A stretch of DNA of 64,000 bases from positions 14,136,001 to 14,200,000 of the forward strand of contig JBHGNT010000009.1 in assembly GCA_043228905.1 (NCBI GenBank), in the 5' to 3' direction. The translations under genes were made by a program, and so were the position numbers. Positions 1-64,000 of this stretch are shown here, piece after piece (position 1 is the first letter of the stretch; every line of letters starts with the position of its first letter). Below the pieces are notes generated by a model. It searched no databases. It saw only the letters and a list, made by a program, of their open reading frames with translations, and was not told the DNA's origin. The DNA is from Azolla caroliniana (taxonomy: Eukaryota; Plantae; Polypodiophyta).

Positions 1-2164
1 AACATGGTCCCCAAACATCGGAGTGTATTACATCAAATGCATGGGAACTCCTATGACCTGAACTAGCATATGAGCTTTTACTAAGCTTACCAAATTCACA
101 TGCATCACAAACAAGTTTTGTTTTATCAGCCTTTTCAAAAAGGTTTGGATACACCCGACTCAAAACGCCATAAGAGGTATGTCCCATACGTTGGTGGTAA
201 AGTATCAACAATTCCTCATAACTCATTTTAGATCCCCTTACATCTTTCCCTCTACCATAGATGCTAATGCTAAATCCAGCCCTTCACGATCCAAATACCA
301 TAGTCCATTATGCCACGTGCCAGTCCCAAGTCTCCGACCTGTCCCTTTCTCCTGGAATATCACCTTGGGAATATCAAAAGAAACAACACAGTTTAGTTGG
401 TGTATGATAGAACTTATGGATAATAAGTTTACTGGGAAAGAAGGAGCATGCAACACATTAGACAATGTCACAGAGTCGGTACATTTTACTGTACCTATAC
501 CCACTACAGGTTGTGTTGTACCGTCAGCAATTTGAATGCTTTCTGGCATTGATAAGTCAGTATACGAGGATAATTCATTAGTATTACCTGTTACATGCCT
601 AGATGCACCAGAATCAATGATCCATTCTGGTGTAGAGGCAAGAGTATTTGTGTTGCTAGTACTTGTGGTTGAATAAGCATAGGTGGCAATGTTACCTCTT
701 GACATGAATGAAGTATCATCTGCGGCTCTTTGCTTCCTCCTAAGTATTTCTAAGAGAGCTTGATCCTCTTCGGTGAACACCACCTTAGTTCCTTCCTCTT
801 CTTTTGTTACCATCAAGTTTGCTTGGTGACCTCCTCTTGCACCTCTTCGGCCCCCTCGACCACGACCTCTAGTTTGTCCATGTCCTCCATATTCTCTCTC
901 CTTCAATGGTTTAGGGCAAGCATTCTTTAAATGACCAGCTTCACCACAATTGTAGCATTTTCGATTTTCACTTCCGCTTGAATTTGACACCATTAGTGCT
1001 GATCGTACCCGTGGAAGTCCGGTAGTGTCAGAGAGCAGCTTCATTCTACGCTCCTCTTGTATCATAGTCGCAATTGCCTCATCAAGTGTGGGAATTTCAG
1101 CCTTGGCTAGAAGAACTGCCCTTCTTTGATCAAATGATGGGTTGAGATGTTTCAAAAATTGCATGGTTCTTCTTTGAGCAGAAATTTCCTTGCTCTTACA
1201 TTGAGGATCATTGCACATTGTCACAGGCAAGAAATGATCGTATACTGCCCATAGACGCTCCAGCTCTATGGCATATTCCTGAATCATCCTATCTCCCTGC
1301 CAAACAACATCTATCTCTTGCTCGATTTGAAATACTCTCATATTGTTTCCCCTACCAACATATGTCTTTTGCAATTTCTCCCATATCTCCTTCACACTTA
1401 AAATTCCATCAATTGTTGTGGCGATTGATGGAATCATGGAGTTGAGAAGCCACGTGTACAAAGACATGTGGGTAGCTCTCCATCCTTTCCATTCATTGCT
1501 CGTTGTGACTAGAGGTTCTTTCTCTTCTCCCGTTAGGTAGCCGTCAAGGCTTTTCCCTGCCAAGGCACCTATACTCCGACGCGACCAGCTCAAGTATGTG
1601 GCTGGTCCATCGAGTTTGAACTCAACTGGGAGGAGTTCAAGTCGGGGTGGCGGTTGTGTTCCTGTCACATCTCCAGATGCTACAATCTCAGCCTGCTTCA
1701 TGTATTTCACCAATGTTTTCACCTCATCCTCGTTCAATTTTGAAAACACCTCATCCATCTTCTCAACTTGGCCTATCTCTGCTCTCCTCTTCTGACTTCT
1801 TTTCTCAAGTCACCTCTCAATCACATTGCAATGTCATCCCAAATAAAAAAAATCCCCCTTTCCTCTCTTGGATGCTAGGACAGTGCTGTTCCAATCGCTG
1901 TCATACCAGCAGAAGGGTGGATCTAGGGTTTTGCAGAGGGGTGGATCTATGCTCTGATACCATAAAGAAAAATGAGAAGGCACATCTGTTCAGTAATATA
2001 CATTGGTATGTCACAACTAGAGGGAGAAAATACAGAGATCGCTTATTTTTACATGAGGAGAAAGTTCCTCTTTATAAAGGCCAAGATATGGCTGTTGGGC
2101 TAACTAGCTGTTGGAAACAACTAGCCGTTGGGCTAGCCGTTATAACTTTTAAACATTCTCAACA
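1..2164 (-). mobile_element. Ty1/copia LTR retrotransposon (short-LTR, Ale-like), 5' part; lies in the presumed intron 1 of MAP65
   Basis: ~200 bp LTR at 1963-2164 starts TGTTGAGAATG on the minus strand. tRNA-Met PBS TGGTATCAGAGC at 1951-1962. Gag-pol ORF follows, and the integrase region (HQRMGH...CDAC...HSDVWGP) runs off the window start. Confidence 0.9.
238..1758 (-). CDS. Copia Gag-protease polyprotein; in-frame TAA at 238-240, after which the GAG-pre-integrase/integrase frame continues
   Basis: Zinc knuckle CYNCGEAGHLKNAC, protease WIIDSGASRH, NLLSIS. The same frame past the stop reads LYHQRMGH...VCDACEFGK...IHSDVWGP. Confidence 0.88.
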   Translation of the reverse strand: MDEVFSKLNEDEVKTLVKYMKQAEIVASGDVTGTQPPPRLELLPVEFKLDGPATYLSWSRRSIGALAGKSLDGYLTGEEKEPLVTTSNEWKGWRATHMSLYTWLLNSMIPSIATTIDGILSVKEIWEKLQKTYVGRGNNMRVFQIEQEIDVVWQGDRMIQEYAIELERLWAVYDHFLPVTMCNDPQCKSKEISAQRRTMQFLKHLNPSFDQRRAVLLAKAEIPTLDEAIATMIQEERRMKLLSDTTGLPRVRSALMVSNSSGSENRKCYNCGEAGHLKNACPKPLKEREYGGHGQTRGRGRGGRRGARGGHQANLMVTKEEEGTKVVFTEEDQALLEILRRKQRAADDTSFMSRGNIATYAYSTTSTSNTNTLASTPEWIIDSGASRHVTGNTNELSSYTDLSMPESIQIADGTTQPVVGIGTVKCTDSVTLSNVLHAPSFPVNLLSISSIIHQLNCVVSFDIPKVIFQEKGTGRRLGTGTWHNGLWYLDREGLDLALASMVEGKM

Positions 2165-2169
2165 ATATC

Positions 2170-2690
2170 TGCCTACCTCAATCTGTAATTGATGTGATGA
2201 AGTTCGCAGCTGCCCTATCACACTACGCAGCGCATAGGATAGATGTATATCCATATAAGGTGGCCTGATGATGAATTCATCCTCCGATGTGTGTCTTATA
2301 GTGGGCCATCTTTGTACCAAGTGGTATTTTGGGGCTGATCCATGTTATCTTGTTTTCCAAGTTAATAATATCAGTTCAGGTCACTCTATTCTTTTCCACT
2401 TTGGTCATATTTAGATGGGGACAGTCCAAGGTATATTGGAACGGGGGTAGTGCATTTATACTCATGTCATGTGACTCGAACCATTGTTGCATTTCAGCAT
2501 ACCAACAATGAGTGTCTCCATTTTCAGCCAGTTGTCTTGATGAAATAAAAGCCAACCTTGGGTACCTTCGTTTAGGGAGCTCCCAAAGACGTTGGATAAA
2601 TGTCACTGATTGGAAAAATGCCTCAGTTATTATAGGTGCTGCTCCCATCTCTGCCCGGATTATATTGTGGGGCACCGATGCTTATATTGT
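2170..2690 (-). mobile_element. Degenerate non-LTR (LINE) retrotransposon 3' fragment
   Basis: Translation IIRAEMGAAPIITEAFFQSVTFIQRLWELP resembles LINE post-RT tails. A related IVRAELKEAPIITEAF fragment occurs at ~57300-57370. Confidence 0.5.
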
Positions 2691-2751
2691 CTTGAGAGAG
2701 AGATAGATAGAGAGAGAGAGAGTTTAATGTCTATTTTGGTCTCTTCCTTAG

Positions 2752-5700
2752 CAAATATGGGTGGAATCAGGGGAGAGTGATTCAGAGATCGACACAGCTT
2801 TGTTAGAGCTAGAACAGGAATGCTTACAGGTCTATCGGAGGAAAGTAGAGCAAGAGAACCAAAATCGGCTAAGGCTCCACCAATGTGTGGCCGAGAAAGA
2901 GGCCGAGCTCGCCGCCCTCTATGTTGTCCTAGGGGAGCGCCTTGTCCATCCAACTGAGGTAAAATTTTTAAATATCTTTATCTCCCCTTAATATTCATTT
3001 GCTTTTTTAACCATGAGATGGAAGGTGATCTTGCATTGTTAATCATCTTTATAATGTTGCTTTCTGGAACTTGCATGCATGTATTCTGCTTCAAAATGTG
3101 TGTAAGAAAGGTTTTTTCAGATTCATGATATAGGTTCTATTCTACTACGTGGTTTTTCTGCTAGATTTGCGATATAAAATACACCAGAAAGTAAAGATTA
3201 TACAATAAATTGAAGATGAAAGCCTAAATTAAAAAGACTTACTTGCGTTATGTTGCCTAAGTTCAGATAACCGAAAAGAAACTGACAGAAAAGGAAAGAT
3301 TTCAACAAAACAAATCGGGATGAAATCTTAAAATCTAAAAACACCTACTTTTCCCTTTTGTGTGCTCAATTTCAGTTACCCAATAAGAAAACAACCTCTT
3401 TGAAAGCCCAGCTTTCAGTCATAATCCCTCAGCTTGAAGAATTTCGGTCCAAAAAGGAAGAACGGAAAAAGCAATTCCTAGAAGTGAGATCACAGATAGG
3501 AAAACTATCTAGTGAAATAACGGGGGATCCATCTGAACTTGGTATTGACCTTCTCTCTAGCGATGAAGAGGACTTATCTCTTGGGAGGCTAGATGACTAC
3601 CGTGCTCAACTTCAGGCATTGCAAAGGGAAAAGGTTGGTTTCTAAACTTTCTCATCAACTTGTAACTTTTATAAACTACATGGATGAATCATGGGTTATA
3701 TATAATCATGTTTTAAACATTTTTTTTAGAGCGAACGGCTTCATAAGGTTTTGGATTGTGTAAATACACTTCATGGGTTGTGTTCTGTGTTGGGGATGGA
3801 TTTTGCTAAGATGATCAACGATGTACATCCCAGTTTGAACAAAAGCTCGGGTTTGCAAGTGAAGAGTATTAGTGATGATACCCTGGAGCGTCTCTCGAAT
3901 ACTGTACGAATGTTAACAGAGGAAAAAGAAAAGCGGACAAAAATGGTATCATATGCGGCTCAAAACTTTTAATGAAGCCAATACAGATTATACGTAGATT
4001 TATCTGTTGTTCTACATGTTCTTTGTCATGCACTTTCAATGAAGCCTTGACAAAGTATGTTGATTATTTTCTAGTATGGCCACATTGTCTTTTAATATGG
4101 AATGGCTACAAATATGAAAATTTCCTTTGTTATTTTGTAGCTACAAACTTCATTGGTGACATTAATGGAATTGTGGAAGCTTTTGGATACACCTCTTAGG
4201 GAACAAAAGTCTTTCCATCACATGCTTCACCAAGGATCTCTAACAAGTGCTCCTGGAAGACTAAGTTTGGAGGCAATCGAACAGGTTAGCAGGATCTTTT
4301 CGTATATTCTCTCAATGGGGGGGGAACTGATTGCCGTTTTTGGCAACTAACTCCTTACAGTGGTTCTGAACCACTGATTGTTTCTCATGAATTATTTCTT
4401 CATACGTGAACCTTAAAATACTGATATATATGCTCCCTCCTGGATTTACATATGTGAACGAACAATTATTATGTGTTTTCATCCATCCATATGTATATAC
4501 ATTTGTATATCTATATATGCATAGTTTTATACATATACATGTACAATGTACATGAACGCACATATAAAGAAAGGCATACAGAAACACATGCAAACATGTA
4601 CACAGATACATACACACATACATAAATGCATACAACTTTGATCCTATCCATCCAAATACACATGTGGATGTCCACGTGATATTTGTATATGAATATGGTG
4701 TTTCTTCACAAACTTAAGTTCGGATTTGGCAGGTGAAGATTGAAGTGCAGAAGTTGGAAAAGCTAAAAGCAAGCAAAATGAAGGAGCTTATTCTAAAGCG
4801 AAGTTTAGTGTTAGAGGATGTTTATAGACAAGGACACATGGAGGCCAATCAAAGTACATCATCTGGAAAGACGAATGCCTTGATAGATTCTGGCATGTGA
4901 ATTAAAAGTTAAAAATGTTTCTCATTTATAGATATTGTGCTTGTTATATTGTGATTTAGCATGTAAACATGTGTTGTTTTTTGTATTATTGTAGGAATGC
5001 TCGATGCTTCTGAACTCTTGCTAGATATCGAGGGACAAATCATACGTGCCCACAAAGAGATAGAAAGTCGGAAAGAGATCCTGGACCGAGTTGAGAAATG
5101 GCTCGCAGCTTGTGAAGAAGAGCGTTGGCTTGAAGATTATAACATGGTATAATTTTTGGAGTATAAATCCAGATTGACTGTTTATGTTCTAAACAACGAG
5201 TCTTTATGCCAGAGGTGATTGATTATCTAAACTTATGTCAGTGCTTTCCTTCACAGGATGAGAATAGATATAGTGCCACCAAAGGTGCCCATCTTAATCT
5301 CAAACGTGCTGAGAAAGCTCGTATTATGGTCGCTAAGCTACCATGTAAAATATATCCTTTTTATTATTCATAATTTTTTAAGGGAGATTTGCAATGCTAA
5401 ACACTTTACTATGTATAGCTTTAGTCGATGGTTTGATTGCGAAAATCCGGTCGTGGGAGGAGGAAAAAGGCATGTGCTTTCTCTTTGATGGGGTAAGATC
5501 TCATCAATCATGAATAAAACCGTTTTAAGAATTTCTTTGATTTTAGCATTAAAGTTTTTTTATTTTTTTACTTATGCCATGTGATCAGTTATGCAAAGAA
5601 AAGTTTAAGGATTTTTTAAATAGTTTTTTTGAATCTTTTTACTGATATGTAAAAGCTATGTTTTGAGGCGTGCAGTTGCGATTGCTCTCGATGCTCGAGG

Positions 5701-7012
5701 ATTACAACTTCAATAGGCATGAGCGAGAGGATGAAAAGCAACGAATAAGGGTAACATCTACATCTCGCACAAACTGTCATGTTCACTTTTTCTATGCTCT
5801 TTTTGCACAACTCCATTGGTTTTTCTTAGTACCTGCCTGACTAGTTTTGTATTAACTTAAAGCGCTATATAGAGAAACCTGCAATATTATATTTTTATTA
5901 GTTTTTTTTCTGGCAATAACTTCTAGGAAAAATTACCAAAATATGCTTCTTATGTATCAAACAGTTCAAAGAGTATTAGAATCTATGTTATAGTCTCTTG
6001 ATTAGTCAAATATTTTATTGAAGCCGTTAATTAGCAAATTAAGCTTAATACTATAATGAAGCTTCTAATGGTCTCGTATACTATCTAATTACAAGCATAA
6101 ATGATCAAATGCAACTTTTTAAGTGCCACCTAAGGCACTCTAGGAACTAAGAATTAAATCATGTAATTAGGAGATCTTGTTTCTTAACAAGTATGTATTG
6201 CAGATGAAACGTCATAAACTTCCATAACATTTTTTAAGTTATAATTATTAATGATGTGCTTCATCTTTCAATTTGTTTGATTAGGAGCGTAACGATGACA
6301 GAATATAGCTTGGTAATTTTGAATAATTAAGCGAGTATACTGTCCTAAATTTCTATTACATGTAAGGATATGCTGAATTTTTTTCCCAAGTTGCATACTA
6401 TTGGAGATAAGACAATATTTTCAATTTGCTTTTGGTGTTAACTTATATTACTAGTGGGAGAAGTTATTATGTGGTCTAGAAAACCCCACAAAAAGAATCA
6501 CAGTAGTGTACAAAATGTAGAATATGGCTGGTGAACAATGAGAATACAGGGCTTGAAAGCTCATACAGATGAAGATACAATACATATATGGTGTTAAAAT
6601 TGGGGAAACTTTTTGTATTCTTTCATAATATCAGGATCAAAAGCGGATGCAGGACTTGTTTTTGATTGAGAAGGAAGCATTGTATGGTAGTCAGGGAAGT
6701 CCTACCAAAGGCACATTTCCCGGGGTTAAGCGAGGGGTACGATCAAGCACTTCAAGCATGTCATGCACACCACGTCGGTCGTCCTCTACACGTGCAACCA
6801 CCCCGACTCCAACAAGAACTCCAGAGTCTACACCGCATAGCAATTGTCACAAACACCACACACCTTTCAATCGATCAAGAAGTAATAATGCATTGAGATC
6901 GGTTCCCTCCCTTAATATTGTTCAGGCCATGCACAGAGACGACACAATGTCTGTCATCTCTGGTGGAGGTTCCGATTCGAGCTCCCATGTTGGCTCCTCC
7001 GCTTGTGCTTGA
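2752..7012 (+). CDS. MAP65: Microtubule-associated protein MAP65/Ase1/PRC1 family, exons 2-11: 2752-2958, 3376-3633, 3730-3945, 4141-4284, 4733-4892, 4995-5146, 5257-5344, 5419-5492, 5676-5750, 6635-7012; first exon outside window
   Basis: Spliced translation gives IWVESGESD...[53 protein letters not shown]...GAHLNLKRAEKAR, WEEEKG..FLFDG. Splice sites are frame-consistent GT-AG, with one GC-AG. Confidence 0.93.
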
Positions 7013-9476
7013 ATTCATGAGAAGCACATCACTATTGTCTGTTCCAACAAAGCTTCTTGCGCAATTTCTTATGGGTTCAGTCAATCATAGGGTGGCATTT
7101 AGTTCCCTTTCATATTTTTCAAATCATTGAAGCAAATGTATATGCTCCATCACTATCCTTCTTGGGTAGATGGCAGGAAATCCTTCTAGAGTCATAAACG
7201 TAAATTCAATCAAACCCAACGATGCCAAGGGGGTTGGTATGCATGTTAATAGATGAAATATGGGCTCTTGTCAAGGTATTTTGCAAGTGTAAATCAAGAT
7301 ATTATAAACCCGACAATTGTGTACGAATTAGATCTCGTTTACCATCAAAGATGAAATATATTCCCTTATCTTCTAATATTGACAAACACTTGGATGGTAC
7401 AATTTTTCATCTTGAGGCATTTTTGTTTAGTATTTATTATATTCTTCATGTAACTTTGTATTCTAGACATTTTTTATAGTTTATGTATTCAATTTCTCCT
7501 CAATTAGATGAACAAATACTGTATCACCAAGTATGTCTTTAGTGATTGTGCTAATTATAGGATATTGATCGATGGGTGTTGGTATAACATTTTTTATAAA
7601 TGGACACAAACAATGGTATAATATAATAATTAGTTTCCTTCAACTCCTCTTTAAAGACTACCTTACTTTTTGTAAGAGCATTCATCACCTTCAATCTTCA
7701 TGAATTATGGACATCAATCAACTTGTTTCAGGCCATCATAGGGAGTCTGTGGTATGTGAGATTTTGTTATAGTAGGGGAAAGTATAGTAATTGTGCCTTT
7801 TCTTGAGAATAACCCCAATGCAACCATAATTGCATATAAAAGTTAACAATATAGGGATCCAAGCAGCCAAAGTAGGGGGAATATAATGATCTTGGCAACA
7901 ACTATACACAATGGCTACTAGTGAAAGTTTCTTGTAATTGGTGGATAAAAGATTTTAAATGCTTTGCATACACATTTGTTTCACGGTCTACTATTTTCTT
8001 CAAGTTCTCGACTTGGGAAGTATAAGGAAAGGCCAAGGCAACTTTGAATATAAACTTTATGCTATATTTTCATTGTGGAAAAACTTACCATGGTAGTTGT
8101 TTGGCACAAAGTATCAAACATTTAATAATCAAACTTGCTAGAGTCTCAAGGTCAATATAGTAATGGAAGAATAGCACACATTTTGGAGTAGCAATATGAA
8201 AGGTATCATCAATCTTTTTGGTTTTGAACTATAGTATTGTGGCGTTCAGGACGTAATCAAGATGTAATTCCCCAAAATAACCAGTCCCTTTTACCATGGC
8301 TTGTCTATTACTTACATAATGCAATTACATGATGAACGTTATAACCGTTCACTTTCTATTCTTGGCATGACTTGTCTTGGCTGTTACAATATGTCATACA
8401 CGACACCTCCCCTTTTAAAAACTAAAATCAAATAGAATGAACAACTCTCTCAATCAACTATAAGCATGTGGTCAGTTTGTATGTGCATGTACCGCCATAC
8501 TCTCGGCCATTAGATCACTTGTAGGTATTCGTTTGATCCGGCTAATATGCGCCACCGTTTTGGATCCATTGGTTGTTCTACAGGCGATAAGTGTGTTGCC
8601 CAATCTTTGCCACGACGGTGTATGGTCCTAGCCATCTATGCATGAAGGACTCACAAAGCCCAACTTTCCTGATTGGGTAGTACACTCTTATCGTCTCACC
8701 CATCTATAACTCGGTAGGAATGTGTGATGCATCTAAGTATCGTTTCTGCCTTCATTGTGCCATATGCAGGTTGTATTGAAGAGCGCGCCGAAGGAGAGGT
8801 TGATGTGTTTGTAGATGGAGCCACCACTCTATAGCATCATTGCGGCGGGGTTGTGCTTTGATGGCATGGATGTCGGGAGGCAACTGCGGGTCTCAGCCAT
8901 ACAAAGCTCGGAATGGACTGATGCAAGTAGATTCTTGCATCGATGTGTTATATGCATGGACGACGAATGGTAGTATTTGATCCCATGACTGATGTAGGGG
9001 TCAAGGGGATCAACATAAGCTGAAATGGCCTGCTTAATAGTCCGACAAATGGTAGTATCTGATCCCATGACTATATTTCAGAGAAAAACTACGCTAGCTT
9101 TTACAGGTTTCCCATACCCTTTACTTACAAGGTCGTGGTCAGTTACGCTTGGAGCATGAACCGTTACAATGTTCACAATGCTTCAGTTTAATGTTACGCT
9201 TCCCTCATCCTTATGCTACGGTACTTTCTGGCTCCATGCCTTCGCCCTGTTCTATCCTTTCCCACTAGGTCGACTTCGGCAGACAACACCTGGCACGCTT
9301 GTGGGACAGTGCTATAGCACCTCAGACCTACTTCCACCCTTTATTCCTTGTCGAAAATGTCGAGAATACTGGGTTCTGGGCGGTCTCTTATGTCAGTCGT
9401 GGCGGGAGTTTCCGCTACGTTGCTTGGCTCGGTCGTGTCGGACTTCGGCCGTCAACTTGGTTTCGTGGGGCCATAC

Positions 9477-12400
9477 TTTTGGCATAAAAGGCCGACTCCT
9501 TCCAAATTGTATTCGTCTAAGTGTGAACTTGTTAATAAGTTAGGGCTTAGTATATAAGCGAATACCTAACATTGTAATGAGTAATGACGAGAAGAGTATT
9601 GTATCTCTGAGCGAGAACGAAGTAATAAGAAGCTTTCCATTAAAGCTCGATCGACTGCCTAAGTCTCGATTCACTGTAATTTCTGTGTGTTGTTTTCTGT
9701 GCATAAGCGAACAGGTCCGCAAAAGTTTTCGGCATACGTATACATAGATATACATAGTTCTGACAACTGGTATCAGAGCGACCTTGTTGTACGACGACAA
9801 CAGACAATAGAAGAAGCTAAGAGGAAAAGGCCAGGTTAGAAATCTTACTTTCATAAAAGGAATATGGCTTCAACATCCGGAACATGAGTTGAAATTAGAA
9901 AGTTTGACGGAAAAAATTTTGCCCTATGGAAGGAGATGATGCAGGACGTGCTGATCATCTGAAGACAGGTTGAAGCCATTTGGCACAACGAAAAGCCTAC
10001 TTTGATGACAACAGAAGAGTGGAGATCAGTGGATGAAATAACACGATCCACCATCAGAATGCACTTGGCCGAAAACGTCTACTTCAACATGGCAAAAGAG
10101 ACGACAACGTTCTCATTGTGGGAAGTTACATGCTGTTTATGAAAAGAAGTCCTCATCTTCGAAACTGATCTTGATCAAACAACTGTTCAACATGAAGATG
10201 AGAGAGACTGATCCGGCAACCTCCCACAACAACACCTTCAGCCGGGTGTTGTCTGAGCTCTCGTCACAAGGGATCAACTTCGAAGAAGAAGTGAAAGCCC
10301 TTGCCCTCCTGTCGAGCTTGCCGGCGAGTTGGGAGGTATTCTGCACGACATACGCCAATAGCTGACCGATCCTAAACTTGGACGAAACAATCGGTCAAGT
10401 CCTCACAAAGGGCATCAGGCAAAAATCGATGGGACTAACCATCGATGAGTCGGCAGAAGCCCACCACTCGACCGAGTCGAACGAAAGAACAAGCCAACAG
10501 AACCGGTCGACGCTACAGCCGATCGAAAACAAGGGGAGACCGACAACGGTCGAAGTCGAAAACGGGCCGAACAAGTGAGTAATGTATACATTGTAGGAAA
10601 GCTGGCCACAATGTTTCCGACTACTGGTCATTAAAAAGAGAAGAGAGTGGTCGGCGATCCGAGTAGAATCGGGGACGTTCCGACTCGAACCACTCTCCAG
10701 TCGGCAACCAGATCAATGTTGCCGACACCCGATCCGGAGAAATCCTCTCCTTAGAGGACTCAATGATCGGAGAAGTCCTCTACAGTGCACAAGCTGCACA
10801 CACGTGGCTACTAGACTCTGATGCCACATTTCACGTGACCCCCAACATTGAATGATTCTCGAACTATTTAGCCGATGCCAGTGGCACAGTCCGGTTGGGA
10901 AACGGGCAAGAGTGCAAGATAGCCGGAACTAGGAGGGTTCCCATCAGATTGCCAAATGGCAACACAATAACCCTGCACCGAGTTCGACACGTACTCGATC
11001 TAAAGAGGAGTCTGGTCTCCATCAGCATGTTAGCCGAAGACGGGTATCGAACGACTCTATATGAGTCAACATGGGTGATTAGCCGAGGAAACCTCAAAAT
11101 CGGTAGTGGGTGCAAGTATAATAATCTATACCCATTGATGGTGATCAACCCTGAAGGGGCCGTGAACGTAGCTGTAAAGACCAACCCGAACCTATGGCAT
11201 GGCCGACTTGGCAACATGTCTCAAGCCGGACTTGATGGGCTGATGTCGGTAGGCTACATCCCGAAAATCCAGGCAAAGACGGACTTCTGCGAGCATTGTC
11301 AATATGAGAAACAGACCCGAAGTCCACACTCTCTCCAGTATGAGATAGTACGACAACCCCTAGAGCTCGTGCACACAAACATATGTGGGCCCATACCAGA
11401 GCGATCACTAGGAGGCTCCCGGTACTTCATCACATTCGTAGATGACTGTACACGAAAAGTTTGGGCATTCTCCATCAAGTCCAAAGATGAAGCGCTCGAG
11501 GTCTTCATTCAATGGATATCTGAAGTGGAGAACCGGTCGAGATACAGAGTGAAGACACTCTGATCCGACAACGGAGATGAATACACCTCCAGAGCCTTCA
11601 AACAGTACCTGTTCGGAAAAGGGATCTGACACCAAAAGACCGTTCCCTACACACCCATGCAAAATGGAGTGGCAGAACGAATCAACAAGACGATCCAAGA
11701 GAGGGTGATGGCAATGCTCCAACAAGCCGGACTGAAGCTGGAATTCTGGGCCGAGGCATTGCAGACGGTAGTGTACCTGATAAATCTGGCGCCGTCAAGA
11801 GCAATCAGGCTCGAAGTGCCATAGACACTATGGTCAAGCAAACAACCGACCTACGATAGGCTCCGTATATTCAGATGCGAAGCCTACGCCTTCATCCCTC
11901 GGGAAAAAAGGAAGAAGTTGGCACCCCATGAAACAAAGTGCATATTTCTCGGTTATGGAACCGATGGGGACTTCGGCTACCGGCCATGGGACCCTGAGAA
12001 CTGGAAATTGATCCGGAGTAGCAACGTAGTCTTCAAGGAAGACTCTATCTTCTCTCAGCGGAACCAACAGAAAACAATTGGTAAGAAGGTATCCTTCGAA
12101 GATGACATCACTATCGTAGAAGGATCGACCCAACGGGCCAAATCGGAGACTCGACAAACAGTCAAACTCTAACAAGTTGCCAACTTCCTTGCCGACACCG
12201 AATCGGCAACAAGTCCTATTGTCGAACTCAAAGACCAAGTCTGCAAAGACACAACTGAATCGACAAGGATCGATAAAGGCAAAGTCACCAAGAGACAAGT
12301 CAGAAAAGAGTCGATGACAACCACAGGGGAGGACAACCAGACACTGCTGAAATCCCAATCCGGGGGTGGGACACCTAACAAGTCTCCTGACACAACTGGT

Positions 12401-15400
12401 TCAACAAATAACGATCGTCAATTTGAACCGATCGAAGGATCTGAACTAGATATTATGGCACCTAGGAGATTTGGAAGAGCTCGAAGGAAAACAGAGTTTT
12501 ATCAACCAGGCCTTGACTATGTCAACTACGGGATGTAGGCGAACCAAGCACGTATGAAGAAGCCATGGCTGCATCGGACGCCGAAGCATGGCTACAAGCC
12601 ATGAAATCCGAAATGGACTCGATTCATCAGAATCAGACATGGGAGTTGGTTGAACTACCAGTTGGAAGGAAGCCACTACCTTGCAAATGGGTTTTCCGAT
12701 ACAAGTATGTATCCAACTCAGAGAAACCCAAGTACAAAGCTTGACTTGTCGCGAAAGGATTCAAACAGGAATATGGGGTCAACTACGATGAGATATTCTC
12801 ACCAGTAGTCAAGATGACCACCCTTCGACTCCTACTAGGAGTCGTGGCGACAAAAGATCTAGAGCTCGAGCAGATGGACGTAAAGATGGCATTGCTACAC
12901 GGAGATATGGAAGAAGACATATACATGTCTCAACCGGCAGGCTTCACGACGACGGGGGAGGACAATCACCTCGTATGTCGACTAAAGAAAAGTCTATATG
13001 GCCTAAAACAAGCGCCAAGAATGTGCTACCAGAAGTTTGACTCCTACATACGACAGCTTGGATACAACAGAATAGACTCCGACCCATGCATGTATGTTTG
13101 GCAACTGGCCGACGAGTCAAGGATTTATCTGATCCTATATGTCGACGACATGTTGATTGTAGGGAGCAATCAAGCAGAGATCGGTAAACTGAAGTGGAGC
13201 CTTCACGCAAAGTTCGCCATGAAGGAACTCAAACAAGCCCGACACATACTGGGCATGAGGATAGAGCAAAATCGGATGTCATTGACCAAAACTCTCTGAT
13301 TCTCATAGTCTGAATACATCCGCAAGGTGCTGAAGCGCTTCAACATGGAGAATGCGAAGCCAACATTGATACCGCTTTCGACGTCGATTAGACTATCAGA
13401 CAGAGACTCTCTTGCAATGGACAAGGAGAGAGAGCTTAATGGAAAGATACCCTACACATCGGCAATAGGAAGTATCATGTACGCAATGGTGGCAACCTGA
13501 CCCGACCTAGTCTATGCAGGAGGGGTGGTCAACCGGTACATGTCAAACCCAAGAAAGAAGCACTGGGAGGCCGTCAAGCACATCCTTAGGTATCAAAAAG
13601 AAACCACGGATGCACAACTGAATTTCGGATTGACAACCTCAGTCGAAGTCGAAGTCTACACCGATTCCGACTATGCCGAGAACACGGACAATCAGAAATC
13701 GACATCAGGCTACATCTTCACATATGGTGGCGATGCGATATCATGGAGGTCGAAACTTCAAGAGTGCACGACTCTGTCTACCACAGAAACCGAGTACATA
13801 GCAGCATCGGAAGTAGCGAAGGAAGCGATCTGGCTGCACCGACTGACTGTCGACTTTGGAACTGCAAACCGAAACAACTGACCAACGCTGACCATTTATT
13901 GCGATTCACAGAGCGCAATTCACCTCATCAACAATCCCATCTATCATGTGAAGACGAAGCACATTGAGGTGCGGTATCATCATATCCGGGATCTCGTAAA
14001 CGAAAAGAAACTTGAAGTCTAGAAGATCGACACCGAGGTGAACATCGCCGATTGCCTGACGAAGCCACTCCAAGATCTACGCTTCGGAGCACTAAGGATG
14101 AAAATGGGGCTACGACAAGCGACCAAGCAGAAGAAAGCCGAACGAGGAGCAAAAGGTAAGATCTGATCGGAACAATAACGACACATCCTATACATCTGCC
14201 GACTCGGCTGCATGCTGACCGACTTGTAACATATAAACTTAGATCAATTTTGTAATCTAGGCTTACGGGGGAGATAATCCCAAACACTTGTACATGCACG
14301 AAAGAGTAGTCCTTTTACGGGGGAGTTTGTTGGCATAAAAGGCCGTCTCCTTCCAAATTGTATCCGTCCAAGTGTGAACTCGCTAATAAGTTAGGGCTTA
14401 GTATATAAGCGAATACCTAACATTGTAAACACGTTCACATTCACAAGTGGAAGGATCGCGCACAAATGGAAGGATAAGGAATATTCCGTTTGATTTTGGG
14501 GTTTTTTTTGCCATTTCACAAAACACCTTGATACCAGTATCACAAGTTCTCAAAAACTTGATGAAAAAGCTAAAATTTTCACCATTTGGTAAAATTGAAA
14601 AATGCCAAAATTTGGCCAAATACAAAAAGTAACTTTGTGTATTTTTAAGGAGAAATTACAACTAGTAGTATTTTAGATCCTAACGAAATCATACTCGAAA
14701 GATTTCAAAACAATCAACTTTTTTATTTTATTTGATGAAATATTGTCTAAATTTCTTTCATATCGTTGCACAAAAAATACATTTAAGAGTTATTTGCATC
14801 ACTATCATTATTCCTTTCTTGACAATCACTACTATAGCTAATATACAATTGTGACTCTTCCTCCTCATTTTTAAATGTACCAATCAAATCATTGTCTTCA
14901 CTAAATGGTGTCTCCAAATTGTGTGCACTAAATCTTGTCCGCCTTCAATTTGAGATATCTTCTAGTCTTGGTAATATCTTTTTTATTATGTCTGTCGTTG
15001 TTGTTCTTAAACATCCAACTTTTGTTAGTGTAAAGTCATACACAATGATATCCACCTCACTAATGTCAATGATAGATGTATTACAAAAGTTTAATGCATC
15101 ACCACGTCCAAAACTTTACCAATGCAGAATTGGTGCCCTAGGTGATGACCATCTACATGTGTAGCTATTAATATCCCCACCTTGAGTTCTTGCAAGTTTC
15201 CTTGTCACCTGAGTTATGCTCGTGTTGTCATCCTTAGTTCCAAAAAAAAAAAATTAAAAAATTAAAAAAAATAAATAAATAAAAATTTGAAAAAAATTAC
15301 TTTAAACATGAACTAGGTACATTGTACTGAATTGTGGTGAAAAATTAGGGTTTTTCATTAAGTCAAGTTCGAATTTTTTATTTTTTTAAATTCGGGGGAA

Positions 15401-16547
15401 AAAACTTTGAACATAAATTTGATACATTGTATGGAATTGTGATGAAAACTCTGTTTTTTACATCAACTCAATACAATGTATGGAGTTCATGTTTAGAAAT
15501 CTTTTTTTTTTTCAAATAAAAGAGGTTTAGGGTTTACATGAACTTGAATTGTACTAAAATATCTGTTTTGACAAGAGTAAAAGATGCATATGGATGTTGT
15601 AGAGAATTATATTGCACAACAAGATACCTTATGGTGAACATGTGCTTCCTTGATTAACAAAAAACCATTAATAATTGTGTTGATGGTAATTGAACCTTGC
15701 AAATGCCATTTACTTCACAAATTTTGTTGGGGAGCTCTCAAAATGAAGAAGAGGAGAGCATTGTGGATACCTTGATAAGTATGTGATATGTTCAAATTGA
15801 TATATTAATGTTTACATCTAAGTTTGGCAGTTTTGACAGTTTATGAATATCATCTACATTTTAGGAGTTATGGATTTATCAAAATTGTTTATGAATATTG
15901 TATACATTTCTTGAGTTGTGAATTTATGGATGTTAATGAGCACTAAATTTATAGACAATGGCATTAAGGATTACAATGTTACCTCTTATACTTAAAGTAT
16001 TTTCAAGTCTAACAATAGATGTAACTTCCACTTCTGGAATCTACATCTTCTCAAGATGGTGAAACCATTAATCTTAACTTGTGTGTTAAGTTAACCATTG
16101 TGATTTTCTTTAGGTTAACTACATTTCATATTTGCAAACCATCAACGTTTAAGAATTTATTGAAAAACTATTCAATTTTAAAAATGATCATTTTGAAACT
16201 TGTTAAGTCTCAAAAAATTAACAAATTTTACATGTTATTTAAAACATGTGATATTGGTGTATCAAGTTTCTGAAAATCGCCTAAAATTGCAAGATTATCA
16301 AAGGAATGTATAATTGGAATGCACGATCCTTCCACTTGTGAATGCAAACATGTTTGTAATGAGTAATGACGAGAAGAGTATTGTATCTCTGAGCGAGAAC
16401 GAAGTAATAAGAAGCTTTCCATTAAAGCTCGATCGACTGTCTAAGTCTCGATTCACTGTATTTTTTGTGTGTTGTTTTCTGTGCATAAGCGAACAGGTCC
16501 ACAAACGTTTTCCACATACGTATACATAGATATACATAGTTCTGACA
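9477..16547 (+). mobile_element. Full-length decayed Ty1/copia element (Tork/Tnt1-like); 3' LTR interrupted by the non-autonomous DNA transposon
   Basis: 5' LTR 9477-9765, PBS 9768-9779, gag-pol with many stops (WLLDSDAT, LWHGRLG, YVDDML, KHIEVRYH), PPT before 14328, 3' LTR 14328-14427 + 16359-16547, TSD CATAC at 9472-9476 and 16548-16552. Confidence 0.95.
14428..16354. mobile_element. Non-autonomous internal-deletion derivative of the transposase + ParB-MTase transposon family
   Basis: TIR AACACGTTCACATTCACAAGTGGAAGGATCGCGCA / TGCACGATCCTTCCACTTGTGAATGCAAACATGTT. TGTA is duplicated relative to the empty 5' LTR. Contains remnants of the transposase 3' end (~14820-15070), the palindromes (~15300-15560) and the MTase 3' end (~15730-15786). 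Confidence 0.9.
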
Positions 16548-17848
16548 CATACCCGAAAGGATGTTCGGGTTTTGACGCCGCTGCCTACGTCCGAGATTGT
16601 GGTGCTCACTCCATGGGATCATTGCCTGACGCTTGTTCCTCGTGTCGGTTGTCGGCCGAAGGCTCCCATAGTGGCTCTTCTTGAGGTTCCTCCCATGCTA
16701 CGTCAGCCGTGACTTCGGGGCTAAGGTGGGTATCACTTGGTGTGGGCTCTGGTGGTTGCGGTGCCATGGTAACCTCTAGGACTTCGTCGTCCCCCTCCGT
16801 AGGCTCGTGGGTGTTATGTTCCCCGGAGTCGCTGTTTGGGAGTATGATGGCCGCCACTCTTTTCGCCTCCTCTGTTTTTTGTTTTTCGGCTTCGATAGCT
16901 TGGAGTTGGAGGGAGGTATGAAGTTAGCTATCACCGAAATCCTCCATTAGTTGGGTTATCTCTTCGGAGTGGCGATCGACCAAGGCTTGGTAGTTTTGAG
17001 TAAGGTCCTATCGGACTGTGGCAATGCTTTCCTCTCTTAGCTTGTAGAAGCATTTTCCTTCCTTCTAGCGGTTCTCTCGATCCGCCCTGTAGATGTGGAG
17101 GTTAGCCGCTTGCGCCGCCCATCCGGCCCAACCTCTGTTTAGGGCCGCTTGCAATTGGGTTGTGAAGAGTTCGCGCTTTGTTTGGAGGAAAATGCGAATG
17201 CGCTCAGTGCTCATCTGCGTGTGTGCCTGTAAGTCCTCGAGACATTTTTGGAGGTTATCAATTTTGCGTGTGTTGGCAGTCGCAACTTCTTCGTAGATTG
17301 CTTTTACCCCTTTCCATATTTGTGAATCCTTTTCATGGATGAAAAGAATGGCGTGCGGAAGCAATATAGGAAACCGAACAACAGAAAACGCAAGTTTAAT
17401 GGAAAGCTTAGGTTTGCACAGTACGCACGGGAGAGACAGAGAGAGAGAGTAAACACAAGAAATTAATTCAAAAATAATACTCAATCTATAACACGTTCGC
17501 GTTCACAAGTGGAAGGATCGCGCATAAATGGAAGGATAAGGGTAATTTTAGGGGTTTTTCAATGATTTTACAAAACACATTGATACCAGTATCATACAAG
17601 TTCAAACATACTATGAAAAAGGTTAAAAATCCACTATTTTTGTGATTTAGAAGTAACTAAAAAAAGACGAATATCAAAAACGTACATTCTCAATTTATAT
17701 CACAAACTTTACAACCAATGTTATTTTATAAGAAACGATTTTTGGGAAATCATAAGAATTCAAAACACATGATTTTATATTACTCGATTTGTTACAAGCG
17801 GAATGTAGTTACACTTAATAGCCAAATATACATTCATGATAGAGTCCT

Positions 17849-20629
17849 TTACGGAGAATCACTACTATAACTAATATACAATGACGATTCCTCCTCATCA
17901 TCCTCGGATGTACCAATCAGTGCATTATCTTCGTCATAAACCAAATGGTTTGACTCTAGATTATATGTAGCAGATCTCGTTTGCCTTTGACTCGAGCCAC
18001 CTTGTAGACCTGGTAATTTTTCTTTTATTATATCTATTGTTGACTTCCTTAATCGTCCGGCTTTTGTAAGTGTGAAGTCGTACACGATGATATCCACATC
18101 AGAGATATCAAGGGTCGAGGTGTTACGAATGTTTCGCTTCCTCTTCCTACCTCCCCTTCTTGTTTGGCATTCAATCATCTCCAATGTATACTTACCTGTA
18201 AAAGCATTTGCACTTCTAGTGTTGTACCAATGAACATTTATAGACTTGATCGTGTTTTCTATTTCATGCATTAGCACTTCTAGAATTTTACCAACCCAAA
18301 ATTGGTGGCCATGTGAGTTCTCATCAGCCGGCGTTGCAATCAACATCCCCGCGGTGAGCTCTTGCAAATTTCCTTGCCATCTAGCTTCGGCTGCTTTGGT
18401 CATCCTTGGTCCCACATAAATGTCTCTTTGTTGTGGATGGACCAAGCTGTCATTAATCGCATTTACTAGTCGCTCCAGACTTCTATTTACGCGATCATGT
18501 TGCAGCGACCATGTGAATGGCGTTTCCAAATTCCAATTATCAACAGATACACAATTGTCTATAATTTCATTCTGATCACTATAAAATACATCCCACCATG
18601 ACGTGTCTTGTTGTGCGGCATATTTCTTGGCGGCCTCAATATGCTTTCTTTTTTCTTCTAAGGCTTGGAGCCATGACCGTTTTTGTTCTGATACCAAGTC
18701 GCTCTGCAACTGTCCTTTCTTCTCAATTGGCATTTGCTTAGCTCCATGGACAATTGTACTCGGCATACAAAGTAATAACTGGCAACCACCTTCAGGTTCC
18801 CATGTTGTAGAAGATGAATATTGTTTAGCATACAAAAGCGTAGAACCACTTATTCCATTTTTCTTTATCAAAAAAATGTGATTGAAACTTATATTGTTTA
18901 ACTGAGCAAGCACTTTAACATTCCCACCACCCCCATCTAATATATATCTCTTAAAGTCATATACCTCCTTCAAGTGTAACACTTTTGGGCGTGGTGTATA
19001 TGCATCACAAATGACATCAAATAGTTTAGGTAAAGTGAAAGCATCATGCCGAGACAACTGTCTGGAGAATGTGCTAAACATCTGATCTATATGGTCATGT
19101 GTGTGGCCAACCAAAAGGAAATTGACTTTCACTTTCCTAAACAATTCTAGGTTGACCAACATACTTAGATAGCCAAATACAGTTGAATTTTTGTTCTCTC
19201 TAGCAGTATTGTCCAATTGAATGTATAGAACAGGGGGGAAAGGTTGTCCCCAAGACATCAAAACTCGGTGAATCACTGTAACTGTTAGTTTAGGGTCATT
19301 GTGAACATTGGGGTAAGTAATGAAGACGTGAGGTCGAACAGACCTATTATAAGCCAAGCATCCCACCAAGTGCATTTGAACAAGGCACTCATCATTGACA
19401 TCTTTGGGGAGCCTCCGCATATGCGGCAAGCATGTCTTCTTCTGGTCCATGCCATCTATCATTAAGCACATGTATTGTTCAGGCCTCTTCAAACACTTCT
19501 CTCTATGATGCATCGCCTTCCTTCGTTCTAAGGATTGTGCCTCACGATGCTCTTGTAGTAACTTCTTACTCGTATCCTTTTCCATTGATGTCTTTGCACC
19601 TTTAGCCAAACTTTTAAGATTTGCACAAATGGAGCAATACCCCATACGTACTTTACGAGGAATAATAACATTTGAAAACCGAGCTCTCCATAATCTTGTG
19701 AATTGGCTATAGGTGATAGACTTATTACGTGAGCCCAGCATTTCAGATCGATAGACATCATAAACTTCCCGACGGGTATAATTATCAGAAAGATGCATCC
19801 TACCTGTAGTGGGCATTACTTCACAATTTAACTGAAAGTAAGCTTTCATCCAGCCAATAGCTAGTCTTCCAATTGCACCTTTCATACTTGGAACCTCTTT
19901 ACAATTGAGCATCTGATCCCCGCTAAGTAGACGTTGTTGTACTCTATGTAGCCGCATGTTACTAACACATAACGCAATTTTGAATGCAACTCTACATATC
20001 TGTTGCGCATGGAAGATATAATACTCGAATGATACTTTGATCCCCGTACATTTGTCAGATACTAGTTGCATATGTGATCCGAGGTAAGTGTCTTGCTCAT
20101 CACCGGTCATCGAAAAATAGTATCGCCTTAATTCTCGCAACTTTGATTTTCCAATCATAGACATACAACCACGGGCACAACATATTTTGTTGACATCAAA
20201 TCCAATCTGTTTATCTGATGTCACCAAGCTAAATCTAGCCAGACGAATTCTTCGTGGGATTCTTCTAATATGCATAGGGCTCCCAGATTTCTCTTCCTGC
20301 ATAGAGGTTGGTGTAACCTTGTTACAGTCTAATTCTCTGTTCTGACCATCGCCAATGTTATTCAATGTTTCCTGGGCACTTCCTTCATTCTCGGTATCTT
20401 TATTAATATCGTATTCTTCAATAGAGAACTCTTCACATGTGTCATTATTTACATTCCCTGTAGATGAGCTCAGACAATATTCTTCGATAGAATATGGTGA
20501 GTCAGTCGAAAGACAATATTCTTCAATCGAATATGGTGACTCTGTTGACAAACAATACTCTTCAGTAGAAAACGATGGGTCTGATGACAAACAATATTCT
20601 TCAATCGAGAACGGTGAATCTTCACTCAT
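17849..20629 (-). CDS. Intact intronless 926-aa DDD transposase, Sola1/DUF7869-like
   Basis: RNase H-fold motifs LMIDGMDQ, YIQLDNTARENKN and FLLVGHTHDHIDQMFS, with upstream ICRVAF and CSIC...H motifs. Sits between the TIRs. The superfamily call comes from recalled motifs, not a search. Confidence 0.85.
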   Translation of the reverse strand: MSEDSPFSIEEYCLSSDPSFSTEEYCLSTESPYSIEEYCLSTDSPYSIEEYCLSSSTGNVNNDTCEEFSIEEYDINKDTENEGSAQETLNNIGDGQNRELDCNKVTPTSMQEEKSGSPMHIRRIPRRIRLARFSLVTSDKQIGFDVNKICCARGCMSMIGKSKLRELRRYYFSMTGDEQDTYLGSHMQLVSDKCTGIKVSFEYYIFHAQQICRVAFKIALCVSNMRLHRVQQRLLSGDQMLNCKEVPSMKGAIGRLAIGWMKAYFQLNCEVMPTTGRMHLSDNYTRREVYDVYRSEMLGSRNKSITYSQFTRLWRARFSNVIIPRKVRMGYCSICANLKSLAKGAKTSMEKDTSKKLLQEHREAQSLERRKAMHHREKCLKRPEQYMCLMIDGMDQKKTCLPHMRRLPKDVNDECLVQMHLVGCLAYNRSVRPHVFITYPNVHNDPKLTVTVIHRVLMSWGQPFPPVLYIQLDNTARENKNSTVFGYLSMLVNLELFRKVKVNFLLVGHTHDHIDQMFSTFSRQLSRHDAFTLPKLFDVICDAYTPRPKVLHLKEVYDFKRYILDGGGGNVKVLAQLNNISFNHIFLIKKNGISGSTLLYAKQYSSSTTWEPEGGCQLLLCMPSTIVHGAKQMPIEKKGQLQSDLVSEQKRSWLQALEEKRKHIEAAKKYAAQQDTSWWDVFYSDQNEIIDNCVSVDNWNLETPFTWSLQHDRVNRSLERLVNAINDSLVHPQQRDIYVGPRMTKAAEARWQGNLQELTAGMLIATPADENSHGHQFWVGKILEVLMHEIENTIKSINVHWYNTRSANAFTGKYTLEMIECQTRRGGRKRKRNIRNTSTLDISDVDIIVYDFTLTKAGRLRKSTIDIIKEKLPGLQGGSSQRQTRSATYNLESNHLVYDEDNALIGTSEDDEEESSLYISYSSDSP

Positions 20630-21300
20630 GGCTTGAGGTCTAGATAGGGCTCTCTAAGTTATACTCCTCTCTAAACATATACTCCTCCCTAAACATAAAC
20701 TTCTCTCTAAACAAAAGCCAAATCAATAGAATGTCTATATTATGTAATATTCTATTAATACAATACATCTAAAAATTATTTTTAATAAAGTAATTTTACT
20801 TAAATTATCAATCATTATATAAACTAGATCTAAATGATGTTAAATCAAGTAAAATATAAAACTAATCATTAACAAGCCTTGAATATGTTGGATTAATGTT
20901 AAAATCATTGGCTAATTAATGACACCCATTTTGATATAGAACGTCTCACGCATTGGTTCTTTAATGCTCACCATTTTAAATATTAGACTTATCAATCATT
21001 GGTTAATTCATGCCCACATATTTAATACATAACATTTGAGAGTCATAACAATTGTTGCTTTTAGTAATCAATCATTGGTACATTCATGAACCTCTATCAT
21101 TGTCTCCTTCATAACCTTTGAAGTCATTGTAGGTTGTTATGACTATAAAAGATTGATCAATATGTTAGTTTGACTTTGTAATCATTAATACAATCATAAG
21201 TTACTCTAGTTAATGTGACTATGGTTACCAACTAACTATCCTCAAAGTTACCAACATTGGTTAAGGTGACTATGGTTACTTTAACCATGTGTTCAATCCC

Positions 21301-21308
21301 TATAAATA
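21301..21308 (+). promoter_or_regulatory. TATA box of the ParB-MTase gene
   Basis: CCTATAAATA lies ~150 bp upstream of ATG 21452, with a pyrimidine-rich Inr-like TCACTCA ~27 bp downstream. Confidence 0.6.
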
Positions 21309-21451
21309 GGAAGACCTCATCATATTTCACTCACCAGAGCGTACAGAGCGTACAGAGCACACAGAACGTAGAGAGCACATAGAGCACACAAAGCACTCAG
21401 AGCACAAAGCACGAAAGCGCGATCTCCGCCTCCACTTCAACACGAACAACC

Positions 21452-24400
21452 ATGTCTTCCAAGAGAATCGAGCGCGAGGACTCCAGGTAGGCCTCTGGCA
21501 CTGTGGACATTTTTGTAAATATGTTTCGTTTCTCAAGAACTCGATACGGCGTATCGAGTTCATGTATAGAATACAAATATTTATACACGAACTCGATACG
21601 CCGTATCGAGTTCGTGATTAAAGTGTAGGTTTTAAACACGAACTCGATACGCCGTATCGAGTTCGTGTTTAAAGTGTAGGTTTTAAACACGAACTCGATA
21701 CGCCGTATCGAGTTCGTGTATAAAGTGTAGGTTTTAAACACGAACTCGATACGCCGTATCGAGTTCGTGTTTAAAGTGTAGGTTTTAAACAGGAACTCGA
21801 TACGCCGTATCGAGTTCGTGTTTAAAGTGTAGGTTTTAAACAGGAACTCGATACGCCGTATCGAGTTCCTGTTTAAAGTGTAGGTTTTAAACATGAACTC
21901 GATACGCCGTATCGAGTTCTTGTTTAAAACCTACACTATAAATAGGAACTCGATACGGTGTATCGAGTTCCTTTTTAAAATTCAAACTTTAAACACGAAC
22001 TCGATACGGTGTAATGAGTTCGTGTTTAAAGTGTAGGTTTTAAACACGAACTCGATACGGCGTATCGAGTCCCTGTATATAAGAAGGCTTTGAGAGAGAA
22101 AAATCGTTTATGGGGTGGAAATGATATCAAATTGTCTGGCAAAATCAGTCTTTTTTATGTTGACTTTACTTACTTTTAAAGAAATACATGCTCTAATTAT
22201 AGGGGTTTTATGACCTACTTTAGCTTAAAATAGTAGAAAATGATCTACAAATTGCCTTTACTATGGCAAATTCTCCTCAATATAGGTTTAGAATCTATAT
22301 AAGTCATACCTACTATTTAAAAGAATATATAACCCGTTTTACTTATTACGATATATATTTTCTAGGTTGAATAGCCCTGCCTATAATAGATTTTTGAATA
22401 TGTTACTGCTCCTGGAAACTGTTCTTCATTATAATATACAACTTCAATCTACGTGACTGTCTAACTTATGTTTTTGCATATACTTTCTTAAATAGGTCGT
22501 TTGAGAACCTGTCGGACCGACCCGTGAAGAAAATTAAGCTTCGCATACAAGGTTCTCCAATCGAAGCCTAGACCAAGGTAGCTCCTGAGACCATGAAGAG
22601 AGGAAAAAAGCTTCTCTTTAACGAAGAGACAAAATCTCAGCCACATAGTGATGTTAGCCAAAAGAAACTTGTCGCCGCTACTGGAGGCGAAGACCTTCCT
22701 GACCGAGATCTAACGGACAAGGAATGGTGTATGCAATATGTCGACTCAAAGAAAAAAGTCGTATTGTATACAGCAAAGAAGAAGGGTGAGGGGCAGCTTG
22801 GAAAAGAAACCCCATTTATGTATGGCCGAATTCTACGATTTGACTACGAAGATGCAGATTCGGCCAACATACTGGTAATGATAGAGTGCTCCAAGGGGGT
22901 ACGTAAAGTGTTCCTTTCAGAAGACCTTTTAGTAAAGGAATCTTGTGGGCCTGAAGTGTTCAAAAAAGCACTTGATAACTCACAAAACCTGATTGTTACC
23001 TTGAGGCCTTATATACAAGGCCATGTAACTCTAAGAGATGAAGAGCCCGCCCCCTTGAAGGCCACAAAAAAGGTATCCAAAGTCCAGTCAAGACCAGCCA
23101 AGAAGAAGACAACGAAAATGTCGGATACGGATTCAACAAGTGAAAATGAAGAAGAGGATAATAAGGGGACGCCAGGAGCCGAGCTAGCCTCGGGTGTTTT
23201 GTCATCCGAGCAGAATAAAATAAGGAGAGAGTTAATGCAACGGAAGCTGGTCAGGAAAGGGCAAGTATTTAATTTGCCTATAACACACATCCATTGGCCC
23301 CCTATTGATGAAAAAGCAGGTCGAAGACCACTTGAGATTAGAGAGCCTCACCGCATGCATGTTCAAAATCTCAAGAAAAAAATGAAAATTAATCCTCATG
23401 CCACTGTGGTGCCTTTTATTGTTATGGTAGATCCTGAAGAATGTGAAACCATTGAAGATTTTGATATTAGAAAGCATGATCAATATAATTATTTTGTCAT
23501 TGGTGGATCGCATTCAGCAGAGGCATGTCGGCAACTTGTGAGAGAACATCCAACCACTTTCTTCTTCAAGTATGCCGAGTGCAAAATTTATGTTGGGCTC
23601 ACAACCGAAGAGGCTAAGCTATTGGCATGGGACCATAATAATGATAATGACTATAGGCAGAAAATGTCGTCTATTGAGCGTATACGGTTCTTCCACCACG
23701 AGTATTTAGATGTGAAACAAAAGTTTGGTGTGAAGTTACATCCAGGCCTTCGACGTCAATGTCTGCATGAAGTCGGCATTGTGGTAGATGATAATGTTAG
23801 GTCCGATGGTCTTCGAAAGTATGAGTCTTGGTTTCAATTGGTGTTTAGAGATGGAGAAGTATGGGACCTCCAAGATCAAATCTTCTCAATGTGGGAGAAT
23901 AAGGAGGTAAAGGGTCAACGACAAAAGAAATGTAGGGTTGACCCTCAACTAGAATTAAAGTCACAAGCCGCCAAGAAAATTGACTTGACAATTGAAGAAG
24001 CGGCAGACGACATGAAGCTGTCTCTATGGAGAGCGATGCAAGGTATTAAGGACGAGCAGCTTCTTGTGTCGGTTTTGTCAAGGGTTGTGGCGAAAGATTT
24101 AAGCCTTGAAGAAATGGTCACTGAGTTCAATAAGTAAGTCTTTCAAATACTGAAATTGTAGTCTATCTGGTGTAATTCAAAGTTCTAATCTTGATTTCTA
24201 ATTTTACAGTCATAAGGTGTACATGAAGATCCAAGAAGTTATGATGAAACAACTTGGATGTATAACTTGGGAACAAGTGACCGAGGATTATCCTCTAACG
24301 TCTTCGTATAAGGCGTTATCAGAGTATTTTATTGCATTCAAGGATTGGGTTAGTATTCATGTTTTTTCATTACCCTTTCATCATATGTAGAGCTTGTATA

Positions 24401-25721
24401 ATAATACCTGATGTCCTATTGCTTCTATTAGAAACCGTGTCGAGGCAAGAAACAAGGAGAAGTTAAGGATATACACGATTTCCCTACATCCTTCCTTGCA
24501 CATCTCGAGCGAGCCAGAAAAGAAAAGGATCGTCGCTTAGTCAAGGCGTACGAAATGGAGGAAGATGGCTCGTTTAAAAAATTTAGCCACAAAAAAGATA
24601 TTACGAGAGATCTTTACTACAATGTGGTTTGCGGTGATGTCATCGACTTGATCCAGAAGGTGCCAAAGAAGGAATATACGCTAATGATTGCGGATATTCC
24701 TTACGGATTTCGAATGGCTGGGTCATCATACGACGATGAACCGTTTAGGTTTAAACAATTGGAGAAGATGGTCAAGGATTTCGCTGAGCTAACGACCGCA
24801 TCCTTGTGGCGAATAGTTGTCTTTCATAGTATGGACCAAGGGTACTCGGTAGCTCAAGCTTTGAGATCTCGTTGCCATGGCATCGAGAACCTTGCATGGT
24901 AAGGATTATTTGTAGGTGTCTTTCATTATATTGCAATTCTTAAGGTTGTTGAATCTATTCTTAACTCGATGAATTATTTTTTATAGGATCAAGACCAATG
25001 TAAATAGAGGGCCAACTTTTCGGTTCGTTAATGCCATTGAATACATAACGGTTGGCTACTTCGATGAAATTAAAAAACAGAGAATCAAAGAGCATTCTAA
25101 TGAAGTGGGAGGTTCAAATCTGTTGGTATATCCAGCAGTGACTCGGAAATTGCGACATGTCACCACGACAGAACGGGGACTTGTCAACCCATACCAAAAA
25201 CCTCAACGACTTATGATGCGCTTGATCGAGATGTTTTCTGTCGAAGGAGACTGGATATTAGATCTCTTTTCTGGCACAGGTATTCCTCGAACTAGGGTAA
25301 CGATCTTGAGATAACCAAACACTTTTTTTTCGTTTGACAACTAAATCTTCTTGTTACTTACATCATAGGAACTACGTCAGCATGTGCATTGAAGCTGTTT
25401 AGAAATACAGTTGCATTGGAGAAGGACGAGGACCAAGTTATATTTATTAATATGCGGATTAAGGCTTTGTGGGAGTGCCCAGACCAGGATGAGGAGGTCG
25501 GTGCAAAGAACCTCGCCAATACAGAAAGGTTTCAACCTGCTTCGCGAGAGCCTATTCCTCCGTTAGCCGGCGAACCGGGGGAGCTAATAGAGCTTGATGA
25601 TGAGCTTATAGAAGATATTTCGTTGGCTCGGCTAACAGGGGAAACCAATGCACGTATAGCCGAAGACAGTTCTACACAAGATGATGAAGAAAATGACGTT
25701 GATGAATTGATTGCTATGTAA
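21452..25721 (+). CDS. ParB/Srx-like domain + beta-class N6-adenine/N4-cytosine DNA methyltransferase, ~974 aa; exons 21452-21486, 22496-24133, 24210-24348, 24432-24898, 24987-25279, 25369-25721; one premature TAG at 22569-22571
   Basis: Five frame-consistent GT-AG introns; total 2925 nt, divisible by 3. Motif IV IADIPYG precedes W.K.N...E.I, NPYQKPQRLMMRLIEMFS and motif I EGDWILDLFSGTGTTSACALKLFRNTVALEKD. ParB-like segment IRE...VQNLKKKM...PFIVMV...YFVIGGSHSAEA. Confidence 0.88.
21537..22072. repeat. Array of 11 palindromic 51-bp units in intron 1 of the MTase gene
   Basis: Consensus TTTAAACACGAACTCGATACG-C-CGTATCGAGTTCGTGTTTAAA + GTGTAGGT. Cores at ~21537, 21589, 21640, 21691, 21742, 21793, 21844, 21895, 21946, 21997 and 22048. 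Confidence 0.97.
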
Positions 25722-28700
25722 TAGACTCTATAAAGAATATGACACTGACGATTTGTTAAGATTTCACATTATTAATACAAATTTTGGGTTTTACCTAGTG
25801 GATTCTATTCTTTATAATCATTTATATGTTTCAATTTTATTTTTATATACTTGATTAGTAGATTTATGATATTGGTTTCACCGCGTGCATAGCTGACTAC
25901 CAAACTTATGGAGAAACATGAACTAGCTTAAATGGAGGCTGATTTTGGTCCAAGCTAACCTTAACAGAACATGGCCCTATAATTGTTGCCATGACTGTCC
26001 ATGTTGTTATTATGGATCTTTGTCTTATATTGTTAAAACTATTATGTTTCTATTCCATTGCTGCTTAGATTGTGTAGTGTGTTGATAATGGTTCCAGTTG
26101 CGTTATCGTTCGGACTTTGATCTTGTGTGAATCACCTAAGCAATAGAGTAGATCAATTTTAAATGCAGGTATGAATGCCTAATAGGTTTGTTATTTCCAC
26201 GACATTATCCTAAAGTTCACTGCCTTACATTGTGCACAATTATATACACATATGGTTTGATCCCATATGAACAAACTGAGGAATAGATTAGATCAACTTT
26301 TAATATAAGTATTGAATACTTTAATAAGTTAGTTATTCCAATCACTTATCCTAATGTGCACTATCCTACATTTTCCACAATTACATACATGCATGTATGG
26401 GTCAAAGTATAAATTATATCTCATTTTATTAGTATGGATACAAGTACACCTCATATTTTTGTAAAACCTACCTAATTAATATAAGTCTTTAAGTTAGTGT
26501 TTCCCTTGTCGCACAATAGTGCCATATTGAGCCATAGTTGAACTTTATTATGCCTACATTAACTTATCAACATGTCTAAACTTGCATGATTTCTAATGAT
26601 CTCCACTCGTAGATTTATCATGTATTTTTATATTTGCAAATTCTTATCAAGTTGAGGAACATGTGATACTAGTGCATCCAATTATTGTAGAGAGGGTGTA
26701 TTTGCTTCGTTTTAAGAAGATTCTACAAGTGGAATGCGCAATCCTTCCACTTGTGAACGCGAACGTGTTTCTATACATACATCGTGTTCAGTGAGCACCT
26801 TTTATACAAGCCCCGACAATCGGGTTGACACAAGTACTGACAGTACTTTACTGCTCATAAATGAGCCTCGACACTCACTCCCAAAACTATTCCTTACGAG
26901 GAATATCTTTCAATCGGCCTCGTGGTTTACGCACCGCTATGACCATGTTATGCGTACCGATTTTACGCACCCAGTCTACGCATTGGTTACGCATCGTATT
27001 ACGCACAAATGTTGAGCTTGTCTCTCAACACTCCCCCTCAAGCTCAACTTGAGGTTCCGCCTGCTCCGCCGGATCTACGCTCCGGCTTCTCCTAGCTCCA
27101 CACCTTGCTCGCGCTCCTCGACTTGTTCAACTCCACGCGCTTCGACCCTTCCGGTCGGCTTGTCTGCTCCCATGGCCCTTCACAACTCCCTTGATGTCGC
27201 AGTGTTGGCGCTTCTCCTGTTGCCTTCTTCTCCGCTTGGTCCTTGGTTGATTTAGTGCATCCGAATCAAACATCCGAACCAACTTGGCTACCTTCAATCG
27301 GTTTTCGCTCTCGTCTGAGTTGGCTGTCTCCAACTTGTCTTCGGTCTTCTTGGCCTTGACGGCGTCATCTCCCCCATGCTTGGTTGACTTCGGCTCTTCC
27401 TTTCGGCTGCTCCCTTATGTCCGCTTCGGGATTTTTCCGCAGATCCACCCTCGGCTTCTTCAGCCGATCTGAAGTCAAATTCGTCATTTGACTTGGCATC
27501 GCGGTCTTCTCCGCTCCTTTCCTGCTTCCTTCCATGGTCATTTGGGAGATCTCTCCCCCTCAAGTTTGGCACGTCGAGGTGACACAACCCAAGTGCACCC
27601 GAGAATTGCCGCAACTTGTCCAGACCAAGGGGCTTGGTGAAGATGTCAGCAGTTTGCCGATCCGTTGGAACATACTGAAGTTCGACTTCACCAGAAAGGA
27701 CACGCTCACAGATAAAATGGTAGTGCACCTCAATGTGCTTGGTTCATGCGTGGAAAACGGGGTTCTTTGCAAGCTGGATGCTGCTGAGGTTGTCGCAGTA
27801 GATCGTCGTAGGATCGGGCACCTCCTCTTGCAGATCCTTAAGTAGCTGCTTCAACCATACGGCTTCGCATGTCGCGACAACCGCTCCTCTATACTCAGCT
27901 TCGGTGCTCGACAGTGCAACTGTCGGCTGCTTCTTACTGCTCCATGCTATCGCGGCACTCCCAAGAGAGAACGTGTATCCGGACGTGGATCGGCGATTGG
28001 CGACATTGCTAGCCCAATCAACATCAGTGTAGCTGACCAACTCCGAGGTTGTACTGGTCCGATATAGCAGTCCCCGGTCCTTAGTGCCGCTTACGTATTG
28101 TAGTACGCGTTGCGCACACTGAAGGTGCTCCTCAGCAGGCCGTGCCATGAACTGATTGATCACCCCGACCGGGTAGCTGAGATCTGGTTGGGTGATGGTC
28201 AAGTATATAAGGTTGTCGACTATCTGTCGGGACCTCGTCGTGTCGCATACCTTTCCGGACTCGGGGCAAAGCTTGACGGTTCTATCCAGAGGAGTCGAGA
28301 CGGACTTACAGTTTGCCATCCCGAATTTGAAGAGCATATTCAACACGTAATGGCGTTGGCTGATCAATATGCCTTCGGAGGTACGGATCACTTCGATCCA
28401 GAGGAAGTAATGAAGGTCTCCCAGATCCTTCATGTCGAATGATGCCGCAAGCTGGAGCTTCACGCGGTTGATTTCACTTAGGTCGGCGCCGGTGATGACC
28501 AAGTCATCAACATAAAGTAGAATACTAACCAGCTCGAGTCGACCTTTCCGGATGAACAGTGAGGAGTCCGATTTCGACGTCGCAAAGCCCATCCAATGCA
28601 GTTGTCGCGTGATCTTCGCGTTCCAAGCACGCGGGGCTTGCTTTAGTCCGTAAAGGGACTTCTTCAATCGGCACACTGCCGACGTGTTTGTTCCAGAGTG

Positions 28701-31700
28701 AAATCCGGGGGGTTGTACCATGTACACCGCTTCCCTCAGAGTTGGACTCGTGTCGGTCTGACTTGTTCCTATCCATGCCGGAATCCGACACCTTCTTCTT
28801 CCCTTTCTCTTTGCGCGTAAGCTGTCTCCTTGGCTTCCTGCGCAGAGAATGCACGACCGAGTCTCCACTACTCGCCGGCTCTTCATCGGACTGGTCGAAC
28901 CAACTCAGTCGTCCATTCGATCTGCTTAACTGAAACGAAATCAGACTCTCTTCACAGGTCCCGATTTCAGGCTCATCTGGAGGCATCTCGGCCTCGCTGA
29001 CCTCATCATCAGAACTCGGATTGGAGGTGAGGTCTGGAGTCGGAGGCAAGTACCAGGACGCGGACTCGTCAAACACAACGTTGCGGCTTCCTTCCGAAAT
29101 ATAGTTCGTGCGCCGACACTTTTTCTCCGATCCGATTCTAGATGTATACTGCGGTTCGTACCGCCTCGACCCAGTAGAACTTGGGCAAGATCTTTTCTTC
29201 AATCATTGCCCACGCCGATTCCACAATCGAACGATTCTTCCTCTCGGCCACGCCGTTTTGCTCCGGCGTGTATCTACAACTGAATTTGCGCCGAATTCCC
29301 ATCTATTGTAGATAACCGTTAAATTGACCGGAAAAGTATTCTTTTCCGCCATCCGACCGTAGGCACTTGATCTTCCTTCCTGTTTTCGTTTCCACAAACC
29401 TTTTGAGGTCCCGAAAACAGTCGAAGACTTCGCTCTTCCTCTCAATGAGGTAGATCCACGTGTGCCGCGTGTAGTCGTCGATGAAGGAGACGAAATATCG
29501 GCTCCCGCCAAGACTAACGTTTTGTGCCGGCCCCCACACATCGGAGTGTATCAAGTCGAGCTTGTTCCGGCTCCAGTTACGCTCGTTGGGGAAAGGAAGT
29601 TGGTGTTGCTTCCCTAGCTGGCAAGCTTCACAAATTTGCGCCTTCCGGCCACTAAATTTGGGCAATCCGAACACCACTTGTTTCGATTGCAGGTCTTGAA
29701 GCCGTTGGTAGTTGACGTGGCCTATCCGATTGTGCCTAAGTCGATGTCCGACTCGACTTTTTGTCCCTTCGCGAACATTGCGGTGTCACCGTCAGTAGAG
29801 TCGAGGATGAACATCCTCCCATCTCTGCGCCCTTGCGCAATAATACGGCCTTCTTCCTCAATGAAGCACCCGAGGTGTGTAAACCGGACCTGCATCCCTT
29901 GGTCGATGATCTGTCCGACCGACACCAAGTTCTTCGTGATTGTCGGAACGTGTAGCACGTTCATGAGTTTCCCTTTCTGCCCGACATGGCTCAGGGGAAC
30001 TTCTTTGACATTCGCGATCGGATGCGGAGTGTCGTCTCCGGTTGTGACTACTCTTGGTTGCGTCGGTTTCTCAAGGTATAAGAACCACTCCTTGTGGCAC
30101 GTCATGTGGTTTGACGCGCCGGAGTCGACGTACTACACCTCGTCTGATTTCGGGGCGGACTTGTTCATTGAGTTTGCTTCATGTGACCCTTTTCCGGCTT
30201 TTCCGGATCTTTCGGCATAGTGCGATCACTGCTGGTTTCCTTTGTCGGTATGTCCGGAACCAGATCCAGAACCGGTTCTCTCTGACTCAGCGTGCTTTTT
30301 CCAGCACTTGCTCTCCCTGTGGCCTTTCTTGCCACAGTACCAGCATTCTGCGGCGGATTTCCCTTGCCGGTTCTCGTTGCCTCGACTCCCCCTGTTTTTG
30401 GAGGGTCCAGAATTGCTGTCAACATCACTTCGGTGCCTTCTTCCTTGATCCCGTCGGCCGCCTCCATTGCGTGCCGACTCCCCTCGTCCGCCACGACCAC
30501 AGGTCCTCTCTCCCTCAATGTACAACATCTTGTTGTCGACATGTGTGCTTGTCGACGTACCCGCGTGATTCTCCTCTCTAAGGAGCATCGACTATAAGTC
30601 GAAAAACGACGATGTATTCTCCCTGGTACACACAGCAGTTCGGAACGCTCCAAACTTTGACGCCAAACCCCCAAGATAGACCTGGACCATCTCGCTTTCC
30701 TCGATGTTCACATCGATGGAAGCTAAGGAGTCACATATGTCCTTCATCTTTGAGGTATAGTCGGCCACCGACAAATCGCGTTGTCGTAGGTTGCTCAACT
30801 CTTGTCAAAGCTGAAGCTTCCTGGATGTGGTGCTCGCGGCGAAGATCTTCTTCAGATTTTCCCACACACCTTTCGGCGTTTTTGCATCCCGAACGTAGCT
30901 TAACAGTTGTTCGCCCACACAAGACGCGAAACAGTACAGGACTCTGCTCGCCGATTGCTCCCACGCCGGGAAGTCTTTGTGTGTTGAATCGGGTGTTGTG
31001 TCATTTGCTCCATTGACATAGCTTTAGTAACCGTGTCCGAGTAGGTACTGGTGCATCTTGTACGACCAAGATGTGTAGTTGGTTTTGTCGAGCTTCTCTG
31101 TTGGAAGCGAGCTAGCCATTCCTCTGTCCATCGGTTTTCTTGTTCTTCTTCGTTGGTTTTTCCTTCAGGCAAAGTCGGCTGCAGAGGTTCTCAACCCTCG
31201 CGCTCTGATACCATGAAAAGAATGGCGTGTAGAAGCATTATAGGAAACCGAATAACAGAAAACGTAGGTTTAATGGAAAGCTTAGGTTTGCATAGTACGC
31301 ACGGGAGAGACAGAGAGATAGAGTAAACACAAGAACTTAATTCAAAAATAATTCTCAATCTATACATACATCGTGCTCAGTGAGCACCTTTTATACAAGC
31401 CCTGACAATCGGGTTGACACAAGTATTGACAGTACTTTACTGCTCATAAATGAGCCTCGACACTCACTCCCAAAACTATTCCTTACGAGGAATATCTTTC
31501 AATCGGCCTCGTGGTTTACGCACCGCTACGACCATGTTATGCGTACCGATTTTACGCACCCAGTCTACGCACTGGTTACGCATCGTATTACGCACAAATG
31601 TTGAGCTTGTCTCTCAACAATGGAGTTCCTCCAATTGGCCCATTTCCTTATTCAAGCGGGTTTTGCCATCTTTTACCCCGTTCCATATTTGTGACTCCTT

Positions 31701-33500
31701 TTCATGGAGTTCCTCCAATCGGCCCATTTCCTTATTCAAGTGACTTGCCGTTCGTTTTCGAGCTATTTGTCTTACCACACCTGCTTCTTTTGTCCCACCT
31801 CGTGAAGCGATGTGACGATCTTATCTTTGTGGGTTACATCCTCCTTTTGTTTGTTGAGTTCGACGATCATTTATTTGTGCGCGACGAATTCGGCATCCAG
31901 TTTTTCTTGAATTGCTTTTACGACCTTGCGCCCTTTAGCCTAAATATCAGCCTCTCTGTCTGAGGATTGCCGGAGTTCGGACTGGAGCCGTTCGATTTCC
32001 ATCTCGGCCCGCTCTGTGATGCGTTTTGCTTTGTCCGTGATTGCCTATTGCGCCTCGACTTCCTCCCGTAGCATCTGTATCTCTGGTGTAAGGGAGGTTA
32101 GGGTAGGAGCCGCCTCCATTCGTGCTTGTGTGTTGCTCTCCAGCTCTACGATCCTCTGTTGCGCCTTTTCCAGCTGTTGCTATGTTACCTTAATAGTGTT
32201 CCATTGATTTTTGTTCCTTGCTGTCATATCCATGGCACCAATGGTAACCGCAGCAAGCTTCCTATGTACTTTGAGTAAGGCCATATTTAGTGGGGGTAGC
32301 TCGATGCCTACCCGGCAAACGCCGAAGTTTCTCTTTCGTTCAACCCTAGCCAACGGGCCTTCGCCGTTGCTTTCAACTATTGGAGTCAGCGCGCGTTCGA
32401 TCATTTGGCATTCAGCGTGCTCTTCTGCCATGCGTTGGGACACCTTGATCTGATGTGTAGCCATTGGGATACCTTAATCTGATGTGTAGCCAGGAGCTCC
32501 ATGAGTTCAAAGGTGGTGCCAAATTGCAAGAGGGTCCCGAATTCATGTGTCGTGTCCGAAATGTCTGGGTAGCTCAACACTTCTGCTTCAGATGTTAATA
32601 CGCCCTTACCTCGTTCTGATTGTCCTGTCAAGATTGACCGTGGGTGTGGAATCACTTCCAATGTCGTCACAGTCCCGGTTGTTTTGGAGGTCTCGGTTTC
32701 TGGAGCCGTGTCCTTGACAAGTCCGCGACCATCCTTACGGTCTAGTCTGCGGTGTTTGGCCTTTGGGCTACTTGGGACATGGTCTTGCTCAACCCGTGTA
32801 ACTACATCAGGTCGCGTTTCGACTCACGAGGTAGGGTTAGGTTGTTGTTCGACCTCTGAGGTTATGGGTTCTGTAACCCAAGTCTGCGACCATCCTTACG
32901 GTCTAGTATGCGGCGTTTGGCCTTTGGGCTACTTGGGGCCTGGTCCTACTCGACCCGTGCAACTACATCAAGTCGCGTTTCGACTCGTGGGGCAGGGTTA
33001 GCTTGTTGTTCGACCTCTGAGGTTACGGGTTCCGTAACCTGTGTATTTTCATCATCCTCCCACTCAGTTGTAGCGAGTTCGGTGAGCTTCCGTTTCGTTG
33101 GTTGTGGCGTGGTTGCATGGTGGGTCTTTTCCTGAGCGGTGAGGGCATGGGGAGGGAACAATATCATCAAATACTGTTGAATGATGGGGTGGGGTTTCTT
33201 CTCGGCTTGGAATGCGTGATGGCCTTCTCTGACGGGAACTACAACGCTCCTTATACACACCGCTCGGCCGCAACCGAGCTTAGAATCATACACAGAAAAC
33301 AGGAAATAAAACGCACGACACAAACAAGAGAAGAGTACACAGGATGTTTACGTGGAAAACCCAAACTAGGGAAAAAACCACGGCAGCCCACAGGCTGCAA
33401 ACTATCACTATGCTAGAATGTACAACAGTGAGTTCACGGAGGCAACGACCTCGTGCTCACGATCTTCGCCACAGGCGGCGGTTACAACAGAGGCAACGAC

Positions 33501-33539
<39 letters not shown>

Positions 33540-33695
33540 CACAGTTACACGCTCTCTCTTTTCTTGCACCAACAAGAAAATGACAACAACAGTAACTATA
33601 AGTTTGCCATAAGTCATATTTATACAAATATGACTTTTCAGCTATTTACAAATATAACCACGATGGACTCTCAGAAACATATTTACGAATATGTC

Positions 33696-33968
33696 TCTTC
33701 ATCCGGTTCTCACCGGGTCTGCAACATCTGGCTCTCCGTAGCCGGGTACTCCTCATCCGGTTCTCACCAGGTCTGCACCATCCGGCTCTCCGTAGCCGGG
33801 TACTCCTCATCCGGTTCTCACCGGGTCTGCACCATCCGGCTCTCCGTAGCCGGGTACTCCTCATCCGGTTCTCACCGGGTCTGCACCATCCGGTCCTCCG
33901 TAGCCGGGTACTCCTCATTCGGTTCTCACTGGGTCTGCACCATCCAGTCCTCCGTAGCCGGGTACTCC
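33696..33968. repeat. 54-bp tandem repeat x5 in the gypsy 3' region
   Basis: TCATCCGGTTCTCACCGGGTCTGCACCATCCGGCTCTCCGTAGCCGGGTACTCC repeated; gives the 18-aa periodicity seen in the ORF track. Confidence 0.92.
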
Positions 33969-34799
33969 TAGTCCGATTTCGGCCTCAGCCTTTGTTCATC
34001 GGCATTGTTCTTCTCCCTTCCCATCCGGAGGGGCCTGTCTCCCAACATTCTCGCAGTGTTGACCCTGTTATGACTCCCCAATCTATGGCCTGTCCCTCGA
34101 ACGTCGCGATGACGATGCCCGCTTTCTGTTTAGGCATCCAGTACGCATTGTTGTGCACACACCCTACTTCGAGTAAGAACTTCGCAACTTCGCGAAAGAA
34201 AGGATTAGGCGAATCCCGCGTCCTGTAGGATTTGGCCAAGATGGAGTATTCCGCAAAGTAACACTCGAGCACCCTTGCTGGAGGGATCTCGAAGTGGCGT
34301 TCCCCATTTCCGGACAGACCTTGCTTCTTCTTGATGCTGGCATTTGTGATGGTGTCGATATTGAGTTTCTTTGCCATGTCCTGTGAGTTTGGGTGAGGCG
34401 GTGCCTCTGCTACTCAGATGTAGCCTGCAAGGCCCTTGTCGTGGACCCACCGCCATAGGGTTGGGGAGATGTCAATCATCATATCCTCGGGGACAGGTTG
34501 GGATGAGCGAGGGGAACGTTTAAGAGGCAAGGTTTGAGCAATAGAGCTTCTATGATGGTGAGGTGACTGAAGAGAACGAGGGGAGTGAGAAGAGTGAGGA
34601 GAGCAGAGAGATTGTGAAGATTTGCATGCATGTAACCCCTTAAATAGTCGTGAATGTCTTTTTTTTTTCATATCTAACGATTATGGATGTCCTTATAGTA
34701 CACTAGTGTTACATTTCTACAATTAGGGCTGCGCTTAATGTGGCATGTGACTGTTCCTCTCAGTCATCATTTTGTCCGCATTGACTTGAAAAGGGTTTG

Positions 34800-35600
34800 G
34801 CGGAGTGGGACCCCAATACGGTTTCAACTGAAACCCGTTGATCTTCTGGGGTAACACTTCTCTTACCAGGGTGCCCAACGCGAATGTCCCATTTTTTACT
34901 CCTACTATCCAGTACGGTCCGGTCCATCTGAATCACAATTTTCTTGGCATCTGTCCCATACGTATGTGGAACACTAGGAAGAATTTTCCAATTTTAAACC
35001 ATTTCTCGTTGGTGCCGCGGTACCGATCCATGAACGCCTTCCACCGTCATTGTTCGTGTTCCAAGATTGCCATGCTGTGGAGTCTAGCTTCACCGAGTTC
35101 GACCAGTTGTTGTAAGCAAACTTGCTCGGACTGTCGTTCGGAGAGGCGTTCTGGCACTTGTATCCGTAAACTCGGAACCTGGAATTCCACAAGCATTACG
35201 ACTTCAAGTCCGAACACCAGCCGGAATGGAAACTAGTGCGGTATGCCCATAGGGCGCTATGGAGCTTAGTGTCCCAATTCGTGCGGTTGTCATTGACGAT
35301 CTTCTTTAAGATGTTTTGGAGTGTTTTATTCGTCGATTATGCGAATCCATTTGCCTGTGGATAGTACGTCGTGCTTTTCTTGTGAACTACGGCATAATGG
35401 TTGGTGAGCTCATGGATTACCATATTGAGGAAATGGCTTCCTTGATCGCTGATTAGCTCTATAGGGCATCCAAAACGGCACTAGATGTGCTCGTAGAAGA
35501 ATCGTGTCGTGGATGCTGCTGTGTTATCTTGTAATGCTTTGGCCTCGACCCATTTCGTAAAGTAGTATGTGGCCACTAGGGTGTACTTATTACCTGTTGT
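34800..35600 (-). pseudogene. Ty3/gypsy integrase, decayed
   Basis: Minus-strand translation gives [11 protein letters not shown]...RFGCPIELISDQGSHF...YYPQANG...WDTKLHSALWAYRT with stops, then a GPY-type motif (WTGPYWI). Confidence 0.85.
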
Positions 35601-35604
35601 CAAA

Positions 35605-36210
35605 GTTAATACGTGGAAGCTTTGACAAACCGGTTTATCTGGATAGCAACAGAAAGAAAAAGAGAATGAAGCTTTAATGGAAGCTTAAAAAACGGAGAAT
35701 ACACAGGAGAGATAGAGAGGACAGAAAGCATAAACTCTATTAAAAAAAACACTTTGTACATAGGATGTGCTAAGTGAGCACTTTGTATACAAGTCCACAA
35801 GGGATTGACAGAAGTACTATGTACTTCAATGCTCATACAAGCGGTTGACACTAACTACGAGGACCATGACTCCATGACTACTTAGTTGTCTAGAAGAGTA
35901 GGCCTCAAAACGGCCTACCTGTTCACATTGGAGTGCGGCTCCCTGATCCAGCTCTTGGTCTCGTATACCGATCTGGTCCATCCGTTTCGGATACTTATCC
36001 GGACATCGATCTGGATACGATGGGGCTCAGGCTTGTTCAACCGATCCGGATCTGGTTGAGCTTGTTCGCTCAACACTCCCCCTCAAGATCAACTTGAGCT
36101 CGGATCGTGGTGTTAGTGTCTGCGGCAACTGGTTCTTTCGTCGGGCACCTTGTGGTGTCCTCCCTCCTTGCTCGCGATCCTCATCTAGTCTGGTTCCTCT
36201 GGAATAGGTG
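35605..36210 (-). mobile_element. Copia 3' LTR (to 36075) plus PPT, minus strand
   Basis: LTR ends ...GTTCGCTCAACA next to CTCCCCCTCAA (reverse-complemented PPT). Homologous to the LTRs at 45884 and 62812. Confidence 0.8.
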
Positions 36211-38080
36211 TACATTGTACAACCCCCGGATTTCAGTCCAGAAAGAACTCCTCGGCGTTATGCTGACTGAAGAAGTTCCTCTACGGACTAAAGCAAGCCC
36301 CGCGCGTGTGGAACGCGAAGATCACGTAGCGCCTACGTTGAATGGGGTTTGCGACATCCAAATCGGACTCTTCATTCTTCATCCGGCAAGGTCGACATGG
36401 ACTGGTTAGTATTTTACTTTATGTTGTTGATTTAGTCATCGCCAGCGGATGAAATCAGTTGTGTAAGTCCCAGCTTGCGGCATCATTCGACATGAAGGAC
36501 CTAGGGGACCTTCATTACTTCCTAGGGATCGAAGTGATCCGCACCCCCGAAGGCATACAGACCAGTCAACGACATTACGTGCTGAGTATGCTCTTCAAGT
36601 TCAGGATGGCAAACTGTAAGTCCATCTCAACTCCTTGGGACAGAAACGTCAAGCTTCGCCGAGATATTGGGAAGCCTAATTTATTTGACGATCACTCAAC
36701 CGGATCTCAGTTACCCAGTCAGCCTGATCAGTCAATTTATGTCGCAACCCACGACTGAACACCCTAAATGCACGCAACAGATATTGCCCTATGTCCCTGA
36801 CACTAAGGATAGGGCGCTGCTATATTGGATCGGTATTGCCAAAAAACTCGTCGGCGAGAGTTGGATTGTCAAGCACGGAGGCTGAGTATCGACGAGCAAC
36901 TGTTGCGACATGCGAAGCCATTTGGCTCAAGAGGCTACTCAAGGATCTGCAGGTGGAGGTGTCTGATCCAAGGACAATCTACTATGACAACCTTAGGATC
37001 ATCTAACTTGCGAAGAACCCTGTCTTCCACACCCGAACCAAGCACATTGAGGTGCACTACCATTTTGTCTACGAGTGTGTCCTCTCCGGTGAAGTTGACC
37101 TAGTATATGTTTCGACGGATCGGCAGACTACCGACATGTTTACCAAGACCCTTGGTCTCGACAAGTTGCGGCAATTCTCGGGTGCGCTTGGTTTGCAGCA
37201 CCTCGACGTGCCGAACTTGAGGGGGAGAAAAGACCAGGAAAGAGATTAGGAAAGGAGCAGAAGTGACTGCAAAGCTGAGTCGAATGAATAATTCGATTTC
37301 GGGTCCACTAAAGAAGCGGAAGGCGGAAACAGGGGCAGAAACTGAAGGGAAGAGCCGGAAGTTAGCCGAACGAGGGAGAGATGAAGCCAAGAAGGGCAAG
37401 AAGGCCAACACCAAGACATGGTTAGATGTGGCCAAGAGCCTGAAGACCGAAAACAAATTGGAGACAACAAATTCAGACAAAACCGGAAACGAATCGGAGT
37501 CAACCGATTCGGTTCGAATGTTTGATTCGGAGACGCCGAATCAACTAAAGTCCAAGTAGAAGAAAGGGCAACGAAAGTGGCGCCAACAACGTGACAACAA
37601 GGGAGTTGGGGAAAGGCCGCATGAGTAGAGAAGCCGACCGAAAGGGTCGAGGTGTGGGGAATCGAACGGGTCGAGGAGTGCGACTAAGGTGTGAAGCTAG
37701 GTGAAGCCGGAGCGAAGAATCAGAAGAGCAAGCGGAATCTCAAGTTGAGCTTGAGGGGGAGTGTTGAGATACAAGCTCAACATTGGGTGCGTAAACTAGC
37801 TATTCCATGGAGGAATATATTTTGGGGTTTAGTGGAGGGACTCATTACTGAGCATTGAAGTACGAGTCAATACTTCTGTCAGTCCGTATGGACTTGTATA
37901 AAAGTGCTCTTTGAGCATATCCTATGTACAGAGCACATTCTATTGTTTGAATTAAGTCTCTCTCTCTCTCTCTCTCTCATTCTCTGAGTTCTCTGCATTT
38001 ACCGAACTGTTTTATGTCCGAACATCAACTGTATACTCTGTGTCTTTTACGCACGCTTCCGCACATCGTATTCTTTTACA
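36210..38080 (+). mobile_element. Copia 3' half (RT/RNase H, PPT, LTR 37762-38080), decayed
   Basis: MKDLGDLHYFLGIEV, KHIEVHYHF, PPT TGAGGGGGAG then TGTTGAG...TTTTACA. Confidence 0.85.
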
Positions 38081-41000
38081 AGGCAGTTAGTGTCAAGGTT
38101 TTTTTAAGAGCATTGAAGTGCTTGTTAGTAATTCCGTCAATCCATTGAGGACTTGTATAAATAGTGCTCATTGAGCACATTGTATGTACTTAGCATTTTG
38201 GAATAGAACTTTTGCTATATGCTCTCACTCAGTCTCTCTCTCTCTTACATTCTCTATGTTTACCTAACTATTATACTTCCGAATAACTAATCGTGTACTC
38301 TATGTCTTTTGTATATGCTTCCGCACATAAATCTTTTTACATGGTACCAAAGCATGAGGGTTAGAAGAATCATCTGCTATAGACAAAGCGAACAAGACAG
38401 AGACAAGTTTTTCGTCTTCCGGAAAAGAAAAGACAGGAACATGGACAGAGGTGTGGGTAGCTCGCTTCCAACAAAGAAGCTCGATAGAAGCAACTATGCA
38501 TCTTGGTCTTACAAGATGCACGAGTTGTCGAATATTGGTCTATAATGGTTGTATTCACATTGTATCTTGGATAAACTAGATTTAGGATAATTTTGTAAAT
38601 ATGTTAAACGGCAGTTGCCCTAGCCCAGTTAGTATGTAAGGGGCTTTGTAACCTAGTTTGTTGTTGTTGCTATTGTGAGAAAGTCGTTGCCTCCATTACA
38701 CTATAACTATTGTGAATAAACTGATACCTTGTGTGCCTCTTTATCCCTCTCTCTCTCTCTCATTCCGTTCTCTGATCTTGTCTTCGATTTGTGTACTCGG
38801 TGATCTTCATATCAAAAGTGTTGTTGATGTTTCCACACTGACGACCTCAGTTCTCAATATCTAGTATCAGAGCGAAGGTTCTTCAACTTGTTGCCAACCG
38901 TCATCAGTCTTCATCAACACTCTTGCTTCGTCTCCCTTGAAGAACCTAAGTTCAAGATCTGATCTTCAGAAGAGAAAGAAAACAGAAGATTTGCACTCCA
39001 CCGAGTTAGATCACTCTTGAGGTAAGCCAGTCGGTTGTACCTTGCTTCTATGATTGGAGCTGTTAGGAGTGGAATATCTATCAAATCGACATCGATCATG
39101 ATTTACCAAGTTAGACACTATCTACTCAGTTGTTGTAACCTCACAAAGCAGATCCGGCTTTAGGGAACAACCCCAATCTGCGTTTCATTCGGCTGAATGA
39201 CAATCACCCAAAGTCGTCCCTCTCATCATTGTGGTCACTCAAAGCCGGATCGACCTTGATAATCAACACAAAATCTGTTATTGGCATCTTGAAATCTACA
39301 TTCGACATCTAATAGGCAAATTTGAGTCCAATTTGGCTTACACGATTGACTGTTACAGTAGTCACTTTGGACAGAATCTGCCAATATTCGAAGTCAATTT
39401 GACTTGTATCCAAATCCGACTAGAACAACATCGAGTGAGCCATTCGGCCACACTCCACCACTGTTCGTATTCGACTCTGGACAAAGTCTAGTAAATTGAC
39501 ACAAATGGCATCAACATCCGGCTCGTTAGAGATGAGTCTAAGGAAATTCGACGCATCAAATTTCAATTTCTAGAAGGAGCAGATGCAAGACTATTTGATA
39601 GTCAAAGATCAGATAGATCCAATTGAGAACAAAAACCCTCCAGAAGGAATCAAGCTGAATGAGTGGAGGAAACTTGATAGAATTGTCCGCGCCACCATTC
39701 AGATGTACCTATCGGAGTCAGTGTACTTCACAGTGCAATCGTGTTCGAACACCTTCTAATTATGGAAGACACTTTCTAATACTTATGAAAAGAAGGTTGC
39801 CACCACAAAGATATATTTGATTCAGCGCCTTTATAATCTTCGGATGAAAGAATCTGACTCGGTCTAGGCACGCCTGAATGAATACGAAAGTTTAAGCTCC
39901 CAAATTGCGGCCCAGGGGACAACGATCGAAGATGAACTGAGAGCAATGTTGCTTATGAGTAGTCTCCTCCCTTCGTGGTAAACTTTCGTCACTACTATGT
40001 GTAACGTGTCGACTACTGCCGTAAAATACTCCTCATTAACGAGCTAAATTTTCACTGAAGGAGCTCAGAGAAAATTGTTTGCAAACGATTTGGCCAATGA
40101 CGCTTATGAAGTACAAAGTTTGACTGACCGATCGAACAGTCGAGGAAGAAGTTCTTCCCGACATCCGAACAACTAGTGAAGTCGAAGCAAATCTCGGGAC
40201 AATCGAGTCTACAATTACTACAAGAAAGTCAGGCACATCAAAGCCTATTGCCGCGCACTCAAAGCCAAAAATGACAAAGTTCAATGAGCGGATCAAAAGA
40301 GTAGCCGGCATGAGGAGGTCAATTACATCGGGTCTTCAGCTGAAGTATTGTCGAACGACCCGAACATACTATCCATTGAAAACCTAGTTGAATCAAAAGT
40401 TTTGCTTACGATTGAGGAATTGAGCACATGGCTCTTGGATTCGGGTTTGTCCTACCATGTGACCCCTCACACATCCCAATTTTGGCAATATTCGGCCCGA
40501 CACTCCGACTCAGTATGAGTCGGAAATTTGTAGCACTGCGCTATTGTCAAAATCGCCACTGTAGAACTCAACCTCCCAGGTGGTTCTACATTAGTACTCT
40601 GACATGTACCTGAGCTCTTAAGACCTTTGATCTCAGTCGGACAATTGGATGAAGAAGGCATCCATGTCGACTTCTCATCAGGACGGTGGACACTCCATAG
40701 GGGGAACCTCCTGCTTGTTTGAGTACCAAAAGTACATTCATTGTACTCATTATACATCACACTTAGAGACAGTGACTTGTTCCTAGTTGACATTCCCGTG
40801 TCGTCACTATGGCATGGATGACTCAGAACCCTCAACAAGGCCGACATCACGCACCTCTCTCCTTCTCCAATCATCAGTTCTATGACCACTGCCAGTATGG
40901 CAAAAAAATTGTCGCATCACACCCGACATCAACACCGAGAGAATTGAGTCCACTCAATTTGGTCCACTCGGACGTCTGTGGCCCAATTCCACATCAGTCT

Positions 41001-42908
41001 CTTGCTGGTGCCTTGTACTTTGTGAGCTTTATCGACGATTCTACTTGAAAGGTATAGTCCTATTCGATCAAAACCAAAGATCGAGTGTTCTCGATATTTT
41101 CCGAATGGCTCGCGATGGTAGAGAACCAGTCTGGTCAAAAGCTGAAATGCCTTCGGACCGACAATGGAGGAGAGTTCAAGTCTAAAGAATTCATTAGATT
41201 TTGCCAACAACGTGGCATTCGACATGAATACATGACACCCTATATCCTGGAGCAAGACGGAATTGCCAAGCGCATGAATCAGAACAATCAAGAATAGATA
41301 GTTTCCATGCTCCAACACTCCGCGCTGTCGGATGGCGCTTCTGGGCAGAGGCCGTACTGACAATAGTACAAATTATTAACATGTCGCCGAGTAGGCCTCT
41401 AGGACTTCTAATACCTCAGTAATTATGGATGGGCTGCAAACCAAATTACGACAAGCTGAGGATTTTCGGAGGCAAGGCGTACACCCTCATACCAAAAGAC
41501 AACCGCCGAAAATTAGAACCGAGGTCCATGAAATGTATTTTCCTTGGCTATGGACCATATGGAGAGATTGGATGCCGTCTCTGGACCTGAGCACAAACAG
41601 ATTGTCTGAAGTTCGGATGTAGTGTTCAATGAGTCAATTATGCATAAGATGGCCGAATGGTCTATTGAAGTCCAAAGGGTAATTTTTTCTAAAGTGCCAA
41701 ACCTTCATGATGGACCATCCCATAACACGAAGTCAGCTTCACGGGTAGCCGAATCCTCTAGCCCCGATTCAGCAGAGACCGACTCGGCATAACCGAATGA
41801 CTCGGCTTTGGACCATCCAATGTGAGTAGTCTAGTCATACCTCGAAGATCCGAGAGACAGTCGCAACCCCTTGAGAGGTACTCTTTTGGAATCTTCTTTA
41901 CGGACGTTGGTGAACCGATGCCATAAAAAGAAGCATCAGCATCAGCCAATTCGGCCACCTAGCATCTGGCGATGGAGTCAGAAATGAACTCCATTCGGGC
42001 GAACAAAACTTGGGACTTGGTTGAATTACCGAAGAATTGACGTGCTCTTCCATGCAAATGGGTCTCTTGAATCAAAGAGATGCCCGATTCAGCCGCCCCA
42101 AAGTACAAGACCAGGTTAGTTGTGAAGTGTTTCCTACAACAACATGCCGTTGACTTCAACGAAATTTGGTAATGGAACAATTTCGTGGAAATTGAAACTT
42201 AGGAGTGCATTGCCACATCAACAATTCAGGCCAAATACGTAACCACGTCCGATCCGGCGAAAGAGGCTTTATGGCTCGGTCGGCTGGCGCACACGTTTTG
42301 ACAAGTTGACTCCAACTCGCTCTATCCAAAAATCAAGTTCATCACAACGCCTCCAAGCATATCAATGTTCGATATCACTTTGTTCGGGACTGCGTCATTT
42401 CAGGGAAATTTGGCCTCAATAAGATATCTACAACTGATAATGTCACAGATGGGATGACCAAGTGTCTTTTGGCGGATCGACTTTGATCCCTTTGGCACCA
42501 GATGGGCGTAATGAAAAACCAGTCCGATTGAGGTGGACAGTCAATGCTTTCGAACAATCATCGTTGATAGTTCGAGGTTTGGTCTCAACTCCTTCGACCC
42601 CGGTCGATTCGGCCTCCTGATTTGTTTGACGACCTTCTAAAAATATGTATTATCTATTTACTTTCTTTATTACAGATTTCCGTTGTATATGCCCATTACG
42701 GGGGAGTGTCGAATACTAGTCTATAATGGCCTTATTCACATTGTCTCTTGGACCAACTAGATTAAGGACAATTTCGTAAATATGTCAAAGGGTAGTTGCC
42801 CAATGAGGGGCTTTGTAACCTAGTTTGTTGTTGCTGCTATTGTGAGAAAGCCGTTGCCTCCATTACACTATAACTATTATGAATAAACTAATACATTGTG
42901 TGCCTCTT

Positions 42909-42969
<61 letters not shown>

Positions 42970-45730
42970 ATGTTCTCTGATCTTGTCTTCGATTTGTATA
43001 CTCGATGATCTTCATATCAAAAGTGTTGTTGATGTTTTTGCACTAATGGCCTCAGTTCTGAACACCAGTATCTCCTCAGACACGGATACTAGATTTATGT
43101 CGAAGGAGCTAATGATGGGCACCGTATGCGACACACAGGGACTTTTTGGCCTGGGAGCAGGCGACGAGCAGGGTAATGTACTTCTTTGCATCCAATGTCG
43201 AGGATCAACTACTCAACTACATCCGGGATGCCAAGATGCTAAAAGACGTGTGGGTGAATCTCAAAAGGGTTTTTGCAACTAGCATAACAACCAAGAAGTT
43301 GCAACTCAGGTAGGAGCTCAGCAATGTCAAGTAGAAAAATTTGTTTGTGGCTGATTACACAACCCGAATCAAGAAGATCTGTGACTCCCTCGTCTCGATC
43401 AATGTGATCGTCGGGAAGGATGAAATGATGCAGATCTACCTCGGACGCTTGGCGTCTAGATTAAGTTTAATCCGAATGGCGGTCTGCACGAGGGAGAATA
43501 CGCCTTCATTTTTCGAGCTACAATCGATGTTGCTCGTAGATGAGCGCTCATGATGACAACAAGATGTTGTACACGAAGGCAGAGAGGCCCCATGATCGTG
43601 GTGGACGAGGCGGATCGGTGCACAATGGAGACAGCTGACAAGAGTAGGACAGAAGGCACAGAAGTGGTGCCGACAGTAGTTCTGAACCCTCCATGAGCAG
43701 GGGGATTCAAGGCGGCATCAGAATCCGGCAAGGGAAAGCTACAACAAACAGTTGGTACTATGGCTAGAAGGGCCACATAGAGAGCAAGTTTTGGAAGAAG
43801 CGTGCCGATTTGGATAGATCCAGATCGAGCCGAGGAGATGTAGATAGGCGTCACCAATCACAATTTGCCGAGAGCTCAGGGTGAGCCGAAACAGGCCTTG
43901 CTCTCATGATGAAGCACAATGGTAATCGGATTGGTGCACATACCATGAAGCCGGAGGAGGTATCACATGAAGAACCATGTTGAATGGTTCTTGAGCTTGG
44001 AAGAAATGGAACAACTGTGAGTTTTTGAGATCGGCGAAAACATTGTGCACCCTATCAGACATGTGGGCGATGTACCACTTAGCCATGTCAGACAAAAAGG
44101 GGTGATGCAGAACATGCTACATGTCCCAAAAATTACAAAGAATTTGGTATCTGTCAGATAGATTGTCGACCAAGGCATGCAAGTCCGATTAAATCACCAC
44201 GATTGCTTCATCGAAGATGAGGGCCGACTGATTGTGTGTGGATAGAGAGATGGGAGAATGTTCATCCTCAAAACAAGACAATGTTCGTCAAAGGGCAAAA
44301 GGTTGAATCTGACTTCGACTTGTTGCACAAGTGAATCAGTCACATCAATTATCCGAAGCTTCAAGAACTTCAGTCAAAGCAGGTGCTTTCAAGACTGCCG
44401 AAGTTGGGTGGCTGGAGGGCCAAGATATGTGATGCTTGTCAACTCGGGAAGCAACATAGTCTTCCATTCCCCAATGAGAAAAATTGGAGTAGGAATCACT
44501 TGATCTGATCCACATAGATGTATGGGGACCGGCAAGCTATGTGACCATGGGTGGGAGCTGATACTTCATCTCCTTCATCAAAGACTTTAGCCGGCACACT
44601 TGGATCTATCTAATTGAGAAGAAGAGTGAAGTCTTCTCATGTTTCCAAATCTTAAAGAACCTTGTGGAATGGGAGACTGAAAGAAAGATCAAGTATCTAA
44701 GGTCGAATGATGGAAAGGAATACTTATCTAGCCATTTCACAAGCTATCTGTAGACCAAAGAAATGTGGAGGGAGTTCTCTTGCTGATACACGCTGGAGCG
44801 GAATGGCGTGGCTTACAACCTAAACCGGCCAATGGTAGAAGCAGCCAGAACAATGCTCAAGGAGAAAAGCATGCCAAGGATCTATTGGGCTGAAGCAATC
44901 TAGAAGACCGTCTATATAGAGAATCATATCTCTGTCTCCGGAGCAAAGATGTCACCGTATGAGCTGTATTTTAGGCGCATGCCGAATTTGGGACATCTCA
45001 GGGTGTTTGGCAACATTGCTTATGTGCATGTGTTGGATGAGAAGTGCAGGAAGCGGGATGACTAGACCAAGAAATGTAACTTGGTCAGCTATTCGCATGG
45101 GCAAAAGGGGTACAAGTGTTACAACCCCTGAAGGAAACAAGTGAGGGTGAGTCGCGATGTCATCTTTGACGAATCTGCGTCTTGGTACTCCCTTCCACCT
45201 CCAACTCCTAAAGCCTCTGAGCCAATTTCTAGAGATGAGACCAATGAGGAAGAAGAAATCGGAAATCAAGAGGAAAGTCTGATCTCATTCCAGCTAAGTG
45301 GGTTGAATGAGAGACTGAGTCGGAATGACCAGTCGGATGAGGAGCCGGGGAGTAGTGGAGACGATCGTGCAGTCCCCGTGCTAGCAACCAAGGAGACGGT
45401 ATACACAGAAGGAGAAGGGGAAGATGGAGATGTCGGAATATGGCACAAAGGCCGGTGCATCAAATTAGAGTGAATATGACGCAACCACGAGCAAAGATGG
45501 ACCTCCGAAAATGCGGTTGGAATTGGCCAAGAGGGCCTTGAAATCAGCGAACCAGAGGTTGCAACGATCCACCCGCCAGAAGAACCCCATTATTCATTAT
45601 GGATACAACTATATGGCACATCATTATGCGTATATGGCAAAGATGGTGGAAGTGCGTGAGCCGGAGAGCTACGTAGAGGCAACGAAGGATGCAAATTGGT
45701 GTGCCGCCATGGAGGAAGAGAATGAAACAT
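38081..45730 (+). mobile_element. Decayed copia element (partial LTR, PBS 38342, gag-integrase), split in gag by a nested copia and 3'-truncated
   Basis: TGGTACCAAAGC PBS. Gag reads ...WSYKMH|QYLL across the nested insertion. Integrase remnants run to ~45720. Confidence 0.8.
38526..43064 (+). mobile_element. Nested Tork-like copia with internal deletions
   Basis: LTRs 38526-38859 and 42707-43064 (start TGTCGAATA...), PBS-like TAGTATCAGAGC, PPT GGGGGAG, TSD CGAGT/CCAGT (1 mismatch), HSDVCGP integrase motif. Confidence 0.88.
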
Positions 45731-45883
45731 GGGAGACTTATTTTAGCTTCAATTCGGCTTGGTTGAGTCAGCCCGATAATTCTTCATTGGTCTTCTTAAC
45801 TGTTGACCATTCCATGTGCATCTGGTCAGACGCCTTTGTGGTTTGCTTGAAACTTCAACGATCTCTTTTGCTGCCATAATGGT

Positions 45884-48800
45884 TGTTAAGCGAACAAGCT
45901 CAACCGGATCCAGATCAGTTGAATAAGCTAGAGCCGGATCGGAGCCCAGAACAAAGAACCAGATTGATGTTCGGAACCAATAGCCGGATCAGAGAGACGT
46001 ATCGGATTGGAACCAGTAGGCTGTTAGAGGCCTATGAATCTAGCCTAGTATGTAGGCATACTTTTAGGAGTCAGTGTCAGTCGCTTGTATGAGCATTGAA
46101 GTACTTGTCAGTACTTTTGTCAGCCCTTTTAAGGACTTGTATAAAACTTCTTGCTGAGCACATTGTATGTACCGAGCGTTATTATTTTGAATTGAGTTGC
46201 TTTGTTGTTCTGCTCTCTCTGTCTCTCTCGTGTACTGTGTATTGTAAGCTTACATTAAACCTGTATTTATTATGTTGCTATCCAGTGTAACCGGTTTCGT
46301 CTACAAGCTTCCGCACATTATTTTTTACATGGTATCAGAATGAGAGGGTTGAGAACCTCTGCTGCCGACAAGAGATTTCCAAAGGCGAATCCTAACTTCT
46401 GGAAAATCACAGACCAAAAAGAATGAAGATATGGACAGAAGCATGACTATTTCACTTCCAACAGAAAAGCTCGACTGGAGCAATTATGCGTCTTCATCGT
46501 CAAAAATGCACCAATACCTATTGGGGCACGGATACTGGAGCTATGTGGAAGGAGCAAATGTAGTAGCGCTGGATTCGGCACACAAGGACTTCCCGGTATG
46601 GGAACAAGGACCGAGTAGAGTGTTGTATTGCCTCGCGTCCTGTGTGCACGTCCAGATGTTCGGCTACATCAGGGATGCAAAAACGCCGAAAGAGGCTTGG
46701 GAAAATCTCTGGAAAATTTTCGTCGCAAGTACCACAGCTCTGAAGATGTAGCTTTGGCAAGAGCTCAACAGTATTGAGCAACAGGACATGTTGATCACCG
46801 ATTACACCACCACGATCAAGGAGATCTACGACATGCTCAATTCCATCAATGTAACGGTGGACGAGAATGAGATGGTATAGATCTGCCTCGGTGGTCTAAC
46901 ACAACGGTATGGGCCAATCCAGATAGCATTTGCACACGGGAGACCATTATCCTTCTTCGATCTGCAATCGATGCTCATAGTCGAAGAAAACCACGCGAGT
47001 TGGTCAAGGACCACCCAATCCGACATCCGGATGATGTACACGGAGGCGGATCGGCCCCGTGGGCGTGGAGGACGAGCTGGTTCGGCACACAATAGCAGAA
47101 TCAGAGGCAAAGAGATAGTGTCGACAATAGTTCCGGACCCTCCACAAGCAGGGGGAGTCAAAGCGGCGCCGGAAGCCATTAATCGAAGACCAAAACGGAC
47201 TGTTGGCACTGTGGCAAGAAGGGCCATAGAGAGAGCGAGTGTTGGAAGAAGCGCGATTGGTTGAATTTCTTCAATTTGACACTCAGAGCACTGGACAGAA
47301 ATCACATTGCGTCAACATTGGTGAGAACCATCACAATACTTTATTTTAATTAAACAGTCGTATTCCCCTTGTCTGTTCCAGTTCTGAGACGGTTGTTCAC
47401 CGCCTAGGTCGCCCCATGAGGGAACACTAATTCCGATAAATCCGAATCCGGCAAGGCCGGACAAGGGAACTGGCAAAGCTCGCACTACATTGAGGGATTA
47501 GAAGGATTCGGAACTAGTAAGACCGAAAAAGGGCCAACCTTTGTGATGAAACACAAGGTGAACTCAATGAAGACCACTTCCAGATCGGAGGAAGTGTGGT
47601 ACATTGACTACGGAGTGTCTAACCACATGACGAGTCACGATGACTGGTTCTCATTTCAAGAGAAGCCGGAGCAACCGGGAGTTGTCGAGACCGGACACGA
47701 CACTCCTCACCCTATCATGCATGGAGGAGAAGTTCCCTTGAGTCATGTCAGACAAACAAGGAAGCTTATGAATGTGCTTCACGTCTCGACAATCACAAAG
47801 AACCTGGTGTCGGTCAGACAGATCGTCGATCAAGGGATCCAGGTGCGGTTCATTGTGGAAGAGAACCAGATCATCGTGCAAGGGCGCCGGGACGAGAGGA
47901 TGTTCATCCTTGACACCAACGACGTTCGCACCGCCTTGTTTGCCAAAGGGCAGAAGATGGAATTGGGCATCGATCTCTGGCATAAGCGGATCGGCCATAT
48001 CAGCTACCGGAGGCTTCAAGACCTGCAATCGAAACAAGTTGTTTTCGGATTGCCAAAATTTAGTGGCTGGAAGGCCCAAATTTGCGAAGCCTGTCACTTG
48101 GGAAGCAACATCGTCTTCCGTTCCCCACTGAAAGAAACCGGTGCCGTAACCAACTCAATCTAATACATTCGGATGTATGGGGGCCAGCACAGAACGTTAG
48201 TCTTGGTAGGAGCCGATATTTCGTCTCCTTCATCGACGACTAGAGTCGACACACGTGGATCTACCTCATTGAAAAGAAAAGCGAAGTCTTTGATTTTTTT
48301 TGGAATCTGCAAAGTATTGTCGAACGGGAAACAGAGAGGAAGATCGTGCCTGCGGTCGAATGGTGGAAAAGAATACTTTTCTGGCCAATTTTTTTCAACA
48401 GTTATCTGCAACAAATGGGAATTCAAAGAGAATTCAGTTGCAGATACACATCGTAACAAAACGGTGTGGCTGAAAGGAAGAACCGGTTGATTGTGGAGGC
48501 GGCACGGGCAATGTTGGGGGAGAAGAGCATGCCCAAGTTCTACTAGGCCGAAGTGGTCCGAACGGCCGTCTACATCCAAAACCAGATTGGGGATAAGGTG
48601 CCAGCACACGAGCTATATTTCGGGCGGAAGCCGAATCTAAGGCACCTTAGGATATTCGGTAGCATTGCATATATGCATGTGCCGGATGAGAAGCAGAGAA
48701 AGTTGAACCCGAAATTGAAGAAGTGTATTCTTATCGACTACTCACATGAACAAAAGGGTTATAAGTGTTATAACCCCCGATCAAAACAAGTTCGAGTGAG

Positions 48801-50577
48801 CCGACATGTCGAATTTGATGAGTCGACATCATCGTACTCTCTACCAACACCGACCCGATTCCGGAGGATGAGGCCAATAAGCCTGAAACAATCCATGCAC
48901 AAGATAAAGAAGGATTCGGTACTATAGATGAGAGTCTGATCTCATTCCGGGTAAATGGGCCGCATGAGCAACTAAGTCGAAATGACCAGTCTGATGACGA
49001 GCCAATGAGTAGTGGAGACTTGGGTGTGCTCTCCCCGCGCAAGGAACTGACACACGCAAAGAGAAGAGGAAGAAGAAGATGCCAGAATATGCCACCAGCA
49101 GAGACAAATCGGATCGAAGCGAATCCGACTTCGGAAAGAATGAAGACGGACCTTCGGGAACGAAGTCTGAGCCGTCCAAGAGAGTCTTGCAACGCCGATC
49201 CACCCGCAAAAAAAACCCTATGAAAAGGTATGGGTACAATGAGTATATGGCGCATCCTTATGCGTACATGGTGAAGGTCGCAGTCGTGCGTGAGCCGGAG
49301 AGCTACGGTGAAGCGGCTAAGGACCCGATTGCCGATGGGTATACAAGGTTAAATACAACACTGACGGCTCCGTCAACTGGTACAAGGCCCGGTTAGTGGC
49401 AAAGGGCTACGCGCAACAGCACGACATAGACTACAATGAGACGTTTGTGGTAGTCGCAAAGATGACGACCGTCTGTGTCTTACTTGCGGTGGCACGGCAA
49501 AGGGGTGGCATTTACATCAAATGGATGTGAAAAATGTGTTCCTGCAAGGTGATCTCAAGGAACAAGTATACATGGTTCAGCCCCCCAGATTTCAATCTAG
49601 AATGAACATGTCGGTCGTTTGCCGACTGAAGAAGTCCCTTTACGGACGAAAGCAATCTCCACGTGCCTGGAACGCGAAGATCATGCAGAGACTACGTCGG
49701 ATGGGGTTTGCTTCGTCGAAATCAGACTCTTCACTTTTCATTCGGCTAGGTCGGAATCGACCGGTTAGTATTTTACTTTATGTTGATGATTTAGTCATCA
49801 CCAACGTTGACCTGGACGAAATCGGTCGCGTCAAGTCCGACCTTGTGGCATCATTTGACATGAAGGATCTTGGGTACCTTCATTACTTCCTCGGGATCGA
49901 AGTGATCCGCACCTCGGAGGGCATACTGATCAGTCAACGGCATTATGTGTTGAGTATGCTCTTCAAATTTGGTTTGAAGGAATGCAAATCCGTCTTGACT
50001 CCTTTGGATCAGAATGTGAAGCTTCGCCCCGACTCCGGAACGGCATGCGACCCAAAAAGGTTCCGACAAATAGTCGGAAGCTTTATCTATCTGACCATCA
50101 CTCGGTCGGACCTCAGTTATCCGGTCGGATTGATCAGTCAATTTATGGCGCATCCGATCGTGGAGCACCTTCAGTGCACGCACCGAATTTTGAGATACGT
50201 CAGCGTGACTAAGGATAGGGGGTTGCTATATTGGACCAGTGTAACCGAACAACTTGTCGGCTACACGGATGCTGATTGGGCCGGAAATGCCAGCGACCGC
50301 AGGTTTACATCCGGATATGCCTTTTCCCTTAGAAGTGTCGCAGTCGCCTGGAGCAACAAGAAGTAGCCCACAGTAGCACTGTCAAGCACCAAGGCCGAGT
50401 ACCGAGGAGCGGTTGTCGTGACATGCGAAGCCATATGGCTCAAGTGGCTCTTGAAGGATCTGCGAGTGGAGGTGTCTGATCTGATGACCATCTAGTACTA
50501 CGACAACCTCAACAACATCTAGTTGGCAAAGAACCCTGTCTTTCACGTTCGGAATAAGCACATTGAGGTGCACTACT
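45884..50577 (+). mobile_element. Copia element: 5' LTR 45884-46329, PBS, decayed gag-pol through RNase H; no 3' LTR
   Basis: TGTTAAGCG...TTACA + TGGTATCAGA, RT ORF 49521-50366 (MDVKN, LYVDDL, YTDADWAG), KHIEVHY. Confidence 0.88.
47251..47410 (-). pseudogene. Diverged 25S/28S rRNA fragment inserted antisense in copia gag
   Basis: Reverse complement reads ...GAACTGGAACAGACAAGGGGAATACGACTGTTTAATTAAAA...TGTTGACGCAATGTGATTTCTGTCCAGTGCTCTGAGTGTCAAATTGAAGAAATTCAACCAATCGCGC, which matches the conserved LSU rRNA core. Confidence 0.85.
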
Positions 50578-50900
50578 CCTGTGATGACTAAGTCATCCAC
50601 TTACAACAATATGCATATTGGACTCATCTGACCTTTTTGGATGAACAAAGTGTCGGATTGCGAGGTCTCAAACCCCATCTTATGCAAATGTTGCGTGATT
50701 TTGAAGTTCCATGCTCGTGGGGCTTGCTTGAGACCATATAATGACTTCTTCAGTCGGCACAATGTTGACTTGTTCAATTCCGACCAAAAACCTGGGGGTT
50801 GTACCATGTACACTTGCTCCTCGAGATGACCTTGGAGGAACGCATGCTTTACATCCATCTGGTGAAGATGCCACCCCTTTGCCGCTGCCACTTTGAGACT
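50578..50900 (-). mobile_element. Inverted copia RT fragment
   Basis: [15 protein letters not shown]...KSLYGLKQAPRAW on the minus strand. Confidence 0.8.
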
Positions 50901-51517
50901 CCCAAATTGTTGTTGGTTGCCAAACATCATTAAATATAACATGAATTAGGAGACATGAAAAATGGGAATTAAATATGACAAAACAAAATGAGCTAAGATT
51001 TGGAAGATGAAATCTTTATGTGGTTTCTACAAATTTCCAATATCCAAGGGAGAGAGATTACTATATGTCTTAAGAATATTACACATGGAATAGAAGACAA
51101 AACTTCCCTAGTTTGAGAAAGGGCATAATGGAGAATCCAAACAATGTTGTTTTCCTCGAGAAATACCCATTTCACATTCAAGTGGAATTATTGTTTCTCT
51201 ATATGGTTGAAATATGGGTAGTAGGCACTGAAGTCTAGTTGTAAAGATTTTAAAAATGTTTGAGGAAGTGTTTCCTTATCAAGTTTCTTCAAGTCAAAAT
51301 ACAAATGCCATCCATGCTCGAACTTTTTGAGCTTGGATCACTACCAATCAAAATCATCGGCATGGATGGGTTGTTGAGAACATTCTTCCAAGTTCAAAAA
51401 AGCCCCTCACATTAACTTCCTAAAATCGATCGGGAAGCAAAAATAAATAAATCTTAAGGCTTTGAAAAGTAGACATTCAAGTTTGCTTCTGGATGGATTC
51501 AATAAACTCCAAATATG

Positions 51518-51811
51518 CTACATGATAATGCTTCACTTTTGATCCCATATAGAGTTACACAACCAAGTATTCTGCTCCTTAACATTACATAGAACATATA
51601 GTTATTTCTATTGCACTACGTGATAACGGTTCACTTTTGGTCCCATACAGAGTTACACAACCAAGTATTCTGCTCCTTACCATTACATAGAACATACAGT
51701 TATTTCTATTGCACTACATGATAATGCTTCACTTTTGGTCCCATACAGAGTTGCACAACCAAGTATTCTGCTCCTTACATTACATAGAACATATAGTTAT
51801 TTCTATTGCAC
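51518..51811. repeat. 98-bp tandem repeat x3 downstream of the SYT gene
   Basis: CTACATGATAATGCTTCACTTTTG...TTTCTATTGCA units start at 51518, 51616 and 51714. Confidence 0.9.
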
Positions 51812-52563
51812 GCTTGTATATTTTTATTATTGTTCCGCAAATATAAATTGAATCTATTCATATAAATTCTTGTACATGTAAAGATTGAGCTTATCAATAT
51901 CAACTTCTAGTTTGCAAAGAGCATGTATGCATTGAAATTTTATTATGCATAAAAAATAAGAATGCAATCACATCCACATCCACATAAATATAATTCGGAT
52001 GCAATAATCAGATAATCTTAGAATATCTTCATGAACAATATCTTCGTTTCATTACACTGAAATAATATAAATAAGTTGACTAAATAGATGAAGACGATAT
52101 TTGCATTAACTTGGAATTGTGGATTATCTGTATGCACGTCTATTATTTACACAAAATAGTGGCGGTTCCATTTATATCTACATAAAGGTTCTCAAAAAAC
52201 CACCATAACAAAGAATAATAAAAATAGCTTGAGGAGCTTGTAATAGAGACCCTCAACAAAGTGCCTTTTCAAATGATAATTAACACATGTTTTGAGGATC
52301 TTGTAATGGAGGTCCTCATCAATGTACCAAGGATGGTGTTATATATGTCAAAAACTGTCATCATTTTGAAATAATATCAATCTTCAAAACTGCTTGCTGC
52401 ACACAGATGTCAAACCAAAAAACTATTTTACTAGTCTTCCATGAGAGAAATTTGAAAAGATGGGCCTCCACAAATTTAAAGATTATGGATGGGATCATAT
52501 ACCATCAAATAATTTACAGATTACCCTACCCTTGCATCAAAAACTGTATTGGAAGTGGGCTGA

Positions 52564-55500
52564 TCACAAAAATTGGGTATCGAGAGGAGATGGATCAGTC
52601 CATTTGTATTTAATGAACAATTTGCCGGATTTTACACCTTGGAGATTCACTTCTATATTGGAGACTTCCGCACCATTACTTCCTTGGAGGAGAAATGTTA
52701 AGGTAAGTACACATCTCCCTAGAAATCTCTGCATGTGATTCAATTCAAGGAAGAGATTAAAACAATAAGAGAACAACCCAGGAAGAATTGCCTAGAAATT
52801 TATACAGATCTAAAAGTGAAAATAATCATCTTAACTTTGTCAGGTTTACTCTCTGAACATGTGCGATTTGTGGATTGCAGATGTTCATGAATGCAATCTT
52901 TACAAAGAAGTAAAGAGCACAATTTCTTTTTTCTGGTGCATGGATAGTATTTTAACTTACATCATAAAATGTACGATGATCCCAAACCTCAAGTATGAGC
53001 ATCTCATGCAAGGCATCCTCCACCAGCATGTGAAAATTCTCATTCCACTCTGGTTGAAATGTCTTGGGCACAACCTATTAAAATGCCAAGAAAACTATTC
53101 AAATGACTGATCAATAAACTATGACATACATACATATGCTTATCCGAAAGGAATCCTCTACATTTAAGATGGAAAACTAATTTGTGCATATTTCATCCTC
53201 AACAAAATACACGGAACTCATAAGATTCATTTTCTGGTCACATTGGTCAAACTTAATGCTCACCTTTGTTTTCATGATTGCCTTGGATTTCTTCATCTTG
53301 AGTGATATAAAAGAGTCCAATGCTTTGTTAGGTCTTCTTAACACCAGCTGTTCTCCCCGGAGACCCATCACAGACAGTACTCCACGAATAATGATAGCTT
53401 CCCTCAAGCTTCTGGGGTTGATCAATTTCTTAACACTTGATGATATATCACGATCCTTTGAGCTGAAAATCTTTTCTACCGTTGTTAACTGCCTCTGGAA
53501 CGACTTTCGAGGTAAACTCGTGCTGCTTAATGAATTGATCATGTCCTCGTTTGTGCAAGTGTAAAAAAGTTCCAAATGTATCTGGCATGAAAATTATCCC
53601 GTTATAGAGTTAGAACCAACAGAATCAATGCATCGACTTATTTCTGGCATGACAGAGCTTCATTTCTTTAATCAGCATGAAGGCTCACCTAGGTATTAAA
53701 ATACAGCATTGGATCCTACAGGTTTTGATACGTCTGTGCATCTACATATATTGTGAATGTTTTATTCTTTAGTAATATATATGGATCTCTACTCATAAAA
53801 AGAAAAGGATTAAAATTTGTTGAATTCTTTGTCTTCTATATTTCTCACAAGTCACACCTCTTCTCTCTCTTGTTTTTATTATAGATAAAAAATCAAAGGT
53901 GCCAATGCATATGAATTACTGTGAAGAGTTCTCCAATGTTCCTATATACGATCAATGGATATGCATTAAACTAATTTAAACTTCCCTAAATGACATCAGA
54001 AGCATTTTAAGAGAGCCAAGATACTATTGATTTTTTTCTCCAGCACCTCTCCTCGATATTTCATGGATGTTGCGTATTTCATGTCAAAATCCTTCACTAG
54101 TGGCAACCAAGCATCCAACATATTTCCTGTGGTTAACTGTTTAAGTGCAATTTTGGCGCATCCAAGAAACTCAGGCTCTTGTACCCCTTCTTCATCAAGC
54201 ACTTTGATGAACAAAGATTGGGTAGATAGATCCTCAACCTCAAACTTGAATGTCTCATTCCATATCGGGGAGAGATCATTGTCCTAGAATAGCAAGAAAT
54301 AACTTGGATATTAGCCAGTTAGGAAATCAATCTTTTCACCAAATTTTCAATTACATTTTTTATCATTGGTTTGGTCACTAGAAGTTCCAATAAATACACA
54401 AATATAAGATGTTTCTCCAGTACCACTCTACAAGAATAAAGAAACACATTTAATGTCTCTATAAGACCATAATAAAAACTTGCGATTTCTAATGTTGTCA
54501 CAGGAAAGCAAGCAGCTAAATGGAACCAATAGATATGGTAATCTAACTTCAGAAAACGATGTAGTAAAAAGCTTGAACAAAAGACCTGCACATTGAAATC
54601 TGCCTTTGTAGTTCTCTCCATCATATTATTCATGGTTGAAACAGGCAGAAACTATCCATATCTTAATTCTGTGGCACCATATAAGAAAATATATCAGAGT
54701 AGGGACTTACTACTGTTTTACTTCTTTGTATTCTCTGGCGAATAGGCCTGATGTAAAGTAATGCAAAGGGATCCGATTTTCCAATAATATCCTTGTTCAA
54801 AAGATTTCTTGCTTCTATTAACTTCACGTGTAGAACACCAATCGGATGCAACAGCAGATCCCTGTACACGATATGTTTTGCATTAAAGTTTATTACAATT
54901 CGAACATCATGCTATCATTAGGAAGAAAATATTTGTGTACCTATAATCTCCTGGAAGAATTTTAATAAATTGACGCATAGGCCAGATCAAAGAATCTGTG
55001 ACCATTGTTCTAATCATCTCCTAAGAAACAGAAAGCCAATTCAATTTATAATTTGATGACTCAGAATGGCTAATATGTTCTATATGTAATATCATGTAAA
55101 TGACTCCAAAACTCTCCAAAGGACAGAAACTGAAGAAATATTAAACATACCTCAACCATATTTAGCACTCCTGGAATGGCAGGAACATTTCCACTCAGAA
55201 ACTTAGCATCAAAGTTGAATGTGGTCTACAAAACACACAGACATCATTTATTAAACATTTTCTGAGGATTAAAAAACAATGTTTCCCATTAAGAGAAAAG
55301 TTGGCCAAAGAGTTGGGCCTTGTAAGGAAACGCCATGTCATCAACATCTTTCTGCACTGGGGATGGTGAAAGGTTCAGGTAGATGTTACAAAAACCCTAT
55401 TCTATAATCTATCGTTTGAAAGATCTTACTGCAAGGATTCCAGATCACCAAGCATAGTTCAATTCCAGAACCCCAGAAGTTCCCTCACAGTTACATCATT

Positions 55501-58500
55501 TCTACTGATTCAGAGAAAATGATTTGGGAATATTCCAATTACTTAAAAGGACCAAGATTTGGTTTAAATATGACCTAACTAATTATGTCTTCTCTCACTA
55601 AGAAATGAGTGAGCTAAAAACAATTAGTACTCACAAGATCCCTTAATGAGTATACAATCGCACGAAAGCATGGAAGTTCATCGGTTAATGGTTTAAATGT
55701 AAGTCGGAGTGTTCCGGCAATAGTCACATCCCTAATCTGGTAATAGCATTTCCATTAGTTAAAATTCAGTTGTTTATACACACACATAGTGATAATATAA
55801 ACACAAATATAGTTCAGAAAGAATGTCTGAAAAATTACAAACTCCTTAAATGTATTGCTGAAAGTTTAAATTTTTGAATATATCTTAATAAAGATTTAAG
55901 GAGTTCCATACAGCACCTGCACTGCTATTGGAACCCCTAACAAAGTTTGCAATTCAAGGACCATGATCGGTTCCCCTGACCATTGGAATTCCACTTCAAT
56001 TGAGATCTCAGTGTTTGATGACTCTAAAATCTCAACTCCTAAACAAACGCGAAAAAGGTTCAAGAAGTGCAATTGCAATGACCAACTTTACTTTTGTTAT
56101 TCACAAGTATGCATTATAGGGCTAGATTAGACCAGATACTTTAGGCGGAATCATCCCAAAACTGAATTCTCGACATTTCAAAGATGTAAAAACGGATGGT
56201 TTATATGCATCCAATGTAGATTCCATCGATGCCCTCAAAATTGGACACATTGCCTGCCAAACTAAGATTTCTCAACAATAAAAGACAGGCAAAAACACAA
56301 TCAACATAGAAAACTTCATTTTTAGGGATGATGCAATTTTCAAAATCAAGTTAAGAAAAATAAAATTATATTTCTGCAAGAGGCATTTATTATTCTCTTC
56401 ATCTCTCACATGAGTTGGATTACAAAAGATTTTGTGTTACTCTTAAGCATATAAGACAAGAAAAGTACACAATTGGAGGTATGAGATTGGGAAGGCGAGG
56501 AAGGAAAATGTAGAAATGCTAGGTCAAACATGGCATATCATTCCATCTTCCGATTTCGTAAATCACAGATATAGATATTGTATCCCCATTCCCGCACTTT
56601 GGATGGTTGAATAGAAGGATATCAGGCATGCAAATTGGCTTCTTGACATATGAATTAAAATATCATTCGATAAGTGCAAGAAAGATAAGATTAACATGTC
56701 TGAATGATCATGATAGCCTGTCTATGAGCATTCAGAAAGGTCATGCAAAATCCTTACCACAGTAAAAAAAAAGTATTTTTAAAATAAATGGCCTGACATG
56801 TCATAATCAAGGAAGGTTCTCCAATGATCAGCTAGGTTCCTAAGTGTGTATTTGCTTTGATCCAATTTCGTTTCCATATATGTCCTTGTCACATTATTTA
56901 CCACTTCACTTGGTTCATATCCAACAGTCAAAGCTACTCATGATGAAAGTACGTCAATAACCATGCCATGTAGTTGGACCATATATGTCTATATAACATT
57001 ATTTACCTCTGACTTATTCATATCCAAAAATGGGCAGTCAAGGCTATGCATGATGAAAGTGCATCAATAGCCATGCCATGTACTTGGAAAATATATGTCC
57101 TTATCACGGTATGTACCTCTGTCTTATTCATATCCAAAAATGGGCAGTCAAGGCTATACATGATGAGAGTGCATGAATAGCCATGCCATGTATTTGGAAC
57201 ATATCGTTTATTTCTGCATACAGAAAATTACGATGTATAAATGAGTCAAACACGAACTGTCAATTGTGATGCCTAGATAATTATGATTTAAATTAGTCAT
57301 AACTCGAAATAAAAATGCCTCTGTGATTATTGGAGCCTCTTTCAACTCAGCTCTAACTATATCATGCTGTACTGATGTTTTGCCCCTTATCATTTCGGCA
57401 ATCAAGGTGTGAGCAATGTATTGAATAACCACAGCTTGGTGTGGGGTTCTTTGTATCATACACAAGCACATCCTCTGTCACAAGTCCCCAAAGTTGCATG
57501 GCTCATTTCAAGGAGAAACATGATTCCCAAAAATAGCTTTGTATGCTTTACTGGCTGCCCATTAAATAGAAACCAGTGATCCGACATCTTCATGCATGTC
57601 TGAGCTGTCTTACCAAGGTTCACAGCGAGATTTCCGTTCTTCATAAAAATACAAGTACAGAATCTAGAGTTTCCTGTAGTTCCTGTAGGGGGTGTGAGAT
57701 CAAGATAATATTATCTGCATATAGAAGTATGGGTATGATTACTCTGAACAACACTTGGATTAGGTTCATCTAATGGTGGTTTAGGGCTATCTAAAACCTC
57801 ATCAATGTAAAGCCCAAAGAGAGGGTGATATGGGGTGTCCTTTGTTTGATACTCCTCCTGAGGTCCCAATGTTTCTTGACACCCCACCTCAGCCTCAATA
57901 GTTTGCATAGGTTTATAGTCTTTACATGAGTTTAACTTGTGGTACTATGTCAAAAGGTTTCAGGGAAGTCTAAAAAGCAGTAAGTAACATGGCCCTTGGA
58001 CATGGATTATCCCCTCCTCAACAAGAGGTCGTAGCATCAAAATGCAATCTCAAGTGGTGAACTCCCTCCTAAAACCAGCTTGCCTGATCACAATATTTCT
58101 CTATCAATTCACTCAAGTCCAACTCTAAATTTGATCCATTCAAATTGCCAAATAATAGGCATATCATGATGGTTCTGTAGTTATCTTGTATCATTGGATC
58201 TCCACTGTTAATCAATTTGCACGAAAGTGTGTTAACCACCTGATCAGGAAACCCTCATATAAAGTACTATAAACATACTTACAAGAAGTAGTGCAAACAA
58301 TAAATACTCTCCTACCAAGCCACGATGGTCTTGGACTTTTGCATTCTGGACTAGATCAATCTCATTAATCAACACCGACCTACTGAAAAATGTAGAGGAA
58401 ACTGATTGTGGTCCATGGATATGAAAGTTTAAGCTATCCCAACATATTAGGCAAGTTCTTTGCATGTGCATGCTAAAGCTGATTGATATGGTAGTTTGTC

Positions 58501-59599
58501 CTCAAGACTATACATATCAGTTCCATCTTCATTGGTGTATTTCGCTATCCCTAATCACCCCTTACTATCTACACGTTGACACTAATCTCATGCTGAGGCC
58601 CTATAATGAAGCATGATATGATATCTATAGGGTTAGTCCTTTGTGGCTGTTGATCCTAAAACTCTTATTTGAAACTGATTTATGGTATGGATTATCAAAG
58701 GTTGCTTCCAGTCGTAAGATTTAATGCTTGCAATAATCCCATGCCTCACAAGTTGACATCAAAATTTTCATCCCTGAGATCTTTCTTCCAGCGTTATGAG
58801 CCTGTATATTCTTATTGACAGGCAAAAATATTAAAACAAGATATCTTCAATGCCTTGTGGAATATCTTGTCTCATCATGGATGACTTCAGGACATATACA
58901 TAGAAAATGGAAATCGGAAAACGTACAAAAGTAACAAAATATAATTATGAGTTACTAAAAGATATGCATAAAATGCCAACTATGAAATGAGACCACAAAT
59001 TAAAAATGCATAATGGAATGTGAATCCTCCTCATTGCTCTTCATTTCCTCTTGATAGTCCATAGTTGTAACTATTCCATAACTCTGTAAATTTTAACTAT
59101 GTTTTTCACTGTTTCAAGATATTTTCTTATAATGGAACCTTCAAACTGAATTTGGTACGAATTAAACCTCTTGAATAAAGGGCCATGCCATAGCAACTTC
59201 TTTGTCAATCCAATCAATCTGTATGATCATTCACCAAAGTGTTAGTCTACATCATACGAATTCCTTGACATCCTAATACTATTTGTATTATGCCCACTTC
59301 AAAATATGTCATTTATCTAAACAGCAACTACAAGAGTAGAGGAAAGGCGCCAACACAGAGTATATTACCTTCTCATGCTTGCCAAATACAATCCATGGAG
59401 GAAACAAATCCTTTGGAAATAACCGTTTCACATCTGAGAGTGTCATGTCTGACATACTCATGATAGAAGCTGCCTGGAATCACAATTACATTACACTTCC
59501 CATTATTCTTAAATAGCCTAAGAAAAATGAATGAAGGTTATTTATTTGGAAGAATTTTTTGTTTAATAATAAACAAGCATTCAAAAAACATGACATCAT

Positions 59600-59630
<31 letters not shown>

Positions 59631-60177
59631 CATCACTCAATTCCTTGTCATATGCATGAGGATCGTGGCTACATTTAATGTTCAAGACTTTCACCAAATT
59701 TTAAATGACCATATTCACTTAATTTGATGGATGGTGTATGCTTACAAATACAATAGTTTTCTTGTTTTGCATGATGCTCATAAGTAGCAATTCAATAGAG
59801 ATAACATGCATGCAATGATCATTCCCGTGGATGACATTTCTATAGATATAATGATTGTTTGATCGATAATACAGGGACGAGAGGCATTCATAAGTACCTA
59901 GTCAATAGTGACAAGACATATAGTAACAATAGTGACAAATATAATGGTGGTAAACAAATGTACTGATCGAATTGAATTGATAAAACAGTTTTACTGGAGT
60001 AATGAAAGAGTAAAAATACATTAATTCTGCATAAATCTAATGATAGTCAGTAGAACTAACCAACTGCATGTGTTTGAGGGAGCGCCGATGTGATAGCCTC
60101 CGAAAGAGGGCTACAGAAGCCACACCCAAGAGAACTCCTGTAACGGCTCCCAGGATCCATGCATACAGATACTCCAT
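52564..60177 (-). CDS. Synaptotagmin SYT4/SYT5-like ER-PM tether (TM-SMP-C2A-C2B), ~13 exons
   Basis: Exon 1 (60177-60061) encodes TM MEYLYAWILGAVTGVLLGVASVAL. SMP exons read FPPWIVF..HEK/IDWIDK..WPFI and LRLTFKPLTDELPCFRAIVYSL. C2A reads GVLHVKLIEARNLLNKDIIGKSDPFA...LSPIWNETF. C2B reads PEWNENFHMLVEDALHEMLILEVWDH. Stop at 52564. Confidence 0.9.
56870..57200. repeat. ~120-bp degenerate tandem repeat (~3x) in SYT intron
   Basis: Repeated CAGTCAAGGCTATGCATGATGAAAGT...CCATGCCATGTA.TTGGA..ATATATGTC units. Confidence 0.7.
57200..58600 (-). mobile_element. Degenerate LINE RT fragments in SYT intron
   Basis: Fragments such as PLFGLYIDEV, LAVNLGKT and IVRAELKEAPI resemble LINE RT and tail, with many frameshifts. 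Confidence 0.5.
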
Positions 60178-62620
60178 AGCAGAATCGATACAGTCAAAAA
60201 CTCAATCAATTGCTTTTGACACTACCCATGTAGTTGTCAACAATGCACATCACCTTGTGATCAGTTTTAGCATCTACCACTCTAGTGAAATGTTACTATT
60301 TTAACAGAGTTCTTGAGGACACATAATACAGTAGCCAGATTTCTTTTTGTATCTATCAGCCACGTAGTTCACCAGAACCCATCAAAATCATAATCGATAC
60401 TTTGGAGATGGTTCGCTGTAGCTCTAAAAATACTCACCACATCCGAATAAAATTGGAAATTTCCATATTTCTGCATATTTTATTGTACAACTTCTCTAAT
60501 CAAATTATATGAGACCAGATTGGTTTCGTGTCGATTTTATACATATCAATTTCCTGATCAAATCACACGAGGCCCACGACAAATCAGAAGAACAGAAAAC
60601 AGAGAAACATACTATACTTGCAAAAACAATAGAGAAAAGAGAAGAGAATTTTGAGGGTGTGGGTGGGTGGGTGGGTGTGCATATAGATAGAAATACACAT
60701 ATAAATGTAATCTGTGGATTGCGTTAATCGTTTTCCATTCTGTCACTCTTCTGCTTGTGATTGTGTGATATGCATAATAAAAGTTATGTCTGCGGGCGAC
60801 AATACAAGGACAGAGAGAATATGTATACCTTTTGTTTGTTTCCCTGTATCTTGGACAGAGGAGAGGCTGTATTATTATGTACATATGTATATGTTGTTTG
60901 TTGTGTATGACAGACACAGAGAAAGAGAAAGAGAGAGAGAGAGAGAGAAAGACATATGTACATATATGTATGTATGTACATATGTAATAACACACACATG
61001 TAAACATACATACATATTATACATATACATATGTATTATGTATATGTATTTTATAGACATCCATCCATGGCACAAAATGACTTTTACAACAACCTCGCTC
61101 AACATATACTGATACAAATCATCTTTGTACTCTACTCTACTCTACTCTCTCTCTCTCTTTTTCGTAAATAATGGCTTTCATTATGAAACAAAAAACACCA
61201 CCATGACTAACTTACTACAAAGTATAGAACCCTTCTTCTATCTAGGGATCTAAAGAATACTACGACACCAAACTCTCTCTCTCTCTCCCTCTCTCTCTCT
61301 CTCTCTTTGTGTGTGTGAAATTTAAGAAGTTTGAAATTTCCTTCCCTTCTAACATTTTATTTGTGGAGAGTATAAAGCTTTTCATGTTAATGCATATGTA
61401 TTATGTACACAACGCCAGTCTTTATATGTATGTCATGTTTAGTGTGTAAGGTTGTTTGTTGACAAGAGAGGTAGGTATTTAATTAATAATATTATTATTA
61501 TTATTTTATTTATTTATTATTATTGTTGTTATTTATTTATTTATTCCGATTATTCTTCTTCTTTTATTTACATACTTGTATAACTAGGTAATTATTATTA
61601 TTATTATTTAAAGTTATAATTACTCTTATCAAAATACTACTATTTTAAAATTTATTAGCATTACAATATTTGTTTTATTTATTTATTTATTAAGGTGTCA
61701 CGAGGTCAACCGGACGGCAATGACAACAAAAGCACAATTATGAATATTCTCTTTTCCTTATATTATGAATATACCCTCGTGGAGGGAGGGGTATAAAGCC
61801 CAATTAATTAAAAACAAATTACGTTTTTGGCCCAATTTGGCTCCGGTTGGTTGACGTGGTAGGTTCGACTCACGCCATTCAGAGAATTTACAATATGATG
61901 CTATTTCACGTTCGGAGGCCGGACTTAAAATACGAAAAATCCATCACAATCCTTGTGGTGAATCCTTCGTGGACGTGATGAATTTCTCAAAGACACAGTT
62001 CAGTGATTCGTTATACGTTGATTTCACAAAAAATCTTGTAACTACGAAGCATTCCTTGGTTGATCATGATTGCTTTAAACAAATATTTTTCCAAAATAAT
62101 TGAAGTATAAGTTATATTAAAAAATTTCAAGTAATAATAAGTTCACGAGAGAGTGTAAATACAACAAGAAGATTTCTCGACTCCATTAAATGGAGTGGTA
62201 AAGAATAAAAAGATGGAAAATAGGTAGATTTGAGTATATATGGAGAAAAAAAGAATCATGAATAGAACTTTAGGCGAGAGATCCTCGAGTTTCAGTGCAA
62301 CATATGAATGAATGACGGACACATTGCCTTTTGCCACTGTTGATCTTGTATGCTCCCTTGATTAGCAACTCTTGAGCTTTCTTCCAATTTTAGCAAATCT
62401 TCCATCGTGTCGTTACCCTCTCCACCCATAACAATGAGCTATCATCACTCTTTTATAGTATTTGAGATGCTCTCTCCCATATAAAAATAGTGGGTGCTTT
62501 ATTTATTTTAGCATGCACAAGCCTTTTTACCCGCTTGCACACTCCATGTTTCCTCTAGCACCTGATGCTAGCAAAAAGCTAATCATCAGTAATATTCATC
62601 GTTGCATTCATTCTCCAATG

Positions 62621-62686
62621 GTTCCAATTGAACTCGAACCTTTGGCTTCCCACTCATAACACAAGCTCTTACCACTTGAACTAAGC
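62621..62686 (-). mobile_element. Possible tRNA-derived SINE head / tRNA pseudogene
   Basis: Minus strand GCTTAGTTCAAGTGGTAAGAGC...GGTTCGAGTTC carries A-box- and B-box-like motifs at tRNA spacing. Confidence 0.4.
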
Positions 62687-62811
62687 TTTTTGGAAATATA
62701 ATTAAAACAATATTTTAGTCTCATTAGATATATTAGTCATTGACACCCTCTATGAATATGAATTTATTGAGATGTAGTAGGTGCACTTTCTACATAAAAC
62801 TTCTTATGACG

Positions 62812-64000
62812 TGTTGAGCGAGCAAGCTCAACCGGATCCAGATCGATGTTCGGATGATATTCGAAACAAGGAGCCAGATTGGAGAGCCGGATCGGATTGA
62901 AACCGATAGGCCATTAGAGGCCTAAGGATCCAGGCTAGTACGTAGGCATATATTTGGGAGTTAGTGTCAGTCGCTCGTATGAGCATTGAAGTACCTGTCA
63001 ATACTTCTGTCAGTCCTTTATGGACTTGTATAAAAGTGCTCTCTGAGCACATTCTATGTACAGAATATTGAGAGTATTTTTTGAATAGAGTTTATGTTCT
63101 GCTCCCTCTCTGTCTCTCCTGCACATATTCTCTGTGTTAAGCTTCCATTGAACCTTCCTCTCTAATTGTTGCTATCCGGTAGAGCCGGTTTGTAATACGC
63201 TTCCACACGTTCACATTTACATGGTATCAGAGCGCGAGGGTTGAGAACCTCTGCAGCCGACAGACGCTTCGAAGACAAACCCTAATGCCCGGCAACAACA
63301 GACAGAGAACCGAAATGGACAAAGGTATGACAAGTTCGCTTCCCACAAAAAAGCTCGACCGGAGCAACTATGCATCCTAGTCATATAAAATGCACCAGTA
63401 CTTGTTGGGGCATGGATATTGGAGCTATGTGGAAGGAACCAACGAGGTAGCACTGGAGCCGCCACACAAGGACTTCCTGGCATGCAAGCAAGGAGCGAGC
63501 CGAGTATTGTACTGCCTCATGTCCGGTGTGCATGATCAAATGCTCAGCTACATCAAAGATGCAAAAACGCCAAAGGAGGCCTGGGAAAATCTCCGGAAGA
63601 TTTTCACCGCTAGTAACATAGCACGGAAGTTGCAGTTCCGACATGAGCTCAACAATATCTGACAGAGGGATATGTTCGTGACCGACTACACCACCAAGAT
63701 AAAGGAGATTTGCGACGCACTCGGGTCCATCAACGTGACGGTGGACGAAGACGAGATGGTTCAAATCTGCCTTAGTGGTCTAGCACAACGGTATGGCCAA
63801 TCCGAACGGTGATTTGCACGCGGGAGAAGCCACCATCCTTCTTTGACTTACAATCCATGTTGATGGTTGAAGAAAACCACGCGAGCGGGTCAAGGACCAC
63901 TTAGTCGGACAACCAGATATTGTACATGGAGGTGGATCGACCCCGTGGACATGGAGGACAAGCTGGGTCGGCATGTAATGGAGGTGGCCGGCAAGAGCAG
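62812..64000 (+). mobile_element. Copia element 5' end (LTR 62812-63221, PBS 63222-63233, decayed gag)
   Basis: TGTTGAGCG...TTTACA + TGGTATCAGAGC, then MHQYLLGHGYWSYVEG gag with stops. Confidence 0.9.

What the first reader, a model, noticed from the sequence alone, without database searches (positions are those of the whole stretch)
17490..26769. Plant DNA transposon carrying its own spliced ParB-DNA amino-methyltransferase gene, divergent from an intact DDD transposase
Seen: TIRs and a TSD bracket two head-to-head genes, an intact 926-aa transposase (-) and a 6-exon ParB-like/MTase gene (+), with a palindromic array between them. Known: Sola-type elements are usually described as transposase-only. 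Amino-MTases in eukaryotes are rare bacterial acquisitions (bdelloid N4CMT, Marchantia DN4MT1, DIRS-associated Dam-like domains). Inference: this is a self-contained transposon-plus-epigenetic-writer system that may mark its own DNA (6mA or 4mC) to regulate transposition or counter host 5mC silencing. It could also be a vehicle for amino-MTases entering plant genomes.
Basis: partly seen in the sequence, partly recalled or inferred. Interest (0 to 1): 0.95.

Follow-up and report, generated by a model that had tools for sequence, protein, structure and literature searches.

The report
Fern transposon carrying ParB-methyltransferase gene
This is an intact 9.3-kb cut-and-paste DNA transposon of a fern-like plant that carries its transposase plus a conserved second gene, a bacterial-type ParB-like DNA binder fused to an amino-DNA methyltransferase; the same layout was published for algal transposons in 2025, so it extends a known kind to land plants.

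Summary
A 36-nt TIR pair (35/36) and a TCTAT duplication bracket 17490-26769. Inside lie an intact 926-aa DUF7869 transposase (- strand), a 10.5 x 51-bp palindrome array, and a + strand gene with five coding exons.

Fold searches confirm an RNase H-like DDD transposase core and a ParB/Srx-like domain. The C-terminus is a beta-class N6_N4 amino-MTase with motif IV D-I-P-Y and an intact motif I. It is nearer to adenine than to cytosine-N4 enzymes.

This is not a one-off capture. The same head-to-head pair, with an intergenic palindrome array or pair checked in five of them, recurs in five other fern contigs, Ceratopteris richardii, the liverwort Riccia sorocarpa and a metagenome contig. The four intron positions recur in all six fern copies examined. 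Paralogues occur in Ginkgo and Chara. Non-synonymous divergence is low while synonymous sites are saturated.

The novelty claim is weakened. A 2025 Ectocarpus paper describes a Sola-1 element with an opposite-strand ParB-like/MTase gene, and red-algal Plavaka elements carry ParB and PF01555 genes beside inverted-repeat arrays.

Untested: expression, methylation activity and target, Sola membership. First-stage notes (s1-497312, s1-500821) report the cassette elsewhere in this genome.

Verdict: new land-plant member of a known kind, moderate interest.

The parts
17485..17489 (.). Left target-site duplication TCTAT
   Evidence: Identical pentamer directly outside both TIRs.
17490..17525 (.). Left terminal inverted repeat (36 nt), contains a GATC
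   Evidence: 35/36 complementary to 26734-26769. The same terminus occurs on L002, L003 and L008-L012.
17849..20629 (-). Transposase CDS, 926 aa, intronless, DUF7869
   Evidence: ORF. Pfam PF25273 at E 1.5e-50. Sixty homologues, 90% down to about 30% identity, in ferns, Riccia, Chara and Cymbomonas.
18710..19642 (-). Catalytic core (residues 330-640) with candidate triad D392 (19454-19456), D473 (19211-19213), D515 (19085-19087)
   Evidence: AF2 model at pLDDT 85.7 with RNase H strand/helix order. Best structural matches are retroviral integrases, Mos1/Metnase and IstA, Z 9.4-8.0, and Foldseek finds the same kinds. D473 and D515 are invariant, and D392 is conserved except for an N in the Ceratopteris copy.
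20471..20621 (-). 39-bp tandem repeats encoding the repeated S-I-E-E-Y-C-L-S N-terminus of the transposase
   Evidence: Repeat family D4; translation.
21537..22070 (.). Array of 10.5 x 51 bp, each unit holding a 19-nt palindrome (CTCGATACG-S-CGTATCGAG), in the divergent intergenic region
   Evidence: TRF score 772. 11 matches against 0.01 expected. The half-site occurs nowhere else in the element. CpG o/e is 2.6. Equivalent arrays or pairs lie in the same place in L002, L001, L004 and L005.
22593..24133 (+). MTase-gene exon 1 (514 codons): uncharacterised N-terminus, acidic/basic linker, ParB/Srx-like domain and helical DNA-binding-like region
   Evidence: ORF. 481 homologues at E<1e-3. Donor is GTAAGT.
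23259..23660 (+). ParB/Srx-like N-terminal domain (residues ~223-356), with G-G-S-H-S in place of ParB box II
   Evidence: AF2 at pLDDT 81. Foldseek top hits are Noc and ParB at E 1e-4, prob 1.0. VIA: Caulobacter ParB NTD Z 10.0, rmsd 2.3 A over 99 residues; KorB Z 9.1 over 189 residues reaching into the helical region. No Pfam or PDB sequence-level hit.
24210..24348 (+). Exon 2 (46 codons)
   Evidence: AG|..|GT boundaries. 74-91% identical in other copies.
24432..24898 (+). Exon 3: catalytic half of the MTase, motif IV D-I-P-Y at 24693-24704
   Evidence: Alignment A4: D, G and the following D invariant, with P-Y-G-F kept in most members from Chara to ferns.
24987..25279 (+). Exon 4: N-P-Y-Q-K-P motif and the start of the AdoMet-binding motif I (F-S-G-T-G, split by intron 4)
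   Evidence: Pfam PF01555 at 31-33.8 bits against a cut-off of 26.7. 98% identical in L002 while the transposase is 71%.
25369..25721 (+). Exon 5: end of motif I, rest of the AdoMet domain, acidic tail, stop codon
26734..26769 (.). Right terminal inverted repeat
26770..26774 (.). Right target-site duplication TCTAT
14428..16354 (.). Old non-autonomous relative (1.9 kb): same TIRs, 3' part of the transposase, decayed array units, no MTase gene
   Evidence: TIR matches. tblastn remnants of the transposase C-terminus. blastn 67-71% to both ends and to the array. CpG o/e 0.38, GC 0.29. Flanked by TGTA on both sides.

Best explanation
An autonomous, probably recently active, two-gene cut-and-paste DNA transposon of a streptophyte-wide family. 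Gene 1 is a DUF7869 transposase with an RNase H-like D-D-D core, probably Sola-1-like. It recognises the 36-nt TIRs and makes a 4-5-bp target duplication. Gene 2 is transcribed divergently and is a conserved accessory gene. It encodes a ParB/Srx-like domain plus a helical DNA-binding region, fused to a circularly permuted (beta-class) amino-DNA methyltransferase.

Shown: the anatomy, the folds, the conservation of the pair, and purifying selection on both genes.

Inferred: the ParB-like module binds the palindromes arrayed between the two genes, much as ParB binds parS. This concentrates the MTase on the element's own DNA. There it writes most likely N6-methyladenine (less likely N4-methylcytosine), either in the TCGA-containing palindromes of the divergent promoter region or at the GATC-bearing TIRs.

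The mark would then serve one of two ends. It could tune expression of the two genes and hinder host silencing. Or it could tell replicated (hemimethylated) copies from unreplicated ones, as Dam methylation does for IS10/Tn5 and 5mC hemimethylation does for Ac.
For: TIR and TSD. Transposase fold and triad. ParB fold. MTase: Pfam on exon 4; the full-length Ginkgo homologue P0067 scores PF01555 at E 7.6e-18; the nearest solved enzymes are RsrI, CcrM and MboIIA at 2e-7. Motif IV D-x-P-Y-G-F is kept in most members aligned from Chara, Riccia, Ginkgo and ferns (D and G invariant).

The same head-to-head pair occurs in L001, L002, L008, L011 and L004 (Ceratopteris), L005 (Riccia, genes R1sor_010795/010796) and L007 (metagenome). 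Identities of the two genes fall together: 71/74, 54/56, 50/59 and 32/38%.

There are no stops in any exon. dN is 0.02-0.43 with dS saturated. Intron positions and GT..AG are conserved in six fern copies.

The palindrome arrays keep their place, and within ferns the TCGAT(A/G)C half-site persists while period and spacers change. Half-sites are absent from the subterminal regions.

Many near-identical pieces occur in a DNA run of the same organism: 1112 contig pieces at >=99%.

The same functional idea was published for algal elements (PMC12477816; 10.1101/2025.02.11.637652).
Against: There is no RNA evidence for either gene and no spliced joints. No methylation data exist. Motif IV lacks the first proline of the canonical (D/N/S)-P-P-(Y/F/W), and the catalytic half scores poorly against Pfam and PDB, so activity is not assured. 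ParB box II (GERRxR) is replaced by G-G-S-H-S, and no sequence-level ParB match exists. Binding of the array by this protein is only an analogy. The array could equally be a promoter or enhancer element, or a transposase site. In Chara, two tandem ParB-MTase copies have no DUF7869 gene within 10 kb, so the MTase gene can exist apart from the transposase.
Confidence: 0.6

Rival explanations
1. The MTase-like domain is catalytically dead. The protein works only as a DNA-binding or architectural factor, for example a repressor or activator of the divergent promoter, or a helper in transpososome assembly.
For: Motif IV has I, F or L where the first proline should be. Only the AdoMet-binding half scores well against Pfam and PDB. 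There is precedent: the MTase domains of DIRS1 elements are judged inactive (PMC4738411).
Against: The residues that matter most are kept in most members aligned from Chara to ferns: D, P, the aromatic residue, the following G-F, N-P-Y-Q-K-P and F-x-G-x-G. Exon 4 is 98% identical at saturated dS. Such constraint on the AdoMet pocket is not expected of a mere scaffold.
Confidence: 0.2
2. The MTase is active but acts in trans on host chromatin or genome-wide, or on RNA, rather than on the element's own array. The array is a bidirectional promoter or enhancer, or a transposase-binding site, unrelated to the ParB-like domain.
For: The array sits exactly in the divergent promoter region. The uncharacterised N-terminal 200 residues could be a chromatin reader, as in bdelloid N4CMT with its chromodomain (PMC8885841). 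Chara holds ParB-MTase copies without a nearby transposase.
Against: A palindrome array or pair lies beside the ParB-MTase gene in all five copies examined for it, and red-algal elements with a different transposase (Plavaka) also pair a ParB-domain gene with inverted-repeat arrays. That ties arrays to the ParB module rather than to the transposase.
Confidence: 0.15
3. One-off capture or chance adjacency: a host or bacterial-contaminant MTase gene happens to lie inside one transposon copy.
For: None beyond the prior that plant transposons often capture gene fragments.
Against: The pair is found in at least eight independent contigs from ferns, a liverwort and a metagenome, with co-diverging sequences, spliceosomal introns in the land-plant copies, and plant-like flanks containing a Copia element.
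Confidence: 0.02

Closest known systems
Ectocarpus Sola1-1_Ec32 (brown alga; PMC12477816, Genome Biol 2025)
   Same: [quoted passage not shown] The authors propose that it binds and modifies its own transposon.
   Different: The algal element is a 21.5-kb giant with an 1104-aa protein. This one is a compact 9.3-kb land-plant element with a protein of about 930 aa, four short introns and a defined 51-bp palindrome array. I could not compare the sequences directly, so homology as opposed to convergence is unproven.
Red-algal Plavaka (EnSpm) and Chondrus Mutator elements with PAG2/PAG3 (Bostrychia paper, 10.1101/2025.02.11.637652)
   Same: Transposon accessory genes include a PF01555 DNA methylase and a ParB-like DNA binder. 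Tandem arrays of inverted repeats lie next to the ParB-domain gene. Self-binding and self-modification are proposed.
   Different: The transposase superfamily differs. ParB is fused there to a 2OG oxygenase and the MTase to a SET domain, in separate genes. Here ParB and MTase form one polypeptide.
Fungal KDZ/Plavaka transposons with TET/JBP genes (Iyer et al. 2014, cited)
   Same: A DNA transposon carries a DNA-modification enzyme as a conserved accessory gene.
   Different: The enzyme is an oxidiser of 5mC, not a methyl writer. There is no ParB module, and the transposase differs.
Bacterial and phage ParB-domain + N6_N4 MTase proteins and ParB-Tls loci (PMC4738411; general knowledge of the PF02195+PF01555 architecture)
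   Same: Same domain pairing and the permuted beta-class MTase order. This is the likely ultimate source.
   Different: The plant protein has introns, long eukaryote-type linkers, a divergent box II and a divergent motif IV. The best sequence match to any solved bacterial MTase is only 33 bits.
Marchantia DN4MT1a/b and bdelloid N4CMT
   Same: Bacterial-type beta-class amino-MTases at work in eukaryotic genomes.
   Different: Those are host genes with a (T)SPPY motif typical of N4C enzymes. This one is transposon-borne, has D-I-P-Y, and scores better against adenine MTases. Direct comparison with DN4MT1 was not possible because no sequence was on hand.
VANDAL/VANC anti-silencing system of Arabidopsis Mutator elements (as cited)
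   Same: A transposon-encoded accessory protein acts on the element's own sequence to change its epigenetic state.
   Different: VANC is not an enzyme of this kind and causes loss of 5mC. No homology.

Membership tests
Sola (Sola-1) DNA transposon superfamily | DDD catalytic triad in an RNase H-like core | tested here: met
   D392, D473 and D515 lie on strand 1, at the end of strand 4 and on the following helix of a confident model. The top structural matches are all DDE/D integrases and transposases.
Sola (Sola-1) DNA transposon superfamily | 4-bp target-site duplication (from my memory of Bao et al. 2009; the paper is not held) | tested here: inconclusive
   The main copy has 5 bp, TCTAT. 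The neighbouring non-autonomous copy has 4 bp, TGTA, or 5 bp with a 1-nt slip. L001, L002 and L008 show no clear TSD.
Sola (Sola-1) DNA transposon superfamily | Significant sequence similarity to reference Sola transposases (Repbase) | not testable with these tools
   No Repbase or Dfam library is available. Pfam only says DUF7869, and no paper mentions DUF7869. The only indirect support is that Ectocarpus Sola1-1 has the same accessory gene.
Beta-class N6_N4 amino-DNA methyltransferases (PF01555) | Pfam score above the gathering cut-off | tested here: met
   Exon 4 alone scores 31-33.8 bits against 26.7. The Ginkgo homologue P0067 scores 65.7 bits.
Beta-class N6_N4 amino-DNA methyltransferases (PF01555) | Permuted order: catalytic motif IV before AdoMet motif I (F-x-G-x-G) | tested here: met
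   D-I-P-Y lies in exon 3, and F-S-G-T-G spans exons 4 and 5.
Beta-class N6_N4 amino-DNA methyltransferases (PF01555) | Canonical motif IV (D/N/S)-P-P-(Y/F/W) | tested here: not met
   The first proline is I, F, L or A in all family members; D is invariant, and P and the aromatic residue are kept in most. This is a variant motif, and activity is undetermined.
ParB/Srx N-terminal domain proteins | ParB/Srx fold | tested here: met
   Foldseek E 1e-4, prob 1.0 to Noc and ParB. VIA Z 10.0, rmsd 2.3 A over 99 residues to Caulobacter ParB.
ParB/Srx N-terminal domain proteins | CTP-binding box II G-E-R-R-x-R / Pfam PF02195 match | tested here: not met
   G-G-(S/N/G)-H-(S/T) stands in its place. No Pfam or PDB sequence hit. 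The motif resembles the G-G-C-H-R of sulfiredoxin (my recollection).
ParB/Srx N-terminal domain proteins | Helix-turn-helix domain that binds a palindromic parS-like site | tested here: inconclusive
   The helical region aligns with the DNA-binding domains of KorB (Z 9.1, 189 residues) and Spo0J-parS (Z 5.3). Palindrome arrays or pairs lie next to the gene in all five copies examined for it.
Transposon-borne ParB-MTase accessory proteins (algal class of PMC12477816) | ParB-like + DNA MTase in one protein, encoded inside a DNA transposon on the strand opposite the transposase | tested here: met
Transposon-borne ParB-MTase accessory proteins (algal class of PMC12477816) | Sequence homology to the algal proteins | not tested
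   No algal sequence was returned by the searches (searches list streptophyte and unnamed hits only).
Eukaryotic N4-cytosine MTases (Marchantia DN4MT1, bdelloid N4CMT) | S-P-P-Y/F motif IV and closest kinship to N4C enzymes | tested here: not met
   Motif IV starts with D. N4CMT and M.PvuII score E about 0.1 against 2e-7 for adenine MTases. DN4MT1 has TSPPY.

The most novel reading that the evidence does not exclude
Land-plant genomes (ferns, liverworts, Ginkgo) harbour active transposons that write their own amino-methyl mark (6mA or 4mC). A ParB-like module loads on a parS-like palindrome array inside the element. The element uses the mark either to time transposition to replication or to shield itself from host 5mC silencing. 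These elements would also be the pool from which host amino-MTases, such as liverwort DN4MT1, were domesticated.
Probability: 0.2. Interest if true: 0.85.

Novelty: new member of a known kind. Interest (0 to 1): 0.5.

Why it matters
Transposons that carry their own DNA-modification enzyme are rare. Until 2025 they were described only in fungi and algae. This finding shows that one such class, ParB-like binder fused to an amino-MTase, is widespread, conserved and apparently recently active in land plants. Fern copies are compact, have a sharply defined candidate binding array, and exist in many near-identical copies. That makes the self-marking hypothesis directly testable with long-read methylation calls, a recombinant enzyme and a binding assay. 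It also matters for reports of 6mA or 4mC in plant genomes, and for annotation: these genes are currently labelled 'hypothetical' or 'DNA methylase N-4/N-6 domain protein' in Ceratopteris, Riccia, Ginkgo and Chara.

Tried and rejected
1. Pfam and NCBIfam on exon 1 gave no ParB hit. A profile of 16 homologues against PDB sequences gave only noise. The ParB claim therefore rests on fold comparison alone.

2. phmmer of the transposase against PDB gave nothing.

3. The ESM Atlas look-up of the N-terminal 120 residues of the accessory protein scored 0.78, which is noise. That region stays uncharacterised.

4. RNA evidence: no RNA run holds the stretch. The two guessed RNA runs laid nothing, and the one run of unknown kind gave unspliced contigs. 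Expression and splicing are unproven.

5. TSD length could not be settled. L001, L002 and L008 have no recognisable duplication.

6. Searches meant to link the MTase to bacterial, algal or Marchantia proteins returned only Ginkgo, Chara and unnamed contigs. The word-index search is not sensitive enough, so a blank means little.

7. The Bao 2009 and Yuan & Wessler 2011 papers on Sola are not held.

8. A one-off capture was considered and rejected.

9. All searches of the window's gene were made exon by exon, by reference. Whole-protein statements rest on full-length database homologues (P0067, P0079). No fold of the MTase domain was made.

10. Complex prediction was not used. It cannot test protein-DNA binding.
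Full report
**1. What is there**

The repeat finder returns a 36-nt inverted repeat, 17490-17525 against 26734-26769, that is 97% complementary. The pentamer TCTAT abuts both outer ends. G+C drops from about 0.5 in the flanks to 0.29-0.44 inside.

The - strand holds one uninterrupted 926-codon ORF, 17849-20629. Its only Pfam match is DUF7869, at E 1.5e-50.

On the + strand I reconstructed five coding exons from open frames and splice signals: 22593-24133, 24210-24348, 24432-24898, 24987-25279 and 25369-25721. All four introns are GT..AG and 76-89 nt long.

Between the two start codons lies a tandem array of 10.5 units of 51 bp, at 21537-22070. Each unit centres on a 19-nt palindrome. That core matches 11 times against 0.01 expected by chance. 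Its half-site occurs nowhere else in the element.

**2. The transposase**

A model of residues 330-640, built on 19 homologues, has pLDDT 85.7 and the strand/helix order of an RNase H-like core.

An exhaustive structural comparison puts retroviral integrases, Mos1/Metnase and IstA on top, at Z 9.4-8.0 with 128-174 aligned residues. Foldseek finds the same kinds.

D392, D473 and D515 sit on strand 1, at the end of strand 4 and on the next helix. D473 and D515 are invariant in 13 homologues. D392 is replaced by N only in the Ceratopteris copy. This is a D-D-D enzyme.

Whether it belongs to Sola could not be tested. No reference library was on hand, the founding papers are not held, and no paper mentions DUF7869. 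From my recollection of Bao et al. 2009, Sola elements make 4-bp duplications. Here the intact copy has 5 bp, while the old copy next door has 4 bp, or 5 with a 1-nt slip.

**3. The accessory protein**

Each was searched by reference.

- **ParB-like part.** Exon 1 has no Pfam or NCBIfam match, and a profile against PDB sequences gave only noise. A model of residues 201-514 (pLDDT 81) matches Noc and ParB first (Foldseek E 1e-4, prob 1.0).
  - The Caulobacter ParB N-domain aligns at Z 10.0, rmsd 2.3 A over 99 residues.
  - KorB aligns at Z 9.1 over 189 residues, running on into the helical region that in ParB binds DNA.
  - ParB box II is replaced by G-G-S-H-S, conserved as G-G-x-H-S/T across the family.
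- **MTase part.** Exon 4 alone passes the PF01555 cut-off.
  - The order is permuted. Motif IV (D-I-P-Y, 24693-24704) precedes motif I (F-S-G-T-G, split by intron 4).
  - In an alignment from Chara, Riccia, Ginkgo and ferns the motif reads D-(I/F/L/A)-P-(Y/H)-G-F, with D and G invariant.
  - The full-length Ginkgo homologue scores PF01555 at E 7.6e-18.
  - Among solved structures it is nearest to the adenine MTases RsrI, CcrM and MboIIA (about 2e-7). N4-cytosine enzymes reach only about 0.1.
  - Adenine is therefore the likelier target. The missing first proline leaves activity open.

**4. Not a one-off**

The transposase has 60 listed homologues. Fetching their contigs shows the same divergent pair, transposase on one strand and the accessory gene on the other. 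In the six fern copies all five exons are present:
- L002, L008 and L011, about 70% transposase identity.
- L001, 54%.
- Ceratopteris richardii L004, 50%.
- The liverwort Riccia sorocarpa L005, where the genes are annotated R1sor_010795 and R1sor_010796.
- A metagenome contig, L007, where the MTase gene is intronless.

Identities of the two genes fall together: 71/74, 54/56, 50/59 and 32/38%. No exon carries a stop. dN is 0.02-0.43 while dS is saturated. The four intron positions and their GT..AG ends are kept in six fern copies.

Exon-1 homologues number 481 at E<1e-3. Chara braunii has at least a dozen annotated paralogues and Ginkgo five. In one Chara locus, two tandem intronless copies have no transposase within 10 kb.

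Within the source organism, a DNA run yields about 3,900 contig pieces over 5 kb of the element, 1,112 of them at >=99% identity. Two first-stage notes report the cassette on other pieces of the genome.

A 1.9-kb relative at 14428-16354 keeps the ends, the 3' part of the transposase and decayed array units. It has lost the rest. Its CpG o/e is 0.38 against 0.84 for the intact copy.

**5. The array**

Every fetched copy that I examined has palindromes in the same intergenic place.
- L002 has the same core as the window.
- Ceratopteris has about 16 units of 31 bp around GTCGATGCC-W-GGCATCGAC.
- L001 has a pair with GTCGATGC...GCATCGA.
- Riccia has TGTATGCGGGAATACA-type palindromes.

Within ferns the TCGAT(A/G)C half-site persists while period, spacer and flanks change. 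That is the pattern expected of a protein-binding site. I infer that the binding protein is the ParB-like module. This rests on analogy with ParB-parS and on the red-algal case below. It has not been shown.

**6. What is known**

The literature search changed the novelty verdict.

PMC12477816 (Genome Biol, Sept 2025) describes Ectocarpus Sola1-1_Ec32. [quoted passage not shown] The Bostrychia paper describes red-algal Plavaka elements with a PF01555+SET gene and a ParB+2OG-oxygenase gene. Tandem inverted-repeat arrays lie next to the latter.

The 2015 survey of eukaryotic adenine MTases lists ParB-HTH fusions only for a different MTase group, in chlorophytes and chytrids. The bdelloid paper states that its N4CMT has no eukaryotic homologues. 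I found no paper on land-plant members.

**7. Verdict**

The family-level reading is well supported. The mechanism (self-binding, self-methylation, probably 6mA) is a reasonable but untested inference. The architecture is already published for algae.

This is a new, compact land-plant member of a known kind. Its value is as a tractable test case and as a correction to plant genome annotation.

Noticed in passing
window 27744-28886 (-) and flanks 26770-30000, 16355-17489: A Ty1/Copia-type reverse transcriptase/RNase H ORF (380 aa) lies just right of the element. Both flanks are GC-rich (about 0.5) with CpG o/e near 1. The element, and the old copy 1.1 kb to its left, appear to have inserted into or beside a Copia retrotransposon.
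   Followed up: no
window 20471-20621 (-): The transposase N-terminus consists of four 13-residue tandem repeats (S-I-E-E-Y-C-L-S type) encoded by 39-bp DNA repeats. Function unknown.
   Followed up: no
window 17516-17519 and equivalent TIR positions in L002, L008, L011: A GATC sits inside the TIR in most copies. The single mismatch between the two TIRs of the window element destroys it on the right side (AATC). It could be a methylation-sensitive transposase site, by analogy with IS10/Tn5. Speculative.
   Followed up: partly
window 18000-18400 (-), transposase residues ~740-860: A conserved C-terminal block (F-W-I/V-x-K-V ... V-x-W ... G-K-Y in alignment A2) looks like a small beta-barrel reader-type domain. 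No Pfam hit, and it was not folded.
   Followed up: no
L006:10001-39538 (Chara braunii BFEA01000570.1): The annotated 1825-aa protein GBG86584.1 is a gene-model fusion of two tandem, intronless ParB-MTase copies about 25 kb apart. No DUF7869 gene lies within the 49.5-kb locus.
   Followed up: partly
L008:3838-3891: Two elements of the family lie tail-to-head with only 6 bp (ATGCTT) between the right TIR of one and the left TIR of the next. In this subfamily the left terminus reads ATCACTG, where the right-end terminus, read inward, is AACACGT.
   Followed up: no
L004:9881-12613 (Ceratopteris richardii CM035423.1): The annotated transposase KP509_18G011500 has N in place of the first catalytic D. 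The neighbouring five-exon ParB-MTase gene is not annotated at all in that assembly.
   Followed up: partly
window 22593-23190 (+), accessory protein residues 1-200: An N-terminal region conserved among fern copies and recognisable in Ginkgo precedes the ParB-like domain. No family or fold could be assigned (Pfam gave only a low-complexity hit; Atlas score 0.78).
   Followed up: partly
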